Source: a virus
Lineage: Duplodnaviria > Caudoviricetes
Length of the DNA: 64,000 nt
Virus record (IMG/VR): IMGVR_UViG_3300031853_000007
Location: 1 to 64,000 of that record
Reading direction: 5' to 3' (one strand)
The notes under the pieces were generated by a model. The model did no database searches and was not told where the DNA came from. It saw only the letters and a list, made by a program, of their open reading frames with translations. Positions 1 to 64,000 of the stretch are shown in pieces (position 1 is the stretch's first letter; the number at the start of each line of letters is the position of its first letter). A program made the position numbers and the translations under genes.

Positions 1-1462
1 GCTACACAGATTATTACAGCAGTAACAAGCAGTCAATATGGTGGTGCAACAGTATCGCTAACAGCACTTGCTCCATTTGTGCGAGATAGTTATAATAGAT
101 ATCTTACCAAATATACAGATCGTGGCTTTTCTGCTGACGATTGTGTTAAATATGCCAAAGAGGATTTAAGAAAAGAAATTGAAGATGGTGTACAGACATT
201 CAATTATCAATGTAATTCTATGTCCACAACTAATGGACAAGCACCATTCCTTAGTGTTTGTATGTATCTTAGTGAAACTGAGGAGTACAAGGCAGAACTT
301 GCAATGCTAATAGAAGAATTTTTGAGACAGAGAATTGTAGGTCTTAAAAATGAAGTTGGCGTTTATATCACACAAGCATTTCCTAAGTTACTTTATGTAC
401 TTGAAGAAGATAACATACACAAGGATAGTAAATACTATTACTTAACTGAACTTGCCGCAAAATGTACAGCAAAGAGAATGGTTCCTGATTATATCTCTGA
501 AAAGAAGATGAAGGAATACAAGATAGACAAGAATGGAAAGGGCAATTGTTACCCGTGTATGGGCTGTAGAAGTTTTCTCACTCCTTATGTAGATGAAAAT
601 GGTAATTCTAAATACTATGGTCGTTTCAATCAGGGTGTGGTAACTCTTAATCTTGTTGATTTAGCCTTGTCCTCAAATAAAGATGTAGATAAGTTTTGGG
701 AACTCTTTGAAGAAAGAACAGAACTCTGTCACAGAGCATTAAGGGTAAGGCATGAAAGACTTAAAGGCACTCTGTCAGACGTAGCTCCTATCATGTGGCA
801 AGATGGCGCACTTGCAAGACTGGCTAAAGGTGAGAAAATTGATAAGCTGCTGTATGGTGGCTATTCTACCATTTCTCTTGGATATGCTGGACTTTATGAG
901 TGTGTTAAATATATGACTGGCGAAAGTCATTCAGGCGGTAATGGCAAGAGTTTTGGTTTACAAGTTATGGCTCGTTTAAATGACAAATGCCAACAGTGGA
1001 AAGCCGCTGAAAATATGGACTATTCGCTGTACGGAACTCCAATAGAATCCGCTACTTATAAGTTTGCCCAAAAGCTACAGAAGCGATTTGGCGTAGTTGA
1101 AGGAATAACAGATAGAGATTACATAACTAATAGCTACCACATACCTGTTTTTGAAGAGATTGATCCATTTACTAAACTTGCAGTAGAAAGTGAGTTCCAG
1201 AGATTAAGCCCCGGTGGTGCAATAAGTTACATTGAATGTTGCGATATGCAGAACAACATTGAGGGTGTTATCAGTATCTTGCAATTTATATATAATAATA
1301 TTCAGTATGCAGAACTGAATACAAAATCAGATTATTGTCAGGTTTGTGGTTACGATGGTGAAATTCGGATTATTGATAAAGATAATAAATTAGTTTGGGA
1401 GTGTCCTAATTGCGGCAATCGTGATACAAGTAAATTGAATGTCGCTAGACGTACCTGTGGAT
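1..1462 (+). CDS. nrdD: Anaerobic (class III) ribonucleoside-triphosphate reductase, exon 1 (5'-truncated by window edge)
   Basis: Frame open from position 1 (SSQYGG); NrdD motifs GQAPF, MGCRSFL, GRFNQGVVTLNL, YITNSYH, GGAISY, C-terminal CxxC...CxxC; ends RRTCG plus the first base of the Tyr codon. Confidence 0.97.
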
Positions 1463-2189
1463 AAACTATACTGTCCACATTAAATCAATTAAATTGCGGG
1501 GAACCCCTTAGAGCTTTAACAACCAAACATTATTAGTGATAATAATGCGGCGATTAGTAACGGAGTCGGTATGGTAAAATCGTTAAAGATTGGGCAATCA
1601 AACGCAGCCAAACATCTCATTGGAGATGGAGGTTCAACGACTATAATATTGACAAATAATTTTAACTGTATTTTATCAAATAGTAAAAGAGGTGGTAATA
1701 AGTGATAAAAGCAATAGAAGGGTATACAGGGTATTTTATTTCAGATGATGGCAAAGCATATTGCAACCTAGGGAAAGGAAATAGAAATAAAAATAAAACT
1801 GTTGAAATGTATGAAATCTTACCAAGATTAACCAAACAGGGATATGCTCGTATTTGTGCAAGAAATGATACTACAAATAAGCGAACAGATTTGTATGTGC
1901 ATAGATTGGTAGCTCAATATTTTTTACCTAATCCTGAAAATAAAAAGTATGTTAATCATATCAATTGTGTCAGAAATGATAACAGGGTTGAAAATTTAGA
2001 GTGGAGTACCGCTAAAGAAAACACGGAATATACCATGAAACAAAATCATGTTATTCGTGATAGTTTAGGTCGATATACAAGTAATTTTACATATCCAATA
2101 TAATAATTTTGCAGTTAAATGTTTGATGGTATAGTCTACTCCCACTGTTAAATCAGTGTTAAAGTATCGGGAAACCGAGGGTACAAAGG
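1463..2189 (+). mobile_element. Group I intron in nrdD carrying an HNH homing endonuclease
   Basis: P1: exon TGTGGAT pairs with intron GTCCACA (U.G at splice site); core elements AATTGCGGGGAA, CGCAGCCAA, GTTCAACGACTATA, GGTATAGTCT; terminal G at 2189; splicing restores GGA T|AT ATA GGA = RTCGYIG. Confidence 0.95.
1702..2103 (+). CDS. Intron-encoded HNH homing endonuclease (NUMOD4-HNH type)
   Basis: YFISDDG N-terminus, [25 protein letters not shown] motif; RBS GAGGTG; lies between the two P7 strands of the intron. Confidence 0.93.
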
Positions 2190-2287
2190 ATATAGGAACT
2201 AATTTCTGGAATCAAGGTCGCACACAAGAAATAAAAGAGAGATACGTACATTGTGACGATCATGAATGCAAGGTAGGTGGAGTATGA
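2190..2287 (+). CDS. nrdD: NrdD exon 2 (YIGTNFWNQGRTQEIKERYVH...)
   Basis: Completes the glycyl-radical loop and the conserved NxGRxxEIxxR C-terminus; TGA stop overlaps the nrdG ATG. Confidence 0.95.
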
Positions 2288-2820
2288 GGTACGCAAGTAT
2301 AAGAAGTCTTGATATTAGTAACGGTAAGGATATTGGTGTATCTTTATTTGTGCAAGGTTGTGATAGGCATTGTTTCAATTGCTTTAACCCTGAATCGTGG
2401 GATTTCAATGGTGGTTATGAATGGGATAAACAAGCGAGAGAGTCTTTTTTCTCTCTCGTCAATCGCCCGTTTATTAAGAGAGTAACTATTTTAGGCGGTG
2501 AACCTTTGGCAAACCAAAATCTCAAAGGTATATATGATGTAGTTACTATGATTAAAACCCGATATCCCGATAAAATAGTTTGGTTGTACACTGGCTACAC
2601 TCTTTCTGATGGTGATTTTTATGGACTGAATGGTCTGAACTGTAATTGCGATGAAGATTTTTATTGGTATAAAATCATTGAATCTTGTGATGTAATCGTT
2701 GACGGTGATTACAGAGATGATCTCCGCGATATCACGTTACCATTTCGAGGTTCTTCTAACCAGCGACTTATAGACGTTAAAAAATCATTACAGGCAAGAA
2801 AGATAGTATTGTGGGGGTGA
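2284..2820 (+). CDS. nrdG: Anaerobic RNR activating enzyme (radical SAM)
   Basis: DISNG..IGVSLFVQGC, CxxxCxxC (CDRHCFNC), LGGEP, FRGSSNQR; directly follows nrdD. Confidence 0.96.
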   Translation: MRYASIRSLDISNGKDIGVSLFVQGCDRHCFNCFNPESWDFNGGYEWDKQARESFFSLVNRPFIKRVTILGGEPLANQNLKGIYDVVTMIKTRYPDKIVWLYTGYTLSDGDFYGLNGLNCNCDEDFYWYKIIESCDVIVDGDYRDDLRDITLPFRGSSNQRLIDVKKSLQARKIVLWG

Positions 2821-2825
2821 TACCA

Positions 2826-4001
2826 ATGAATAACACAAAGCAAAACAAGTGGAAGAATGCTGCTATCCCAGCAATACTTCTTCACATTTGTATAGGCTCA
2901 GTTTACAGTTTTTCTTTATTTGCTAAACCGATTTCAGATTATATTGGGAAATCTCAATCTCTTGTACAGTTTGCCTTTTCCCTTGCGATTTTTTTCTTAG
3001 GAATGTCCGCAGCTTTTGGTGGAGCTTTTGTAGAGAGAAACATTCACAGATCATCTTTGTTAAGTACGGTATGCTTTTGTGGTGGGCTTGCGCTCACCGC
3101 ACTAGCGGTACACGTCAAGTCTCTTACACTCTTATATATTGGATACGGCGCAGTAATGGGAATTGGACTCGGTTTAGGTTATCTTAGTCCAGTCAAAACT
3201 TTAATGCTTTGGTTTAAAGATAATAAAGGTCTTGCAACAGGAATTTCAGTTTGTGCGTTTGGTTTTGCTTCAACAGTAGCTTCGCCAATAATTACATTTC
3301 TTTTGAATAGAGTATCAATCTCAACAACGTCTTTAATTCTTGCGGGATTGTATTTTATTCCTATGATGATAGGACACTTCTTATTACAGAAGCCAAAAGA
3401 CTGGATCGAGTCACAATCAAATGCTGATTTTAAAGCGGTCACGATGTTTAAGGACAAGAAGTTTGTAGCTATGTGGTTATTTTTCTTCTTAAACATAACT
3501 TGTGGTCTTGCGCTTATTCCAATAGCAAGTCCTATGCTTACCGAACTTAATGTGAGACCCACACTTATAGCATTGATTGTTAGCATCATGGGTGTATTTA
3601 ATGGTTGCGGAAGATTAGTATTCTCTGCGATATCGGACAAGCTAACGAAAAGAATACACATTTACTATTTGATTTTTGGAATATCAATAATGACTGTTAT
3701 TACATCTATTGTTTGCCATGATTTTTCAATGGTTGCGTTAATTATAATATCGGCTTGCTACGGAGCTGGATTTAGCTGTATAGCTCCTTTGCTTGCAGAT
3801 ATTTATGATATGAAGAACATAAGTAAAATTCACGGTTTAATTCTTTCTGCGTGGGGTTGCGCTGGTCTTGTAGGCAATCAACTTTCAATGTTTATTTATA
3901 GACACAGCGGTTCTTATATGACGGTATTCTATGTTATTGGAATGTTGTATTGTGTTGCATTGATTCTGAGCGCAGTTGTCAAAAATAGTATAAAAGAATA
4001 A
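2826..4001 (+). CDS. MFS transporter, oxalate:formate antiporter (OFA) family
   Basis: About 12 hydrophobic segments; HICIGSVY, YGAVMGIGLGLGYLSPVKTLMLWF.DNKGLATG, FNG.GRL.F..ISDK, CYGAGFS, IHG.ILSAW motifs. Confidence 0.88.
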   Translation: MNNTKQNKWKNAAIPAILLHICIGSVYSFSLFAKPISDYIGKSQSLVQFAFSLAIFFLGMSAAFGGAFVERNIHRSSLLSTVCFCGGLALTALAVHVKSLTLLYIGYGAVMGIGLGLGYLSPVKTLMLWFKDNKGLATGISVCAFGFASTVASPIITFLLNRVSISTTSLILAGLYFIPMMIGHFLLQKPKDWIESQSNADFKAVTMFKDKKFVAMWLFFFLNITCGLALIPIASPMLTELNVRPTLIALIVSIMGVFNGCGRLVFSAISDKLTKRIHIYYLIFGISIMTVITSIVCHDFSMVALIIISACYGAGFSCIAPLLADIYDMKNISKIHGLILSAWGCAGLVGNQLSMFIYRHSGSYMTVFYVIGMLYCVALILSAVVKNSIKE

Positions 4002-4035
4002 ATGATTAGTAGTGGTGGGTAGGGTGGTAAATACA

Positions 4036-4314
4036 ATGAAAAACATTTATAAATCAACGGATAATAAAATACAAACAACATTTATAAAGAGAACGCTCCA
4101 TCAAAAAGTATACGATCAAAGAGTGGAGTTCGGATTTAGTGTGCCAATTGACTGGATACCCGGAAAAGGAGCTTGTTGGATTGATTGTCCTTTTTCGGTG
4201 TGTACTTCTTTGGGGCATAGATGTAAGGCGTTAGTTGATAATCAGTGTCCATTTACGAAGAATGTGGAAACGTTTTATTACGATGACACAACAGATATAG
4301 AGAATAAAAAGTAA
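4036..4314 (+). CDS. Hypothetical Cys-containing protein
   Basis: ORF in the + operon with purine-rich RBS; start uncertain. Confidence 0.6.
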   Translation: MKNIYKSTDNKIQTTFIKRTLHQKVYDQRVEFGFSVPIDWIPGKGACWIDCPFSVCTSLGHRCKALVDNQCPFTKNVETFYYDDTTDIENKK

Positions 4315-4329
4315 TCGGAGGCGACTTAT

Positions 4330-4554
4330 ATAAACTTCTATAAAATACACCCTTGTCCCAAATGCAAAGGTAGGGGCAAAGCGAGATTCGTAAGTGAATC
4401 GCACTATCTATATCTGAGAGATGCTTACGTTATAGAGTGTAACGACTGTGGTTTTATAGCGGCTAATTATGATGAGGCTCGTTTCACTCTTTTGGGAGCA
4501 ATCAGATTGTGGAATAAGAAATGTGGGTTAATTGAGGAGCGTGATTTCAATTAA
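4330..4554 (+). CDS. Lar-like (restriction alleviation family) zinc-ribbon protein with apparent ATA start; missing from ORF track
   Basis: GGAGG at 4317-4321 then in-frame ATA; translation IHPCPKCKG...IECNDCG...AIRLWNK matches the Lar-family pattern. Confidence 0.65.
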   Translation: MNFYKIHPCPKCKGRGKARFVSESHYLYLRDAYVIECNDCGFIAANYDEARFTLLGAIRLWNKKCGLIEERDFN

Positions 4555-4590
4555 ATACCTCGGAAGTAAGAGCAGAAAAGGAGTAGAAAA

Positions 4591-4809
4591 GTGAACTGTG
4601 AAATATATCCCTGTCCCGAATGCGGCGGGAGTGGCAGGATTGTTTATGTCGGTGGGCGAAATCTTCATCCGGTTGTAAGATGTAAGGATTGTGGTTATAC
4701 AGAAGATTCTTATTTTGGTTTCGATCTCGAATCAACGGCAATACAATTATGGAATGAAAGGATAATGTATCGTAAATGGAAAAGAAATTGCTCAAAGACA
4801 GTTTTGTGA
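4591..4809 (+). CDS. Lar-like zinc-ribbon protein
   Basis: PCPECGG...VRCKDCG...AIQLWNER; RBS AGGAG. Confidence 0.75.
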   Translation: MNCEIYPCPECGGSGRIVYVGGRNLHPVVRCKDCGYTEDSYFGFDLESTAIQLWNERIMYRKWKRNCSKTVL

Positions 4810-4976
4810 TTAATGCACTCAGAAAACAAATCCCTCAAAAGGTAACTAAAACACCTTATTTTTATGGTTATACATACGGCTGTCCTTGTTGTGATAACAT
4901 TATAAGCTCTACTAAAAATAGCACGATAAAGTATTGTAATCATTGCGGACAAGCATTAGATTGGAGCGAGGTATGA
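4776..4976 (+). CDS. Small zinc-ribbon phage protein
   Basis: ALRKQIP.K...CPCC...YCNHCGQALDWS, a common Firmicute phage pattern. Confidence 0.75.
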   Translation: MEKKLLKDSFVINALRKQIPQKVTKTPYFYGYTYGCPCCDNIISSTKNSTIKYCNHCGQALDWSEV

Positions 4977-5269
4977 GAGATATTAAGCGTTCTAAAGCTG
5001 CGAGGTTATATGCGTTTAGTGACTGGGTACACACATATGGTATATTGATATTATTCGTGCTTGTTGTGATTGCAACACCTCTTGTTGTAATACCTGTTAT
5101 GGCAACGGCAAACGAATCATTGTGTATTCCGATAGTGGTTATTGATACCTTGTTTATAATAGTATGGTGTTTGACTCCTGAATACAAAAGTATAGAACAG
5201 TGTCAAGAGTTAATGAGCGAAAGGGAATACCGTAAGCGTGAAAGGAAGAATAAGAAGTGGTTGATATAA
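4973..5269 (+). CDS. Small membrane protein (two TM segments)
   Basis: Two hydrophobic stretches; ATGA overlap with the upstream stop. Confidence 0.6.
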   Translation: MRDIKRSKAARLYAFSDWVHTYGILILFVLVVIATPLVVIPVMATANESLCIPIVVIDTLFIIVWCLTPEYKSIEQCQELMSEREYRKRERKNKKWLI

Positions 5270-5451
5270 AAAATGGTAAACAGCAATCCGATCTACGCCT
5301 TGCACGTATAGATTTTAGTTGGTGGTGTATTGACATTGATTCTAACGATTTATATTGCGCCACTTGTGGGGAGTACGTAAAGGATCATAATGCTATGAAG
5401 AATTGTCCTAAATGTGGGTTGTTTATGACAAATGCAACGGAGGTTGATTAA
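5257..5451 (+). CDS. Small zinc-ribbon protein
   Basis: CATCG...CPKCG pairs. Confidence 0.65.
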   Translation: MVDIKNGKQQSDLRLARIDFSWWCIDIDSNDLYCATCGEYVKDHNAMKNCPKCGLFMTNATEVD

Positions 5452-6207
5452 TTGAAATACTTCGGAAGTAAAAGTAGAATTGCAAAATACATAGTTCCTA
5501 TTTTGCAGAAAGAAATTGACGATAATGGCATTGATACCTTTGTGGATTGTTTTTGCGGCGGCTGCAATGTCATAGACAAAATCAAGTGCGAACACAGAAT
5601 AGCCAATGATCTGAACCCTTATCTTATTGCTTTATTAAAGCACGTTGTAGGGGGGGGCAGCCTTCCGCCAGAAGTGCCACGAGAGCTTTATAACGAAGCA
5701 AGAAACGCATGGCGAAACAAGGATCACACTAAATTTGAAATGTGGGAATTAGGAGCAATAGGTTTTCTTGCCAGCTATAATGGTAAAGATTTCGCCGGGT
5801 CTTATGCGAAACCCGGTTATGAGAAAACCAAAACTGGTTTACGATACCGAGATTATTATAGAGAAGGTAAAGACAATCTTATTAAACAAGCACCATTCTT
5901 ACAGGATATCGAGCTTAGGTGTTCTGATTATCGAACATATGCTGATTATGCCACAAACAACACATTAATCTATTGCGACCCACCGTATGCTAATACAACT
6001 CAGTTCTCTAATTCGCATGATTTTAATTACGAAGAATTTTGGAATACAATGCGAGACTGGTCTAAGAGCGGTGCGATTGTTTACATAAGCGAACTTGAAG
6101 CTCCTGATGACTTTGAATGTGTGTGGGAGCAGGAAGTTAGTAGAAGTGTTAATGCGAGGAATAAGACAAAAGCTACCGAAAAATTATTCAGATACAAAGG
6201 AGAATAA
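5452..6207 (+). CDS. DNA adenine methyltransferase (Dam/D12 class), orphan
   Basis: MKYFGSK, DCFCGG motif I, NDLN, YCDPPY catalytic motif, terminal EKLF. Confidence 0.92.
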   Translation: MKYFGSKSRIAKYIVPILQKEIDDNGIDTFVDCFCGGCNVIDKIKCEHRIANDLNPYLIALLKHVVGGGSLPPEVPRELYNEARNAWRNKDHTKFEMWELGAIGFLASYNGKDFAGSYAKPGYEKTKTGLRYRDYYREGKDNLIKQAPFLQDIELRCSDYRTYADYATNNTLIYCDPPYANTTQFSNSHDFNYEEFWNTMRDWSKSGAIVYISELEAPDDFECVWEQEVSRSVNARNKTKATEKLFRYKGE

Positions 6208-6210
6208 TTT

Positions 6211-6570
6211 ATGAACACTTATGGTTTTGAAGTCGCACACGGTTATGAAATCCTCAAAGGCTTTGTCGAAGCCGAAAGCAAGGCACAGGCGATACAAAAA
6301 ACATCTGATAAAGATTGGAATGACATTATTGATACATATGATTGCGACGAGTTTACCGAGAGTTATAAGATTTTAGATGTATGGGAGTGTGAGATAAAAG
6401 TAATGACTGATTATAAAAAATTATGTGGAGTATTGAGAAACATTGGATGTAAATTCTCAACAGGAAACAATTACATTGAGATACACCCTGACTCAATGAT
6501 TACTTTTGGCGGTGTTTGTATAGACTTCTACGACGATGGTTCATTCGAGGGGTTTGCCGCCTCAGAATAA
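6211..6570 (+). CDS. Hypothetical protein
   Basis: ORF with AAGGAG RBS. Confidence 0.65.
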   Translation: MNTYGFEVAHGYEILKGFVEAESKAQAIQKTSDKDWNDIIDTYDCDEFTESYKILDVWECEIKVMTDYKKLCGVLRNIGCKFSTGNNYIEIHPDSMITFGGVCIDFYDDGSFEGFAASE

Positions 6571-6583
6571 TAAGGGGTATGTT

Positions 6584-7132
6584 ATGAAATACTACATAAG
6601 CGACCTACATATAGGTCACAAAAACGCTATTGCCTTTGATAAACGCCCTTTCTTCGATCTGAATGATATGAAAGAAACCATCATCACTAACTGGAACAAT
6701 ATTGTTACACCAACTGATGATGTGTATATCTTAGGCGACTTCTTCTGGGATAACGATGAAGCTCCCGATATTCTTTCAAAGTTGAATGGTAAGAAATATC
6801 TTATCAAGGGCAATCATGATAGACTGAATAATCAGATGCGTTCGCACTTCGAGTGGGTCAAGGACTATGACGAAATCAAAGATAACGGCAGACACGTTGT
6901 TCTCTGTCATTATCCTATAGCTCATTGGCATAATGCTGACTATGGCTACATTCATCTCTATGGTCACATACACACAGCAAGAGATTCAAGACCTTTTGAT
7001 GAATACAAGGAGCAGATGAAGAAGCGAGACTTGCCCTACAAATGCTATAACGTTGGCTGTATGTTACCCTATATGAACTATACGCCACGCACTTTAGATG
7101 AGATAATCAGAAGTAACGAGGAAAGCGAATGA
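6584..7132 (+). CDS. Calcineurin-like metallophosphoesterase
   Basis: SDLHIGH, LGD, GNHD, LCHYP, GHIH motifs. Confidence 0.92.
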   Translation: MKYYISDLHIGHKNAIAFDKRPFFDLNDMKETIITNWNNIVTPTDDVYILGDFFWDNDEAPDILSKLNGKKYLIKGNHDRLNNQMRSHFEWVKDYDEIKDNGRHVVLCHYPIAHWHNADYGYIHLYGHIHTARDSRPFDEYKEQMKKRDLPYKCYNVGCMLPYMNYTPRTLDEIIRSNEESE

Positions 7133-7317
7133 TAGCACCGAAAAATGAAACTATATGCTTACAGGCTCTCAACGAAGAGAAATCAGTAACGCACATCATC
7201 ACAACAGATAAACACAAAGATACGTACAAGCTCTATGAGGTATCTGGCGATAAGCTAGTCTACACTAAGCGTAAGTCAGACAGCCCTTTGGAGTTAGAGA
7301 AATATATTTGGGGGTGA
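7129..7317 (+). CDS. Hypothetical protein
   Basis: ATGA-coupled ORF in operon. Confidence 0.65.
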   Translation: MIAPKNETICLQALNEEKSVTHIITTDKHKDTYKLYEVSGDKLVYTKRKSDSPLELEKYIWG

Positions 7318-7321
7318 CACT

Positions 7322-7702
7322 ATGAAGTGGTATGTTTACTACGAAGATGTAAATAAAAAGAAGATAGAGAAGTTCAATATATTTAATCATGCTTGGTTTA
7401 CTGATGAATGTATTAAAATACTTGAAAGGTACACGGGTAAACGCAAATTATCAGAGGATGAAATTAGCAAACCCAATCCTGATGTTTTGAATGACATAGC
7501 AGAAGATATTAAACACTCACTCATGTACTATTTCTGGTCTAAGTGTGAATGGGAAGTGCTTCTTGTGAGCTGGACAAGCCCCGATGACGAGAGGGTTCAT
7601 AAGAAGATTGACATATACGATCAGGTGATGATGAATTATCCCGCCTTTATCGAATACCTTTGGTATCATCAGAACGAACTAAAAACGATGAAACGGAAGT
7701 GA
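7322..7702 (+). CDS. Hypothetical phage protein
   Basis: ORF with RBS; YYFWSKCEWE...KIDIYDQ motif. Confidence 0.7.
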   Translation: MKWYVYYEDVNKKKIEKFNIFNHAWFTDECIKILERYTGKRKLSEDEISKPNPDVLNDIAEDIKHSLMYYFWSKCEWEVLLVSWTSPDDERVHKKIDIYDQVMMNYPAFIEYLWYHQNELKTMKRK

Positions 7703-7849
7703 TACATTGATTGGAATAATATTATTTATTGTTGTCTTTATAACAAGTTTTATAACCAAAGTCTCAGTAATGATAATTGTTGGTTCCGCGATATTAGCAC
7801 TACTTGACGTAGCATTGATAATCATTGGTCACAGTGGAGGTGGTAAGAA

Positions 7850-8956
7850 GTGAGAAAATTGTACCTTGATAATTCAGCTACAACAGCGGTGACAAGGGAA
7901 GTCCTCAATGAGATGTTGCCGTATTTTACCGAGGAATTTTATAATCCTAGCGCACAGTATATGAAGGCGAGACTGGTAAAAATGGCAATTCAGAAAGCCA
8001 GAATACAGTTTGCCGAAGCTATAAATGCCGAGCCTGAGCAGATATTCTTTACATCGGGTGCAACTGAGAGTAATAACATAATCGCTAGAAATTACCACGT
8101 TGTAGCTTCGATATATGAACATCCATCTATGCAGACTGGAACACGGGTTAAGGATGAAAAGGAACTTAAAAGGATACTGAACCATACAAAAAAGTATCAC
8201 CATGAAGATATGATTCTTGAAGTCCTATCATGGCAAATGGTCAATAGCGAGACAGGTGTGGAGTTTCCAATTAAGAAAATCGCCCAATTGGCACACATGA
8301 ATAATATGCTGTGCCACTCTGATATGACCGCTGCTTTTGGTAAGGTTCCTATTGACGTTAAAGACCTTGATATTGATTTTGCTTCGTTCTCTGGTCATAA
8401 GTTCCATGCACCCAAAGGTATCGGTGTTCTGTACATAAAAGACCCAAAGAACTTTAAGGGTGATATTATTGGTGGTGGTCAGGAACGTGGGATTCGTTCT
8501 GGCACTGAAAATGTTCCGGGTATCGTTGCGATAGGAAGTGCAGCGAGTCTGTACAACTATAACGCCGAACACAACAGCAATGCAAAACAGGCTAGACTAT
8601 ATGTTCTTAGTCGGTTGAGGGCTTCAATGCCCTGCGACTTCAAGCTTCTTGGAAATGATGATTCTGACTACTACCAAGTGCCTAGTATTATTAATATCGC
8701 CATAAAGGGTATTGAAGGTGAAAGCTTAATGATACTTCTTGATGGAAAGGGTATCTGCGTATCAACTGGTTCCGCTTGTCATAGTGCAAGCCTTGAAGTC
8801 AGCCAAACGGTTAAGAGTTTTAATCTCCCACCCGAATATGAACATGGCACAATCAGGATATCGTTTGATAACAGCTTTGATATGGACGATGCCGATTATC
8901 TAGTAGATGAAATTGTTAAAGCTTGTAAGTCACTTTTGACACTGAAAGGAATGTAA
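7850..8956 (+). CDS. iscS: Cysteine desulfurase (IscS/NifS family)
   Basis: YLDNSATT, NPS, FTSGATESNN, NSETG, SGHKFHAPKG (PLP Lys), RSGTEN, STGSACHS (catalytic Cys). Confidence 0.93.
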   Translation: MRKLYLDNSATTAVTREVLNEMLPYFTEEFYNPSAQYMKARLVKMAIQKARIQFAEAINAEPEQIFFTSGATESNNIIARNYHVVASIYEHPSMQTGTRVKDEKELKRILNHTKKYHHEDMILEVLSWQMVNSETGVEFPIKKIAQLAHMNNMLCHSDMTAAFGKVPIDVKDLDIDFASFSGHKFHAPKGIGVLYIKDPKNFKGDIIGGGQERGIRSGTENVPGIVAIGSAASLYNYNAEHNSNAKQARLYVLSRLRASMPCDFKLLGNDDSDYYQVPSIINIAIKGIEGESLMILLDGKGICVSTGSACHSASLEVSQTVKSFNLPPEYEHGTIRISFDNSFDMDDADYLVDEIVKACKSLLTLKGM

Positions 8957-8959
8957 AAA

Positions 8960-9559
8960 ATGAAGGATAATACAAAATCTTGTCTCGCCCTCATTTTGGG
9001 GGCATCTGGGTCTGGTAAAACTACCATCTGTAATGAACTTGAAGAGAAGTACGGACTGAAAGCCATTCCATCGTATACTACAAGGGAGCCACGAACTCCT
9101 GATGAAAAAGGTCACACCTTTATTACTAATGAGGAATTTGACAAGCTTGAAGATATCATAGCCTACGCCGAAACTGACGGCAACAGATATGCCGTAACTA
9201 AAGAAATGCTTGAAGATGAACAGTATTCTCTTTATGTTGTTGACTTGACTGGACTTAAATATCTCCATAAGAACTATCATGGTGATAGACCTCTGGTGTC
9301 TTTTTACATAGATGTTTCCGCATATGAAAGATTCTGCCGAATGATTGACCGCAAAGACGATAGAACTCCGATTGACAAGATGAAAGCTGCACTCAATAGA
9401 ATAGAACATGATGCCGTTGAGTTTAATAGGGACGAAGTAATGAAACACGTTGGGTTTATCGTAGAAAACTCCAATGGTAAGTTGAACAGTAATGTTGCCT
9501 ACATAAATCGGATATGTGGACTGTATGGTATTGGCGATAAGGATAGAGTAAAGGAGTAA
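8960..9559 (+). CDS. gmk: Guanylate kinase-like protein
   Basis: GASGSGKTT P-loop, SYTTREPR..E..H.FI. Confidence 0.88.
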   Translation: MKDNTKSCLALILGASGSGKTTICNELEEKYGLKAIPSYTTREPRTPDEKGHTFITNEEFDKLEDIIAYAETDGNRYAVTKEMLEDEQYSLYVVDLTGLKYLHKNYHGDRPLVSFYIDVSAYERFCRMIDRKDDRTPIDKMKAALNRIEHDAVEFNRDEVMKHVGFIVENSNGKLNSNVAYINRICGLYGIGDKDRVKE

Positions 9560-9561
9560 AT

Positions 9562-10095
9562 ATGGAAGTATTACAGGATAATTATCACGGTCACGCGCCA
9601 AATGTTTACAACGTTCGACAATTTGATGTACAATGCGAACATTGTAATTCTAAAATAAGAGTAACTGAGGATGAGCTTAAAACTACCGTCTTGGGCATAT
9701 GTACGTTTGATTGTCCATGCTGTGGCAAGACAAGTGATATTGATGGCTTAGAGTATAGTTTGACGTATGATACACTTGTATTTCCCAAACATTGGTTTGT
9801 ACATAATAAGGGTGTTCGTGATGTACTCAGTATAGACGATTGGCTTGAATCCTCTCAGCAACATTTGGAAGAAGCTGTTAAGACATTGTATTTTAGCCTA
9901 AGTATTGTTGAGATACCAGAAGAAAGTGATGAAGAAGTATGCAGAAGATACTTTATGGGTGATACGATACTGATAATGTCTAAATACCGTGATGAAACAG
10001 ATTGTACTAAATATTGTTATGATATCGACATTGTTAAGCAACTTGCCGACACTAAAATAACAGATCAGTTTAGGTTAATAGATTACAGAAAGTAA
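9562..10095 (+). CDS. Hypothetical protein with N-terminal zinc ribbon
   Basis: CEHC...CPCC; AAGGAG RBS. Confidence 0.7.
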   Translation: MEVLQDNYHGHAPNVYNVRQFDVQCEHCNSKIRVTEDELKTTVLGICTFDCPCCGKTSDIDGLEYSLTYDTLVFPKHWFVHNKGVRDVLSIDDWLESSQQHLEEAVKTLYFSLSIVEIPEESDEEVCRRYFMGDTILIMSKYRDETDCTKYCYDIDIVKQLADTKITDQFRLIDYRK

Positions 10096-10112
10096 GAAAG
10101 GGAGATTTACAT

Positions 10113-10556
10113 ATGACTAAGTTTGAGAAGATTAAGATTAAGTATTTCGATAATGAGATTGACAAGATTAGAAACATCGAGGGTAAATCCGACTGGTTTG
10201 ATTTGAGAGCTTCCGAAACTGTAACTCTGAAAGCGGGAGAGTTTGCTCTTATTCCTCTTGGGGTAGGTATGATTCTTCCTGATAACTTTGAAGCCAACAT
10301 AGTTCCTCGCAGTTCGACCTTTAAGAACTACGGTATTATTCAGACAAATTGTTTCGCAGTAATTGACAACTCCTATTCGGGAGATAATGATATGTGGCGA
10401 CTTCCTGTGTACGCTACCAGAGATGTAACCATTAATAAGAACGAGAGAATTTGCCAGTTCAGAATTAATGAGAGACAGCCTGTCATTGAATTTGAAGAGG
10501 TTGCCAAGCTTAATGATACTGATCGTGGCGGTTTTGGAAGTACAGGTGTGAACTAA
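10113..10556 (+). CDS. dut: dUTPase (trimeric)
   Basis: DLRA, PRSS, VIDNSYSG, RICQF, RGGFGSTG. Confidence 0.95.
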   Translation: MTKFEKIKIKYFDNEIDKIRNIEGKSDWFDLRASETVTLKAGEFALIPLGVGMILPDNFEANIVPRSSTFKNYGIIQTNCFAVIDNSYSGDNDMWRLPVYATRDVTINKNERICQFRINERQPVIEFEEVAKLNDTDRGGFGSTGVN

Positions 10557-10557
10557 C

Positions 10558-10839
10558 ATGATGTACAAGTGTGAGAATTGTGGCGGTATCTTTGACCGCC
10601 CACTTCTCGTTGAAGAAGATTTCGGATATGAAACTTGTCTTGGACACGTATCAGCGTATCAGCAATTTAAGGAATGTCCTTACTGTAGTTGTAACTTCTA
10701 CTATGAGGTTGAACAGTGCGAAGAGTGTGGCGAATGGTTTCCAACGTATAGAATTTACTCTACCAAAGACAAGACAGGAATCGAACATCTTACTTGCGAG
10801 AAGTGCGAAGAGAAGTATTATGATGAAAACGATGAATAA
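10558..10839 (+). CDS. Multi-CxxC zinc-finger protein
   Basis: Four CxxC pairs. Confidence 0.7.
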   Translation: MMYKCENCGGIFDRPLLVEEDFGYETCLGHVSAYQQFKECPYCSCNFYYEVEQCEECGEWFPTYRIYSTKDKTGIEHLTCEKCEEKYYDENDE

Positions 10840-10857
10840 TGATTAGGAGAATTACAT

Positions 10858-11370
10858 ATGATAAAGGTAGAATTACTTAGACACCCTACAGAAGAGGATT
10901 GGCTGAGGTGTAAGACTCTTGCACTTAATACCGTTGGTAAGAAGGCAGTCAATCAGCCTACAGACAAGTGGAAGCATGATATCATCAAATGCGCCCACAG
11001 TCCTATTAGAACACTGATGTTTACGATTAGAATGGAGATACCGTATTATACTAGTGTTCACTTTGTAAGGCACAAGTATGGTGTTGAGCATTATGTGACT
11101 AGTCAGCGTAATGACAGGCAGGACAACTATGATAGAACAAAGGCACCGCAGGATTCCCCTGTGGTACACATTATGGATGTAAATGCTCAGGAGCTTATCT
11201 TCATGGCGCATAAGAGGTTATGCAATCAGGCAGACCCTATGACTAGAGAAGTAATGCGATTGATTTGTGACGAAGTTGCTAAGACCAACCCGGAGTTTAC
11301 CGAGTTTCTTGTACCTGAGTGTGGATATCTTGGTCATTGTAATGAAATGTTTCCGTGTGGCAAAGGATGA
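10858..11370 (+). CDS. thyX: Flavin-dependent thymidylate synthase (short form)
   Basis: HSPIR, VHFVRH......VTSQR signature, RLC..A..TR; next to dUTPase. Confidence 0.85.
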   Translation: MIKVELLRHPTEEDWLRCKTLALNTVGKKAVNQPTDKWKHDIIKCAHSPIRTLMFTIRMEIPYYTSVHFVRHKYGVEHYVTSQRNDRQDNYDRTKAPQDSPVVHIMDVNAQELIFMAHKRLCNQADPMTREVMRLICDEVAKTNPEFTEFLVPECGYLGHCNEMFPCGKG

Positions 11371-11570
11371 TTGATATGACAACCAATTACAAAAACTATA
11401 ATCTGAGTAATCTCATGACCGCGAAGGAGCTAAAGGATTACTTGAAGATTGGTAAGAACGCAGCTTACGCCTTGATAAACAACGATGAAGTACCAGTCGT
11501 AAGGATTGGTAATAAGAAGTACGTTGTGGTTGATAGGTTACAAGAATATCTTCATAGAAACCTCAGATAA
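11367..11570 (+). CDS. Excisionase-like HTH protein
   Basis: LMTAKELKDYLKIGKNAAYALI...VPVVRIG (HTH_17 pattern); convergent with the integrase. Confidence 0.85.
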   Translation: MIDMTTNYKNYNLSNLMTAKELKDYLKIGKNAAYALINNDEVPVVRIGNKKYVVVDRLQEYLHRNLR

Positions 11571-11574
11571 CCGT

Positions 11575-11620
11575 AAAAAATAAGGAGCTATCACTTAATT
11601 GTGACGGCTCCTATTTTTTT
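11575..11620. terminator. Bidirectional intrinsic terminator between xis and int
   Basis: A-tract, GGAGCTATCAC/GTGACGGCTCC stem, T-tract. Confidence 0.85.
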
Positions 11621-11631
11621 GTTGTTTATAA

Positions 11632-12807
11632 TCAAATATCAAGCTGTTGAATTGTCTTTGCCTTTTCTTCTTCTAGCAGGTGTACGTATGTGTTATACGT
11701 AAACGATACGCTAGAATGTCCAAGCATTTCGGATATTATCTTTATATCCACGCCCTTTCGGATCATTAAACTGGCAAAGGTGTGCCTCAACGTATGCAAC
11801 CCCTGTGGTTCGTCAATACCCGCCCTCTTACATATAGCGGCATACGAGTTAGATAGAGTCGATAAGTCTCTTTTGCCGTTACAGATATACACGTAGTCTG
11901 AACTCAGCGGGCTTCTGATTTTGTACAACTCTGACAAATATTTCTCCGCAGTTTTGGTTAAGTGTACAATTCTGCTTTTGCGTGTCTTAGTACCGACTTG
12001 CTCAATAACTTGTCGCTTATCTTGTTCGTCGTAGACAATAGCTACATTAGCCTTGACCTTGATATACTTTTCCTTGAAATTAATGTCTCGCCACCTGAGC
12101 GACACAAACTCTCCTGCACGTAATCCTGTGTATATCAGTGACACGATAGCCAAGCTATTATCGTATTCAGTCCTAAACCAATGTGTAGTCAGTGCCGTAT
12201 TGACGAAGCGTTTGATTTCATCATCGTCAAAGAAACGTATCTCTTTGGTCTGCGTAAAAACCTTCTTGGGCGGGACTTCAACACGCTCACAAGGGTTGGT
12301 AGCGATAAACTCTTGTTTAATCGCATACTTCAACGCTTCATTGGTGAGTACGTAAGCTTTGTGGATGGTGGAATGACTAAGATGCTTGGGGTTCTGTAGC
12401 AGGGAGTTGATTAACTGATTCTGGATTACTGCGGGAGTCAGATCAGATAAGCGATACCCGCCAAGGTACGGTTTAATATTGTTGCGCCAAGTACATTCAT
12501 CTCGTGTGTAACTGGCAGGTTTGAGCTTTGGTTTCTTGATATTAACCAAATAGCTCTCAAAGAAATCGGTAACTGGTGTTGTGTTCGTGATTGGTTTATC
12601 ATCTACAGCGGTAATGTCTTCCTTAAACTGGCGCATTTTGCGTATTACGTCCTCTTGGTTGCCAGCGTAGAAGCGTTTAAACCTAACTCTACCGTTTGCG
12701 TATCTGCCATTTTCTACTTGCCCTACCCATTTCTCAGTAGTTGAGTCATAATAAACCGAGCCAACGTTCTTGATGTGTCGTACTTTCTTGCTTCCTGTAT
12801 TAGCCAT
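11632..12807 (-). CDS. int: Tyrosine integrase
   Basis: TGLRAGE (R), TKT (K), HTLRHTFAS, LGHSS, Y.H; N-terminal arm-binding and SAM-like domains; adjacent to attP. Confidence 0.96.
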   Translation of the reverse strand: MANTGSKKVRHIKNVGSVYYDSTTEKWVGQVENGRYANGRVRFKRFYAGNQEDVIRKMRQFKEDITAVDDKPITNTTPVTDFFESYLVNIKKPKLKPASYTRDECTWRNNIKPYLGGYRLSDLTPAVIQNQLINSLLQNPKHLSHSTIHKAYVLTNEALKYAIKQEFIATNPCERVEVPPKKVFTQTKEIRFFDDDEIKRFVNTALTTHWFRTEYDNSLAIVSLIYTGLRAGEFVSLRWRDINFKEKYIKVKANVAIVYDEQDKRQVIEQVGTKTRKSRIVHLTKTAEKYLSELYKIRSPLSSDYVYICNGKRDLSTLSNSYAAICKRAGIDEPQGLHTLRHTFASLMIRKGVDIKIISEMLGHSSVSFTYNTYVHLLEEEKAKTIQQLDI

Positions 12808-12830
12808 GCACATCACCTCTCTTGCATCAT

Positions 12831-12859
12831 ATTATAACACAACAGATTAGGTTTGTCAA
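12831..12859 (-). promoter_or_regulatory. SigmaA-type promoter of integrase
   Basis: TTGACA-17 nt-TATAAT with extended -10 TG on the minus strand. Confidence 0.85.
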
Positions 12860-12866
12860 ATGCAAA

Positions 12867-13140
12867 ATCGTGTAAAAATCGTGTAGAAATAAAGGAAAAG
12901 TAGGGATGATTAAGGACAACTAGGGAAAAACAGAGAAAGAGTTAGTCCGTTACTTGAAATAAAAAGACCCTGCAAAACCAACGAGAACTGCGATTTTACA
13001 GGGTTTTTGATGGCTGGGGTGAAAGGATTCGAACCTTTGAAGTGACGGAGTCAGAGTCCGTTGCAGATACCCCTCTAAAACGTTAAAAATACAAGGGAAA
13101 TTGAGTATCGTGTAAGTGGTTAATCGTGTAAAATCGTGTA
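12867..13140. other. Putative attP: tRNA-derived core flanked by five ATCGTGTA direct repeats (arm-type sites)
   Basis: ATCGTGTA at 12867, 12878, 13107, 13123 and 13133, on both sides of a tRNA-Gln 3' fragment, immediately upstream of int. Confidence 0.85.
13011..13064 (-). pseudogene. 3' portion of tRNA-Gln(CTG) including CCA (att core)
   Basis: GCAACGGACTCTGACTCCGTCACTTCAAAGGTTCGAATCCTTTCACCCCAGCCA: anticodon arm, T arm, acceptor 3' strand and CCA; D arm and 5' strand absent; followed by a terminator-like hairpin. Confidence 0.88.
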
Positions 13141-13192
13141 ACTTTTCGTATGCCCCATTGTTCATATGTAAACTTTCTGTAAAACTAACCGT

Positions 13193-13248
13193 AAAAATAA
13201 GGGAATACTTATCTGGTAATTCAGATAGGTACTCCCTATTTTTTTTTG
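13193..13248. terminator. Bidirectional intrinsic terminator
   Basis: AGGGAATACTTATCTG/CAGATAGGTACTCCCT stem flanked by A- and T-tracts. Confidence 0.8.
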
Positions 13249-13293
13249 TATTCTAAACTTGCAAACTCCTAGAATGTATGCAAGAGTATAGTA

Positions 13294-14814
13294 TTAACAA
13301 GCTAGCTCTAATCCAAAATATTTTTGATAATTGTCCAACATAGATATGTTAGAATATGGAAAACATTTTATGCCATAAGTAGATTCGTCTATAACCATTT
13401 TGAGGGCTTCTTGTTTTTGCTCGTCTGTGAGATTTTCAAATGATTTCCATATATAACCAAGATAAATAGTATTGCTATTTCCGTAACAATAATTCCTTAC
13501 TCGCTTGGCTGTTTTCTCATCTATTGACAATGCTTGCATTACTTCATTATAGGTCTCACACACAAGCTTGATCTGATTGGTAACAGGATTTATGGCAAAC
13601 TTTGGCGCACCTTTGGCGGGAGATAGTCTTAATACTTTGCCACGATGTTTGGGAGTGTTATAATCAAATACTCCTTCAACAAATTCTATTTCGTTGTTAC
13701 AAACTCCGTCACGAATATATTCTTTTTCTTCATCGTCCAAATCTCTAAACCAATACCACCATTTGCCTAATTGAACAATACTCTGATCGTCACAAGCAAT
13801 TTTTATTTTACTCGGTTCACCTCTATGTACAAGTGTAGCTTTGGGGCTATGGTAAACAGTTAATTTGTGAGTTCTTACATCCTCTCCTACAATAGCATTA
13901 TAACCATAAAGCGTTTCAGGTAATTCGGATAAAGGAAGATTATGAGGTTCACATTCGGAAGCACGACGAAATGTAACATTATTAGCTTGAAAACAATGTT
14001 TATCCATGCAGTGCCAAACATTATCTCTTGTAACGTTATATGCGTTTGCCGCTTCTGCCATCGACCTATATGTTGCAAGATATTTGCCGTATGGGTATGT
14101 ATAGGCATGAATTAAAAACTCTCTGTTGGGGCGAATAAATTCTTTAATGCGTTCAGGAGTTACATGGTGAGCATCAGATTTACGTACCCAAACGTAACCG
14201 TAGGCTGTTAAATAATCATGAGGTTTATTTTTTTCGTAAGGATTTTTAGAAAAATTATCAAGACAGAATTGATGAAAAGTTTGCAGTACGCTATTAATTG
14301 CCCTCGAACGTCCTAATGCTCGATTTATTTTTCTCCCAGCTTCTAAGACACTATTATACTCTGCTACAAAATTGCCTTCTAAATCAAATTGACATACTTT
14401 CCATTCTTCCCTTAATATTGGGGTTCTTTGTTTGCGCCATTTATTATAAGACAATTTAATTCCTTTTTGTGCTGGAATCAAATTATACCCATAATTTGCA
14501 TTTAATGTATTGAATTTATTTATCCAATACTGTTCTCTTTCCCAAAGCGAGCTTTCATCGCACTTCTCTAATATATAAAAGCAAAAAGCCTCCTGAGAGT
14601 ATTTCTCCCAAGAGGCTTGAAGATGTTGGTTATGGTGGTAATGACCTTTTAATGATAGTATGTGGCTTACCCACCGATCATAAATATTTATACTTTGTCC
14701 AATATATTTCTTACCATTGACATTATTGCTAATGCAGTATATTCCACACACATCAAGTTTCTTTTTGTTGTCTGCTTTTATATCGTCTACATTATAAATT
14801 TCTATATATGTCAC
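13294..14814 (-). CDS. Free-standing GIY-YIG endonuclease with repeated NUMOD1-like domains
   Basis: GIYCI...KKYIGQS, EREQYWI, GYN; VCQFDLEGNFVAEYNSVLEA and similar repeats. Confidence 0.88.
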   Translation of the reverse strand: MTYIEIYNVDDIKADNKKKLDVCGIYCISNNVNGKKYIGQSINIYDRWVSHILSLKGHYHHNQHLQASWEKYSQEAFCFYILEKCDESSLWEREQYWINKFNTLNANYGYNLIPAQKGIKLSYNKWRKQRTPILREEWKVCQFDLEGNFVAEYNSVLEAGRKINRALGRSRAINSVLQTFHQFCLDNFSKNPYEKNKPHDYLTAYGYVWVRKSDAHHVTPERIKEFIRPNREFLIHAYTYPYGKYLATYRSMAEAANAYNVTRDNVWHCMDKHCFQANNVTFRRASECEPHNLPLSELPETLYGYNAIVGEDVRTHKLTVYHSPKATLVHRGEPSKIKIACDDQSIVQLGKWWYWFRDLDDEEKEYIRDGVCNNEIEFVEGVFDYNTPKHRGKVLRLSPAKGAPKFAINPVTNQIKLVCETYNEVMQALSIDEKTAKRVRNYCYGNSNTIYLGYIWKSFENLTDEQKQEALKMVIDESTYGIKCFPYSNISMLDNYQKYFGLELAC

Positions 14815-14825
14815 TTCCTTACTGT

Positions 14826-15788
14826 TTACATATCAAGTTCGTCCTTTAACTGTGTCAATCTTCTTGTATCAGTTTTGAGATAATGCTTTCTTGTTACATC
14901 TGTTCCACTGTGATTGAGTAGTGCCGATATATCTTCTAAAGGCATACCAGCAAGTGAGTACAATTGGGATTGCGTATGCCGGAAATCATGTGGGTGCCAT
15001 GAATCAACCCCAATCATCTTACCAATCTTTTTACACCAATCGTTCAGCGTTCCTGTACTAATCGGCTTATCCTCCGTGTTATATCCTGAATAAAACACCC
15101 AACCATAATCGTTTATCTTCTGTATCTCACGCTCTCTTTGAAGCTGTAACAGAAGCTCCTTTACCTCATTACTAAAGAACAGGTCAACAATCTTACCCTC
15201 TTTTTCAAGCACATCCTTGACAATTCGATTCTCAAAATCAATCTGTTCCCACCTAATGTTAGCCACCGCATTTACTCGCGCCATCGTAGACAGCGAAAAC
15301 AGTGCATAGGTTTTCAGTTGAAGATTTCCATATTCTGTAAGCTTATCCTTCATTAGCTGAACTTGTTCTTTGGTAAGAAACGTCTGTGTTACAATCGGCA
15401 ATCCCTTTTTTGGTCGGTCAAGAAATTCGCAGGGGTTCTCTAGTATAAGCTTTTTCTTTCTAAGGAACTTATAGAATGCGGAAATTGCCGCCATTCGTCT
15501 CTTCATGCGCTCCGTGTTGTTGCCTTGCTGTTTGCAGAAGTACAAGAACTCAGTAATGTCATCATCGGTTAAATCCTTAACACTTTGATTAAATTGATTA
15601 TCGAGTATGTAGATAAACCATTGCTGTAAGTCTTTCTCATACTGATATATAGTCTTCTCCGACAGGTCACGCAAGGACATATCAACCTTGTACTTCTGTA
15701 ACAACTTCTGTGTTTCAGGGTTTATTTTTTCTAACTTTTCGGGGTCATACAATACTACTCGTTTACTGCGTTTCGCTTCAACAGCCAA
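14826..15788 (-). CDS. XerC/D-like tyrosine recombinase (second recombinase)
   Basis: STMARV (R), EKEGK (K), HPHDFRH, LNHSG, HY; SAM-like N-terminus; TTG start after AGGAGG. Confidence 0.9.
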   Translation of the reverse strand: MAVEAKRSKRVVLYDPEKLEKINPETQKLLQKYKVDMSLRDLSEKTIYQYEKDLQQWFIYILDNQFNQSVKDLTDDDITEFLYFCKQQGNNTERMKRRMAAISAFYKFLRKKKLILENPCEFLDRPKKGLPIVTQTFLTKEQVQLMKDKLTEYGNLQLKTYALFSLSTMARVNAVANIRWEQIDFENRIVKDVLEKEGKIVDLFFSNEVKELLLQLQREREIQKINDYGWVFYSGYNTEDKPISTGTLNDWCKKIGKMIGVDSWHPHDFRHTQSQLYSLAGMPLEDISALLNHSGTDVTRKHYLKTDTRRLTQLKDELDM

Positions 15789-15816
15789 TAACCCCACCTC
15801 CTTTATTTCTTTTTTA

Positions 15817-16656
15817 TTATTCGTCTTTAATAGCAATTCCTGCCGCTATATAAAAAATCTGTCCACCGACTTCATAGAAGCCACAAAGCTGCGGATCACC
15901 GTATAATACCTGATACAAACCGTCAACTATTGATGTGCCAGAATTATCCATCAAAGGTATTAGCAGCACATAATTGCCTCTAGTATTAATTGTGAGGTCT
16001 GTATAATATCCAGGAGTTTCACCAAATGACTTAACAGTTCTAAATTTTCCGTTATAGTAACAAGACCACCATGCGCACTTATTCGCTCCGGCTCTACCAA
16101 AGGACATTGACATATATCCCGGCATCGACGTATCACTATCGTATCTCGGCGCCATCATAAGTACAGCATCAGAATTTGCAACCATTTCAGCATCCCAGTC
16201 TGTGCCTGATGAAATATTAACTCTAAACGTATCAGAAAAACTGCCACCATACGTTCCAAGCGTCCATGATGGATCTCCAGAATACGGACTTGTCTTTGCC
16301 TGAACGTTACCGAAATACAAATGTACTTCTGTATCGGAATCATACATGGAATCATAGTCGAATACCGACGACGAATACAAAAACATTGATGGTAAAACTT
16401 CAAGTCTATCGTACTCTGTCGTTGAAAATATCTTATGCTCCAAATTATGAGTATCAGCAAATGTTTTGGCTATGGGAATGCCAAAATAGCCCGAATCTTT
16501 AGGCACATTCACGGTCACACTACTGTAGCCGTCCGCACCATCATCACTCGCATTATACACGCCGTTCTCGGTAATGGTCTTTTCCGCTGTTGAGAGTTTA
16601 ATCTGCACACTGTGAATCCGATCCAATCCTTGTGATGTTTTGATATTTAAGCTCAT
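15817..16656 (-). CDS. Putative tail fibre/accessory structural protein
   Basis: KTITENGVY.A..DGADGYSSVTVNV motif seen in phage tail proteins; position in tail module. Confidence 0.6.
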   Translation of the reverse strand: MSLNIKTSQGLDRIHSVQIKLSTAEKTITENGVYNASDDGADGYSSVTVNVPKDSGYFGIPIAKTFADTHNLEHKIFSTTEYDRLEVLPSMFLYSSSVFDYDSMYDSDTEVHLYFGNVQAKTSPYSGDPSWTLGTYGGSFSDTFRVNISSGTDWDAEMVANSDAVLMMAPRYDSDTSMPGYMSMSFGRAGANKCAWWSCYYNGKFRTVKSFGETPGYYTDLTINTRGNYVLLIPLMDNSGTSIVDGLYQVLYGDPQLCGFYEVGGQIFYIAAGIAIKDE

Positions 16657-16719
16657 TTTATCACCTCTAACTTTCTATGTAAGACATAACCGCCCGAACA
16701 AGTCGGAACGGTCAATCTT

Positions 16720-16773
16720 ACATACTATATATTGTGGTTTATTATTTAATAACATACTATATAATGTGTTTTA
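16720..16773. promoter_or_regulatory. Tandem NrdR-box-like direct repeat (32-bp period)
   Basis: ACATACTATATATTGTGGTTTA (16720) and ACATACTATATAATGTGTTTTA (16752) resemble consensus acaCwAtATaTwGtg. Confidence 0.65.
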
Positions 16774-16793
16774 CATTGGATAAAATTTTACTT

Positions 16794-18014
16794 TTATGTC
16801 ACATCCTGTGTCCAATTTCCATTAACCATTTTATAATTATCTATATCGCTCCACCCGCTCCAACTATTGTACTTAACATACATCTGTGATGGTTTCAATG
16901 TACCATTATAGTCGATGACCGTACTGCCCTTATTGGTCGGTATGCTCACGCCTGCCTGCTCCATGCTGACCGTATCGGCGTAGTCACCAATCTTCATTAA
17001 CGGCTCGTTTACGACTGCTGTTTCGGGTTCTGCGAGGACATACCAAACTGTTACTGGTGTTCCTGCGGCGTATTGGGTGGCGAGGTAGGATTTGAAGTCA
17101 GATAGCGACATAATCGTACTGGATGTACATAAGCACACATCTCCTCTTTGTGCTCGTCCCCAGAAAGCCGACGGTTGTCTGTTAAAATCATTGCGTAATA
17201 TAACAGGCAGGTGAGAGCATAATAAGCCAGATGCAGTATTGCGAAAATCTGATGAATTAACATTAGTGAAGAAAAATTCATCAAAATTGCTTGACCAATC
17301 AAAATTGCTTGACCAGTTCTCTTCTCCCGTCAGCACCAACTTCTTTATCCTTCTCGTTGTCTCCACTTCTCCGAGGTAGATGTCGGTTACAGTGGAATTG
17401 CTGAGTATCGGCAGCTTGTAGCCGTAGGGGATGTATGAGGTGGGAGCGGTGGAGCCTGAGACGAACATAAACTCTGAGTCATATATGGAGAGTCCACTAA
17501 CTCTTGCATAACTTGCATCGTTCGGTGCTGTATAAGAGCGGGTAATTACACTTCCAATAAGTGCTTCAACTACTGTACTTGAATAGCCAACACATTGCCT
17601 ATCACTATCATACCAAGCCAAACGGACAAATCGTCCCGGTGTATATCCTGACAATGATCTAAATGTATATGGCTGTCCTGCTGTTACTGGTATATAATCT
17701 GATGTGCTATAATGTGAATTTGTATCAGTTGAGCCATCGTCTTTTAATGATCCTATCGTAGACGCACTAAAATCCCACAAATTCTCCGTCCTCTCACCGC
17801 ACCCACTCGGTATGATAGGATTTTCAGGCGTTGGTGTTCCGTCCTGCACTGTATTACCATATATGCGGTAGTCGATGAGTGCCGTGCCGTCGGCGTTGAT
17901 GGTTATCGGTAACGCTCCCGTGTATTCGATAGTTTTTGATGAAGTATATTTCTTTGCTTTTATTGGTTCCCATACTGTTTCGCCATTGACAGTTTTCTTA
18001 ATTTTAAACCCCAT
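16794..18014 (-). CDS. Putative tail fibre / receptor-binding protein
   Basis: IYGNTVQDGTPTPENP, T.YIPYG, LVLTGEENW, FKSYL....PVTVWYVLAEP motifs typical of Firmicute phage tail proteins. Confidence 0.75.
   Translation of the reverse strand: MGFKIKKTVNGETVWEPIKAKKYTSSKTIEYTGALPITINADGTALIDYRIYGNTVQDGTPTPENPIIPSGCGERTENLWDFSASTIGSLKDDGSTDTNSHYSTSDYIPVTAGQPYTFRSLSGYTPGRFVRLAWYDSDRQCVGYSSTVVEALIGSVITRSYTAPNDASYARVSGLSIYDSEFMFVSGSTAPTSYIPYGYKLPILSNSTVTDIYLGEVETTRRIKKLVLTGEENWSSNFDWSSNFDEFFFTNVNSSDFRNTASGLLCSHLPVILRNDFNRQPSAFWGRAQRGDVCLCTSSTIMSLSDFKSYLATQYAAGTPVTVWYVLAEPETAVVNEPLMKIGDYADTVSMEQAGVSIPTNKGSTVIDYNGTLKPSQMYVKYNSWSGWSDIDNYKMVNGNWTQDVT
17280..17315. repeat. Perfect in-frame 18-bp tandem duplication (WSSNFD x2)
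   Basis: ATCAAAATTGCTTGACCA twice. Confidence 0.9.
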
Positions 18015-18237
18015 CACTCCACCCCACTCCTATTGACCCATCGGGAATATCAGTATCTGTTGGTTCTGTGGAAGAAATGTATAATCTTAATCCGTTCTTT
18101 AACTCAATATAATTAGCGTTTGATTCACTAATTCCGTTTGTGGCGGTTTCAATAGGTTCCAATCGGTCATTGATTTCCCTTTTTGTATATCCACCACCGC
18201 CACCATAAGCAACGCCATTTCTAACAATTATTCCCAT
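18004..18237 (-). CDS. Small tail-associated protein
   Basis: NGVAYGGGG start, YISSTEPT...GSI C-terminus; coupled to neighbours. Confidence 0.65.
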   Translation of the reverse strand: MGIIVRNGVAYGGGGGYTKREINDRLEPIETATNGISESNANYIELKNGLRLYISSTEPTDTDIPDGSIGVGWSDGV

Positions 18238-18392
18238 TATTCATCCACCTCCTCAAAAGGTTCTCCGGTGATTTCCTCATATTCATCTGCGGTAATCCAA
18301 CTATGAACTACCGCGTCATGAACTTTACTTTTATTCCAAAGTCCAGAGTCATAATATCCCTTTACTTTTTTAAACTTTTTACTGTGTTGCAT
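18237..18392 (-). CDS. XkdX-family protein
   Basis: KVKGYYDSGLW....V..AV...WIT.DEYEEITGE. Confidence 0.85.
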   Translation of the reverse strand: MQHSKKFKKVKGYYDSGLWNKSKVHDAVVHSWITADEYEEITGEPFEEVDE

Positions 18393-18396
18393 ATCA

Positions 18397-18675
18397 TCAC
18401 TCCCCTTCGTCCTCATCCTCGCCACTATCCAGATCAATGTCGTTCATCATCGCGAGATAATCTAAGTTCGCCGCGTTTTGGACTTCCAATTCATAAATCG
18501 GATAATTTTCTTTAGGGATCTTCATTTCTTCCCACGAATAAAACTTCTCTTTTATTCCAGTGGTTTCGTCCTCACGTTCATGCTCTTCGATGTTTTTTCT
18601 AACATAAACCCACTTCTTAGATGAAGTGCTATCAATTATTGTGGGTCTAGTATTCGATTCAGTTTTGTACCACAT
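18397..18675 (-). CDS. Small acidic protein, putative tail fibre chaperone
   Basis: Directly upstream of xkdX-like gene; C-terminal LDYLAMMNDIDL; RBS AGGAGG; overlaps the RT stop. Confidence 0.6.
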   Translation of the reverse strand: MWYKTESNTRPTIIDSTSSKKWVYVRKNIEEHEREDETTGIKEKFYSWEEMKIPKENYPIYELEVQNAANLDYLAMMNDIDLDSGEDEDEGE

Positions 18676-19768
18676 TATTAGACCTCCTTTGCCTAGCTTG
18701 TTGTTTATCATATCTCGATATTTGTTTCCGCAATTTTCTTAAATCAACATATGGATTAATGTGTGTTTGAAACCAGTTATAACAATCGGCATATTTTCGA
18801 TACCCTGAATACGTAACCATTTGTCGAGCATCATGTATGTTTGCTCTTCCTTTTTTATAGATACGCTTTGCCTTTCGCTGCATTTTTAGAGCAAGTTTGC
18901 GCCTAAACCCCACATGGGTTCTGTAAAACTTGAATCCAAGAAAATCGAGAAAGCGACCTTTCTTCTTTCTACTTCGGGTACTATCCATAAAGAATACTTG
19001 CCAATTATTTTTCAAGCACAAATGTAACTCTTGTTCCAAATAGTCTTGTATCTTGATTCTTAATTCATGAAGCTTTCTCTTATTAGAGCCGAAGATTACC
19101 ATATCATCCATGAATCTTACACTATGTACAGCTCTCCACTCTTCTTTGATTTTATGGTCAAGTTCCGTTAACAAAAAATTGGCAAACCACTGAGATGTTG
19201 TAAACCCCAGTGGTATACCCTTGTCTACTGTGTGAATAATTTTTTCGATAATTTCCATATAGTTCTTATCTCTAATAAGCTTATTAAGTTTTGCAATAAG
19301 AATATCTTGGTCAACAGAATCAAAGAATTTCTTGATATCTATTTTTAAACAGTATTTAGTAGATGAGTCGTTTTTGTAAATCCACTTCTTAATTGTTTTA
19401 ACAGCTTTATGAGTTCCGCGATTTGGGATACTAGCGTATGAGTGTTCATACATACCTTTCATAAAAATCGGTTTCAATACATTAATTGCTGCATGATGTA
19501 CTAACATCTCTCTAACTGTTGGTACGATGATAGTCCTCTTTTTGGCAGAAATACCGTCATTTATCTCGATTGGCTTATGTTTAGGTGGCTCAAAATTAAG
19601 AATCCATCCGCGAACTATTTCAATATATTCATCGGCGTGTTCCGCCATATAGCGCAATCGCCTATGCCGTCTATTGTTCTTACGTTTATTTCTTGCAGCT
19701 TCCATAATAGCAAGTCGGATATTATCATCTGATAACATCTTTTCATAGAGGTTGTTGTATGATTTCAT
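18659..19768 (-). CDS. DGR reverse transcriptase
   Basis: K.RTI, HHA, LKIDIKKFFDS, GIPLGFTTSQ (DGR-type SQ), RFMDD, DFLG; adjacent TR/VR pair. Confidence 0.96.
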   Translation of the reverse strand: MKSYNNLYEKMLSDDNIRLAIMEAARNKRKNNRRHRRLRYMAEHADEYIEIVRGWILNFEPPKHKPIEINDGISAKKRTIIVPTVREMLVHHAAINVLKPIFMKGMYEHSYASIPNRGTHKAVKTIKKWIYKNDSSTKYCLKIDIKKFFDSVDQDILIAKLNKLIRDKNYMEIIEKIIHTVDKGIPLGFTTSQWFANFLLTELDHKIKEEWRAVHSVRFMDDMVIFGSNKRKLHELRIKIQDYLEQELHLCLKNNWQVFFMDSTRSRKKKGRFLDFLGFKFYRTHVGFRRKLALKMQRKAKRIYKKGRANIHDARQMVTYSGYRKYADCYNWFQTHINPYVDLRKLRKQISRYDKQQARQRRSNNVVQN

Positions 19769-19919
19769 TGGTTTTAATCTCTCCTTTATCCTCTTATATT
19801 CTCATCCACGTTGGGTATAACATTGGTTGGCTATTATACTTACTAACAGATGCTTGCTAACGAACTTTATTTTTAGCAAGGGCTAAGGAGAATGTGGCGC
19901 ATTATTAATATGTAACCAT

Positions 19920-20034
19920 AAGAGAGCGCGGCGGCGATGTTCCAGTTCGCATTCCCGACCGTATTGTTCAGATTGAAATACGAAGAACCGCAATCAACCC
20001 CATTGTGCGAGTCACCGCCGACCAAAGCAAAGGT
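19920..20034 (-). repeat. DGR template repeat (TR)
   Basis: 115-nt ungapped copy of 20204-20318; 13 of 15 mismatches are at TR adenines (minus strand); seven AAY codons in the VR frame. Confidence 0.95.
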
Positions 20035-20125
20035 CGCGCCACAAACCCCACAATTCATTTAAATTGTATAATTAAAATTTGCAAGAGAATATATTATTAT
20101 GTTATTGATTGTCTATCGTTTATTT

Positions 20126-20149
20126 AGGGGCAACGCAAGCGTTTCCCCT
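20126..20149. other. GC-rich hairpin downstream of VR (DGR homing cruciform candidate)
   Basis: AGGGGCAACGC-AA-GCGTTTCCCCT, about 30 nt after the target stop codon. Confidence 0.7.
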
Positions 20150-20177
20150 CTTGCCAGTCGCTATCGCTCCTGTCAAT

Positions 20178-22406
20178 TCACCCCTTCTGAGCAAGCGGTT
20201 TTAAAGAGGGCGCGGCGGCGATGCTCCAGGCCGCACTCCCGACCGCAGCGTGCAGAGCGAAACACGAAGAACCGCAAACAACCCCATAGTGCGAGTTACC
20301 GCCGACCAAAGCAAAGGTAGTGGCAGCGTTATTGGTGTACCAATAGTCGCAATACCTAGTAGTCGCGCTTCCACCCGTGGTAACAGAAGGTAAGTAATAT
20401 CCAAGCGCATTGAATCTTGCTTTAGCCATATAACCACTTGCAGGTCTCACGTTCGTATCAATGTAATATCCTGTGCCAGTCGTATTATAGCCATCTGCCG
20501 TAGTGCCGTCCGCTGTACCATAAGTCATCTTAACTGCCGTAGTCCCGTTCGATAAGCCTATAAGTCCAGCCGTTCTGTGCCATGCTAAACCCCACCAGTT
20601 CTCCATACCAAAGACCTTGACCGCTGTTGTACCATTAGCGGTAGAACCGTAGAATAGACCCTTGTTATTAAGTGAGCCAGTAACATACGCTTCTTTACCC
20701 GCCTGCGAACCAGTATCTATGCCACGACCAAAAACGCCCTGAGAGTCAAGCGACTTTCCCATCAGTATAAGCAATCCGTTAATCAGCATACGGTCGCTCC
20801 ATACATCTATGTACCATTCGGTATCGACAGTAGTATTATTAGCAGTAGCACAAGCAATCTCTGTCTGACCAGTTGTGCCTCCGTTGCCGTTAGCGGCTGT
20901 AAGTGCAATACCGGAAAGCGAACGAAGTCTCGTTGTTACCGAAACCTGCTCCCACTTAGAACTATCCCAAGCCCCTGCTGTTTCAATCGCTGTAATGCAC
21001 TTGTACTCCGCACTATTGTACGTTACATGGTCATTAACCGCGTAAGTAGATGTTGTACTGAAAATAGGCGCAGATGTACCGTTATATATAGCCGTATAGA
21101 AGTGGTCTGTAATATTATTCTTACTATCGTAGTTACACCAGCACTTGTAAGAGGTATCAACTCTATGATTTGATACATAGAAGTATCCTTCTCCCTCGGC
21201 TGTACCCGCTTCGTATTTCCACCAAATTAAACCCCACTCCATCATAGCGTTCCCATCGTAGTCGAGATTAGCTATATCAGAAGCAGTACCGTCAACCTTC
21301 TTTGTATAATCGTTTGGGTTCAGATAATAGTCCACTGTTCCATTCGATCTGACCATACAAGGCTTCGGCATAAAGAAAGCATTTTTCCATGAGCCGTAGT
21401 TAAATGAGGTTGCTCCCATAGCCGCAGGCTCCATACCTACTGCGTCCATGAGGTAGGTCACAGCATCGGACGGGTCGCTTTCATCGGGATCAATGTGGAA
21501 GCCGTATATGATAGGTTTATCGGAATCACCGTCTGTAATGTAATAATTCTTCCCGTCAACGTACTTGCTCGCGGGGAGTGCATCATATTCAGCCTGTGTC
21601 AACTCAACGTCCCACGCCTTGGGGTACTTATCATTAAGATTCTCTGTAACGACTTTATTCTGTACAGGATTAGTTGAACTTTCGCTAAGGGCAGAGTCTA
21701 CAACTGTTTTATTTGCTTCGGTTTCAACGCCTGACAATTTAGTCTTTTCCGCAGTTGTAAAATCTTCTGTACTCAACCCTTTGCCATTAACCTTGTCAAC
21801 CTTATTAGCAATATTGGTTGCATTGGTTGCTATCTGGCTTAACTGTCCAGATGTGGCGAACTTGTGAGCAGCGTTGGTATCGTCAACCAAATCTGCATCT
21901 AATTTATTCTGCGAATCAATCTTAGTCTGATAACCACCAACAACAAAAGCATAAATTCCACCGCTTGTTACGAGATTTGTACTATTCTGAGTCGGAACAT
22001 TATCCACGTCTTGGTCATCAGTAATAATAACTAATGTACCCTCTGCAAGCGTAGATTCGACAGCCGCATATTCAGCCTGAGTACCGACCCAAATTGCATT
22101 AAGCCCAAGCTCGTCAAGTGTAATATTTCCAGTCAAAGTTACACCGTTTATCTGCGGTTTGCCAGTAACATTACTATAAGGAAACGCATTAAGCAGAGCA
22201 GTAAGAACTGCGTTTTGCACAGGGTTTGTAGATTGTAAGTTTAACTGATCGTCAACGATTATTCCCAATTCAGCAAGTGTTAAATCTCCTATAAGAGTAG
22301 TCCCACCAATAGAAGGCTTATTGTCCAAAGTTTCGTAATCAGTAGTACCACCGCTACCTCCGTTGCCTCCCGTTAAGGCAAGAAGTCTCGCAAAATTATC
22401 TGTCAT
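20178..22406 (-). CDS. DGR target: tail fibre/adhesin with C-terminal C-type-lectin-like variable domain
   Basis: STNPVQN repeats, GKGLSTEDFT motif, FGMENWWG..W, GG..S...GV.CG in VR. Confidence 0.9.
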   Translation of the reverse strand: MTDNFARLLALTGGNGGSGGTTDYETLDNKPSIGGTTLIGDLTLAELGIIVDDQLNLQSTNPVQNAVLTALLNAFPYSNVTGKPQINGVTLTGNITLDELGLNAIWVGTQAEYAAVESTLAEGTLVIITDDQDVDNVPTQNSTNLVTSGGIYAFVVGGYQTKIDSQNKLDADLVDDTNAAHKFATSGQLSQIATNATNIANKVDKVNGKGLSTEDFTTAEKTKLSGVETEANKTVVDSALSESSTNPVQNKVVTENLNDKYPKAWDVELTQAEYDALPASKYVDGKNYYITDGDSDKPIIYGFHIDPDESDPSDAVTYLMDAVGMEPAAMGATSFNYGSWKNAFFMPKPCMVRSNGTVDYYLNPNDYTKKVDGTASDIANLDYDGNAMMEWGLIWWKYEAGTAEGEGYFYVSNHRVDTSYKCWCNYDSKNNITDHFYTAIYNGTSAPIFSTTSTYAVNDHVTYNSAEYKCITAIETAGAWDSSKWEQVSVTTRLRSLSGIALTAANGNGGTTGQTEIACATANNTTVDTEWYIDVWSDRMLINGLLILMGKSLDSQGVFGRGIDTGSQAGKEAYVTGSLNNKGLFYGSTANGTTAVKVFGMENWWGLAWHRTAGLIGLSNGTTAVKMTYGTADGTTADGYNTTGTGYYIDTNVRPASGYMAKARFNALGYYLPSVTTGGSATTRYCDYWYTNNAATTFALVGGNSHYGVVCGSSCFALHAAVGSAAWSIAAAPSLKPLAQKG
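20204..20318 (-). repeat. DGR variable repeat (VR)
   Basis: 3' end of the 742-aa target gene; A-to-N differences from TR. Confidence 0.95.
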
Positions 22407-22423
22407 TTATTTCACCCCTTTTC

Positions 22424-22624
22424 TTATTCTTCCGCAGGTTTAGTTCTCCATTGCTGATTTTCAGCATCAAATATATAAGGAATCCACGTATCTATCTCAA
22501 AGAAAATAGAGAACTGCGGAATACGTGCGCCTTTCCACATCGTAGGCTTCTCGTCAGTCGAAAGTCCTGTAAGGAACAACTCTTTCTGGTTCTTATCATC
22601 GCCACGAGTGTTAAGTTCTACCAT
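22424..22624 (-). CDS. Small hypothetical protein
   Basis: RBS AAGGTGG; GLSTDEKP...S.F.EIDT motif. Confidence 0.7.
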   Translation of the reverse strand: MVELNTRGDDKNQKELFLTGLSTDEKPTMWKGARIPQFSIFFEIDTWIPYIFDAENQQWRTKPAEE

Positions 22625-22689
22625 ATAAAACCCACCTTTCATTAGATATAATTAAGGCTCCCGCAGATTATCTACGAGAGCCACACGTT

Positions 22690-24054
22690 TTACTTTAGCT
22701 TCTTATACAGTTTGTTTATGAAGTTTACACCAGCAATTCCGTTCTGCTGATACTTCCACTTTTTAAGTAGCGCGTTTACCACCTTGATACTACCGCCACC
22801 AAGACCAGTAGTATCATCAAGCTTGCCATCTACAAGTCCTTTGTTTACCGCAAGTTTGAGCAAGGTCTTTAAAGCGAGAGCTTCGTAGCCCTTGTCACCC
22901 TTTTTATACCCAGTCTTATCAAGTATAGGCAGATCAGCAGGTTTGGTGTAACCATTCTTTCCTGCTTTCTTGATAATCTTAGGATAGTTAACGTAGCAAT
23001 AATCCATATCAACTGTACCACTGATACTATCAACCTTGCCAGTCGAAGAATACTGCCACATACCATAAGGCGCACCTGTATATGTACACTTGGTATTATA
23101 CTGAGCTACCCAAAGTGCATACTTCTTTGCAACTGCGGGGCTAACTCTATCATTCAGATAGTAAGTGGAACAATACAGTCCAGAGTAGTAACCCGCCTTT
23201 TCGAGAGTATCACAGAAAGCGGTAACAATACTATCGCAGAAAGCCTTGCCCTTATTGTACTGACTCTTTTCTTCCATATCAAAATAAATAGGATAATCAA
23301 ACTGCTTACCCTTTAACATCTCGATACAGCTCTGAGCTTCACGCTTGGCAGCTTCGACGGACTGCGCGTAGCTATACCAATATCCTCCCACACCTAATCC
23401 TGCCGCTTTAGCCGCCTTATAGTATTCCTCAAACTTCGGGTCTTTTTGATTGGGATAAGATATTGTATCACCATAACCCATATGGAGTATCACATAATCA
23501 ATACCGCTTGCTTTAACCTTTTTAAAATCCACGCTAGTCTGATAACCGCCGTGAATATCTATACCTTTAGAAAATACGTTCATAGTATTATCTTCCTTTC
23601 CCTTTCCTTTAATTCTTGTCTGATCGTTGGGTCTAAGAACACCAAGGACATGATTATAGTTGTGTTTTATACGATTACAGGAATCATGTTTACCCAACCA
23701 ATTCTGATCGTAAGAATAGAAATATGTGGTATCACCATCCCCGTCGCAAATAGCAACGTGTCCCCACTTGCCATTAAGACTGGTACCCCAAACCATAATA
23801 TCTCCACGCTGAGGGATAAACGATGGCGTATTTGCTATTCTTGTGAAGTTTTTAGTCAGCTCTTCGTGTGAGTCAAAATATGTATAATACGCATAAGCAT
23901 CACCCCATGCGCCCGCCTTAATCCCGAACACCTCATCGAGATAATACTTTATCAGATCAACACATACTGCACCCGCCACTCCATCATAGTTCATAGCTCG
24001 TCCAATATGTTTTTCAAGAAACTCGTCGAAAGTTAAAAGCTTTGTAAGTGCCAT
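22690..24054 (-). CDS. Endolysin: CHAP-like + GH25 muramidase + C-terminal binding domain
   Basis: CVDL...GHVAI..DQNW (CHAP); GID....Q...DF.KVK, YPIYFDME, LWVAQY, MWQYSS, VDMD (GH25). Confidence 0.93.
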   Translation of the reverse strand: MALTKLLTFDEFLEKHIGRAMNYDGVAGAVCVDLIKYYLDEVFGIKAGAWGDAYAYYTYFDSHEELTKNFTRIANTPSFIPQRGDIMVWGTSLNGKWGHVAICDGDGDTTYFYSYDQNWLGKHDSCNRIKHNYNHVLGVLRPNDQTRIKGKGKEDNTMNVFSKGIDIHGGYQTSVDFKKVKASGIDYVILHMGYGDTISYPNQKDPKFEEYYKAAKAAGLGVGGYWYSYAQSVEAAKREAQSCIEMLKGKQFDYPIYFDMEEKSQYNKGKAFCDSIVTAFCDTLEKAGYYSGLYCSTYYLNDRVSPAVAKKYALWVAQYNTKCTYTGAPYGMWQYSSTGKVDSISGTVDMDYCYVNYPKIIKKAGKNGYTKPADLPILDKTGYKKGDKGYEALALKTLLKLAVNKGLVDGKLDDTTGLGGGSIKVVNALLKKWKYQQNGIAGVNFINKLYKKLK

Positions 24055-24064
24055 AACTCTCACC

Positions 24065-24484
24065 TCACTTTCCAAAGATTGCAGGAGCGATTGTCCCAAG
24101 TACAAATGCAGCTATTCCAGTAACAATTATCATCATCACTTTACTCTTAATTTCCTCATACGTCTTTGCCTTAGATATCAACCGCTCGTTGCGAACATCA
24201 GAAATCTCAGTTTTCATTTCAGTTCTCATTTCCGACAACTCATTTCTTATCATAGCCTGAGAAGCCTGAGTATCCGACTGCACATCTTTCATTTCGGAGA
24301 TATCGTTTTTAAAGTGAGTCATATCCTGAGCAATTAGTTCAACAGAAGTAGCAAGGCGATTTAATACCTTGTTATCCTCTTTAATACCTTTAATATCCTC
24401 TTTCATCTCGTTTATCTGATGAGTGTTACTTTTGGCTCGTTCACTTGCCTCAGTAATAATCTCTATGTATTTCTCATCCATCAA
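24065..24484 (-). CDS. Coiled-coil protein with C-terminal TM (holin-associated)
   Basis: RAKSNTHQI..., one C-terminal hydrophobic helix; between holin and lysin. Confidence 0.7.
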   Translation of the reverse strand: MMDEKYIEIITEASERAKSNTHQINEMKEDIKGIKEDNKVLNRLATSVELIAQDMTHFKNDISEMKDVQSDTQASQAMIRNELSEMRTEMKTEISDVRNERLISKAKTYEEIKSKVMMIIVTGIAAFVLGTIAPAIFGK

Positions 24485-24861
24485 GAATCACCGTCCCGAT
24501 CTTGGACGTTGAAACTATCTATTGTCCCGTTTTCAAGTGCGCCAATAAGCCGCTTAACAGCCGAATCACTCTTGTTCATTTCAGCTACCGCACTTTCAAT
24601 CAGTACCACGATTTCCTCATCGTCAACCTTGATACCTTTAGATTTTAAGAGGGCTATTGCCTTCTCTGTTGCAAGACTTAATTTCTCCTTGCCGTGAACA
24701 TCATTAAAGACCTGCTCGATATACTTAACAGTATCTTTAACTACAGTTCTCTTGATATCAGTATTAATTAATTTCTTAGCTTTATTTGCGAGAATACCAA
24801 CGATAATGATAAGTACGTACTCAACTATCTTTGGTAAGTATTCCATTACGATTTCTTTCAT
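24481..24861 (-). CDS. Holin (LL-H family-like)
   Basis: N-terminal TM; V..IEQ....GKEKL..A...L..KGI....IESAV pattern. Confidence 0.82.
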   Translation of the reverse strand: MKEIVMEYLPKIVEYVLIIIVGILANKAKKLINTDIKRTVVKDTVKYIEQVFNDVHGKEKLSLATEKAIALLKSKGIKVDDEEIVVLIESAVAEMNKSDSAVKRLIGALENGTIDSFNVQDRDGDS

Positions 24862-25961
24862 ATGACCTCGCTCCTTTCTTTGGTTTGAGTAACTTCGCCC
24901 TCATGAATATTAACTCGATTATTAGTTATTGCGGCAGGGATTTCAACTGACGCACCAACAGAGTTTAACCTCCCTTTGAGACACCAATTGCCATTGTCGT
25001 TTTGATATACCGAGTATGCCACACAATCATAAATCAAAGGTTCTAACTCAGATCTAGCGAATAGCGGAGTTGTATCACCACCACCACCGTTATATCCCAT
25101 AATTAGGAAAAGTATAAATCCATACTTTGAAATGTCCGGGTAACTGATTGGGGATCTAGCTAGGGTTCCTATTACTGTTTTAGGTTTCAACATTGATTGA
25201 GATATAGTCATCTGAATACAGTAGTATGTGATATTATCATCTGTTTCAATACTTTGTTCTAGTTGTATTGTTCTTGTTTCCATTACATATCTGTTTCGTT
25301 CAAGAGTAGAATCCCATACTGCTGTATAAACCGGAATCTGAATATGATTGTACACATATAAGTCGTTTTGCGTATCTTCTGCTATAGCCCCATACTGTAC
25401 TTCTTGATTGTTATAGAAACGTGGTATCCAATTAAAATGCAAATTGACTCCATTATATGCCGGACAATTAGCAGAATAAAAATAATAATCGTCTTGCGAC
25501 CATGTGCCGTGTTCGTCTATAGCGGGGATATAAGCACCCTTGCTAATACTTCCTAAAGATACGTTGGTAAAATCAATTGTATCATAATCATCGGCAACAT
25601 CATAGGTGTAAGACGTTATATACTCACTTTGTTCCTCGTTTAACAGATATGAGTTTTTTATATGTGTTTCTATATCAATAGGTGGGTCATGTTGAACAGC
25701 CGAACTAAAGTTATAGTCAACACTTAAACCATTTTTTATCGCAACATAACCATCAGAAATCTCTTTCCAATAGTGGATCCATACACCATCGCCCACAGAT
25801 AGATATTCTCCGGTCTTGTTTAATAAATTGATTTGTGTATCAGAATCCCTGAGTTTAACTAATACAACAGCATTATTATCACTAACTGATACCACTCGCC
25901 CTGTTGTTCTTCTTATATACTCCTGTTGGTCTAATACCTTAATGATTTCATTATCTATCAT
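24858..25961 (-). CDS. Putative tail tip protein, paralogue B
   Basis: Shares INLLNKTGE.LS.GD.VW..YW....DGY.A..NG block with the upstream gene. Confidence 0.65.
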   Translation of the reverse strand: MIDNEIIKVLDQQEYIRRTTGRVVSVSDNNAVVLVKLRDSDTQINLLNKTGEYLSVGDGVWIHYWKEISDGYVAIKNGLSVDYNFSSAVQHDPPIDIETHIKNSYLLNEEQSEYITSYTYDVADDYDTIDFTNVSLGSISKGAYIPAIDEHGTWSQDDYYFYSANCPAYNGVNLHFNWIPRFYNNQEVQYGAIAEDTQNDLYVYNHIQIPVYTAVWDSTLERNRYVMETRTIQLEQSIETDDNITYYCIQMTISQSMLKPKTVIGTLARSPISYPDISKYGFILFLIMGYNGGGGDTTPLFARSELEPLIYDCVAYSVYQNDNGNWCLKGRLNSVGASVEIPAAITNNRVNIHEGEVTQTKERSEVI

Positions 25962-25977
25962 ATAATATCACCACCCA

Positions 25978-26982
25978 TTAGCCGCCAGAAGAAATTATCT
26001 CTCGTTCAGAAGTCAGAGCGATAGCATAATTATACTCATCCATATTTCTAAATGGGGTAGCGGTTCTTGTTAGACCTCTAGCAAGCCCAATTATTCTTTC
26101 GTTTGTTGTCCAGTACATCAACGCATTTGCAGAATAACAAATAGCTAATGCCGCATGAGCAGTTGGCAGATTCTGAAATGAAGTCAAAGTAGAATTAGGC
26201 GCATCTATTGAGTCATAAATAAAAATTAGACCAGTGTTAGTTAATGCGCTTGGAGAGGTCGTATAACCGGGACAAGGTTCATACCAAGCGGGTACCTCTT
26301 CGCAGAAAACGCCCAATTGGTAACTCCACTGCGTTCCGGAATACCTTACGTGTGCTATCTTTAAAAAGTAAGTATACTCATTTCCCGCAGTAAATTGATA
26401 CTCATTGGGAATCCAATAACTCTTAACCTTATTAGACCATAAACGTTCACTCATTGAAGTGACACGATTATTTAATTCTGCGTACCCATCAGTTTCAGTA
26501 CCATAACCAATATAGCTTGCACCTGACGGGTATGTATCAACATCCATAGCTAACGCAGTATATTTGTTGAGTATAATAGCGTTATTGGTGTTGCCATAAT
26601 ATGTTTTGACTTTATTCGCAGTATCTACAGTTCTAACTACCTTTGAGATATTATAAACCGTATCCTGTTGTTCAGTTATTACAGCCGCATTTTCTAAACC
26701 GCCAATATTCAACGCTTCTCCATTACGCAGTGCAATATATCCATCAGTTAAGGTGTGCCAATAATACACCCATACATGGTCGCCCTCTGATAATATCTCT
26801 CCTGTTTTATTCAACAGATTCAGACTCTTATCTCCAATCTGAACATTGGCAACAGCATAGTTTGTATCGGGAACAACATAATTGATTACACCTGCGACAC
26901 GCTTGATTATATCTTTCTTTTTGTAGTATTCATCAAACGTTTCATTTAGATAGCCTAAAAGACTGTTATCACCCATAGACAC
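25978..26982 (-). CDS. Putative tail tip protein, paralogue A
   Basis: LNLLNKTGEILSEGDHVWVYYWHTLTDGYIALRNG block; position after hub-like gene. Confidence 0.65.
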   Translation of the reverse strand: MSMGDNSLLGYLNETFDEYYKKKDIIKRVAGVINYVVPDTNYAVANVQIGDKSLNLLNKTGEILSEGDHVWVYYWHTLTDGYIALRNGEALNIGGLENAAVITEQQDTVYNISKVVRTVDTANKVKTYYGNTNNAIILNKYTALAMDVDTYPSGASYIGYGTETDGYAELNNRVTSMSERLWSNKVKSYWIPNEYQFTAGNEYTYFLKIAHVRYSGTQWSYQLGVFCEEVPAWYEPCPGYTTSPSALTNTGLIFIYDSIDAPNSTLTSFQNLPTAHAALAICYSANALMYWTTNERIIGLARGLTRTATPFRNMDEYNYAIALTSEREIISSGG

Positions 26983-26989
26983 ACCACCT

Positions 26990-29980
26990 TTAATTGTTAG
27001 TTATAATATACGCAACATTGTTATTATCCAGATAATCCAAGAAAGCTTGATTAGCTATGCCGTTTTTGATATAAACCTTGAAATCGGCGTGGTTATTCTG
27101 AAACATATTAAGTGTTGCGGTAGAAGAGAGATTGTTAAGATGCGCAGCTAATGCGTTGGTTAGATAGAAAGCTGTCAGATTCGGATTGTTACACATGAAG
27201 TTGACAGTACCCGAAGTTGTGTTATTCGGCATAGTAATATAGAAAAAGTTGTTAAATACTACGTATGTCAAGTCCGCATTGTTACACAGTATATTAGTAG
27301 CAACATCTGTTGAACCATACATAACGCTTGTGTTGATATCTACCTCTCCATTTGCAACAAACCGATTCATACCATCAACGTCATTGAATACCGTAGAGCC
27401 ACCCATGTTTCCAGACCAACGTCCTGTTATCGGAATTGTCTCACCACCACTGGCAGTCAACTTGGCTTTATTAAACAACTGACACGCACCGCTAATTGAT
27501 AGCTTTGCAATTGAAATACTCTTCAAGCTTGCATTACAGAAAGCTTGCACCTTATCACTTTCAGCCCCTCCATAATGAGAAGAGATTTGAAGTGTTCCGC
27601 TGATGGTAACTGTATTAGTCGATGTGCCAGCAATCTCATAATCACCAGTTGTCTCATCATAATACGTTCCACCACAGAAGAGTTTACCGCAAGTATCAAT
27701 TTTGATGTCCTTAAAGTTGTGGGAGGCATTGGGATTCATAGCATCCCAACCGCCACCAGCAGAGTATTCACCATCGGGAGCATAACTAAACGCATCAACA
27801 TTCTTTATCTCAAACCTTCCGGTCTGATTGATACTAGCTAGTTTTGCAAGTGGGATAAATGTCATCTCGTCATCCTCGCCTACAACAGTCACATTATTGT
27901 TACTACCACATGAAAGCATATAAAAACTTGTTGATCTATCCATAAACGTTGGCGCAGTACCATAGCCGTAAATGAATATAGAATTGGCGGTTGCCAAACT
28001 AAGCATAGAGAGTCCCGCATCCGGCATAAAGTCACCTGAAAACTTCAAGTTAGCCAAATTAGTAGGTAAAGTTATAAACGATGTTGGCTTTAACGTGAGA
28101 GGGTGGTCGGTGAAGTCCAATGAACTCATGTTACTAGGGAACTGAATCCCTGTAACAATACCATTAGATGCTCTAGCTGCCTCTTCTAAAAATATAGCCG
28201 GGGCTTCATCGTTTAAAACACTTCCGAAGTCCGTAAAATACTTAAGTATTCCATTACCATTAACGGTCAGAGAAACACTATCATTTGATCGACCTCTACC
28301 TTTAAAGTAATATTTCTTATTTGTAGAAGTTGTAAAAGCAATACCTTCTACATGATAGTTTGAAGATGAACTTGGAATCCACGAATTAAATGTAAGAGTA
28401 GTGGGAGTACCTGAATATGTAAAGCCCGAAATTATTAAACTACCAGATGAAACATCAGCCCAATTAGCATATAATGTTGTATCATTATTAGGGCGCAAAT
28501 AGGTTTCTCCGGGTTCATAATCAATTGTGTTACTTCCAGTCCAGTACGTGAACTCATAGTAATCCGAATCTCCTGTCGAGTGATAAAAAGTATTAACATG
28601 ATTGATATTATCATAACCAGTCGCCGCAACAAAGGGACTAGCAATCTTAGCCGTCAACGAATTAGGTGCTGTCCCCTTACCGCCATTCAAATTATAACTT
28701 AACGTATATGATGGGTGACTAGGACTCTTCCATACATATGTGTACATCGCATCATTATAAATGTCTGTAGGAAGATACTTTAAATTTGTAGCAGTAATAC
28801 TCATAGCTTCCGTACTTGTACCAATTGTAATAGAGTTAATAATAAAAGGCTCCTGATCGAAACCAAGAGCCGAATCTGTAATTAATACTACGTCACCTTC
28901 GCATAAATGATATAAAGGTGGACACTGAAAGTTTGCCTCTAATGCCAGACAAGTTTCCTGCATAAGTCGATACTCCGCATACTCACGACACTTAGTTTCA
29001 GGTGTGTCAATAGTTTCATCACCTAAACTGATATAAATGATACCACCATTCTCAGGTAAGGTTCTTCGTCCAATCTTAGATGCACATAAAGGTGAACGAG
29101 GATTGTTATTTATTGCCGTTTCGGACACGTTAGGGTAATTTACGTTCTCCGTTGAAACGATGATTTTATTAACCCCGTTCATATCTATAGAGATACTTGG
29201 AGCTATATATCCCCATACTTCATCGTTAAATTCATAAGCAGGAGCCTTAAAAGCATACCAATAAGGACGATCGTCATTAAATACTCTGCGAACAGTTAAT
29301 CTACCTAATGTATCATAGAATATATCGCAACCAAAAGATGTCATAACCTCAGTGAGAAAGTCACCATAATAGCTACCCGCACTCATGGTGAACTCTTTGT
29401 ATAACCTCTGTTCACCTATATCGGGATCAATGATAGGTTCAATCGGGTCAAGAACCATGTCATTGCCTATGTTCATCATAAGGATATCTCTGATAACATT
29501 ACTTATCTTTGCTCCTACTTCAAACACCGTATCCATCTCGTCTGCCTGTAATACGTTTAGTGTTCCGTCAAGTTGAGCATACTTATCTACACCATTTAAA
29601 GAAACTGTTTTAGTAATACTATCTAAGTTTGCGTTTTGAGTAATATATACTCCTTTTGAAAACCAAAAACAATCATCTTCATAAACAATACCTAGATAGA
29701 CTCTAAACTTGCGATTGAACCAAAATGTATCTTCATCTAATAGATTGTAAATACCGCCAAGATTTACAAGATTAAACGAAAATGAACGTCTTGTACCTTG
29801 CGTATTATTATTAACTATTTTACCCGCATCACTAGAATCAATATCTTGTTCAATTCGATAGAGTGTATTCTCCATATGATCTAATAATTCCACCCTCAGT
29901 CGTTGAGACTTAAAGGGAGAGGATAGCGCACTATAATAGGCACTATTAGACACGTCATAATATTCAGCCGTAAATACCAC
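26990..29980 (-). CDS. Tail hub/Tal-like protein with C-terminal extension
   Basis: Second gene after TMP; GTRRS, DKYAQLDG, DIFYD..GRL; YNLNGG.G.AP...F..W...TLYA.W (Listeria-Bacteroides repeat-like). Confidence 0.7.
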   Translation of the reverse strand: MVFTAEYYDVSNSAYYSALSSPFKSQRLRVELLDHMENTLYRIEQDIDSSDAGKIVNNNTQGTRRSFSFNLVNLGGIYNLLDEDTFWFNRKFRVYLGIVYEDDCFWFSKGVYITQNANLDSITKTVSLNGVDKYAQLDGTLNVLQADEMDTVFEVGAKISNVIRDILMMNIGNDMVLDPIEPIIDPDIGEQRLYKEFTMSAGSYYGDFLTEVMTSFGCDIFYDTLGRLTVRRVFNDDRPYWYAFKAPAYEFNDEVWGYIAPSISIDMNGVNKIIVSTENVNYPNVSETAINNNPRSPLCASKIGRRTLPENGGIIYISLGDETIDTPETKCREYAEYRLMQETCLALEANFQCPPLYHLCEGDVVLITDSALGFDQEPFIINSITIGTSTEAMSITATNLKYLPTDIYNDAMYTYVWKSPSHPSYTLSYNLNGGKGTAPNSLTAKIASPFVAATGYDNINHVNTFYHSTGDSDYYEFTYWTGSNTIDYEPGETYLRPNNDTTLYANWADVSSGSLIISGFTYSGTPTTLTFNSWIPSSSSNYHVEGIAFTTSTNKKYYFKGRGRSNDSVSLTVNGNGILKYFTDFGSVLNDEAPAIFLEEAARASNGIVTGIQFPSNMSSLDFTDHPLTLKPTSFITLPTNLANLKFSGDFMPDAGLSMLSLATANSIFIYGYGTAPTFMDRSTSFYMLSCGSNNNVTVVGEDDEMTFIPLAKLASINQTGRFEIKNVDAFSYAPDGEYSAGGGWDAMNPNASHNFKDIKIDTCGKLFCGGTYYDETTGDYEIAGTSTNTVTISGTLQISSHYGGAESDKVQAFCNASLKSISIAKLSISGACQLFNKAKLTASGGETIPITGRWSGNMGGSTVFNDVDGMNRFVANGEVDINTSVMYGSTDVATNILCNNADLTYVVFNNFFYITMPNNTTSGTVNFMCNNPNLTAFYLTNALAAHLNNLSSTATLNMFQNNHADFKVYIKNGIANQAFLDYLDNNNVAYIITNN

Positions 29981-30011
29981 CTTCTTTCAATCAATTATAA
30001 TTTTTAGATTT

Positions 30012-32210
30012 TTAAGTACCAAATTGTTCGACTATTTGTATTTTGTCGGGACTCTCAACTTCTACCCATGAATAGGAGACATTTGTAAGTATTGGGTCAA
30101 CCGATTCATCGTAAGTACGAGAGGTGTTATCAGATATGGCAACAATCCACACATCACCTTTGTCTGATTTTAAAATGAATAAACAATCATCATTGATAAA
30201 TTTCAACCACCTATTAACTTTTTCAATATTGTCATATATCGACCCATCTGGACATTCAATACTAAGTAGATTAGTTGTAAATGTTCCAGACTGATATTTG
30301 TTATTTGTTCCGACTACAGTTGGGTACTTTGATGTACCAATATGAACAGTTCTGTTGAGATTAGATAAAATATTACCAGAGTCGATTGCAGAGATAAAAT
30401 GCCATGTCTCTCCTATATAATATGGTACCTGCATATAATATTGCTGCAACCAAAACTTATCTTCCTCGCAAAGAAGTTCAGTTACTGTTTCGCTCATTCC
30501 TCTCTTATATGGGTAAATCGAAGTAATTGTCCAACCGTCCCACGCAGTTGTGACTCTAAACGGCTTTATATTGGTGCCAGTATACGGAGCATAATTAGCA
30601 GTTGGATCATAGGTATTATAACCATCTGAGTTATTAAGAGCTTCTGTAACCATGTATTCATAAGTACGATTATTTCCGGCAAGGTAATCTTTGAATAATA
30701 CTGAGTTCTCCAAAATACCAAGCTTTTTCCATGTGACTTCTCCTTGCTCTCGGCGATAGATATTACGAAAGTATGGATAAGGTTGGCTTGCACTTTCAGT
30801 AAAAGTAAATATAACTCTCTGATTATTAGTATCTAATATAGTATTGTGATTGGTAATTAAAGAATTTCGTGTTGGTATGGGAAAATAAATTCTATCAGAT
30901 TTACGAAGTTGCTGTTTCTCATAAGTTGTCAAGATTGTTTCAACGTTAAATGATTCACCTATAGCCTTCACTGGTAAATTATAAATCATATGATAATTAA
31001 ATATATCCCCACTATCAGCAATGAGTTCAGAATTATCAAGACAGATACTATACAATGTAGTTTCAACCGGAATACTAGCTAACGGAGTCTTTAATGTAAC
31101 AATTCCTGTTGTTGGGTCATAAGATAGAATTGTTGAATAGTCTCCTGTGGTAACTATATTGTCAATGAAAGTTGCGGTTGGAGACTCAGCAAATCTGATC
31201 TTTTTTCCTGTAATACTATCAGATAGGTTTGTAGCAATCGGAATATGACTGTTGTCAATTTGATTTTCGATAGCTGATGTTGTTTCCTGTACTTGACCGT
31301 TGATGTAATTATTTCCGGACTCAGTATAAACCTTAAACCTGTAACTCTCCAAACCAACGTTATTTCCCTGTGAATAACTAGCTTTGCATTGCAATCCAAC
31401 AGGAACAGCTTTCGCCGTAAGCGTACTTTCTATTGGGTCTCTAATATAAAAATCATAAGACCCTTCACTCTCAGAACCACTACTTTCTATAAAGTTACAA
31501 TACAAGTAATATTGTATATTATCCCCTTGTAGCACACTTGACGGAAAAGCGGAATCTACTATAACTTCACCAGTACTTTTATTATAAGATGTCACCATAC
31601 GTTCTTCATGTCCTATTCTCATGTATGTGCAACCAATTATTTCGCCTGTTGCACTCCAATAACTAGGACTCCTTAGTTTAGGAATACCATTTTGAATATA
31701 CAGAACACTACTTCCGTTTTCGGGGTTTACTGTGTTTTGAACAATTCCACTAGAATAAGGAACTATACAATTAGGAATACTTTGATACTGCCCCGTTATA
31801 TCAGGAATACATGAATACATGGTTAATTTATAACTATAGTGATAACCAGTATATAGTGTTTGGTTTGGATCGTCAAAAGCCTCTCTTCTTATATTTGAAT
31901 GTACTGTATCTCCGCGATGATATACGTAGGGGCTATAGTCTTGCCAAGCATACGTTCTTACAGTTAGACTGCGGATTGTTTGCCCTGTCGTAGCATCATA
32001 AATCGTTATTCCATAAAACGCCATAGCATCACTTTGACAAGTGAATGATATTGGAAAAAGATCATCCCCGCTGGGTTCTGTTGCCGGCGGGTTGGGGTCA
32101 GAAGATGCACCCGGTGCGCCAAACGACCCTGAACCTGTCGAAAAAATAACCACGTTTCCATTTCTTGGATATACATTCGTGGGGGTCGCCAATGCGTTTC
32201 TTCCTGCCAC
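30012..32210 (-). CDS. Distal tail / baseplate-like protein
   Basis: First gene after TMP; C-terminal SKYP......Y.SG.FT...ILKSDKGDVW.V...SW.EV. Confidence 0.65.
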   Translation of the reverse strand: MAGRNALATPTNVYPRNGNVVIFSTGSGSFGAPGASSDPNPPATEPSGDDLFPISFTCQSDAMAFYGITIYDATTGQTIRSLTVRTYAWQDYSPYVYHRGDTVHSNIRREAFDDPNQTLYTGYHYSYKLTMYSCIPDITGQYQSIPNCIVPYSSGIVQNTVNPENGSSVLYIQNGIPKLRSPSYWSATGEIIGCTYMRIGHEERMVTSYNKSTGEVIVDSAFPSSVLQGDNIQYYLYCNFIESSGSESEGSYDFYIRDPIESTLTAKAVPVGLQCKASYSQGNNVGLESYRFKVYTESGNNYINGQVQETTSAIENQIDNSHIPIATNLSDSITGKKIRFAESPTATFIDNIVTTGDYSTILSYDPTTGIVTLKTPLASIPVETTLYSICLDNSELIADSGDIFNYHMIYNLPVKAIGESFNVETILTTYEKQQLRKSDRIYFPIPTRNSLITNHNTILDTNNQRVIFTFTESASQPYPYFRNIYRREQGEVTWKKLGILENSVLFKDYLAGNNRTYEYMVTEALNNSDGYNTYDPTANYAPYTGTNIKPFRVTTAWDGWTITSIYPYKRGMSETVTELLCEEDKFWLQQYYMQVPYYIGETWHFISAIDSGNILSNLNRTVHIGTSKYPTVVGTNNKYQSGTFTTNLLSIECPDGSIYDNIEKVNRWLKFINDDCLFILKSDKGDVWIVAISDNTSRTYDESVDPILTNVSYSWVEVESPDKIQIVEQFGT

Positions 32211-32295
32211 GATACCACTTCCTTTCTTAAATGTTTTGTATATAGAAAAACCACTGTGGATTCGACACCACAATGGTCTGGATTTTCATAATAAA

Positions 32296-32317
32296 GAGGG
32301 CGAGCGTACCCGCCCTC
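32296..32317 (-). terminator. Intrinsic terminator after TMP
   Basis: GAGGGCG/CGCCCTC stem followed by TTTATT on the minus strand. Confidence 0.7.
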
Positions 32318-32322
32318 ATAAA

Positions 32323-33286
32323 TTATCGACCTACAACGAGGTCTTGTTTCGCTTCACGGACATATCTGTCAAAGTATTCTTTAAACTTGTCATAGTTATC
32401 AACTATAACAGAACCTTCCATTACCCACGTGCGTTGCTGATTATATGTTGCACCAGAATTGTTTATAACTTTATTCTGAGCGTAATTATAATCTCTGATG
32501 GGTAAACCATTGAATACAGTATTAGATTTAGCAAATGCGGAACCTATACTTGTAGGTACAGACTGCATCAGCTTAGAGTTAAGGAACCGATTAAGCTTTT
32601 CTTGTGCTGAATCGCTAAGTCTTGAATGAGTAGTCTTCGGTTGAGTTCTAGCGTCATTCAATTCTTTGTTGCTATACTTTTCACCCTGTTTGTCGTACTC
32701 GGGATCGAAGTATTTTCTCATTTCATCGTACGACCCAAACATATCCATAAACTTGCTTACATCAAACCCTTCTTTGTTAAGAGCTTGAAGCATAGCACGG
32801 AAACGATCAAGTGCGGCAGTTTGTTCATCTGTTGCTTTTGCAAACTCGGCTGAGTAATTCTTGTAGAAATCAAGATACTCTTTCTGGTCATTTCGGAGTT
32901 CCTCATAAACCGAAAGTTTCTTTTCAAGCCGCTCGATTTCGTTGTCAATCTCTTTAAGCCGTACATCAGTAATCTCTTTGATTCGGTCTTGTATTTTACC
33001 ATACTCTGTTTGATACTGAGATACTATGCTGAGGTCTTGACTTGCAATTTTCTCACGCCAGTCTTTACCGAAAACGGCGGCGGCGTTCATCTCATCTTGA
33101 CCATTCTTCCAAGCGTCAACCGCCTCTTGCCAAGTTTCCTTGTAATTATTCCATGATTCGATTTGAGCATCATAGTTTGCAAGAGCAGCTTCTTTTTCTT
33201 TTTCAAGGTCTTCGATTTCATACTCACGAACCAAATCGTCATATTCCTTTTGGGCTTTTTCGACTTCTTCGGTGTTGGTTTCTATT
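32323..33286 (-). CDS. Tape measure protein exon 3
   Basis: Joining TGG GT|A ATA GAA gives RGWVIETNTEEVEKAQ, in frame with ORF 33234-32323. Confidence 0.9.
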
Positions 33287-33575
33287 CAATCTGTTACTTT
33301 CCCGTTTTCACGGTACTGACCCTTTCGGGCGGGTAGTCATTTCTGGCTACCTCTCACGTTTCATCGTTAAGTTATAGCGTGAGTTCGGACTGTATCTTCA
33401 CCCTCTATATTAATAGTAGGGGAGTAGCGAAGGTCTGTATGTTACCATACTAACCACTTTACAGTCTCTACGGTTTCTTTGTATAAAGTCTTACCTCGGT
33501 CTTATCTACTTCTAGACTTTAACCGATATAGCTACTTGTTTATAATATATTACTATATTAATGGGCAATATTATT
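33287..33575 (-). ncRNA. Group I intron 2 of TMP (289 nt, no ORF)
   Basis: P1 TGGGT/GCCCA with U.G; P10 TATT/AATA; P7 GACTGTA/TACAGTC (GTAGAGACTGTA, GAAGATACAGTCC); terminal G at 33287. Confidence 0.92.
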
Positions 33576-36028
33576 ACCCAACCTCTTGATGCTGAATACC
33601 GCCTAACCTTATTGTTTTTAGCCTTTTCAAGAGCAAGCTCCTTTTCACGTAGTTCGTTTATACGGTCACGTTCCTCAGCTTCCTCTTTTAGTGCGTCAAT
33701 CTGGTTGTCGTAGTATTCCTCAACTGCGGCTTTCTGCCGTTCAAGAGCGTCAATCTGCTTGTCGATTTGGCGGGTTACCGCATTAACAGCAGAATCGTAA
33801 AGCGCCGCCTGTTCTTCAAGAGTTTCTTTCTCCTCTTCAAGGACTTCGCGCGCCTCTTTCCGCTTCTTGATTTCCTTGTTGATCTTGTTGATAGTTTCGG
33901 TCAACTTGTCAATATTAGCCTGAATAAGCTCCTTTTCTTTAGCGTAAGCATCGTTTGTATCTTCGACTTCGGTTGTTATATCACGGTCAATTCTGAGCAG
34001 CTCAATCGCTTGCTTGAGAACTGCTTTGATATTTTCGTCGTCGGTAGAATTGTACATGAGAAGCAATTCTTTAAGAGAACTTTCGGTAGTGGTATTGATA
34101 AGCTCCTGCATACGCTGTTTGAGAGTATCGGCATCATTAGCATATTGGAGTAAGTCGGGGAACTGGTCAAAGAAGTCATCGCCGAGAGTTCCACCCTCTT
34201 CAAGAGTTTTGTATGCAGACTTAAGAGGATTGATGGTATTGTCGATAAGGTCTTTGAGTGTATTCTCTGTTCCGTCTATTGTGCGGACACCGTAGAAGTC
34301 GTGCCAATTGAAGGATTCGGCTTTAAGGATACCACTAATTGTACGTTTGATTTGATCCTTGTCGGGATTAAACCAGTTAATCTTATTATTGATTTCACCC
34401 TGAACTAGTTTTAAGAAAACTTCAAGTTCGCTTTCATTAAGTTCAGGAATGATTTCAGCAATGAATCCTCGCTTGTTGCCACTATGGAAACCAAATCTTT
34501 CGTCAAAAGCAGTATTGATTTTACTAATCCAATCATAAATCTTTTGTTGAGTTTGAGCTTCATCGGTATCAATAAAGAATTCACTAAGATCCGGCATACT
34601 ATTTAGAATGGAATCAATAGACGCAACGATAGCTTCATTAGAACCTAAGAAACGATTTTTATATTCATCTACACTGTCGGCAGCAGATAACATATCCTCT
34701 CTTAACTGATTAAATTCCTCTTGAGTTTTAGGTACGCCGTTTTGGTCGGTAATATCCAAGTAAAGCATTTGAGCAACAGCGGAATTTGCAGCGTCTCTTA
34801 ATTCTTTAGCTTTTTCATAGGAGCCTTGTAAATCCTCTTGCTTCTTTAGGATGCTATCCCATAACTTATTACCCTCTAATTCTTGTTGAGTATATAATCC
34901 TTTAATTCTTCCCTCTTCAAGAATCTTTTGCATTTCTAATAATTTTTCGTATGCCTCGATTGCAGAATCTAAATCATCGACTTCGCCAATATCGAAAAAA
35001 TCAATGTTTACATCACGACCACCAGTTAAGAGATCTAGTGGAAATATTCCTGTGCTCATCTTCTTAACTTCTGTTTCATACTCGATTCCTGCTTTTTTAA
35101 GCTGATCAACCATTTTACTAGTGGATTCGTCATCTATATCAAATGTTATTTCATTATATTTTCCACTAATAAATGAATCTTTGGTTTTCTTTTGGAAGTT
35201 TTCTAGTTCTTTAGTGTATCCAGCAAAAGCATCGCTATAATCTTGTTTGAGAGCATCAGTCGTTACCTTATTGATACTACCATCTAAGTCGTCATATTTT
35301 TCTCTAAGAGTTTTAATTTCGTCTTCCTCATAACCTAAAGCTTTCAAAAGAGCGTCGGTTTTATTTGTGAGATTTTCTTTTGAAGCCGCACCCTCGTCGT
35401 ATGCACTTTTAACAGAGGAATATTCTCCATATAGTGATCGAATTTGTTTAATTTCAGATTCCGCTTCCTCGCCTGTTTCTATTATCTGCTCTTTTAATTC
35501 TTTTTGCTTTTGAATTAAATTAGCTACTAAACCGATGGTGGCAGATATAATCATACTGATTCCAGCAGATGCTAACCCAGAAACTATTTGAGCGCCCATA
35601 TTTTTAAGTGCGCTCCAAGCGCTATCTTTCACATAAGCCGCAAGGCTTGCTTTAGCTCCGTTAAGCTGAACCAACTGACTACCTAATGCGTTATTAGTTT
35701 CAAGAATAGCTTCCGCCATCTTACCTCTAGAAACACTGTCGGCTTGTGCGTTATACATATTAATAGCTTTTATGCCACCCCAAAATCCGCTAGTAACTTT
35801 AACCTGAGACTGATAGAAGTCTTTTGCAGAATAATTAGCTGCATCGGTTGTTAGTGCATACTCTTTCAGTCTGTGATTTAATCCATCTTGAAGCTGAATT
35901 TGGTCTTTAGTTAATGTCCCTAACTTGACCAATTCCATCTCCGCTGTTTTATAATCAGGTAACTCTACTCCTCTAATTTGACGAAGGAATATTTTTTCAC
36001 CATCTTTTATGTTGCTAGTGTCGAATAT
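33576..36028 (-). CDS. Tape measure protein exon 2
   Basis: Frame open 90 nt upstream of the ATG at 35938 (IFDTSNIKDGE...); hydrophobic segment and long coiled coils. Confidence 0.9.
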
Positions 36029-36077
36029 CAGACATAGTTAATGTGTAAATTTGTGGATAATAAACACATTTTCAATC

Positions 36078-36106
36078 TTGACAATATATTAATTCAATGA
36101 TATAAT
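36078..36106 (+). promoter_or_regulatory. Consensus sigmaA promoter inside the intron, antisense to TMP
   Basis: TTGACA-17 nt-TATAAT with TG extension. Confidence 0.9.
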
Positions 36107-36141
36107 TATATAAAAACAATAATTAGAAAGAGGTGTGATAA

Positions 36142-36747
36142 GTGAAAAGAAGTATTTACCTTATAATAGTTGGAATAATGCTTGTGATAAGTATGATTCT
36201 GGTTATATTTTTAGTTGTTCAGCGAAAAACATATAGTGGCGCGTATGATTCCTATAGTCATTCTAATCATTTAGATAATGATTTTGAAAAATACATTAGA
36301 GACTCAAATTTTCGCAGTTCTAATCAAACACCTATATTTCTAGCGTATCTCGGAAAAGATAAAACAATTGATAATTCCACCAATATCGTTTTAACTGTAT
36401 GGATCTGGGACGATGTGAATAACCAAAATATAGAAAAAAACTGGTCTGAACTTTCCTCGGAAGAAAAAAAGAATGACCTTCGTGAATGTGCAGAACTGGT
36501 TGAAAAATTCTTGAAAAACAAAGATGTACCTTATAGTTATCATATTTACGTAAACGTTCAAAACACCTCCAAATTAGGAAATTATGTTTACGACAAATCT
36601 CATGATTCAATATGGATACCAAATTGTGAAGAGAAAATAAAAAAAGGTGAATATGATGAACCACCATCATTAAAGGAAGGATATCATGTCTGCATATTAA
36701 ATAGTAAATTCACAGAAGTTGGCAAAGAAGAATCCACCCCATACTAA
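36142..36747 (+). CDS. Intron-borne antisense gene: N-terminally anchored membrane protein
   Basis: MKRS plus ~22 hydrophobic residues; own promoter, RBS AGAGGTG and terminator. Confidence 0.85.
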   Translation: MKRSIYLIIVGIMLVISMILVIFLVVQRKTYSGAYDSYSHSNHLDNDFEKYIRDSNFRSSNQTPIFLAYLGKDKTIDNSTNIVLTVWIWDDVNNQNIEKNWSELSSEEKKNDLRECAELVEKFLKNKDVPYSYHIYVNVQNTSKLGNYVYDKSHDSIWIPNCEEKIKKGEYDEPPSLKEGYHVCILNSKFTEVGKEESTPY

Positions 36748-36750
36748 CAA

Positions 36751-36778
36751 GAGCCACCCGAAAGGGTGGTTTATTTTT
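36751..36778 (+). terminator. Intrinsic terminator between the two intron cargo genes
   Basis: GCCACCC-GAAA-GGGTGGT then TTATTTTT; weak U-tract on the minus strand. Confidence 0.85.
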
Positions 36779-37202
36779 ACCAATCCACCCCGGACACATC
36801 GCCTGTCACAATCGACTCAATGATACCTACAGAGACAACCATACATTTGCCTTCATCATAAGGATGTTCTATTCTCAGGTTTCCCTTTAACTCGCCGTCT
36901 AAGAATTTCTGATAATCCTCTTCCGATATGTATCCCCAAGGATTACAAGACCAAAAGTCGTTTGTATCAACATAAACTAAAATATATCCGTCGGGTTCTC
37001 TAAGTGATGGTTCATTGGCTTCATTTCCTTCACCTATACAGTATATCCCAATAGTTAGAGCGGCAAATATCAATATAGCTATTATACACCTAAGCCAAGC
37101 GTCTCTGCATTCCTTTTTCTCAGCTTGTCCCCACGTTTCGTCTTCCCATTTTTGTGTTTTACGTTTGGGTTTGGGTTCATCTGATTCACGCCTATAACTC
37201 AT
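36777..37202 (-). CDS. Intron-borne sense gene: single-TM membrane protein
   Basis: RBS AAGGAAG; charged N-terminus then CIIAILIFAALTIGIYCIG; no nuclease motif. Confidence 0.8.
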   Translation of the reverse strand: MSYRRESDEPKPKRKTQKWEDETWGQAEKKECRDAWLRCIIAILIFAALTIGIYCIGEGNEANEPSLREPDGYILVYVDTNDFWSCNPWGYISEEDYQKFLDGELKGNLRIEHPYDEGKCMVVSVGIIESIVTGDVSGVDW

Positions 37203-37538
37203 TTTAATCTTCCTTTCTTTCTATTCCTTTCGCACTTTCCCACCGTAGCAGCGAATCGCTACGTATGATTTTCTACGTTCCCGTAGTTGTCTGGAGTACC
37301 CCATGACGACTCTCGCCGCCCTACCATTATACTCTCTGAACCTTCCTACTAAGTAGGCTTGGCTGCGGATTATGCGGTATCTCAACCGCCCTTCCCGAAC
37401 GAGATTCATAAAACTCGTTACGCAATGCGCCAGTTTCGGTAGTTTTTCCAAAGCTCTCTTGTCAATTAAATCGACTCGTTCCGTGTTACCACCAGAGCTT
37501 ACTCGGGCATATTCATCGAGGGTAAACATTCTAACCCT

Positions 37539-40500
37539 ACCCGAGCCAGTTTTATCTTTGAGTTTCGCTTGAAGCGCAGTCATTCCGCCGAATGCCAGAA
37601 GTCCTGTACCCAAGCCTTTCATATCTTTGAGAACATCAAGAATATCGTTGAGTCCTCCGCCGAATTTAACAACCCAGTCTAAGCCGTCCTTGACAAGCTC
37701 ACTATCCACGACGTTGGTGGAAAGCGTCTGCCAAACAGACTGGATCTGATTAAGTTTTCCTTGAATGGAGTCGAGCGCGGTTTCTAACTCGCGGTCAGCC
37801 GAACCCTCAGCCATTCCTTCGTTTAATTCCTTGACAACATCTCTTGCGGTCTCGAAGTTTTCAAGCATAGCATAAACGGTGTTAATGCCGACTTTACCGC
37901 CGAGCATTTCGCCGATTCTAGCTTGGTCTGTATCATTGAGGTCTTTCCAAACCTTAGAGAGATCGTTGAGGATATCGTATGTGCTGCGGAAACTGTGCTC
38001 GTCGAGCATGATTTCCACGCCAGAGATTGATTTGATTTCTTCTCTCAACTTCGATACCGTCATGGTCATCTCTTCGCCCTCTTCTTCGAGTTCGCTCTTC
38101 GCGCCACGAATTCGAGCAGAGATGGTCTTAAGGGATGTTCCCATCTTTTCAGGATCTTGGATAATTTCGTTACCTGCCGTTGTTAAAGCAATCGCCTCTG
38201 AAAGCGTATTATTCGCGGCGACCAAAGACGAAGCAGAACGTTGTAAGGATTCGCCTAGCCCTGAGCTGGAAACTGCAAAATTGTTCCCGACATAATTAAA
38301 TTTATCAACAATTTCCTCTGCCGTATCACCCATACTCTGATATGCCTTCATAGTAGAGATAATACTTTCACTCGCCGTACCAATATCCAAATCCTCAGCA
38401 ACCGTCTTGTACTTCGATGCAATCTCACCGAGCTTCTGTGCTTCTTCAAGCTGATAACCCAGCCTGCTGAATGTCGCCGTCGAGTCAATCTGGTCAGTTA
38501 AAGTTGTGCCGAGTGCTATCGAAGATTTCTGAACAGACTTCTGATATTTAAGAAGAGACTGTTCGGAAGCATCTGTGACCTTGCGGAGATTAACCATCGC
38601 GGTATCAACTTCTTTGACCTGAGTAACCATGTCTTTCATCAGTCGGAGACCCTGAGTGATAGTTCTCGTTACAAGCGTCCAGCCACCGAACTTCTTGAAC
38701 ATCGCAGTGAGGACACTACCAGTAGTCTTACCGTTCTTACCGGCTAATACGATTTGGGAATTAAATTCCGCGAAGTCCGCATTAAACCTTCTTAGATCGG
38801 CGTCGCTAGTTATAAGACCATTTCTAAGTCTATCCATGAAGTCCGCATACTTTGCTGCGTTTTCAGGATATGTTAGAGCCTTAGAGTTAAGCTTACCCCA
38901 TGCTTCAAGTTCGGATATTCTATTATCTATCTTTGTTTTAAGTGATACGCCCCTGTTGCTTTCTTTCTCAACTTTAGCAGATTCTTTATTTGCAGAGATA
39001 AGTTGATTAACCGCGTATCTTGCATCATTTACGTTTTCAACATAGACACCCATTGGCTCCACAAGGTTAGCCATTACCTCATCGCGGTACTTTTTAAAAT
39101 CGGACTCGGATGCAAACTGACCCGGAGAATAACTATTTAAAGAATCCTTTGTATTAAAATACCGCCCAATGGTTCTTTCTGCCTCCGCAAGGGTTCTGCC
39201 ATCACCAATCTCAACCGTATTGAGATCTATGTTATTATCTTTAGCTTGCTTAATTAACCTATCAATTTCTAGTATTTTCTTTTCTAACTTTTGGAGACCC
39301 CCGATTGCATCATCAAACGAAAGAATATCCTCCACTTCATCATCCGAATGAGATATAAGTGTATCTACCGATTTGGTTACGTTTCGCAGTGACTCATTAA
39401 CGTTATCTATCGCATCTTCCGCTGCTTTAATTCCGCTAACATCTAATTCCTGAGATAACCAATACTCCTCGGTATTTTTAACTTTCTCGATACCATCGCT
39501 AAGTCTTTTAATTGCATCGTCGTAAGCTGAGGTATCTACATGAGCATTACTAAGTTCGTCTCTTAATGCTATTAATTTTTCAAGCGCTTCTTCGGCAAAG
39601 TTTACTGACGAATCGGTGTTGAACATATCATAGTATTGAGATACAAAACTCGGAACCGAGGTGTTGTTATACTCATTATTAGCCTCAGTTAAAAACGCAT
39701 CGGCTTCCAGTAAAGCTTTAGTAGACGGGTCTTTTCTTGTTGCAACATTATTAACCTTGATTAACTTATCTCTTATTTTCTCAAGTTTAGAGAGTAAGTC
39801 TTGTACGTCGCTATCGGGCAGTAATGTATCTTCAAGACCGCCAGTAGAAGAAAGTAGAAATTGCAATTCTTTAATCTCCCGCTGTACTTCGGGTAATAAA
39901 CCTTCTGTTTCTACGAGCATTTGTCCCGCATTTCGATTAGGTAATTGTGGTGATGCAGGCTGCTTAGGAGGTTTTGGGTTACCACCGCCAGACGGAGTAT
40001 TGGATGGCGGGGTAGCAGGTACGGGTGTATTACCCGAACCATTATTGGTCACTTGTATACCATTGGAAATCTTATTATAGATACCATTAATTATAGCCTT
40101 TGCTTCTTTGATATCCTGCTTGGTTTCATCTACATCCTCGAATATAAGGTCGGTAGAGGCAGACGCTTGTTTAACGTTATTGTCAATATCCAGAAGACTG
40201 TTGCCTATTAGTTTATACTCCGCTTCACTCCAACCTATATTATCATTAGGTTTGCTAGGTGTTATATTGTCGGGAGGATTAGAATTATCCGCATTTATAG
40301 CATAAGATTCTGCTAAACGTTCATTCTGTGCATCAATTTCTGCATCAACAAACTGTTTGATTCTATCGGCTAAGTTATTAACGCTTCTATTTGTTTCGCT
40401 AATAGCTTCACTCATTCTCTTGAAAGCTTCTTTGAGTCCCACGTTTTTGTTTGAGTTTTTATTACTTAAATCATCTGCGGTATTTTTATTGCTCTCTAAA

Positions 40501-41648
40501 TTATTGGATTCCGCAGTAGTATTATTATTTACCGCCTGAGTATTTTCAGAAATAGCATTAGCTAAATCCTGTACAATATCGCTCTTTATGACATTAGTGT
40601 CTATCTTTTCTGGTTTATATCGACTCAAATCTCTACCGGAATCCTGTCTTAGTTCATCCAGCATATCAGAGATTTTGTTTCGGTTATAAATATCGCCAAC
40701 TTGTATTTGTTTGGGCATCTTTGATGCTTCTTTTGTGCTATAAAGACCGTTTTTTACACCGAGATCAACAGCTTGGGTAAATTGATTTTTAAATTCTTTA
40801 GCTATTTGCGTAACGACTTTTTCAATGTTTCGCCCATTTATTTCCGTTCCTTCGGGTATGTATTTCAAGTCCTTTAATTTGTCAACAATTGCAACTCTTT
40901 CTTCTTTGGTAGCCGCCTTGTATTCTGCAAGAATCTCCTTTGCAATCTGAACAGAACCTACATAGTTTGTTTTAAGAACAGAGTCCACACCTTTTTTGCC
41001 AGTCTTATTATCGTCTGTAATAGGTACACGGGCTTTATTGGCATCCTTGTCTAACATACCTTCATACGCATTAGCTACATCATTAACAGTTTTTAATTTT
41101 CGAGCCATCTCATCAAATGACTCATTTATCCGTAAAACCGCTTTTTCAACATACTCAGCGCCTTTTAATGTCTTGATTTCATCAACATTAGAATCAGAAG
41201 ATTGAGACTTAATACTTGATTTAGCGGATTGTGTTTCTTTGGGTTCGGGTCTCTTTGCAACTTGCGGGACTGAATTGGAAGTATTATCCATAAACGGTGC
41301 CAAAGCTTTAATAACCTTCTTTAATTCCTTTAAATCAGATATTAGTTTCGGTAAATCACCAGCTATATTTACCTCTAAATCAATAGAATCTCCATCATAC
41401 GCAGCGTGTAATTCTTTAAATTCTGCATCTACGGATTCTGCGTCGGCTGAAATATTTAATTTTAATTCATTATCGTTTAATGCTTTTGTTAAGTCTTTTA
41501 AAAAATCATCATTGTTAGTAGAAACGTCCAATTTAATGCCTTTTTCTTCAAGTTTCTGTAAAACCTTTTCAAATTCATCAATATTTTTTGCATCTACGCT
41601 AGGTACTATTTCTAAATCAAATATACTTCCATTCATTTCATCTGCCAT
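37539..41648 (-). CDS. Tape measure protein exon 1 (spliced product about 2508 aa)
   Basis: TMP core VDTAMVNLRKVT...FSRLGY...VDKFNYVGNNFAVSS...GTSLKTISARIRG...FRSTYDIL; exons 4110+2453+964 nt = 2509 codons. Confidence 0.93.
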
Positions 41649-41659
41649 ATTATCTCACC

Positions 41660-42133
41660 TCACTTCTTCAATTCTTTTTTTAAACCTTGTTTGATTATAC
41701 TCTTCACATAATCCTTGTAATTATTAGCTATTTTCTCTTTAATAGACACTCTATCATCAATCCAAGAACTCGAAAAAGATGATAGCGGGTATATGCTACC
41801 CTCATCTATCCAATCAATCAACATAGGATTATTCGTGAATTTTGTACCAAACACGCTTTTGTTAGGCACAGTCTTGTTCAATACTCTAATTTGTACGCTA
41901 TCGCCTTGGTTGTATACACCAACAAAAGTGTTATCTGGATCAATCAAACCGCCATTTGTTCCGCGCCTTATATATTCAGTAGGAGAATATCTATGGTAAA
42001 TATACCTTTCAAGATCAGCTCTTACTACGCTAGAAACATTTGGGGCTATATCTTCCCTAAGTGTTTTTGACACCGCCTTTAAAGTCTTAGACTCTAACGC
42101 TTTCTTATAAGCATCAGCATTAAACTTCGCCAT
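41660..42133 (-). CDS. Tail-region protein (HK97 gp10-like)
   Basis: Y..YSP.EY.RR...GGL.D motif; position before TMP. Confidence 0.55.
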   Translation of the reverse strand: MAKFNADAYKKALESKTLKAVSKTLREDIAPNVSSVVRADLERYIYHRYSPTEYIRRGTNGGLIDPDNTFVGVYNQGDSVQIRVLNKTVPNKSVFGTKFTNNPMLIDWIDEGSIYPLSSFSSSWIDDRVSIKEKIANNYKDYVKSIIKQGLKKELKK

Positions 42134-42638
42134 TGTCCTCCGTCACCGCCTCAGATTCATCAATGGGAATCTGTTCAAGCAACTGCATAAACGACTCGCT
42201 GCCAAGAAGACCAATAAGTGTATCAAGAACCTTTGCATCGGTATTGTTACTCTGCATAGTGTACTTTACTCTATGATCTATATAATCATTGATTCCCTTT
42301 ACAACCATGTCCATGTTGGGCGCAACTTTAAGCGCAACCTCGTTATAAAATCTATTATAAAAATCCGAACAAATGAGGGTATCGAAAAGTTCGTCGATAT
42401 CATTATATTCGTTATCGTCGTTTGTCAGATTAAGCATTACCGTCATAACCGCAAAGCGTACCATCATCTCTCTACTAAGAGGACGGAAAGAGTTATCCTT
42501 TTCGTTGAACAGTGCCGCCACCGCCGCCTTAGTCATGTTCACATAATCACTATACTTAATCTTTTCCAGAACCTCGCAGCCCTCGAACGGATTATCCTTT
42601 TCCATATTTTCCTTAGACATAAACTCTTTCAGTGTCAT
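42120..42638 (-). CDS. Putative tail assembly chaperone
   Basis: Acidic helical protein between major tail protein and TMP (synteny only). Confidence 0.5.
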   Translation of the reverse strand: MTLKEFMSKENMEKDNPFEGCEVLEKIKYSDYVNMTKAAVAALFNEKDNSFRPLSREMMVRFAVMTVMLNLTNDDNEYNDIDELFDTLICSDFYNRFYNEVALKVAPNMDMVVKGINDYIDHRVKYTMQSNNTDAKVLDTLIGLLGSESFMQLLEQIPIDESEAVTEDNGEV

Positions 42639-42708
42639 AATTATTCCTCACTTTCAATTTCGTAAAATTAAGGCAGCCTCAACCACGATTGAACCTACCT
42701 TTCTTTTG

Positions 42709-43101
42709 TCACTTACGTTTCTTACGATTCCTCGGCTTCTTGTCTATCTCGGTATTGATTTCCTCAATAGCTTCGTCGAGTGTCTTGTTATCTTCAAGAT
42801 ACTCACTGAGTTCCTCCTCAGTGCGCTTTTTTACCTCTTCTTCGGGAGCCTCCAAAAGCTCGATAACTTCGTCTTTTGACTTGTCCGTCCTATTTGGTAA
42901 AACGTCAGTTTTATTCCCCTTGGAACGTGCTTCAAGAACCTCTTGAATATAAAGTTCGTAATGCTCGATGCAACAAGCAGAAGAACGCCACGAATCGGTT
43001 CTGTCACAGTAGTCGCAAGCATAATAATGTTTTGCGCCACCGTCCTCGCCGAGGTTACACTTGCTATACTTGCAAATGTGATTAGGCTTATTTATCTTCA
43101 C
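42709..43101 (-). CDS. Hypothetical Cys-rich protein
   Basis: C....C...YYAC..C....SWR..ACC..H. Confidence 0.7.
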   Translation of the reverse strand: MKINKPNHICKYSKCNLGEDGGAKHYYACDYCDRTDSWRSSACCIEHYELYIQEVLEARSKGNKTDVLPNRTDKSKDEVIELLEAPEEEVKKRTEEELSEYLEDNKTLDEAIEEINTEIDKKPRNRKKRK

Positions 43102-43171
43102 TTAATTCACCGCCTTTTTAATAATAAAGCAAACCGCCCACGAGGGGCGGCTCGCAAATATTAATTCTCGA

Positions 43172-44014
43172 TTAGTCGTCGAGAGCCTCAAACTCGGTCT
43201 TGGTCTTGATTACCTCGTCCTCGTCGTATACTACCATATCCCACAGCAGAGTGGAAGCGCCCTTAGCACAACCGCCAGACAGAGCATCAATGGAGATGTT
43301 GTGAGTCGAGAAGTCAGAACCAAAGGTCAGGCTGAATGTACCAGACATCTTAGCCTTGTAGTATGTAATCTTAGCGTGGAAGCTCTTATCGGTACAGATA
43401 TCCTTAACGAAGCAGTCGAAGATAGCCTCACCAGTCTCGGAGAACTTATTGTTCTCGTTGACAACCCTCTTACCAACCTTAGCCTTAGTGTCATAGAACG
43501 CAACGATTTCGTCGTTAGCAGAGAATACACCAGTAGGCAGAGTGATAGTCTTAGTGTCGGGGTCAAAAGCAAATGCAGTTGCAGATGCAGATGCAGCGAT
43601 AGGATACTTGTCGCCAAGAGAACCGTCGCTATTCTTCTTATAGATGTAAGCAATCTCAGCACCGGTTGCACCTACAGGATAGAACTCAGTAACAGCAGAA
43701 GTGCCGTCAGTAGTGGTCATGATATCCATGTAGTTATTAACGGTCTGTATGCCAACCTCTACGTCGCTACCAACCTGAACAGCCAGAGCACCATCAACGA
43801 TAGTACCATTGGTTGCGGTGAAAGTAGAAGTCTTGTTTCTATCGGTAGCACCGATTCTAGTACCATTCTTACCCTCAGCATAGATGGTCTCAGAGTCAAC
43901 GCTCATCTCAGCTTCCTGAAGGTCATCGAAAATGAACTTACAAACATTGTTACTCAGGTCGAACCAAGTAATGGTCTCGATACCCTGTACAAGATACTTG
44001 TCAGAAACAATCAT
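43172..44014 (-). CDS. Major tail (tube) protein
   Basis: Highly biased codon usage, beta-rich 280 aa, terminator downstream, position. Confidence 0.75.
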   Translation of the reverse strand: MIVSDKYLVQGIETITWFDLSNNVCKFIFDDLQEAEMSVDSETIYAEGKNGTRIGATDRNKTSTFTATNGTIVDGALAVQVGSDVEVGIQTVNNYMDIMTTTDGTSAVTEFYPVGATGAEIAYIYKKNSDGSLGDKYPIAASASATAFAFDPDTKTITLPTGVFSANDEIVAFYDTKAKVGKRVVNENNKFSETGEAIFDCFVKDICTDKSFHAKITYYKAKMSGTFSLTFGSDFSTHNISIDALSGGCAKGASTLLWDMVVYDEDEVIKTKTEFEALDD

Positions 44015-44017
44015 GTA

Positions 44018-44788
44018 TCATCTCTCCTTTTCTTTATCTTTGTTTTGTTTAGATATACTTCCAAACCATTCTAGTACGGAATTATCAATATCCTTAGGAT
44101 TAATCGTTCCGCCATATATGGCTTGTTTAACATAATGTGATCCGTCGCGCTTCATGACTCTATAAAAACTATCATAAAGCTGACTGATGTGAAGTTCCAT
44201 CACGCCCTCATAAGAGTAGTTCGTGTTGGGTATATTAACCAAAGAAGAAACCAAATTAGCTATATGCTGTTTAGGTTCTTTCTTCGCGTTAAACTCTTGT
44301 TTGCGCCGCATTCTCTTTATAAGGTACTTTTTAGTAGCCAGAGAACCGGGCTTAATTTCATTTTGAATTTCACTGTCAATGTAATTTATAAATCGAACAT
44401 AATCTACTATCTGTTGATAGATATTTCGGTCGATAACAACCTCGCCGTTTGTGATTATCAGTTCCTCATTTTGTGGATTCACGCCCACGCTGAATGTACC
44501 AAAGTCTAAGTCTCCAAATAAAATGCTGGAGTATTTCGGTGTAAAGCCTAACGACAAAACATTCCGTATAAATAATTCAAAGTCGGAAACTGTTTCGTAG
44601 TCAATACCTTCGTCCCAAAGATTAACCATATCGTCATACGGTCGCATAACAATGTAGTTAATCAGAGCCAGATAATTAAATTCGCCGAACTCAGAGATTT
44701 CAGCTATGGTCGGATTATGGATAATGATTTTGTCATTAATCTTGTAATCCTGACCGAGTATCAAATACTTTAACTCGTCAAGCTGCAC
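44018..44788 (-). CDS. Virion morphogenesis protein
   Basis: Position in head-tail joining block. Confidence 0.6.
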   Translation of the reverse strand: MQLDELKYLILGQDYKINDKIIIHNPTIAEISEFGEFNYLALINYIVMRPYDDMVNLWDEGIDYETVSDFELFIRNVLSLGFTPKYSSILFGDLDFGTFSVGVNPQNEELIITNGEVVIDRNIYQQIVDYVRFINYIDSEIQNEIKPGSLATKKYLIKRMRRKQEFNAKKEPKQHIANLVSSLVNIPNTNYSYEGVMELHISQLYDSFYRVMKRDGSHYVKQAIYGGTINPKDIDNSVLEWFGSISKQNKDKEKER

Positions 44789-45261
44789 AAGTCTACCTCT
44801 TGCGCCATATACCTAAGAACTCTACAACGGTGGTTCTGACCCACGCCCTCTTCCTCATTAGAAATGAGTTCAAGCGGTTTCTTGCCAAAGCCATCACGGT
44901 TGTTAAGAAGTTCTTCAATCTCTTCGCCCATCAAATCAATTCTGGTTGCACCTTCGTCTGTAATCATTTCGCCTTGATGTGAAATAACGTATATCTCAAT
45001 AACAAGTTTCTGATACAGCGAGCTACCCGAAGAAATTTCAGGCATGTAAACTCGATAACAAATGTAGTTGAGTTGCTCCTCTGGTGCTTCGGGAACGCGA
45101 ATGAAGTCAAATATATTTTTATATATCAGATCTTCTGGTAGTTCCACTTCATTATTATTTATAAGTTCAACGATCCTCTCGTCGTTGATAAATAGAGACG
45201 CTAATTGCCTCTTAAACTTAATAACAGTCTTACTGCTATTAGGTTTTTTATTCCTTGCCAT
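44770..45261 (-). CDS. Putative tail terminator/completion protein
   Basis: IEIYVISH...TRID...IEELLN pattern; synteny. Confidence 0.55.
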   Translation of the reverse strand: MARNKKPNSSKTVIKFKRQLASLFINDERIVELINNNEVELPEDLIYKNIFDFIRVPEAPEEQLNYICYRVYMPEISSGSSLYQKLVIEIYVISHQGEMITDEGATRIDLMGEEIEELLNNRDGFGKKPLELISNEEEGVGQNHRCRVLRYMAQEVDLCSLTS

Positions 45262-46268
45262 TACAATACATACACCACCTTTGCAAACAGTTCGCACGAT
45301 GCAGTATAGCTATCCGCAGACAGCTCTATTAGTACTTGCTGTTTAACTATGGACGGTTCGTAGAGTGCCTTAATCTTTAAGGCTCCGTCCTCTTCTGTAC
45401 ATTCATAATAATCCTCTGTACCCGGTACAAACGTAACGTTCCATATTGGTGTGATGCCATCTATAACATTTCCCGCGCCATCATGGAATACCGCAGTGTA
45501 TGTCTTATAGCTACCACCCACTTTAATATTGGGGTTGTCTCCCGAATACTGGATTTCGCAATTGATTCCTTCGATAATCTCTCGTTCCTCTTTATAGTCC
45601 GCAATCTGTAATTCAAGGTTATCTTTATCTTGACTTCGTTCGTCTTGCGACAGAACTATCAGTATAACGCCATGAACCATGTCGGGGTCATATACAGAGC
45701 TAACCACATTTCTATTTGTAACTACGTAGGTGTCAGGGTCTTCGAGATCAACATCGAGAATAAAACGATGATATCGTCTTATCTTCATTGTCTCGCTATC
45801 TAACGGAAGAAAGATAGTATAGTTAGTTTTAACCTTGTCTATAACTGACTTGTAACTAACACCCTGAGTGTTGGTTGCCTTTTCATCAGTAGCACACCAA
45901 CGTTCAATTATTTCACCGTCTGCGTTTTGCCAACGCAGTATTTTATTGCACTGACGGATAGTACCCTTGTACTGTACTTCACAGTCAAGGTCGGTCTCAC
46001 TTACAAGCCAATAATAACCGTCCCACAATACATAGTCACCATCATAAAAGCGTTCATCGGGCATAGAAAGAATCTTCTTAATGTGCATTGAGCTACCAGA
46101 CTCGATGAGCACATCCCGCTCTTCGTCGTTAATTGTAACGTGTTTCAAAGCAAGAGAATCATCGCTTGTAGTAACGTAATCTCTCTTAGCGCGATTCTTA
46201 TTTCTTTCCCGCATGGTGTCGCCATCGGCTGTAATTAGCTTGTCGTATAATTCCCAATTAGCTCTCAC
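45261..46268 (-). CDS. Putative head-tail joining (head closure) protein
   Basis: GDYV.W....WLV...G.IRQCN..LRW; Ig-like C-terminus; synteny. Confidence 0.6.
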   Translation of the reverse strand: MRANWELYDKLITADGDTMRERNKNRAKRDYVTTSDDSLALKHVTINDEERDVLIESGSSMHIKKILSMPDERFYDGDYVLWDGYYWLVSETDLDCEVQYKGTIRQCNKILRWQNADGEIIERWCATDEKATNTQGVSYKSVIDKVKTNYTIFLPLDSETMKIRRYHRFILDVDLEDPDTYVVTNRNVVSSVYDPDMVHGVILIVLSQDERSQDKDNLELQIADYKEEREIIEGINCEIQYSGDNPNIKVGGSYKTYTAVFHDGAGNVIDGITPIWNVTFVPGTEDYYECTEEDGALKIKALYEPSIVKQQVLIELSADSYTASCELFAKVVYVL

Positions 46269-46596
46269 GGCGATTCACCTCTTCTTTCAAATATTCGTTT
46301 AACTGATTAGATATTGAAATACACTTGAATATAGCACGTCGATACTCCGAATGTGTCATATCTTCTTGCCGAACAGATTCCAGTATACACATGATATCCA
46401 TTATCTTCGGATTGTAGTTGGTATCACACATCAAAGAATGATTCCCACCAATCTCGAAAATGAGGTCATCTAGGTACGTGTCTATCGTGTCGGAGTTAGA
46501 CTCCTTTAGAGGTAATATCTTAAAGAGCTTGTCTACCAGTCGGGATAGATAGTTGCAACAAAGAGTATCGGGAATGTCCCCGTGACGACTATTCAT
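46258..46596 (-). CDS. Hypothetical phage protein
   Basis: LFKILPLKE...RRAIFKCIS; coupled ORF. Confidence 0.65.
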   Translation of the reverse strand: MNSRHGDIPDTLCCNYLSRLVDKLFKILPLKESNSDTIDTYLDDLIFEIGGNHSLMCDTNYNPKIMDIMCILESVRQEDMTHSEYRRAIFKCISISNQLNEYLKEEVNRRES

Positions 46597-47036
46597 CTAT
46601 TCATCGCCTCTTTGAGACACTCTTTATAATCCCTATAGGAGTAAGTATAATTCACTGCTAACAGACGAGATTTCTTAACCGTATCATCATACAAAGCATT
46701 AATCTTATCAATGAGATTAGCAGGAGAATACTCAGAGTAATCCTTGGTAGAAAGTCTCTCTCTTAATATTTCGGAAGAATACAGATACGGCTTTAACCAT
46801 TCAACAAGCATGTAGTTACAGATAATATCAATCTCGACATCATCCAATTCTGCTTCAAATGAATCCTCCGTTCTGGCAGATAAATCCTTCCTACAGGTCT
46901 TGCTAAACTTAGAGCAAGCCTTGTTCATTAAAATTGTCATCCAACCGTCACGCTCCTCTTCTGTGAGCACGGTTAGTCTATGTTCAAAAATCATTGTAGT
47001 GAAATCGTCAATTATTTGTGAAAATGGAGTGCCCAT
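46593..47036 (-). CDS. Putative head-tail adaptor
   Basis: TPFS.I...F...M..EWL...KDY..YSPANL; synteny. Confidence 0.6.
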   Translation of the reverse strand: MGTPFSQIIDDFTTMIFEHRLTVLTEEERDGWMTILMNKACSKFSKTCRKDLSARTEDSFEAELDDVEIDIICNYMLVEWLKPYLYSSEILRERLSTKDYSEYSPANLIDKINALYDDTVKKSRLLAVNYTYSYRDYKECLKEAMNR

Positions 47037-47049
47037 GATAAACACCTCA

Positions 47050-47625
47050 TTAATTGTCTATCTCTAGTCCGAAAACCTCGCAAAGATATCTAACAGTCTT
47101 CATCGAATCTATCTTTCCAGAGTTGATAAGCTCAGAAGCCTTGTACGCAAATGTGTCGTGCAGACCCTTGGGGAGACTATTAAGTGTAACCTGCATCTCT
47201 TCCAGAGGGAGTTCAAATACACCATCAAAATCCTCATAGGAGGGGATATTCTTATAGTAGCCATCCACACCAAGATATCTGAGAATATCTTCATCAATAC
47301 CAACCCAATTCTTAGAGAAGAACTTAGGCTGAGAGTTTCTCATAGTTATAAGTTCACCAAGCTCAATCTCTTCGATGTCGCCGGGATTACTCCACACAAT
47401 CTTATAACCATTCTGTCTCTTACTAATGTAAATCAGCTTGCCCGCAGTGAGATTCTGACACTCAACCAACATATCATTGGGGAGCTTTTCGCGTCTCTTT
47501 GGGGTAGTAACCTTAGTCTTCTTCTTGGTTGTCGCCTTAGTCTCGACTACTTCCTCCTCTACGGGAGCAACAGTCTCAACTTCCTTTGTAGACTTAGTAG
47601 TCTTTGCAGTATTTCTTGTAGCCAT
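47050..47625 (-). CDS. Hypothetical protein downstream of major capsid
   Basis: ORF with AGGAG RBS and biased codons. Confidence 0.7.
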   Translation of the reverse strand: MATRNTAKTTKSTKEVETVAPVEEEVVETKATTKKKTKVTTPKRREKLPNDMLVECQNLTAGKLIYISKRQNGYKIVWSNPGDIEEIELGELITMRNSQPKFFSKNWVGIDEDILRYLGVDGYYKNIPSYEDFDGVFELPLEEMQVTLNSLPKGLHDTFAYKASELINSGKIDSMKTVRYLCEVFGLEIDN

Positions 47626-47701
47626 TATTCATTTCTCCTTTTTTTCTTTCAATAATAAAATAGGGACGCAAAATATAGTGCGCCCCTATAATAAGTTTTA
47701 A

Positions 47702-48718
47702 TTATGCCATGTCGTAAACGCCGATCTTACCAGTCTGTACAACACCAACACCGTATCTATCAATGTAGGTGTAATCCTGAGAGAGGTCAGCATTATCGAG
47801 AGGATTGCCGAGATAAGAGAAAGGCTCACCCTCGTTAATAACCTTGATGGGCTTCTCGTCGCCAGCAATTATGTACAGCTTATCGTTATCGAAGATAAAC
47901 TGGTTGGTACCGGGCTTGTAAGCCTGTCTGATATAAACAGTGTCGGTACCATAGAACTTGCCAAAGTAACCCATGTTATAAAGGTCAGACTTAGCCTCGT
48001 TGGACATGCTAGTAGCAGGATCAACGTTTATCTTAGCCAGAGCGGACTTAGTACCGTAAATCTTAGCGGTCTTGCCAGTAGCAGCCTCTACACGGTCAAC
48101 CAGCTCTCTCAGATCCTCTGCATCATAGCTACCAGTGGAAGGGGGTGCATAGGAGCTTGCGGTGCCTACAGCAGCAGCGAAAGCGTTGAAGCAATCGGTA
48201 AGAATAGCCTGCTTGAAGGACTCAGCAACCTTGTTAATGAAGTAATTCATATCAACCTTACCAGACAGAACTCTATCCAGCTCGTCATAAATCTTGACAG
48301 CCTTGGGAGTAGTCTTGATTCGGATATGCTCACCATCGAGGAATCTCTGTCTGCGGATACCCTGAGTGCCACGAGCAACCTCGGATACGAAGAAGAGGGA
48401 GTTATCCTCGATATAGAAATCGTTCTCGTCGCCCAGAGCAACGCTCTTGAACTCTACGAGGTTAGTGAAGAACTCGTCGCCAGTAAAGCCCTCAACGACA
48501 GTCTTCTGGAGAATGGTCTCAACGATGCTAAACAGACCCTTGCACTCGCCATCGCGGATAGCCTTGATGTTGAGCTTAGTGGAACCGTTGTTAGCCTCAA
48601 TAAGAGCCTTTCTGAGAACGGACATGCTGTCCTTTACGGAGTAATCCTTAACAGGAACTCCATTGTATGCGTCAACTGCGAGATTTATAATATCATCTCT
48701 GGTATATTCATTAGCCAT
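47702..48718 (-). CDS. Major capsid protein
   Basis: 338 aa, strongest codon bias, follows scaffold and decoration genes, terminator at ~47660-47690. Confidence 0.85.
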   Translation of the reverse strand: MANEYTRDDIINLAVDAYNGVPVKDYSVKDSMSVLRKALIEANNGSTKLNIKAIRDGECKGLFSIVETILQKTVVEGFTGDEFFTNLVEFKSVALGDENDFYIEDNSLFFVSEVARGTQGIRRQRFLDGEHIRIKTTPKAVKIYDELDRVLSGKVDMNYFINKVAESFKQAILTDCFNAFAAAVGTASSYAPPSTGSYDAEDLRELVDRVEAATGKTAKIYGTKSALAKINVDPATSMSNEAKSDLYNMGYFGKFYGTDTVYIRQAYKPGTNQFIFDNDKLYIIAGDEKPIKVINEGEPFSYLGNPLDNADLSQDYTYIDRYGVGVVQTGKIGVYDMA

Positions 48719-48743
48719 TATTGTTATCTCCTTTCTTATTAAA

Positions 48744-49256
48744 TTACTTAATTCTGATTACGAAGTAAGTCTTAGAACCAACTACCTCGACATCAATGAT
48801 AGTACCTACGCCATCAGCGGCAGTAGCGGTGTACTCCCACTTAGTAGTAGTACCCAGCTTAACATACTTGCCCTTTGCAGTGGAAGCAGTAGCGGGAAGG
48901 TTGTTGATAGCGGGTGCAGTTACAGAGAACACGTCGCCAGTCTCAAGGAGATATACTCTCTGAGGCTCGCCGTCTGCCTTGTTGATGAAGTCGGTGAGAT
49001 CGTCAACCAGAACAGTAGCGTCCTTGTTAATCTCTACGGATGCAACGAGACCAACAGTCTTGATGGTATCAGAAGCAGTAGGTGCAGTAGTCTTAAACAC
49101 CTCTCTATCAAGCAGCTCATCGGTAACATGTACAACATTACCATTCTGAATGTCAGTAGCAGTGGTGTCTACATAATATCTTGCGGACAGGAGCTTAGAA
49201 GCATCTGCGGTGCCAGTAACCCTGTCGAGTCGTACAACAGCGTAATTATTAGCCAT
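48744..49256 (-). CDS. Capsid decoration/cement protein
   Basis: 170 aa, Thr/Ala-rich, NG.VV and GDVFSV motifs, between scaffold and MCP. Confidence 0.7.
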   Translation of the reverse strand: MANNYAVVRLDRVTGTADASKLLSARYYVDTTATDIQNGNVVHVTDELLDREVFKTTAPTASDTIKTVGLVASVEINKDATVLVDDLTDFINKADGEPQRVYLLETGDVFSVTAPAINNLPATASTAKGKYVKLGTTTKWEYTATAADGVGTIIDVEVVGSKTYFVIRIK

Positions 49257-49279
49257 TTTATTTTCCTCCTTTTTAAAAT

Positions 49280-50920
49280 TTAGTCTTCGTTCAGTAGGTC
49301 AAACAGACCGTTGTAAGGCTTGTTTGAAGCTTTATTCTCATCGTCGTGGCAGCTAAAGCCAACGCGAGTCAAATCACTATTGGTGTTAATAGAGAAAGTA
49401 GAACTAATGCGTCCAAGCATAGCGTAACACTTCTCCTCAACTTCCTCTACGGAATAATCAGAGTTATTCTCTTTGAGGTTTGCGTAATCCTCACACTCAG
49501 CAAGTCTCTCATCAAATGCCTCGAATATTGCATTGACAGCCTCAGCGCGAGCATTAGCCTCCGCTTCGCTCTTGAATTTTCTCAGTTCCTCAACTTCGGT
49601 TTCAAGTGTAGCGAAATCGTTTCGCATCTTATCAAGCTCGTTGCGCTCGTTCTCGGTTACGAACTCCGCGAATACTTCCTCAAACTCGGGATTGACAGCT
49701 ACCTCTTCGTCATTCTTTGTGTAGCCAATCTTATAATACTTTTCGTCTATCCACGCCTGAGCAATGAAATAATCCTCGTAAGTACGGATTATCCAATATT
49801 CGTCGTCGCTAATCTCACCGAGAGCCTTATACAGCTTGGTGCGCTTGTCTTCGTCACTCATAGAAAAAGAAATACTCTTAGTGTCCTCAGAATAAACGCC
49901 AGCCTTTGCAGGCTCAGAATCGGAACTGTCAGCGTCAATAGAATTATCTGCGGCGGGAGCATCGTCAGGTTCACCATCAGGCTCGCCCTCGGGTTCTGCG
50001 TCATTAGACTCTCCATCAGAGTCGCCATCAGGCTCATCCTTGGGTTCGTCACCATCGCCCTCAGCTACGTCAACGGGATCTCCCTCAGTGGGTTCCTCGT
50101 CTACCTTAGCGTTAAGCTCAGCAACCTTAGCTCTCAGCTCATCAACAGTCATATCCTCGTTTATCTCAAAACCAAGTTCAGCTTCGCTTATACCGTACTC
50201 AGCAAGGACATTCTGTATAGTTTCCTTATCCATTCCTATCACTCCTTTCTCTTGTTCTTTATCCGCAATCGAGAATAACTTGGAAATCTCGCTGCGTAAA
50301 TCCTCAACAGTGATAACTCTTGTGCCATCATCTGCCGTAGAATAATTAGTAATAGTAGCACCCGAATTTTGCATTGCGGGTCTTACATCGGTGCCAAGAA
50401 GAGTTATACCTTCATACTTAAAATCAGTGATGATATAGCAATTCTTAGGCTTACTATAATGGTAATCCAAGAACTCTACTTCCATAGAGAGTTTTATCCT
50501 ATCGCTGTTTTGAAGAATATCAACACAGTAATTAGAATAGCCCTTCCATATGTAAGCATCACAATACACATAAGAAATACCATCCTCTTCAACTATCTCG
50601 TAATTGTTAGTCTCGGGAACTAAACCAACGGGTTGTTCTTGGTATATCTTGCGATACTGACCATCATTGAATTTATCTTCCTCGATAGTAAAATCGTGTC
50701 CTCCAAAATCAAGCTGACCATCATCGTTCTCTATAACGTGAGCAAGAATCGCGCTGTTAGCAATAGACGCTTGGGCTTTATAGAGTGCATCTTTGGGGAA
50801 TATTGTGTTGTGAAGACTCTTGGTATCGTGACATACTTTGAGTCGTAGTTTCATGAATTTGTCATTGTCGAAAGTATCATCGACTGCGTATGTTACCGCA
50901 TATGAAATATTATTTAGCAT
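49280..50920 (-). CDS. Prohead protease-scaffold fusion
   Basis: VCH, AYIWKGY, LSME, ITLLG..V.PAM protease-like N-domain; acidic coiled-coil C-domain. Confidence 0.8.
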   Translation of the reverse strand: MLNNISYAVTYAVDDTFDNDKFMKLRLKVCHDTKSLHNTIFPKDALYKAQASIANSAILAHVIENDDGQLDFGGHDFTIEEDKFNDGQYRKIYQEQPVGLVPETNNYEIVEEDGISYVYCDAYIWKGYSNYCVDILQNSDRIKLSMEVEFLDYHYSKPKNCYIITDFKYEGITLLGTDVRPAMQNSGATITNYSTADDGTRVITVEDLRSEISKLFSIADKEQEKGVIGMDKETIQNVLAEYGISEAELGFEINEDMTVDELRAKVAELNAKVDEEPTEGDPVDVAEGDGDEPKDEPDGDSDGESNDAEPEGEPDGEPDDAPAADNSIDADSSDSEPAKAGVYSEDTKSISFSMSDEDKRTKLYKALGEISDDEYWIIRTYEDYFIAQAWIDEKYYKIGYTKNDEEVAVNPEFEEVFAEFVTENERNELDKMRNDFATLETEVEELRKFKSEAEANARAEAVNAIFEAFDERLAECEDYANLKENNSDYSVEEVEEKCYAMLGRISSTFSINTNSDLTRVGFSCHDDENKASNKPYNGLFDLLNED

Positions 50921-50956
50921 TGCAACCTCCTTTCTAAAAAATGAAACACCGTGTTG

Positions 50957-51136
50957 TTACGCGAAGAAAGTGTTCGTGTATACTATCTTTAAGTCGTCCA
51001 TCTCACTAAATGTGTTAGCAGGGGAGTTCTCAAATACATAGGTGTCACCCGACATAGAAAAGAGTTTATAGCCGTGATTAAGTAATATCTCGGCGGTAGT
51101 ATCGTCTTGTGTCATAATGAAGTGTTTATCATCCAT
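50957..51136 (-). CDS. Small hypothetical protein (59 aa, below ORF-track cutoff)
   Basis: MDDKHFIMTQD..TA..L...GYKL...YVFEN...YTN; RBS GGTGG. Confidence 0.7.
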   Translation of the reverse strand: MDDKHFIMTQDDTTAEILLNHGYKLFSMSGDTYVFENSPANTFSEMDDLKIVYTNTFFA

Positions 51137-51150
51137 GCTTGTCCACCACC

Positions 51151-52656
51151 TTAATATTCCTTGTTGATTTCGGCTTCTCTTGTTAATTCACCTGCGTCAG
51201 TAAGCTGTTCGCCTTTTTCCTCTGCCGTAGGTGCGCCACCATCATCACTACCAGATTGAGTGTATGACGTAGCGAGAGGTTCAAATTTGTTTGCCAAATC
51301 AAGTACCTCATTTTCAAGGAAGGTCATACCAAGCATATCTATCGGATTGATACCAAGAGCGGAGCAAGCCATAGTCTTGGTTGGCAGACTAGCCTGAGCT
51401 GCCTTCAAATAACCGTTGATTGCTTCTTCCTTGTTATAGAATGTAATGTCTAATAGTTCAATCTTGAATTTGTACCTGCTAAACCGCAGCTTTAACAAGC
51501 GGTTGATGTTGCGCTCAATCTGACGAGACAAATCAAACACCATCTGCATATCCGCCTTAATAGAAACATTAAGAGTTGCAGAGGTTTTATTCTCGTCGCC
51601 AAATATAAGCGAGCTTACACCGGCATCATTCCAAAATGTTTTAATTGAATTATTGACGTTGTTGTTTTCAGAAGTTCCAGTATTCTCGAAACTGAAATCC
51701 TTAGAGTCCATAGGTGTAAGGAACGCGCCTATGTTTTCGGGAAGAACATCAAGTAAGCCGCTGTAATATTCAAGAAGAATATCGCGGTCAATCAAAAAGT
51801 TCCCGTCGTTATCAACAGGAACCTTCAATGCAATTACTTTATAGTTGTCAGTTTCGGCTTTGGCTTTCTTTAGGGCTTTGTAATCTTCAATGTCGTATAT
51901 ACCCTCAAACACACCAAGGAATGGTACAACGGGGTATGGGACATCATCCATGAGCTTTACACAGAACTGCCGCTTTGAATCGAGAGTTTGCCACCGCACA
52001 CCCTCTTCCTTAAACAATGCAAACCTCTCTTCAAACTCTTCGCCGAAGTATTGTAAATCCTGCGGATAAGTAAGAAAGTACGTGAAGTCGAAGTCGTATA
52101 AGAAACAACCATCTTCTATACGAGTGACCTTACAGTACTCAGGCGGGAGTTGCTTAATATAAAAGGATTCGTTGGACTCATATATGTATCCGTAGAATAT
52201 ATCTTCCTTAAAACATATCTTAGCAATCTTAGCCATCTCGTGACGTATATTCATCTTATCGAGATATGCAAGAGTATTGATATAACTCTTCTCATACTCC
52301 ACCTTATCTATTTTACCCCAAACAGAATTGATCTTATAAGGTGAGACAATATAAGAATAGAGGTGCATTGTAGCGAAATAATTTATCAGTCTCTTATAAT
52401 GAGGGCTAACCTGATATAAGTGGCGAGACATCATTCTCAGCTCGTTCTGATAAGTTGCGGGGTTGTTTATCCAATGCGACACCTTGTACTTTGGGTACTT
52501 CTTAAAGAAGTGCAAAGGATTGCGTACACGTATGTAAGGGTCTTTGTTTAAGTCACGAAGTATAATCTGTTTGAGTGCAGAAAACTTACTCAACTGATTA
52601 ATGACCTCATACCCCGCGCCGTCAGTGCTACTAACGGGAGTAATTAAATCTGACAT
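51151..52656 (-). CDS. Portal protein
   Basis: 501 aa directly after TerL; LY..SPHY.RLI.YF, C-terminal PL.TSYTQSG...GAP. Confidence 0.85.
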   Translation of the reverse strand: MSDLITPVSSTDGAGYEVINQLSKFSALKQIILRDLNKDPYIRVRNPLHFFKKYPKYKVSHWINNPATYQNELRMMSRHLYQVSPHYKRLINYFATMHLYSYIVSPYKINSVWGKIDKVEYEKSYINTLAYLDKMNIRHEMAKIAKICFKEDIFYGYIYESNESFYIKQLPPEYCKVTRIEDGCFLYDFDFTYFLTYPQDLQYFGEEFEERFALFKEEGVRWQTLDSKRQFCVKLMDDVPYPVVPFLGVFEGIYDIEDYKALKKAKAETDNYKVIALKVPVDNDGNFLIDRDILLEYYSGLLDVLPENIGAFLTPMDSKDFSFENTGTSENNNVNNSIKTFWNDAGVSSLIFGDENKTSATLNVSIKADMQMVFDLSRQIERNINRLLKLRFSRYKFKIELLDITFYNKEEAINGYLKAAQASLPTKTMACSALGINPIDMLGMTFLENEVLDLANKFEPLATSYTQSGSDDGGAPTAEEKGEQLTDAGELTREAEINKEY

Positions 52657-52671
52657 GATTCACCACCTTTA

Positions 52672-54408
52672 TTATTTCCTGATTATGGGTTTGCGGTAAT
52701 GCAACCCAAAAGAGTTATTAATTGATTCTTTCTTTTTCTTTGATATATCTAATTCGAGTTCGCTTGCCATATAGTTAGCATACGCTAACGACGAATACCT
52801 ATCCTTCCTATCATTACCTTTCTCACTGAGCTTTACTTTTGCGCCAACAACTTCATATTTCAGATTTATGATTTCATTAATAAGAAGTGTAGTTTGTGTG
52901 TAAGGCATAAGCAACTCAGTCTTCTTTTCAGTTGCTAGGTTTTTGAATCCTTTGATAGAATGGAAATAAGTATCGGCTTCTTGCTCGTTAATTAGCAGTC
53001 TCAATTTACCACGCTTGATGTTATCTTTTAACAACGAAGCGCAGTCACTATTAAATTGCATACTAGCTTTGACACTGTATATAACCTTGGGTGGGTTAGA
53101 AGATTCACCCTTATATCTCGCCGCCATCTCATCATTATTTTTGCAAGTCAGGGCGGGATATACTTCGCCGGTATCGGGATTAGTTAAATCCTTTACAAGC
53201 TCGTCATATACAGACATACCAACACCAGCACAGTCAAGTATAAGATAATCACACTGAAAATCCTCATAAAGCTGTCTTATGCGGATAGCCTGAGTCTCGG
53301 AGTGTCCACCCTCAAAGTTTTCAAGGTACACAACGTTTCTTATATACTGGTTGTTATTAGTGGGTAATAGCTGTAGTATAGTCACAGACGTAGCGTCGTT
53401 CTTGTGCTTCTTACTACCCATGACCGCGATATCAGCAGCGAGCAATCTAATCTCGCCATTCTGCTTGACTGGTGTTTTAAACGTATTGATATTAACCATA
53501 TCGACAATCTCGGCTGGATAAAAAGCTGATTGTACTCTTCTAGCGAATACAAGTTCATCGTAGCTGAAATATGCGTCCTCGGCTTCTCCATGCCAGAGAC
53601 ACTCGTTCTCCATGCGGAAGCTGACCGAGTTAAAGCTGGCTTCGGACATTTCGTCCTCTACGTCCTCGCGCATCATTATGCCCTCTTTAATAGAGAGCTG
53701 ATAGGGGAGACCACATACAAAGTATGCTTTTTTATCATCGAGCATATTTGCTGCATATGATTTAACGTGACTCCAAGACCAGTGTTTTTTAAACCAAGCA
53801 GAACTAAGGTATATTTGTTTATTACGCTCTTTAAGATGTGCGTACTCAGGTTTATCTAAATATCCTGCTTCACGAGAGGAGGTAAGAAACTTTGTAAGTA
53901 CAGTATCTACAATACTCTTTTTGACCATTCTAAATTCATCAATTAATAGAATGTTAGCTCGATTGTGTCTTGCGTTATCACTTGCTGTTACTGTTTTTAC
54001 ATAAGAGCCATTCTTGAATATAACAAATGCGCCACTTGTGTTGTTCTTGTATTCCAATATCTCATTTCTTAATAGCGGAGACCTAGGCATTAGGAAGAGT
54101 ATTATCTTACTAACAATTTCAGCTGCTTGTTCCTTGCTGCCCGCCGCAATACATATCTGCGTGTTTGGGTATAGTATAGCTCGTTGACAGCAAAAAACCG
54201 CTCCTAACAAACTTTTGCCAATTCCCCTACAAGCGCAAAGTATGAATCTATTACTCATATTCATTGCGACCAATAGTATACATTGGAATATTTTCAACTT
54301 AATGTTCAAAAAATCTTCTGCAAATCTATGAGGGTTAGCTCTATAATAACCACACCATTTATTCACCGCTTCCATCTGCTTGGTTTTCTCTTTAGACCAG
54401 TTACGCAT
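52672..54408 (-). CDS. Terminase large subunit
   Basis: CRGIGKS Walker A, LLIDEFR Walker B, YLSSA, ADIA...NDAT, LD..GVG, KDRYSS nuclease motifs. Confidence 0.95.
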   Translation of the reverse strand: MRNWSKEKTKQMEAVNKWCGYYRANPHRFAEDFLNIKLKIFQCILLVAMNMSNRFILCACRGIGKSLLGAVFCCQRAILYPNTQICIAAGSKEQAAEIVSKIILFLMPRSPLLRNEILEYKNNTSGAFVIFKNGSYVKTVTASDNARHNRANILLIDEFRMVKKSIVDTVLTKFLTSSREAGYLDKPEYAHLKERNKQIYLSSAWFKKHWSWSHVKSYAANMLDDKKAYFVCGLPYQLSIKEGIMMREDVEDEMSEASFNSVSFRMENECLWHGEAEDAYFSYDELVFARRVQSAFYPAEIVDMVNINTFKTPVKQNGEIRLLAADIAVMGSKKHKNDATSVTILQLLPTNNNQYIRNVVYLENFEGGHSETQAIRIRQLYEDFQCDYLILDCAGVGMSVYDELVKDLTNPDTGEVYPALTCKNNDEMAARYKGESSNPPKVIYSVKASMQFNSDCASLLKDNIKRGKLRLLINEQEADTYFHSIKGFKNLATEKKTELLMPYTQTTLLINEIINLKYEVVGAKVKLSEKGNDRKDRYSSLAYANYMASELELDISKKKKESINNSFGLHYRKPIIRK

Positions 54409-55484
54409 TAAGTATCACCACCAAACAGTTCGTCTGCATTGATCGCCGAATCATCATCGTCATCATAAGTAGGAGGCTCAACCGTATATTTAGATACTTC
54501 TTCTTCATACTCTTTTTCTAAAGCTTCGGTGTATTTATTCTTTACACCCATCATTCGACAGAAGTGCCCCAGTATCCAAACAAAAATATAATGTTTAATA
54601 CCGTCTACATCGCGGAATCTTTCATCGGGTTCGGATATCGGCTCCTCGTCTTCCCACTCTTTAATCTTCAAACCGAAACACTGATTATCCGTCAGCATCT
54701 CAGAGTCGGACTTCTGCTTAGGTTGCAGATTCGCCGATGCCATACTTGTATTGAACTGGTTAACGAGCTTGGTAATGTCACCGCCTTGTTCAAGTGCGTT
54801 CTGAATTTGTAACTGAATAAAACAGATATTTTTTATGATTGCCTTCTGAGTTATCTCTTCGCACTCTACGCTCTCACTCCATTCCTTATACTTAGTTTCT
54901 AAGAAATGATAGTCTCGATTCTCCAATCCGAAGCCCCAGAAATCCTTAGTCTCCTTGGATACATGTAGTTCCTCGACGGTTTCCGTAACCCTATACTGCT
55001 CCGTTATACTCTTCTCAATATCTTCAAGTATATTGTCAGCGTAAGTCTTATCAAGCAGAGACTCACGATTGTATAACAGCGTCAGATACTTAGTTACGCG
55101 GTTTCCGTCATTAGAATCCGCATACGCACTCTCAGCTAGGAAGTCGTTATAATACACATCAAGCATCATACAAACACGTCTGTATGCGGCATGATAATCG
55201 GGAAACGTTAGTGACGTTACATTAAATAAAGCATTTACACAGTCGCTACAATAAGGCATACGGTTGTGATTATTGACATTCATCACGCTGTAGCTTCGCG
55301 GAAACAGAGACGGATTATCCGAGTCCTTACCGCAAGAGCAACAATGGAATGTTTTCTCAGCCTTGTCACCCGCTTGAATCTTTAACATATCCTCGTTCAT
55401 TTCTCGAACACTTTTACGAACATATGTGCTCTTTGACCCCTTGGGGCGACCCATTGGCTTTTTAGTTAAATCTTGCTTGGGCAT
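54408..55484 (-). CDS. Putative terminase small subunit / zinc-binding protein
   Basis: Directly upstream of TerL; AT-hook-like GRPK, CCSCG...CSDC, FG..IK.WE...PI. Confidence 0.65.
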   Translation of the reverse strand: MPKQDLTKKPMGRPKGSKSTYVRKSVREMNEDMLKIQAGDKAEKTFHCCSCGKDSDNPSLFPRSYSVMNVNNHNRMPYCSDCVNALFNVTSLTFPDYHAAYRRVCMMLDVYYNDFLAESAYADSNDGNRVTKYLTLLYNRESLLDKTYADNILEDIEKSITEQYRVTETVEELHVSKETKDFWGFGLENRDYHFLETKYKEWSESVECEEITQKAIIKNICFIQLQIQNALEQGGDITKLVNQFNTSMASANLQPKQKSDSEMLTDNQCFGLKIKEWEDEEPISEPDERFRDVDGIKHYIFVWILGHFCRMMGVKNKYTEALEKEYEEEVSKYTVEPPTYDDDDDSAINADELFGGDT

Positions 55485-55589
55485 AACACCCCACCTTTCT
55501 TTCTTGTTTTGGAAGCTGCGTCGGGGAGTCGAACCCCGATTGAATCCCTCGCAACAAATAAGCGCCACCGAATGATGGCACTAGTATAA

Positions 55590-56348
55590 TTAAGAGAAAT
55601 CTTCTCTTAGCTTTTCGATTATTGTGATTTGACCTTTACCAGTTACATATGTAGTGTGACCTATCTTGGTAGCATATGGTGTTTCAAATGTGTATTCCTT
55701 TACTTCAAACAACCCGCTATCAATATATCTCTGGTAGGGCTGGTTTTTATGCTTTTCATCAGACATAAGGTATTTCTTATCTCTTAGCCACTTGAATAAT
55801 CTCTTTTGCCCTATACGAATGTTTTCGTCTTTAGCAAGCTTGGCTAGTGTGTTAATATCTATCAAATCGCTGGTGTCGGCAACGTGGTCGGCAAATGCAA
55901 CTTTTGGCTTATCTTCTTCTACTTTACGTTCAAGAGCGAGTTTTTCCTCTTGCTCCTCTATCCAACGCTTTGCTCGCTCAACGGGATCGTCAATCATATA
56001 ACTATCCATTAGCTTATATGTACCAGTCTTGCGAATGGCAGGTAAAACTTCGGAAGTAACCCAATGTTTAAAATATTTAGCTTCGGGAAGCTTGCTGCCA
56101 AAGATAAGAGAGTAGATACCGGATTCGTTAATAATAGTTGCTTTACTTTTGTAGTTGGAACCAGTGTCGGGAATTACGACGGTGGTTTTATCCTCCGAAT
56201 CTACGTGTCTCGCCATGGCATCTCTCGGATTACTATACCCTAACGCTTCCGCCACATCCTTGCCTACAAACCACGGCTCTCCATCAATTATAGTTGTTCT
56301 TACACTGCCAAAGTTCTTGTTTTCAAATACTGTTACGATTTCATTCAT
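55590..56348 (-). CDS. BRO-N / KilAC antirepressor
   Basis: EPWFVGKDVA..LGY, INESG.YSL, WVTSEVLP.IRKTG; PKV.FAD...VTGKGQ. Confidence 0.92.
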   Translation of the reverse strand: MNEIVTVFENKNFGSVRTTIIDGEPWFVGKDVAEALGYSNPRDAMARHVDSEDKTTVVIPDTGSNYKSKATIINESGIYSLIFGSKLPEAKYFKHWVTSEVLPAIRKTGTYKLMDSYMIDDPVERAKRWIEEQEEKLALERKVEEDKPKVAFADHVADTSDLIDINTLAKLAKDENIRIGQKRLFKWLRDKKYLMSDEKHKNQPYQRYIDSGLFEVKEYTFETPYATKIGHTTYVTGKGQITIIEKLREDFS

Positions 56349-56390
56349 AAATAATCATCGACCTTTCTGTTTTGTTTTTTATATTTAGAC

Positions 56391-56576
56391 TTACATACCA
56401 CTAAGAGTAAGTAGATCTTTTCTTAACTTTTCATCGTCTCTAAAGACAAAAACTGTTTTGTCTATATTGTTTTTATCGGGTTTTATATCTATAATAAGAT
56501 TACCCATTCTTAAAAGTCTTCTTGCCGTAGCTGGAGCAAATATAGACTTGCCTTTTACCGATGCTGTATTATTCAT
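56391..56576 (-). CDS. Small protein (DUF5659-like)
   Basis: IF....ARRLL..G..IIDIKP.K....KTVFVF. Confidence 0.7.
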   Translation of the reverse strand: MNNTASVKGKSIFAPATARRLLRMGNLIIDIKPDKNNIDKTVFVFRDDEKLRKDLLTLSGM

Positions 56577-56610
56577 TTCTTTTGAGACCTTTCTCTTTTT
56601 AAAGTATCTT

Positions 56611-57321
56611 TTACATCTTATCAGCCCATGCTGATAGTTCGCCCCTATAATTCTTTGTGAGGTGGCAAACCCTCGCCCATTCCTTATTCTGAAAATGTTC
56701 GATACATCTGCCAAGTCCTGAGTCTTCGGGTTTAATTCCCTGTACCTGTAACGATGAGCCAATGACACACACGTAACAATCGTCGTGACATCTCGTGAGA
56801 ACTGCTTTAAGTTGCTCTTTAGTCATACACTGAGCTTCGTCGATAATCACAAATTTCCTAGAGAAATCACTGCCGAGTATATACACATCCGTCATAGGCG
56901 TGAAGATACCAGTTCCCATCTTCTGGTTCATATAAGTATCGTCGTTTATCACAGTTACCGGATTCTCACCAAGATTAATTAGAGTATGAATAAGAGGAGC
57001 CATATAAACCGATTCTTTGTCCGCACGGTCTCCGGGGAGAAATCCTAGCCGTCCTTCTGAACTAGGGGTTCTGATATAGTACGCTTCGTCGCAAATGCCA
57101 TATCTCACATACATAAGAGCTACCGCTACCGCCATAGTGGTTTTTCCTGAACCTGCTACCGCATCAGCTATTACAAGTTTGACATCTCTATCCCAAAGAC
57201 AATCTCTGTAATATAACTGTTCGGAATCACTACAATCGAGACCATAGAAAGGATGGTCTTCGAGTGTCTTGGGCGGTTCACCATATGGTAATGCTATATT
57301 TTTCTTTGTTGATTTAGCCAT
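56611..57321 (-). CDS. phoH: PhoH-like ATPase
   Basis: AGSGKT, LGFLPG, IIDEAQ, LTR, G...Q, L.KNYR. Confidence 0.9.
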   Translation of the reverse strand: MAKSTKKNIALPYGEPPKTLEDHPFYGLDCSDSEQLYYRDCLWDRDVKLVIADAVAGSGKTTMAVAVALMYVRYGICDEAYYIRTPSSEGRLGFLPGDRADKESVYMAPLIHTLINLGENPVTVINDDTYMNQKMGTGIFTPMTDVYILGSDFSRKFVIIDEAQCMTKEQLKAVLTRCHDDCYVCVIGSSLQVQGIKPEDSGLGRCIEHFQNKEWARVCHLTKNYRGELSAWADKM

Positions 57322-57953
57322 TAGAATACCTCATTAAGATCATCAATTATTCCAGAAACCACACCTAGTTCAAGCTGCATCGAGCTTGACAGGTACCAAT
57401 CTTTTGTCCAATTAGCGGACAGTCTCTTCTTTGTAATATTGGTACGTTCAATAATGTAATCTGCCATCATCTCAACTGTACGCTTATAATTCTTCTGGCT
57501 TTCTTGTATCTGTTCATAATCGCCGACCTGCTGACTACTACCGGGATGAAACATAGCAGTACTATACTTCATCGCGTATCTCTTATGCCCCGCGAGAAGA
57601 AGCAATGCGCCCATACTCATAGCAATACCAGCATTAACGGTATAAACAGGAGTCTTGCTTGCGGTAATTGCAGAGATAAGAGCGTATCCCTGATGTACGT
57701 CACCGCCGTAGCTATAAATGAATATTACTATCGGCTTTCTCTCTTCGACCGGGAGGTTCTTGTCTGCGCGATTATACTCATAAATCTGTTTAGTGATTTC
57801 AAAAGTATTTTCAGTAATATCATCGTCAATGTAAATAACTCTGTCGTCATAGTCTTTGTAGTACCTCAATATATCTGGGTCGGGTAAGTGTACGTCTGTT
57901 AATTCCTTGGGAATCTTTATATCCAGCGCGTAAACATCGTCCATAAAATCCAT
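57321..57953 (-). CDS. clpP: ClpP-like serine protease
   Basis: I.SYGG.V..G, AMSMG (Ser), FH (His), DWYL...LELG. Confidence 0.88.
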   Translation of the reverse strand: MDFMDDVYALDIKIPKELTDVHLPDPDILRYYKDYDDRVIYIDDDITENTFEITKQIYEYNRADKNLPVEERKPIVIFIYSYGGDVHQGYALISAITASKTPVYTVNAGIAMSMGALLLLAGHKRYAMKYSTAMFHPGSSQQVGDYEQIQESQKNYKRTVEMMADYIIERTNITKKRLSANWTKDWYLSSSMQLELGVVSGIIDDLNEVF

Positions 57954-57985
57954 ATACCGTATCTACCTTTCGTTCTTTAAAATTT

Positions 57986-58590
57986 TAGCATCGTAGGATA
58001 CCACATTTATATTTACACAGACCTTCGCCTTACCTCCATTAACTTTCCATGTTGTTCGACCACTGAGAAGTCAAGGCTGAATATAAAGGAGCTACCTTTA
58101 TACTTCTTGACTACTTATAAACCTCAGGCGGGACTGTTACCCACAAATTTCACCAAACGTTCAGCATTACCCCCGAAGAGGATTTATTCATCTTAAATTC
58201 TATAATACTTTAGAAGAATAAACTTTACTTGTGATATGGCTACTCTAACTGGCGACTTGTCTTATACCCCGTTTGACCGAGTTCAACACAAATGCGATTG
58301 CTTGGATTACCCAAGGAACCCCACGGTTTCCACGCCGCAGGTTTTGGGCTTATTCTACACACGTAGCGTCTATTACTCGCACGACAAGTTCCATGTCTTA
58401 CACAACGTTAACTCTTAGCACCACCACTAATATCAAGGGTTTCCCTTTCTTGCTTATACGTCACCGCATAAGAATCGACTTATCATCACAAGTATCCTTG
58501 CAATAATATTCGGTTAAGTAGCGTCTCGGCAGGGTGTTAACCATCTGCACCGAGTTGTTGTAAATATAAATCTAGCATCCTACAATGCCA
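57986..58590 (-). ncRNA. Large structured ncRNA (~605 nt), ROOL-like
   Basis: Ends pair (GCATTGTAGGAT..ATTTATATTTACA / TGTAAATATAAAT..ATCCTACGATGC); long-range stems TACTTGTGAT/ATCACAAGTA, ACTTGTC/GACAAGT, AGTCAAG/CTTGACT; starts right after tRNA-Asn; no credible ORF. Confidence 0.7.
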
Positions 58591-58592
58591 AG

Positions 58593-58665
58593 CTCTCCGA
58601 CTAGGACTCGAACCTAGAACCGACTCGTTAACAGCGAGCTGCACTACCGCTTGTGCTATCGGAAA
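58593..58665 (-). tRNA. tRNA-Asn(GTT), CCA not encoded
   Basis: Full cloverleaf: TTTCCGA/TCGGAGA, GCAC/GTGC, GCTCG-CTGTTAA-CGAGT, CTAGG-TTCGAGT-CCTAG. Confidence 0.9.
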
Positions 58666-58723
58666 GTATATGAGCTTTTTATCCTCATGCTCAGGAGCAA
58701 AAAGAGGTGAAAACATAAGAGAA

Positions 58724-58795
58724 TTGCGCGCTCAAGAATCGAACTCAAAACCGTAGGTCATGACCCTACTCGTGTTACCATTACACCAACGCGCG
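58724..58795 (-). tRNA. Atypical tRNA with CAT anticodon (initiator-like C1:A72 mismatch)
   Basis: CGCGCGT/GCGCGCA, GTGT/ACAC, GTAGG-GTCATGA-CCTAC, TTGAG-TTCGATT-CTTGA. Confidence 0.7.
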
Positions 58796-59032
58796 ATATA
58801 ATAAAATGAGGGCGGGAATAAGTCGAACCTATTCTCCGCCCACTAAATCCAAAGGATTCAGAATGAAGAAAATGGTGACAGCAACGAGTAATTACCTCCG
58901 GCTATATTTGTCATGCAAGCATGAGCGTCCTTTGATTGCTGCCATATAATGCGGTGACAATCGCCACCGCTGATACGTAATATGTGAACTCACCCGCCGA
59001 GTTGAAATTGTTGCGGGGTCACACAATAGTAT

Positions 59033-59314
59033 TTACTTATCGTTGATTGCCTGATTAAGCTTGTGGGAAATCTTAAAGGTATAAGCTACTCTCTCAGGTA
59101 CCTGAATCTTCTCGTCAGTCTGAGGGTTTCTACAAACTCTCGCCTTACGCATTCTACGTCTGAAAGTACCGAGATCGGAAAGCAGAATCTTTTCCTCGTC
59201 TCCCATCATAGCCTCACGCAGAACCTCAATAAACGCAGTGTATGCGATATCACAGTTCTCCAGTGTAAAATTAGTCTTCTTAGAAATAGCTCTAAGTATG
59301 TCAATCTTTGTCAT
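59033..59314 (-). CDS. HU/IHF-family DNA-binding protein
   Basis: MTK.D...I, LGTF....RKAR..RNPQT.E.IQVP....FK. Confidence 0.92.
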   Translation of the reverse strand: MTKIDILRAISKKTNFTLENCDIAYTAFIEVLREAMMGDEEKILLSDLGTFRRRMRKARVCRNPQTDEKIQVPERVAYTFKISHKLNQAINDK

Positions 59315-59340
59315 GTCGTTCTCTCCTTTTGTTCTTGTTC

Positions 59341-60570
59341 TTATAGAATAATCTTATGTGTCTCGTTAAGCCCGAATTTTTTATCGAACCCAAATATCAT
59401 AGCAGCGGGCTTGCTTGACTTCATCAACTGCTCTGCGTATGGGTCGTTACCGACGATAGATGGAACTACGACAACTTCTGTGTCATATGCGCCGCAACTA
59501 TTGCCAGCTATAGTCTTACTAGAATGGTAATGTCCCAAGAATGCGTAGTCTATAAACTCCCGACGATAAGATGAGATATCATTCAGGTAGTTATCGACAC
59601 TCTTGATGCCATGACCATGATGTGCGATTATCTTGAATCCGAAGATGGGTATATCAATATACCCACGGTCTGAGGTTGAGTGGATTCGCACGTTTGGATT
59701 CTCAGACAGAACGTCAATTAGATAATGGTCAATTATGTAAGTGACATCCTCAGCGGCAAGCTCACTTGCTTTGCTACCGAGAGGTCTTGTCTGATTATGA
59801 TTAGAACGAGGTACGCTATAATAGTCTATTACGCATTCTTTACTAATCTCGTAAAGGAAGTTTGCTAGAAGTCGGCAGACACCTATGATAGACTTAACAA
59901 CGCTTGTCTCATTAATCTGTAAATCCGTAAGTCTCAATATACCCTGAATCTCATCTCCGAGGTTGAGTATGTTGAGATGCTTCAAATTCTTTTCCCAGAT
60001 AAAAGCTCTGGTGTATTCAATCAGTTCCTTGAATCGCTTGTTACACTCCTCGATACTGTAACTATTGGTTTCGGTAACGAAGTGTGAACCATAATGGATA
60101 TCGGCAATAGTAAGCAGGTATTCCTTTTCGTCTACGCCGAGGAAGCAGTGACCCGAAAAATCCATAGGCGGAGAGGGTAGCTTCTGCAACCCCTGACCTA
60201 TCTTTTCGTAGAACAAATCAAATCTCGCGTCTTGTCTCTTATACCGATTGAGTTCAATCTTTTCCGCATTGACCTTGTAACGTTCAGTTCTAAGGTCTTC
60301 GATACGCTTCTGGATTCTTTCTGAATCGTCGTTCATATCGTCCTTGGTGAACACATCATTATAGAACTGCTTGGCGGCAGCATATCTCTTACGATATGCA
60401 GACTCGCCCTTGTAGCAGTCATCGTCCTCATTATAAAGATTGTAGTTCACGTCAGACAAAACTTCCGTCCAATTCTTATAGTACCCGTCGTCAATCATAT
60501 TTCCAACGCGCCACAGATATTGATTCTCGTTTTCGTCGTCTCGCTTCTTTAGGTTATTATCCATCTCCAC
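59341..60570 (-). CDS. Metallophosphoesterase-domain protein
   Basis: ADIHYG, LGD, SNH, HGH, GHYH motifs. Confidence 0.85.
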   Translation of the reverse strand: MEMDNNLKKRDDENENQYLWRVGNMIDDGYYKNWTEVLSDVNYNLYNEDDDCYKGESAYRKRYAAAKQFYNDVFTKDDMNDDSERIQKRIEDLRTERYKVNAEKIELNRYKRQDARFDLFYEKIGQGLQKLPSPPMDFSGHCFLGVDEKEYLLTIADIHYGSHFVTETNSYSIEECNKRFKELIEYTRAFIWEKNLKHLNILNLGDEIQGILRLTDLQINETSVVKSIIGVCRLLANFLYEISKECVIDYYSVPRSNHNQTRPLGSKASELAAEDVTYIIDHYLIDVLSENPNVRIHSTSDRGYIDIPIFGFKIIAHHGHGIKSVDNYLNDISSYRREFIDYAFLGHYHSSKTIAGNSCGAYDTEVVVVPSIVGNDPYAEQLMKSSKPAAMIFGFDKKFGLNETHKIIL

Positions 60571-60736
60571 CCTCCGATCTTCTTATATCGTCGAGGGCTT
60601 TCTTGATATGCTTTCCTTCCTCACAATAGTATGTCTTGCTGCCAGCGCCCTTCTTGCGGCGCGAGCAAACCTTAATACTGATGTTCGGAAACATCTTTCG
60701 CAGTTCAAAGCTTTCCTTCTGTGTAATTGTATACAA
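60557..60736 (-). CDS. Small basic hypothetical protein
   Basis: TTG start after AAGGGG; ITQKE...LR...KTYY.EE. Confidence 0.6.
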   Translation of the reverse strand: MYTITQKESFELRKMFPNISIKVCSRRKKGAGSKTYYCEEGKHIKKALDDIRRSEGGDG

Positions 60737-60890
60737 ACCTGTATCCCCTTTGTTTCGTAGTAAGAGCGCAAAAATCCGCACCCTTCCATAATCATCGAGT
60801 TAGAAATTTCTTAAAACGTGAAAGTTTCGGGCGTTTCCAACAAAAATGGAAAGTTGCGGAATGAAAATATGCGCTGTTTTTGTAATTTTT

Positions 60891-61566
60891 TTACTGCTTA
60901 ACTTCTATGTAATTGATTCCGTACAGATGAATAATACCATTTGCGTCCTCTTCGAGATGACCAACAGGCTCCTTGCTAGTTAGTATCAAATCAAAGAAAG
61001 CTCCGTTACGCGAATTAAATAGTATGTTGAGCAGAGACATAGTGATATCTTTGTTCTCAGGCTTCTCTAATTCTTTGAGCAGGAAGTACATTGTACTCGT
61101 TGTCATTTTCAGGTTGGTGATGAAGTCGGAGCAACGTTCCTTAATCTCGGAAACGGCGCGGTACTTCTCTTCACCGCTTGAATGGTTGGCGGCATATACC
61201 ATCTGTATGTCAGCCTTGGCTTCGCGTACTACATCCAGTACTCGACGTATCTGGCTGTAGTTCTGCTGACCTTTTTCATACATAGACCTATCTACAATAG
61301 CAAGGAATGGGATCTGAGCTGTTGTACCATCCCATCTATAGCGGGGGATATGAAATCTACGTATCGCCGTCTGTACGTAATCCATTGTCGTGTGATGCTT
61401 CTTATAGTTCTTACGCTTAGAGTTGTAGTACCCTTTGGTTCGGGCAAGGTGTCCGAAGAAGTTAGGTTTGATATACCTATCCTTTTTGTCTTTGCGGAGA
61501 TACTTCTTTTTGAGTATCCCGATTTCCTCGGTACTGTCAAGCTGGTATTCTTTCTTTGCTTTATCT
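60891..61566 (-). CDS. YonO-like RNA polymerase, exon 2
   Basis: Junction GAG AT|A GAT AAA GCA restores SNVEIDKAKKE; continuous with ORF 61385-60891 (KPNFF...TTMDY). Confidence 0.88.
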
Positions 61567-61926
61567 CTTTTGTGTTTGCCGGTGTCGCTAATACCGACGG
61601 TTTCCCCTCATGCTTTCACATGAGAACAGACTATATCTTCACCATATAAAGGTGTACACCATAGCAGGATGTCAATAGCTTACATTCCCACACTCTTTCG
61701 AGTTAGTCGTTGAGCCTTTCCCTATTCGGGACTTGGTTGCGCGGTTGCCGATTATACCACACTTAGGATTTAACCTTATGCTATACACATTGTTCTTTCT
61801 GCTTTCGCCGCTATCACGCTCAGACATATTTCATTCTCACGTTGTAGCCAATGTGTCTTTACGGGTTTCCCGCAGTTAGATGTATTTATTTATGCACACA
61901 TTTCTGTATACCGAGACCAATAATCA
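61567..61926 (-). ncRNA. Group I intron (360 nt, no ORF) in the RNA polymerase gene
   Basis: P1 GAGAT/GTCTC with U.G; AACTGCGGGAAA, GGCAACCGCGCAACCAAG, GCTCAACGACTA, GAAGATATAGTCT; terminal G at 61567. Confidence 0.92.
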
Positions 61927-64000
61927 ATCTCTACATTAGAAAGAATTGCCAATTTAACTATATCATCATACAACTCCTGATTATCTTCAAACGTCTGTCC
62001 ACTATGTATATTGTTCCAGAATAACGTGTTGAGTTCCTGAGACAGATTAACTATCTCACCGATTTTGTTTACGCTGGTCTTTATATCAAGGTCACACTTG
62101 TCGCTATTGTTATAGTAGCGCTTTCTCTTGATAGCAGAAACCAGAGATGTGGGGATGGCAAACTTAGAGTAATTGCGTTCTGCGGCAGCTATCAACAACT
62201 TGTTATTAGTGAGCATCATTGTATCACTATCAAAATCGGCGCCGTTGAGCTTCTCTAATAGATTCTCATTTATGCTATTCACACACACAATTTCTTCGGT
62301 AAGGAAGAAGTAATCGTCTATATGCTTGCTCTCCACGTTATTCGCCAATAGTATGTTACCCGCGCAGATATGCGGACTTCTCGATCCGAGTAACTTCTTT
62401 CCATACTCGAACCGCACGTTATGTATGTTTCCCACACCCAAATCAGATTCGCCGTTGAATCTTCCGATAGACTGCAACAGCATCTCATATGGATTGCCAA
62501 GTAGCGTACTGTAATTGCCATTTACCAGAACGTGACCCGACATAAGGTTCTTCTTGAACGATACAAGCAAGTCCTTTAGAAAGTCGTGGTACAGTTTAGT
62601 CTCGGTAAACTTCTCATTGATACCAAGGAGCTGATACACTATGTCGTTCTTATTTGCTATCTCCTCTAAGTTAATGGGCGGATTCTCGGGGTACTTAATA
62701 TGGTGACGCACGACAGCAGGATTGTACCGCAGGTTAGACATATACTCGAAGGACTCCGCAAGTAAACGATCAACTTCCTTTTCCGAAAGCTGTAAAGTGT
62801 TGAGCAACTGATAGTGTGTCTGAACTAATCTACCATCGAAATAGTGTGTAGGCTTTTCATGCTTTACTACACCAAACGTGGTTTCGAGGTTATCGAGCCA
62901 CTGGTCGAGCGTTCCGAACTTTAAGAACTTGATGCTACTCGGCGTGGTTATCAACTTGATGTCCTCAATTGATTTAGCGCGGGTATAACCGTTAAGCTGC
63001 GAAACCTCGGTGATTCCATTATCGGCAAAGAACTTCTGAATGTGGGTAGAAAACGCGGCAGTCTTGAAGAAGCGGTTACGAAGCAGGAGCATACTGTAGT
63101 GGCTGTATTTTCCGTACATCGAATAGTCCATAAGAGTCTGACCGTCCCATATACTGTTGTTTACCTCAACAAAGTCGTTGGTTGTCTGGAGCGAAGTTCC
63201 ATCATATGAGACAGCGGCGGCTCTATCCTTAAACACGCTATTGTAATCGTCGATCACCAGAATGTTTTCAGGCTGTATCTCAATCGTGTCAATGATACTA
63301 CTGAGTGTCAGCGATATGTAAGCTTCAAAAGCAGCGAGGTCTATCTCGTCACCGTCGCGGATTTTTAAACCACAGCATTCCCATTTGTGCATACGGCTGT
63401 ACAGCTTCTCGTCGATGAACAGACACTTGCCAACGCGGGAGCTACCACTACTGCGCTTGAAACGGATATATTTGATACCGTCGCAGTAGAACCCATTATT
63501 ATAGAGTTCGTTACGCAGGTCAGCAACACTATTCAGTACCAAAATATTATCTTTAGCGTAGTACTTCTTATCCTTGACGTAGAAGAACTTACCGAGAACT
63601 TCGGGGTCGTCCACAATCTTGTCCATTTCCTTATTGGTTTGGATAGCAATAAGTTCGCCGTCTTCTATGCAGATACCGTCGGTAAGCGTGATGTCGTTTA
63701 TGTCGTAGCCGAACTTAACGTAGATGTCAGAAGTGATTCGGTTATAGAGTTTGTTGCTGTAGTTAAAGTTGACGTTGATGATGCGCTGGGTATACTCCTT
63801 TTCGCCTATAAAAAAAGAAAACCGCTTGTTGCGGTAGACTTTAGTGTATACGTCTCGGAGTTTAAATAGGTCGAGACAGTAATCGAGGTCGCCCGAAAAC
63901 TTGCGGGGACTGATTGAACCATCGCGGCGGCGGATATTATAACCAAGAGGATTTGGCTTGTTATAGTGGTTGGCTATGTAGATATCCTTAGCGTCGAGGT
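61927..64000 (-). CDS. YonO-like single-subunit RNA polymerase (cRdRP-related two-barrel family), exon 1; start lies outside window
   Basis: Frame open to the window edge; RSSGSSR.G.C.F, DG, R.....K, RSPH, LNGADFDSD catalytic motif, IG.IVN. Confidence 0.88.

What the first reader, a model, noticed from the sequence alone, without database searches (positions are those of the whole stretch)
33576..37202. Possible superinfection-exclusion gene physically nested in the TMP gene it may act on
Seen: the antisense cargo gene is the only credible plus-strand gene in about 52 kb of minus-strand genes, has a host-type consensus promoter and an N-terminal membrane anchor, and directly abuts TMP exon 2, which begins with a hydrophobic segment and looks AT-richer than the TMP core. 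Established: membrane-anchored exclusion proteins such as Ltp of Streptococcus phage TP-J34 act on TMP during DNA injection. Inference: cargo plus the start of exon 2 may be a co-exchanged specificity module, expressed in the lysogen while the late operon is silent.
Basis: inference. Interest (0 to 1): 0.75.

Follow-up and report, generated by a model that had tools for sequence, protein, structure and literature searches.

The report
Antisense membrane-protein gene inside tape-measure intron
A gut phage's tail tape-measure gene is split by a self-splicing intron that carries a backwards-facing, self-promoted gene for a cell-surface protein; it may block rival phages, but nothing ties it to the tape-measure protein.

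Summary
The antisense gene is real: 36142-36747(+), 201 aa, a 12/12 TTGACA-17-TATAAT promoter, RBS, a plus-strand-only terminator and a strong N-terminal membrane anchor. It lies in the 3' cargo part of a 1,510-nt group I intron (37538..36029, minus strand) that splits the tape-measure (TMP) gene. P1 and P10 guide pairings covary with both exon ends across 76 related IMG/VR loci.

Two details of the observation fail. Exon 2 does not begin with a hydrophobic segment; that segment starts about 145 residues in. The start of exon 2 is not AT-rich (39.4% GC against 39.6% for the window). Only the cargo gene (31%) and its promoter tail (21%) are.

The exclusion idea gets circumstantial support. Remote relatives of the protein are lipobox lipoproteins. 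In two Clostridia MAGs the gene sits directly upstream of a phage integrase, the slot that ltp holds in TP-J34.

The protein is not Ltp-like in sequence, and its model matches no solved structure. It shows no TMP mimicry. In relatives the same intron slot usually holds a soluble zinc-ribbon protein.

Slot gene and exon-2 type do travel together in relatives, but physical linkage explains that.

This scan's notes report the same cargo-carrying TMP intron family in at least 42 other genomes.

The parts
37539..41648 (-). TMP exon 1 (1370 codons; ends ...CUCGGGU)
   Evidence: PF10145 at residues 1039-1251 and phrog_4211 at 5.5e-68. The exon end pairs with the intron guide GCCCGAG, with U.G at the splice site.
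36029..37538 (-). Group I intron 1 (1,510 nt): ribozyme at the 5' end, cargo in the 3' tail, terminal G at 36029
   Evidence: P1 and P10 (GAAUAU/AUAUUC) pairings are present. The spliced frame is open for 2,508 aa. A homologous intron lies at the same codon in L004, L058 and 76 IMG/VR loci.
37221..37538 (-). Ribozyme core (P1-P9)
   Evidence: Partial Rfam RF00028 match to P4-P6, 19.4 bits, E 0.01. RNAalifold on 11 homologues gives 34 of 66 pairs with compensatory changes.
36777..37202 (-). Sense-strand cargo gene P0002 (141 aa): basic N-terminus, one TM helix, acidic C-terminal domain of about 85 aa
   Evidence: ORF and RBS. KD 2.61 at residue 39. Five homologue clusters at 55-95% identity. 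No family match. The model is weak (pLDDT 66).
36751..36772 (+). Hairpin terminator between the convergent cargo genes, with a T-tail on the + strand only
36142..36747 (+). Antisense cargo gene P0001 (201 aa): N-terminal membrane anchor plus an acidic alpha/beta ectodomain of about 170 aa
   Evidence: GC is 31.0%.
36078..36106 (+). Consensus sigma-70 promoter (TTGACA-17-TATAAT, with TG) driving P0001
   Evidence: 12 of 12 positions match.
33576..36028 (-). TMP exon 2 (starts AUAUUC)
   Evidence: The frame runs on from exon 1. It is homologous to exon 2 of L004 at 28-36% identity.
35513..35596 (-). Hydrophobic segment of TMP, exon-2 residues about 145-172 (not at the start of the exon)
   Evidence: conserved in L004.
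33287..33575 (-). Group I intron 2 (no ORF)
   Evidence: Rfam RF00028 at 35.5 bits, E 2.2e-6, below the gathering score. L004 reads straight through this site. The spliced frame is open.
32323..33286 (-). TMP exon 3

Best explanation
P0001 is a moron: a self-contained accessory gene parked, backwards, in the 3' cargo section of a self-splicing group I intron that interrupts the tape-measure gene.

Shown:
- The intron's splice sites are supported by covarying guide pairings.
- The gene has its own strong host-type promoter, RBS and terminator.
- Its base composition is foreign to the phage.
- It encodes a membrane-anchored extracytoplasmic protein of a small, sporadically distributed family. 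The remote members are lipoproteins, and some sit next to prophage integrases.

Inferred:
- It is transcribed by host RNA polymerase in the lysogenic or carrier state, when the late operon is off.
- Its acidic ectodomain is displayed on the outer face of the membrane.
- It acts there as a prophage-conferred surface factor, most probably superinfection exclusion (blocking adsorption or DNA entry of other phages).

Its place inside the TMP gene is best explained by the intron serving as a safe docking site. Anything inserted between the ribozyme and the distal 3' splice site is spliced out of the essential mRNA. A functional tie to the TMP is not needed to explain the location.
For: Intron:
- P1 has U.G at the splice site, P10 is 6 bp, the last intron base is G, and the spliced ORF is open for 2,508 aa.
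- P1 guide and exon-1 end covary in four combinations. P10 guide and exon-2 start covary in three, across the family.
- 34 of 66 core pairs show compensatory changes.
- 72 of 77 loci have a TMP exon-1 homologue ending just before the core.

Cargo slot:
- Intron lengths run from 0.9 to 4.0 kb in the tabulated loci, about 5.2 kb in L093, with varied ORFs.
- L004 carries a different antisense gene behind another 12/12 promoter.

Moron signature:
- Promoter and terminator; GC 31% against 39.6%.

Surface protein:
- TM anchor.
- A family of 25 representative clusters, the remote ones with lipoboxes.
- A confident model of the ectodomain, with net charge -9.

Exclusion-type context:
- In L137 and L138 the family gene is directly upstream of a tyrosine integrase, and in L137 it follows an HTH protein. 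ltp occupies this position in TP-J34 (PMC3952083).
- In L134 it lies between an Mrr nuclease/zinc-ribbon gene pair and a resolvase.
- The family was found in 1 of 400 sampled Clostridia genomes, as expected of an accessory gene.
- The phage record has three tyrosine recombinases.
Against: - There is no functional evidence of any kind.
- No similarity was found to known exclusion or defence families.
- No informative structural match was found; the best were Z 5.7 to a DUF487 protein and Z 5.1 to a CamS lipoprotein.
- Only 2 of 5 MAG contexts are clearly prophage lysogeny modules; L135 is not.
- The host is unknown, and lysogeny is inferred only from recombinase genes.
Confidence: 0.5

Rival explanations
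1. P0001 is an Ltp-like exclusion protein that acts on tape-measure proteins during DNA injection. It forms a co-exchanged specificity module with the start of exon 2, so each phage carries an excluder matched to its own TMP allele.
For: - The ectodomain is membrane-anchored and acidic (net -9). Ltp is reported to use acidic residues against the basic C-terminal end of the P008 TMP (PMC3952083).
- In relatives the gene type in the antisense slot largely tracks the exon-2 N-terminal type while the exon-1 C-terminus stays constant.
- In 17 of 35 loci the antisense promoter's -35 box lies inside exon 2, starting at +16 from the splice site. There, slot gene and exon start are physically interlocked.
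Against: - There is no Ltp homology, and the model is mixed alpha/beta.
- No TMP-like motif was found (best E 3.4).
- P0001 is 31% GC and the start of exon 2 is 39.4%, so they were not acquired together.
- In this window the promoter lies wholly inside the intron.
- The usual slot occupant is a soluble zinc-ribbon protein.
- The co-variation has exceptions: exon-2 cluster 5 pairs with slot clusters 5 and 6, and slot cluster 1 pairs with exon-2 clusters 1 and 7. Plain adjacency predicts this pattern. The partial correlations with exon 2 (0.53) and exon 1 (0.48) are similar.
Confidence: 0.08
2. P0001 is a lysogenic-conversion surface factor unrelated to phage defence, for example in adhesion, nutrient or peptide binding, or envelope stress. 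It benefits the host in the gut.
For: - The family consists of extracytoplasmic lipoproteins or anchored proteins of gut and rumen Clostridia MAGs.
- The weak structural neighbours are surface lipoproteins such as CamS (ESM Atlas TM 0.47).
- The L135 copy is not in an obvious prophage.
Against: - The integrase-adjacent position in L137 and L138, and the defence-island-like neighbours in L134 (Mrr nuclease), favour a phage-conflict role.
- The family is very rare: 1 of 400 genomes.
Confidence: 0.2
3. The two convergent membrane proteins, P0002 (sense) and P0001 (antisense), work in the lytic cycle, for example in lysis timing or late-infection exclusion. Alternatively, the main role of the strong antisense promoter is regulatory: transcriptional interference with, or antisense pairing to, the TMP pre-mRNA in the intron's 3' part.
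For: - P0002 lies on the late-operon strand with its own RBS, so it would be made from unspliced or excised intron RNA.
- An antisense promoter next to the 3' splice site is conserved across the family whatever the cargo.
Against: - P0001 is conserved as a protein: 52-71% identity in close homologues, with many invariant residues, and a confident fold.
- The + strand terminator confines the antisense transcript to about 660 nt of intron.
- No lysis-gene similarity was found.
Confidence: 0.12

Closest known systems
Ltp of Streptococcus thermophilus phage TP-J34 (superinfection-exclusion lipoprotein; PMC3952083)
   Same: [quoted passage not shown] Relatives of P0001 (L137, L138) occupy the same integrase-adjacent slot as ltp.
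   Different: There is no sequence similarity. P0001 has a TM anchor rather than a lipobox. The model is mixed alpha/beta. The gene sits inside a TMP intron rather than in the lysogeny module. The function is untested.
Group I introns in tape-measure genes (B. cereus-group prophages TMP-IVS1-3, PMC2504315; ICP1 TMP intron with confirmed splicing, PMC10448857)
   Same: A group I intron interrupts a TMP gene, with P1 and P10 guide pairing to the exons.
   Different: Those introns carry homing endonucleases, their remnants, or nothing. This family carries 0.5-5 kb of non-nuclease genes, some antisense with their own sigma-70 promoters.
IStrons (group I ribozyme fused to an IS element; PMC4227781)
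   Same: The ribozyme is at the 5' end, foreign genes sit between the core and a distant 3' splice site, and splicing makes the insertion harmless.
   Different: The cargo here has no transposase (no Pfam match). The element has a fixed position in one phage gene.
Phage morons (own promoter and terminator, foreign composition, expressed from the prophage)
   Same: All three moron hallmarks are present for P0001.
   Different: Classic morons sit between genes. This one sits inside an intron of an essential gene, on the opposite strand.

Membership tests
Ltp-type superinfection-exclusion lipoproteins | Signal peptide with a lipobox cysteine (lipid anchor) | tested here: not met
   P0001 and its close subfamily have an uncleaved-looking TM anchor with no lipobox Cys. 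Only remote relatives (P0013-P0031) have L-x-[GA]-C.
Ltp-type superinfection-exclusion lipoproteins | Sequence similarity to the Ltp repeat domain | tested here: not met
   Pfam, PHROG and PADLOC scans of P0001 returned no family at E <= 0.01.
Ltp-type superinfection-exclusion lipoproteins | Fold of the Ltp active domain | tested here: inconclusive
   The model (pLDDT 90) has 4 ectodomain helices and 9 strands. No Ltp chain appears among the Foldseek or VIA-align matches, but absence from those lists is not exclusion.
Ltp-type superinfection-exclusion lipoproteins | Gene in the lysogeny module next to int, transcribed in the prophage | tested here: not met
   In the window the gene lies in the TMP intron. 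Relatives L137 and L138 do sit directly upstream of an integrase. Transcription cannot be tested here.
Ltp-type superinfection-exclusion lipoproteins | Blocks DNA injection by acting on the incoming TMP | not testable with these tools
   This needs expression and phage challenge.
Group I intron (host element of the gene) | P1 helix between the internal guide and the 5' exon end, with U.G at the splice site | tested here: met
   CUCGGGU pairs with GCCCGAG. U.G is invariant in 11 of 11 sequences, and the flanking pairs covary.
Group I intron (host element of the gene) | 3' terminal G and P10 pairing to the 3' exon | tested here: met
   G at 36029; GAAUAU pairs with AUAUUC. P10 covaries in three guide/exon combinations.
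Group I intron (host element of the gene) | Conserved catalytic core supported by covariation | tested here: met
   34 of 66 consensus pairs have compensatory changes.
Group I intron (host element of the gene) | Score above the Rfam RF00028 gathering threshold | tested here: not met
   Intron 1 gives only a 19.4-bit partial match. Intron 2 scores 35.5 bits against a threshold of 50.
Group I intron (host element of the gene) | Self-splicing demonstrated | not testable with these tools
   This needs RT-PCR or in vitro splicing.
Moron | Own promoter and terminator, deviant base composition, placement within a late-gene block | tested here: met
IStron | IS transposase gene in the 3' part of the intron | tested here: not met
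   Neither cargo protein matches any transposase family.

The most novel reading that the evidence does not exclude
In this phage clade the antisense slot gene and the first part of TMP exon 2 are a functional pair. They are inherited together across a recombination boundary that lies inside the intron. The slot protein (a zinc-ribbon protein, or here a surface protein) is matched to the TMP allele it sits beside, giving allele-specific self/non-self discrimination between related phages.
Probability: 0.06. Interest if true: 0.85.

Novelty: new variant of a known kind. Interest (0 to 1): 0.45.

Why it matters
If P0001 is an exclusion or surface-conversion factor, an intron of an essential virion gene can serve as a protected docking site for prophage-expressed accessory genes. 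Standard annotation misses such genes, because the TMP is called as two or three separate ORFs and the antisense gene looks like an orphan.

The family-wide data also mark the intron as a recombination boundary between a conserved exon 1 and a highly variable exon 2.

The P0001 family itself is an uncharacterised group of Clostridia and phage surface lipoproteins found in ltp-like positions. That makes it a reasonable candidate for a new exclusion family.

Tried and rejected
- Megablast of the 9-kb region against GenBank phages found no match. tblastn of P0001 against the same phages found none either.
- P0001 gave no relatives in IMG/VR or JGI metagenomes. The second metagenome scan, with an intron 20-mer, returned only the L004 phage again.
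The contigs of P0005, P0006, P0009-P0012 and of the P0002 homologues could not be read. The decisive co-variation test for this gene family was therefore impossible.
- Rfam at gathering thresholds missed both TMP introns.
- Fold searches of the P0001 model gave nothing above the background level: PDB Foldseek, BFVD and VIA-align wide. The ESM Atlas also gave nothing useful.
- The P0002 model was too weak to search with.
- A test for TMP mimicry by the cargo proteins was negative.
- No P0001 or P0002 homologue occurs in the other 77 intron loci.
- The weak IMG/VR relatives of P0002 (L002, L003) are not next to a TMP or an intron core.
- I considered that the region might be two separate TMP-like genes with intergenic morons. 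I rejected this because P1 and P10 covary with the exon ends.
Full report
**What is there.** The window is the first 64 kb of a 112-kb IMG/VR virus record, estimated 96% complete. Genes from 11.6 kb onward run on the minus strand.

The tape-measure gene is in three pieces:
- Exon 1, 41648..37539. It holds PF10145 and matches phrog_4211 at 5.5e-68.
- Exon 2, 36028..33576.
- Exon 3, 33286..32323.

Joined, they give one open frame of 2,508 aa.

**The first intron.** The first gap (37538..36029, 1,510 nt) is a group I intron.
- Exon 1 ends CUCGGGU and pairs with the guide GCCCGAG, with U.G at the splice site.
- The adjacent guide bases GAAUAU pair perfectly with the first six bases of exon 2 (AUAUUC).
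- The last intron base is G.
- Rfam sees only a partial P4-P6 match (19.4 bits).

**The second intron.** The second gap (33575..33287) matches RF00028 at 35.5 bits. The relative L004 reads straight through that site.

**The intron is a family.**
- L004 is a 117-kb phage whose TMP core is 60% identical. It has a homologous intron at the same codon (...KTGSG|I...), about 79% identical across the core by blastn (85% mean column identity), with compensatory changes.
- GenBank scaffold MT837120.1, from human faeces, has it too.
- A core pattern found 76 IMG/VR loci, mostly on 75-150 kb contigs.
- In 72 of 77 loci a TMP exon-1 homologue ends just upstream of the core.
- The P1 guide covaries with the exon-1 end in four combinations. 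The P10 guide covaries with the exon-2 start in three: GAUUGU/ACAAUC, UGAUGU/GCAUCA and GAAUAU/AUAUUC.
- RNAalifold on 11 diverse cores gives 34 of 66 pairs with compensatory changes and an invariant U.G.
- Intron lengths range from 0.9 to about 5 kb.

Group I introns in TMP genes are already known, from B. cereus prophages (PMC2504315) and from ICP1, where splicing was confirmed (PMC10448857). I found no paper describing such introns with non-nuclease, self-promoted cargo. This scan's own notes report the same cargo-carrying TMP intron in at least 42 other genomes. The intron is therefore not new to the scan, and those notes are not independent evidence.

**The cargo in this window.** The whole ribozyme sits in the first ~320 nt of the intron. 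Two convergent genes follow.
- P0002 (37202..36777, sense strand, 141 aa) has a basic N-terminus, one TM helix and an acidic C-terminal domain (net -13).
- P0001 (36142-36747, antisense, 201 aa) has a 12/12 TTGACA-17-TATAAT promoter with a TG extension, an RBS and a GTG start. Its hairpin terminator has a T-tract on the plus strand only, so it should not stop the TMP transcript.
- P0001 has a very hydrophobic N-terminal anchor (KD 3.41) and an acidic ectodomain (net -9).
- P0001 is 31.0% GC (GC3 25%) against 39.6% for the window. P0002 (40.6%) and exon 2 (38.3%; first 500 nt 39.4%) are ordinary.

Gene, promoter, anchor, uniqueness on the plus strand and closeness to exon 2 (49 nt from the -35 box to the splice site) all hold. 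Two details do not hold.
- Exon 2 starts hydrophilic. Its hydrophobic segment is about 145 residues in, and L004 shares it.
- The start of exon 2 is not AT-rich. The compositional argument for a joint 'cargo plus exon-2 start' module therefore fails. P0001 looks like a later, separate arrival.

**What P0001 is.**
- A word-based search of 5.8 billion proteins found only two homologue clusters, at 71% and 52% identity.
- A profile search of 1.84 billion representatives found 25 clusters. The close ones (P0009-P0012) also have TM anchors. The remote ones (215-225 aa) begin with typical lipoprotein signal peptides ending L-x-[GA]-C. The domain is therefore extracytoplasmic.
- The family matches nothing in Pfam, PHROG or PADLOC.
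- The family was found in 1 of 400 sampled Clostridia genomes.
- AlphaFold2 with the 23-sequence alignment gives a confident alpha/beta model (pLDDT 90, pTM 0.83). It has no convincing match in the PDB or BFVD. The best were Z 5.7 to a DUF487 protein and Z 5.1 to a CamS lipoprotein domain, both within the background range.

**Context of relatives.** Five MAG loci hold lipoprotein members, from rumen, rabbit and other gut Clostridia and one Treponema bin.
- In L137 the order is HTH_3 protein, lipoprotein, tyrosine integrase, all on one strand, with a DUF1351 phage gene nearby.
- In L138 the lipoprotein gene is again directly upstream of an integrase.
- This mirrors int-ltp-repressor in TP-J34, where ltp is expressed from the prophage and blocks DNA injection (PMC3952083).
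- In L134 the gene follows an Mrr-type nuclease and a 249-aa zinc-ribbon protein, and precedes a resolvase.
- L135 has no obvious phage context.

This is the best support for an exclusion or defence role, but it is circumstantial.

**Is the slot tied to the TMP?** In 30 or more relatives the gene that abuts exon 2 is also antisense. There it is a 200-260-aa protein without TM segments (KD about 1 or below). Most of these share a C-terminal zinc ribbon (CPxCxSxN...GKxxxCxxC). The same ribbon occurs in L004's 155-aa cargo and in the L134 neighbour. The slot is therefore conserved, but its occupant is usually not a surface protein.

In 17 of 35 loci the antisense promoter is TTGACT-17-TATA(A/C)T with its -35 box inside exon 2, starting 16 nt past the splice site. 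In those phages the slot gene's expression signal and the first codons of exon 2 overlap physically. In the window and in L004 the promoter lies wholly inside the intron.

I clustered exon-1 C-termini, slot proteins and exon-2 N-termini from 27 loci. One exon-1 type pairs with six exon-2 types, and the slot type mostly follows the exon-2 type. There are exceptions in both directions. Partial rank correlations of slot similarity with exon 2 (0.53) and with exon 1 (0.48) are similar. Related sequences share labels, so this does not show functional coupling. It is what adjacency across a recombination boundary inside the intron would give.

I did not rely on it.

**Other tests.**
- Neither cargo protein contains a TMP-like segment (best E 3.4). 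That lead came from note e1-199841.
- Membrane-protein cargo of other, unrelated kinds recurs in relatives' introns, as sense ORFs of 185-218 and 324-346 aa with TM segments.
- The phage record has three tyrosine recombinases, so a temperate or plasmid-like state is plausible.

**Verdict.** The object is a moron for a surface-anchored protein housed in the cargo bay of a TMP group I intron.
- Exclusion of other phages is the most likely single function. I put it at roughly one in three.
- A broader 'prophage-expressed surface factor' reading is about one in two.
- The specific claims, that it acts on TMP and is co-exchanged with the start of exon 2, are not supported for this gene. I rate them at under one in ten.

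One tool, the look-up of encoding contigs, was closed. This blocked the direct co-variation test on P0001's own homologues.

Noticed in passing
window 58001-58578 (-), tRNAs 58593-58665 and 58724-58795 (-): A full-length ROOL RNA (RF03087, 324.9 bits) lies immediately beside two tRNA genes in the phage.
   Followed up: no
window 61607-61936 (-): A third group I intron, above the Rfam gathering score (73.7 bits), lies at the 3' end of the open frame that runs off the window end (61890..63998). The host gene was not identified.
   Followed up: no
L059-L133, e.g. L063, L066, L108 (3' splice site +11..+16): In 17 of 35 related loci the antisense promoter straddles the 3' splice site. Its -35 box (TTGACT) lies inside TMP exon 2 and its -10 box in the last intron bases. 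The first codons of exon 2 are therefore constrained by a promoter on the other strand.
   Followed up: partly
L063:9117-9734(-), L100:5471-6163(+), L004:11528-11995(-), L134:7232-7981(+): The usual antisense occupants of the intron slot share a C-terminal zinc-ribbon module of about 45 aa (weak PF23451-like match). The same module occurs in a MAG protein that lies next to an Mrr nuclease and a P0001-family lipoprotein. Its function is unknown.
   Followed up: partly
L063:7344-7844(+), L062:4042-4554(+): Sense-strand intron cargo in relatives includes 166-170-aa proteins that match retroviral-type aspartyl protease families (PF13975, PF13650) near their cut-offs.
   Followed up: no
L094, L105, L108, L111, L128 (TMP residue 1170/1171) and L086 (1253/1256): Several relatives show further gaps of 0.3-1.6 kb inside TMP exon 1. 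This suggests additional introns at other TMP sites.
   Followed up: no
window 11632-12816 (-), 14826-15836 (-); G000 65749-66231 (-): Three tyrosine recombinase genes lie in one phage record. Two of them are close together near the strand switch.
   Followed up: no
protein clusters P0009/P0032 and P0012/P0036; P0010/P0033 and P0012/P0034: Members of different P0001-subfamily clusters are recorded on contigs of identical length (8,959 and 6,368 bp). Two paralogues may sit on the same contig. This could not be checked.
   Followed up: no

Follow-up and report, generated by a model that had tools for sequence, protein, structure and literature searches.

A probable group I intron in the tape measure gene of a rumen phage, with two predicted membrane-protein genes in place of a homing endonuclease

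The question raised by this locus is whether the 1510 nt that interrupt the tape measure gene (TMP) of a rumen phage of ~112 kb (Duplodnaviria; Caudoviricetes) are a group I intron and, if so, what two genes for membrane proteins are doing where a homing endonuclease would be looked for. The window that we analysed is the whole 64,000-nt stretch at positions 1 to 64,000 of IMG/VR record IMGVR_UViG_3300031853_000007, and the features discussed are collected in Table 1. A reading made from the letters alone (the sequence-only reading) had proposed such an intron, and database searches, related loci and structure models were used to follow it up. From these results we consider it probable that this is a genuine group I intron carrying accessory-gene cargo instead of a homing endonuclease; that it is spliced, that it acts as a 'phenotypically silent' landing pad, when its cargo is expressed and what that cargo does are matters that we infer.

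The interrupted tape measure gene and its splice-site pairings

The first part of the gene carries PF10145 (Pfam, E 1.4e-21) and is homologous to the TMPs of Sundance, SPbeta-like and Enterocloster phages; the ORF that follows the TMP gene has no Pfam family. Exon 1 ends ...ACT GGC TCG GGT at 37539 and exon 2 starts ATA TTC GAC at 36028 in phase 0, giving a predicted in-frame junction TGSG|IFDTSNIK (predicted ligated exon sequence ...GGCUCGGGU|AUAUUCGAC). The resumption of the TMP frame after 1510 nt is thus as described in the sequence-only reading, but the exon-1 frame is not closed at the 5' splice site as had been stated there: it remains open for 105 more codons, across the entire ribozyme core, to a TAG at 37223-37221. 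Three pairings fix the splice sites. In P1, CUCGGGU (37545-37539) pairs with GCCCGAG (37508-37502) and places a U.G pair at the splice site (U37539); in P10, GAAUAU (37514-37509) pairs with AUAUUC (36028-36023); and in P9.0, AGACA (37292-37288) pairs with UGUCU (36034-36030), which is followed by G36029. The coordinates of these pairings, like the in-frame junction, are as originally claimed.

Both exons are colinear with the uninterrupted TMP of Enterocloster phage PMBT24, of which residues 83-440 align with exon 1 residues 986-1358 and residues 491-615 with exon 2 residues 152-280, a second colinear stretch of exon 2 corresponding to PMBT24 residues 1116-1237. In uninterrupted TMP homologues a single protein covers both exon parts. 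The spliced TMP proteins of the window and of a related locus (L007) align across the junction, and at another locus (L066) one alignment to the PMBT24 TMP extends 37 residues beyond it. Searches of the phage collection with the first 300 residues of exon 2 (tblastn) or with 35500-38100 (blastn) gave no match. A second, smaller intron separates exons 2 and 3, with an Rfam group I match of 35.5 bits at 33366-33585; exons 2 and 3 are contiguous in L007, and the TMP junction over this intron reads ...SRGW-V-IETNTEE. A further intron lies at 61607-61936, and the ORFs flanking it have no Pfam family.

Table 1. Features of the interrupted TMP gene and of the intron cargo, in window coordinates
Feature	Positions	Strand	Remarks
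TMP exon 1	37539..41648	-	1370 codons; PhageMin_Tail domain; C-terminal ...TGSG
Probable group I intron in TMP	36029..37538	-	1510 nt; also at this TMP site in L007 and 74 further loci
Ribozyme core	37230..37538	-	P1 loop hairpin, IGS, P2, P3-P8, P7, P9 hairpins; from alignment and covariation
Internal guide	37502..37514	-	P10 guide GAAUAU (37514-37509), then P1 guide GCCCGAG (37508-37502)
19-nt motif GGUGGUAACACGGAACGAG	37475..37493	-	query motif for relatives
Rfam Intron_gpI match	37333..37399	-	model positions 60-145, P4-P6-P7; 19.4 bits, E 6.1e-4
P9.0 5' strand AGACA	37288..37292	-	immediately 3' of P7 3' strand UACUCC (37298-37293)
Cargo ORF A	36777..37202	- (TMP sense)	141 aa; basic N-terminus, one TM segment, ~84-aa C-terminal domain; RBS AGGAAG
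Predicted terminator of ORF B	36751..36772	+	hairpin and T-run; sense-strand tail weakly T-rich
Cargo ORF B	36142..36747	+ (antisense to TMP)	201 aa; N-terminal membrane anchor; unnamed lipoprotein/anchored-protein family
Predicted sigma-70-type promoter of ORF B	36078..36106	+	TTGACA-17-TATAAT with TG extension; 12/12 consensus matches
3' module	36029..36070	-	hairpin AAUGUGU...ACACAUU (36070-36040), P9.0 3' strand UGUCU (36034-36030), terminal G36029
TMP exon 2	33576..36028	-	817 codons + 2 nt; N-terminal IFDTSNIK
Second group I intron in TMP	33287..33575	-	ORF-less; boundaries approximate
TMP exon 3	32323..33286	-	~320 codons, up to stop

Covariation of the intron among related phages

A search with the 19-nt motif of Table 1 (the invariance of which among the loci is therefore built in and not a finding) located the intron in 75 other viral contigs, which fall into five classes, at the homologous position of their TMP genes. 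The P1 pairings of these classes are CUCGGGU/GCCCGAG, CAGCUGGGU/GCCCAGC, CUGUGGGU/GCCCACA, CAAGGGU/GCCCUUG and GCGCGGGU/GCCCGCG, always with the U.G at the splice site; three P1 pairs co-vary, and the U.G is invariant in 21 sequences. P10 is GAAUAU/AUAUUC, GAUUGU/ACAAUC or UGAUGU/GCAUCA depending on the class, and its partner is the exact start of a long downstream frame, 0.9-5.2 kb off and preceded by G. Both guides, that for P1 and that for P10, vary along with their exon partners across the classes. In L007 P9.0 is GGAC/GUCC as against AGACA/UGUCU in the window, and in all classes a hairpin lies 10-20 nt ahead of the 3' splice site.

The core helices behave in the same way, with 98.5% of cells paired, double changes in 30 of the 50 pairs and a covariation score of 0.534, compared with 0.199 for shuffled and at most 0.085 for slid alignments. 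P3, P5, P6, P7 and P8, the crossing P3/P7 pseudoknot included, are 96-100% paired, each with compensatory changes. P2 also co-varies by class (AAGCUCU/AGAGCUU, AAUACUCC/GGGAGUAUU and AUACCGCC/GGGUGGUAU) but was excluded from the formal count because of a one-column misalignment. An apparent 6-bp pairing for P4 in one class was dropped because the other classes do not keep it, and P4 is not confidently placed. The match is far beyond chance, and these pairings are found again, compensatory changes included, in 75 related loci. A search of viral contigs for an intron-less allele, made for class 1 only with the joined exons ACTCAGCTGGGTACARTMAA, found no exact match.

Covariance-model searches, which the sequence-only reading had suggested as a check, bear this out in part. 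In a whole-genome search Intron_gpI (RF00028) gave the partial match to the P4-P7 core listed in Table 1, the score of which is below the 50-bit gathering threshold; Rfam at that threshold over the window gave no group I match at the 36029-37538 locus, and at E <= 10 over 35500-38100 it likewise gave none. The low score may be due to the 1.2-kb insert and the divergence of the periphery. Taken with the covariation of P1, P10 and the core, and with exons colinear with an uninterrupted TMP, the partial match upholds the original identification of a group I intron.

The cargo genes and their exchange between relatives

Homologues of both cargo ORFs were found at 52-95% identity without frame breaks (55-95% for ORF A), open frames and conserved blocks being kept at 52-78%, and on this conservation ORF A and ORF B are real, conserved genes. 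As first described, each has one strongly hydrophobic stretch, in ORF A of 19 residues (39-57, mean Kyte-Doolittle 2.6) and in ORF B at residues 8-26 (mean 3.4). ORF A begins 16 nt past the stop of the read-through exon-1 frame and has no promoter of its own, which suggests that its message is either the TMP transcript or the excised intron. The promoter and terminator claimed for ORF B were both recovered (Table 1), and with these predicted signals around a gene unrelated to its neighbours ORF B fits, on sequence features, the description of a moron. A terminator-like hairpin can also be read on the sense strand, downstream of ORF A.

Neither ORF has a Pfam, PHROG or PADLOC match, and neither matches an HNH, GIY-YIG, LAGLIDADG, His-Cys box, PD-(D/E)XK or EDxHD family; in the protein atlas the cargo falls in unnamed clusters only. 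The family of ORF B is small and unnamed, and its distant members are classic lipoproteins with lipoboxes such as L-x-G/A/S-C, which points to a domain outside the cell, whereas ORF B of the window has a plain membrane anchor. Nothing meaningful came of Pfam searches with the 19 family members or of searching PDB sequences with a profile of the family. For a structure model of ORF B that is itself weak (pLDDT 63), Foldseek against PDB reached a best E of 0.055 and VIA-align a best Z of 6.7, under the noise level of 7-8, while the best BFVD match was annotated 'Lipoprotein' (E 8e-3); the model of ORF A (pLDDT 55) was too poor for a fold search. The family member P0019 used alone found no relative in viral contigs, and the family alignment was too diverse for a locus search. 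The earlier statement that the cargo lacks HNH, GIY-YIG and LAGLIDADG motifs thus agrees with the family searches and with the lipoprotein or membrane-anchored nature of the ORF B family, and there is support, within the reach of sequence and fold searches, for the absence of a homing endonuclease; as the structure models are weak, the case against a nuclease comes mainly from sequence and from the lipoprotein relatives.

In the related loci the same intron slot holds 0.5-4.8 kb of other genes, from one to nine of them. The cargo of L007 is a single 155-aa zinc-ribbon gene, and other loci have 4-9 cargo genes, retropepsin-like and PemK/MazF-like ones among them. A double zinc ribbon family (F0), antisense and near-universal in the relatives, adjoins the 3' splice site in 38 loci; the window intron is without it. 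No transposase family was found in the window cargo or in 20 cargo families of the relatives. Conservation of the ribozyme core stops at ~37230, and it is here that close relatives exchange cargo: one contig, whose flanks are at least 90% identical, has 976 other letters in place of 35912-37235, another close relative diverges at 37230, and the divergence points of close relatives lie at 37227-37236. The contigs with replaced cargo come from two runs labelled metatranscriptomic that are apparently DNA, and they contain no spliced joint. A further member of the ORF B family, P0039, is probably encoded by the replacement cargo of one relative, as P0039 and the replacement both lie on a contig of 17,520 nt. 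The comparison at the TMP site that the sequence-only reading had proposed thus shows the expected conserved core with variable cargo.

Proposed mechanism, rival explanations and relation to known introns

The layout is one in which the ribozyme would occupy the first ~310 nt and the 3' module the far end, the two being separated by ~1.15 kb of cargo that lies in the P9 region. P1 of the late TMP transcript would offer U37539 to guanosine attack, P9.0 and P10 would then draw the distant 3' splice site to the core, and exon joining would yield TGSG-IFDT; removal of the second small intron would leave one TMP of ~2500 residues. ORF A would be a single-pass membrane protein made from the sense strand, and ORF B would belong to a lipoprotein family and be anchored in the membrane, its strong promoter and its terminator making it a separate unit that runs opposite to the TMP gene. 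The intron slot would be a tolerated site for accessory genes, with cargo exchange where the ribozyme core ends. For the cargo proteins the most likely place of action is the cell envelope, superinfection exclusion being one example, although this is the least certain step. Against the scheme, ribosomes reading in the exon-1 frame could unfold the ribozyme core of unspliced RNA, and transcription started at the ORF B promoter would run counter to that of the TMP gene; the low Rfam score and the terminator-like hairpin on the sense strand also count against it, and no close relative turned up with an intron-less allele. A wider proposal, which we put forward only tentatively and think rather doubtful, is that this TMP intron family serves as a heritable slot dedicated to storage, in which the ribozyme makes insertion into an essential virion gene safe, cassettes of accessory, toxin-antitoxin and envelope genes are swapped at the core edge and the 3' module delays catalysis until the cargo has been transcribed; the two envelope proteins present here, one of them independent of late transcription, would shield the lysogen or infected cell from superinfecting phages.

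It is unlikely, in our judgement, that this is an ordinary selfish intron in which ORF A, ORF B or the zinc-ribbon gene of the relatives is an unrecognised homing or maintenance protein. Such an intron would account for the homologous site in TMPs of merely 25-52% protein identity and for the position of F0 next to the 3' splice site, and the higher nucleotide identity of the core than of the flanking exons (71% vs 57%, window against L007) fits horizontal spread, but selection on the ribozyme alone would also raise core conservation, F0 is missing from the window intron, both ORFs have membrane segments, the ORF B family has lipoprotein signal peptides and the tested cargo families match no nuclease or DNA-binding family. 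Somewhat less probable again is a split gene, in which splicing is absent or rare, exons 1 and 2 are translated separately, and what looks like a ribozyme is a relic or just an RNA-processing site. The core helices are under clear pairing constraint, and splice sites as far as 5.2 kb from the core retain P10, P9.0 and the terminal G, with covariation, which is not expected of a relic. Exon 2 does have an in-frame ATG at 35938, 30 codons in, from which it may be translated separately, but the GGAG ahead of it is just 1 nt away, a poor spacing for initiation, and in some relatives (L014, L027) exon 2 has no ATG close to the splice site; the stop of the exon-1 frame within the intron, the terminator-like hairpin on the sense strand and the Rfam score under the cut-off also fit a split gene, against which stand the uninterrupted homologues with one protein for both parts.

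The explanation to which we give least credence is that the cargo persists in a tolerant intron loop simply because it is harmless, with no role for the phage. Neither the open frames and conserved blocks of ORF A and ORF B nor the consensus promoter and terminator of ORF B would be expected of such baggage, and the probable presence of another ORF B family member in a relative's replacement cargo also speaks against it, even if most cargo families are ORFans and cargo content is highly variable. A genuine intron with accessory cargo is therefore the reading that we prefer.

A distal 3' splice site has a counterpart in the sunY (nrdD) intron of phage T4, in which Michel et al. (1992, Genes Dev 6:1373) reportedly described an ORF of ~1 kb between the catalytic core and the 3' splice junction and a long-range pairing, between core and 3' end, that selects, and is said to activate, the distal site. 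The sunY ORF is the homing endonuclease I-TevII, on the sense strand; unlike the window intron family, sunY is not known to have an antisense gene or cargo turnover. Group I introns in TMP genes are already known as TMP-IVS1/2/3 of Bacillus cereus-group prophages (PMC2504315) and in Vibrio phage ICP1, where the TMP intron is spliced, as established by RNA-seq and RT-PCR, and differs in content between isolates (PMC10448857). These share with the present intron the TMP location and a P1 and P10 fitted to the site, but they are ORF-less or hold endonuclease remnants or HNH endonucleases, whereas here there are two envelope-protein genes, one of them a predicted independent antisense transcription unit, and in relatives as many as nine unrelated genes. 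The sequence-only reading took homing endonucleases to be the normal content of group I introns; other content has precedent, in IStrons and in organellar introns (PMC4227781). The IStrons CdISt1 and BcISt1, which occur in Firmicutes, resemble the window intron in having a 5' group I ribozyme, a long gene-bearing segment and a distal 3' splice site, but they carry an IS200/IS605 or IS607 transposon, by which the element is moved to many sites (PMC4227781), whereas the window intron has no detectable transposase, a site fixed in one gene and variable accessory cargo. ORF B can also be likened to morons and to Ltp of Streptococcus thermophilus phage TP-J34 (PMC3952083) in being small, in having a predicted promoter and terminator of its own within the late region and in coding for a surface protein of membrane-anchored or lipoprotein type; for Ltp this likeness is one of description, no sequence or fold similarity having surfaced in the database searches, and the interior of an intron is not a described moron site.

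The prevailing view is that phage group I introns are selfish and that homing endonucleases are their sole passengers, whereas here a whole family carries accessory genes. It interrupts a tail gene that is essential to these large phages of gut and rumen, and its cargo changes between close relatives. If splicing is confirmed, the intron would be a neutral insertion site for accessory genes within an indispensable gene, and a natural system for studying how a ribozyme reaches a 3' splice site kilobases off despite an opposing transcription unit; annotation pipelines would then be splitting these TMP genes and mislabelling the islands as intergenic. The cargo families, nearly all of them unnamed, are candidates for new exclusion, defence and counter-defence functions.

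Evidence for a group I intron in the tape measure gene

The ORF at 41648–37221 (minus strand) carries a PhageMin_Tail domain (Pfam PF10145, E 1.4e-21) and over its final 400 residues it matches tape measure proteins (TMPs) of Brevibacillus phage Sundance, SPbeta-like Bacillus phages and Enterocloster phages. The sequence-only reading had placed a group I intron in this gene; its coordinates are all correct, the P1, P10 and P9.0 pairings fixing the splice sites are present in the sequence and the exon 1–exon 2 junction is in phase (TGSG/IFDTSNIK). It had also held that the TMP frame stops and resumes, of which the in-phase resumption stands but not a stop at the 5′ splice site, as the exon-1 frame stays open for 105 further codons, across the whole ribozyme core (37224–37538), to a TAG at 37223–37221. 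The corresponding read-through in L007 and L002, two viral contigs with an intron at the same TMP site, is about 47 codons. In the window the read-through stop lies 16 nt ahead of the start codon of ORF A, the sense-strand cargo gene, and read-through may either link translation of ORF A to unspliced RNA or be due to chance.

Features of the TMP intron and of the surrounding genome (window positions unless stated)
Feature	Position	Strand	Details
TMP exon 1	41648-37539	-	1370 codons
P1 exon strand CTCGGGT	37545-37539	-	guide partner GCCCGAG 31 nt downstream
P10 guide GAATAT	immediately 5′ of P1 guide	-	partner ATATTC from 36028, right after G
P9.0 AGACA	right after P7 3′ strand	-	potential partner TGTCT immediately 5′ of terminal G
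ORF A	36777-37202	-	141 aa, sense; basic N-terminus, one hydrophobic segment, C-terminal domain of ~84 residues
ORF B	36142-36747	+	201 aa, antisense; membrane anchor at N-terminus
Second TMP intron, group I	about 33287-33575	-	small, ORF-less; Rfam 35.5 bits, E 9e-9; boundaries approximate
Full-length group I intron	61607-61936	-	Rfam 73.7 bits, above cut-off
Fourth group I match	genome 100782-101044, outside window	+	37 bits
ROOL RNA, immediately adjoining two tRNA genes	58001-58578, 58593-58795	-	324.9 bits
Tyrosine recombinase genes (PF00589)	11668-12234, 14868-15380	-	
Tyrosine recombinase gene (PF00589)	genome 65749-66231	-	

Two window-level searches with the Rfam group I model gave no match at the intron locus, and a search of the whole genome matched the model in part, over P4–P6–P7 (37333–37399, 19.4 bits, E 6.1e-4), so that the model search proposed with the sequence-only reading found part of the core but at a score under the 50-bit cut-off. 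Stronger support for an intron comes from comparison of related sequences. L007, whose TMP is 60% identical to that of the window, has the element at that same codon too, 890 nt long, with GGAC/GUCC as P9.0 in place of AGACA/UGUCU. A P2-region motif of 19 nt, used as search key, retrieved 74 further viral contigs, and the loci fall into five classes by 5′ exon end, the P1 guide being altered to match in each (CUCGGGU/GCCCGAG, CAGCUGGGU/GCCCAGC, CUGUGGGU/GCCCACA, CAAGGGU/GCCCUUG and GCGCGGGU/GCCCGCG). The 3′ site was sought as a downstream G, then a six-base complement of the P10 guide, then a long open frame; wherever a locus extended far enough, the site recovered was where the next long frame starts, 0.9–5.2 kb off (P10 pairs GAUUGU/ACAAUC, UGAUGU/GCAUCA and GAAUAU/AUAUUC). 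Ten helices, the crossing P3 and P7 among them, show 98.5% pairing in an alignment of 21 distinct cores; 30 of 50 pairs have both-sided changes, and the covariation score of 0.534 compares with 0.199 after shuffling and 0.085 or less when partners are slid. The original observation is confirmed, and this comparative evidence strongly supports the reading of 36029–37538 as a group I intron.

The upstream frame is TMP in all five classes and aligns with window exon 1 to 5–16 residues from the junction, and in Sundance (2528 aa) and Enterocloster phage PMBT24 (1508 aa) an uninterrupted TMP extends far past the junction point. With the exons joined in a script, window exon 1 aligns to PMBT24 residues 83–440 and exon 2 to 491–615 and 1116–1237, in order, the joined protein of L066 (another same-site contig) gives a single PMBT24 alignment reaching 37 residues beyond its junction, and the alignment of the joined window and L007 proteins spans the junction. 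No ATG was found near the exon 2 start in two relatives.

The second TMP intron is missing from L007, where exons 2 and 3 are contiguous. The full-length intron sits inside a long unnamed ORF (61890–63998) and the ORFs flanking it match no Pfam family. In L008, a more distant relative, the TMP is interrupted elsewhere (~7330–8600, equivalent to exon-1 residue 1273); the interrupting stretch, which encloses a 294-aa ORF and is followed by a further 1750 codons of the frame, is probably an additional intron that carries an ORF.

Cargo genes and their turnover

ORF A has a ribosome-binding site (AGGAAG) and no promoter of its own; ORF B has a TTGACA-17-TATAAT promoter, extended by TG and matching the consensus at 12/12 positions, and is followed by a hairpin and T-run. 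Each has a handful of homologues, 52–95% identical, that share conserved blocks and keep the frame intact, and neither matches a family in Pfam, PHROG or PADLOC. The ORF A structure model was too weak for use. Searches of PDB and BFVD with the ORF B model (pLDDT 63) gave only hits within noise, the top ones being small alpha/beta domains, among them sex-pheromone lipoprotein precursors and a ‘lipoprotein’ from a phage. When 1.8 billion representatives were searched with a profile, 25 ORF B relatives of about 215 residues emerged, the more distant of which bear textbook N-terminal lipoprotein signal peptides (e.g. ...L-x-G/A/S-C), suggesting that the domain acts outside the membrane, which counts against a DNA endonuclease. 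Within the reach of the sequence and fold searches, cargo in place of an endonuclease is supported.

Comparison of the same TMP position across 75 loci bore out the expected conserved core with variable cargo, the genes that separate the core from the 3′ module (a hairpin, the P9.0 3′ strand and the terminal G before exon 2) differing widely. An antisense zinc-ribbon gene adjoins the 3′ splice site in 38 loci and is missing from the window intron, which has ORF B in its place. Other cargo includes a retropepsin-like protease in 32 loci (PF13975/PF13650), a PemK/MazF-like toxin (PF02452, E 9e-20) and about 50 families without a name; no tested cargo family of the relatives matched a homing-endonuclease or transposase family. 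In four class-1 introns (L017, L061, L076 and L081) a small ORF (family F19) lies behind the 227-aa PemK/MazF-domain protein (F18), and the two may be a toxin–antitoxin pair. In class-1 loci (L009, L012, L014, L022 and others) the zinc-ribbon gene promoter straddles the 3′ splice site, the −10 box lying within the final bases of the intron and the −35 box (TTGACT) within the opening codons of exon 2, so exon sequence AATAAGTCAA has both uses.

The phage occurs in public sequencing runs of bovine and goat gut samples. In one run contig with flanks at least 90% identical, 35912–37235 is replaced by 976 other letters; a second diverges from the window at 37230, and the window's own cargo also occurs in a third run. 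As the replacing contig and that encoding P0039, a 30%-identical ORF B family member, are both 17,520 nt, the slot may exchange diverged versions of this one family.

Proposed splicing and expression of the cassette

The T4 sunY intron reportedly has the same order of core, genes and short 3′ module as the TMP intron, and a long-range pairing to its 3′ end is said to select and activate the distal site. By analogy, P9.0 and P10 would hold the 3′ end and the core together. Every class has a hairpin 10–20 nt ahead of the 3′ splice site. In this hairpin (window 36040–36070, minus strand; also L012, L014, L022, L009 and L007) the loop often includes (A/U/C)CCAC, complementary to GUGG(U) of a GGUGGURACACGG motif (37475–37493, minus strand); a long-range contact between them is only an idea, and the invariance of the motif proves nothing because the 19-nt motif was the search key. 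Efficient splicing would be opposed by four features, all of which need explanation: the exon-1 frame reading on through the core, a weak terminator-like hairpin on the sense strand behind ORF A, convergent ORF B transcription driven by its own promoter and the ~1.2 kb wait until the 3′ site exists.

Group I introns in TMP genes are already known: those of B. cereus-group prophages, at three sites, are ORF-less or hold endonuclease remnants (PMC2504315), and that of ICP1, with HNH genes inside, has been demonstrated to splice (PMC10448857). Group I introns with other content occur as IStrons, which share the order of core, genes and short 3′ module, and in organelles (PMC4227781). Literature searches found no phage group I intron with a changeable accessory gene set bearing its own promoters. 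With three tyrosine recombinase genes in its 112-kb record, the phage may be temperate and able to enter lysogeny, or it may have several recombination functions. A temperate phage could express ORF B with its TMP gene switched off. Our best guess is that the cargo has a role at the envelope, such as exclusion.
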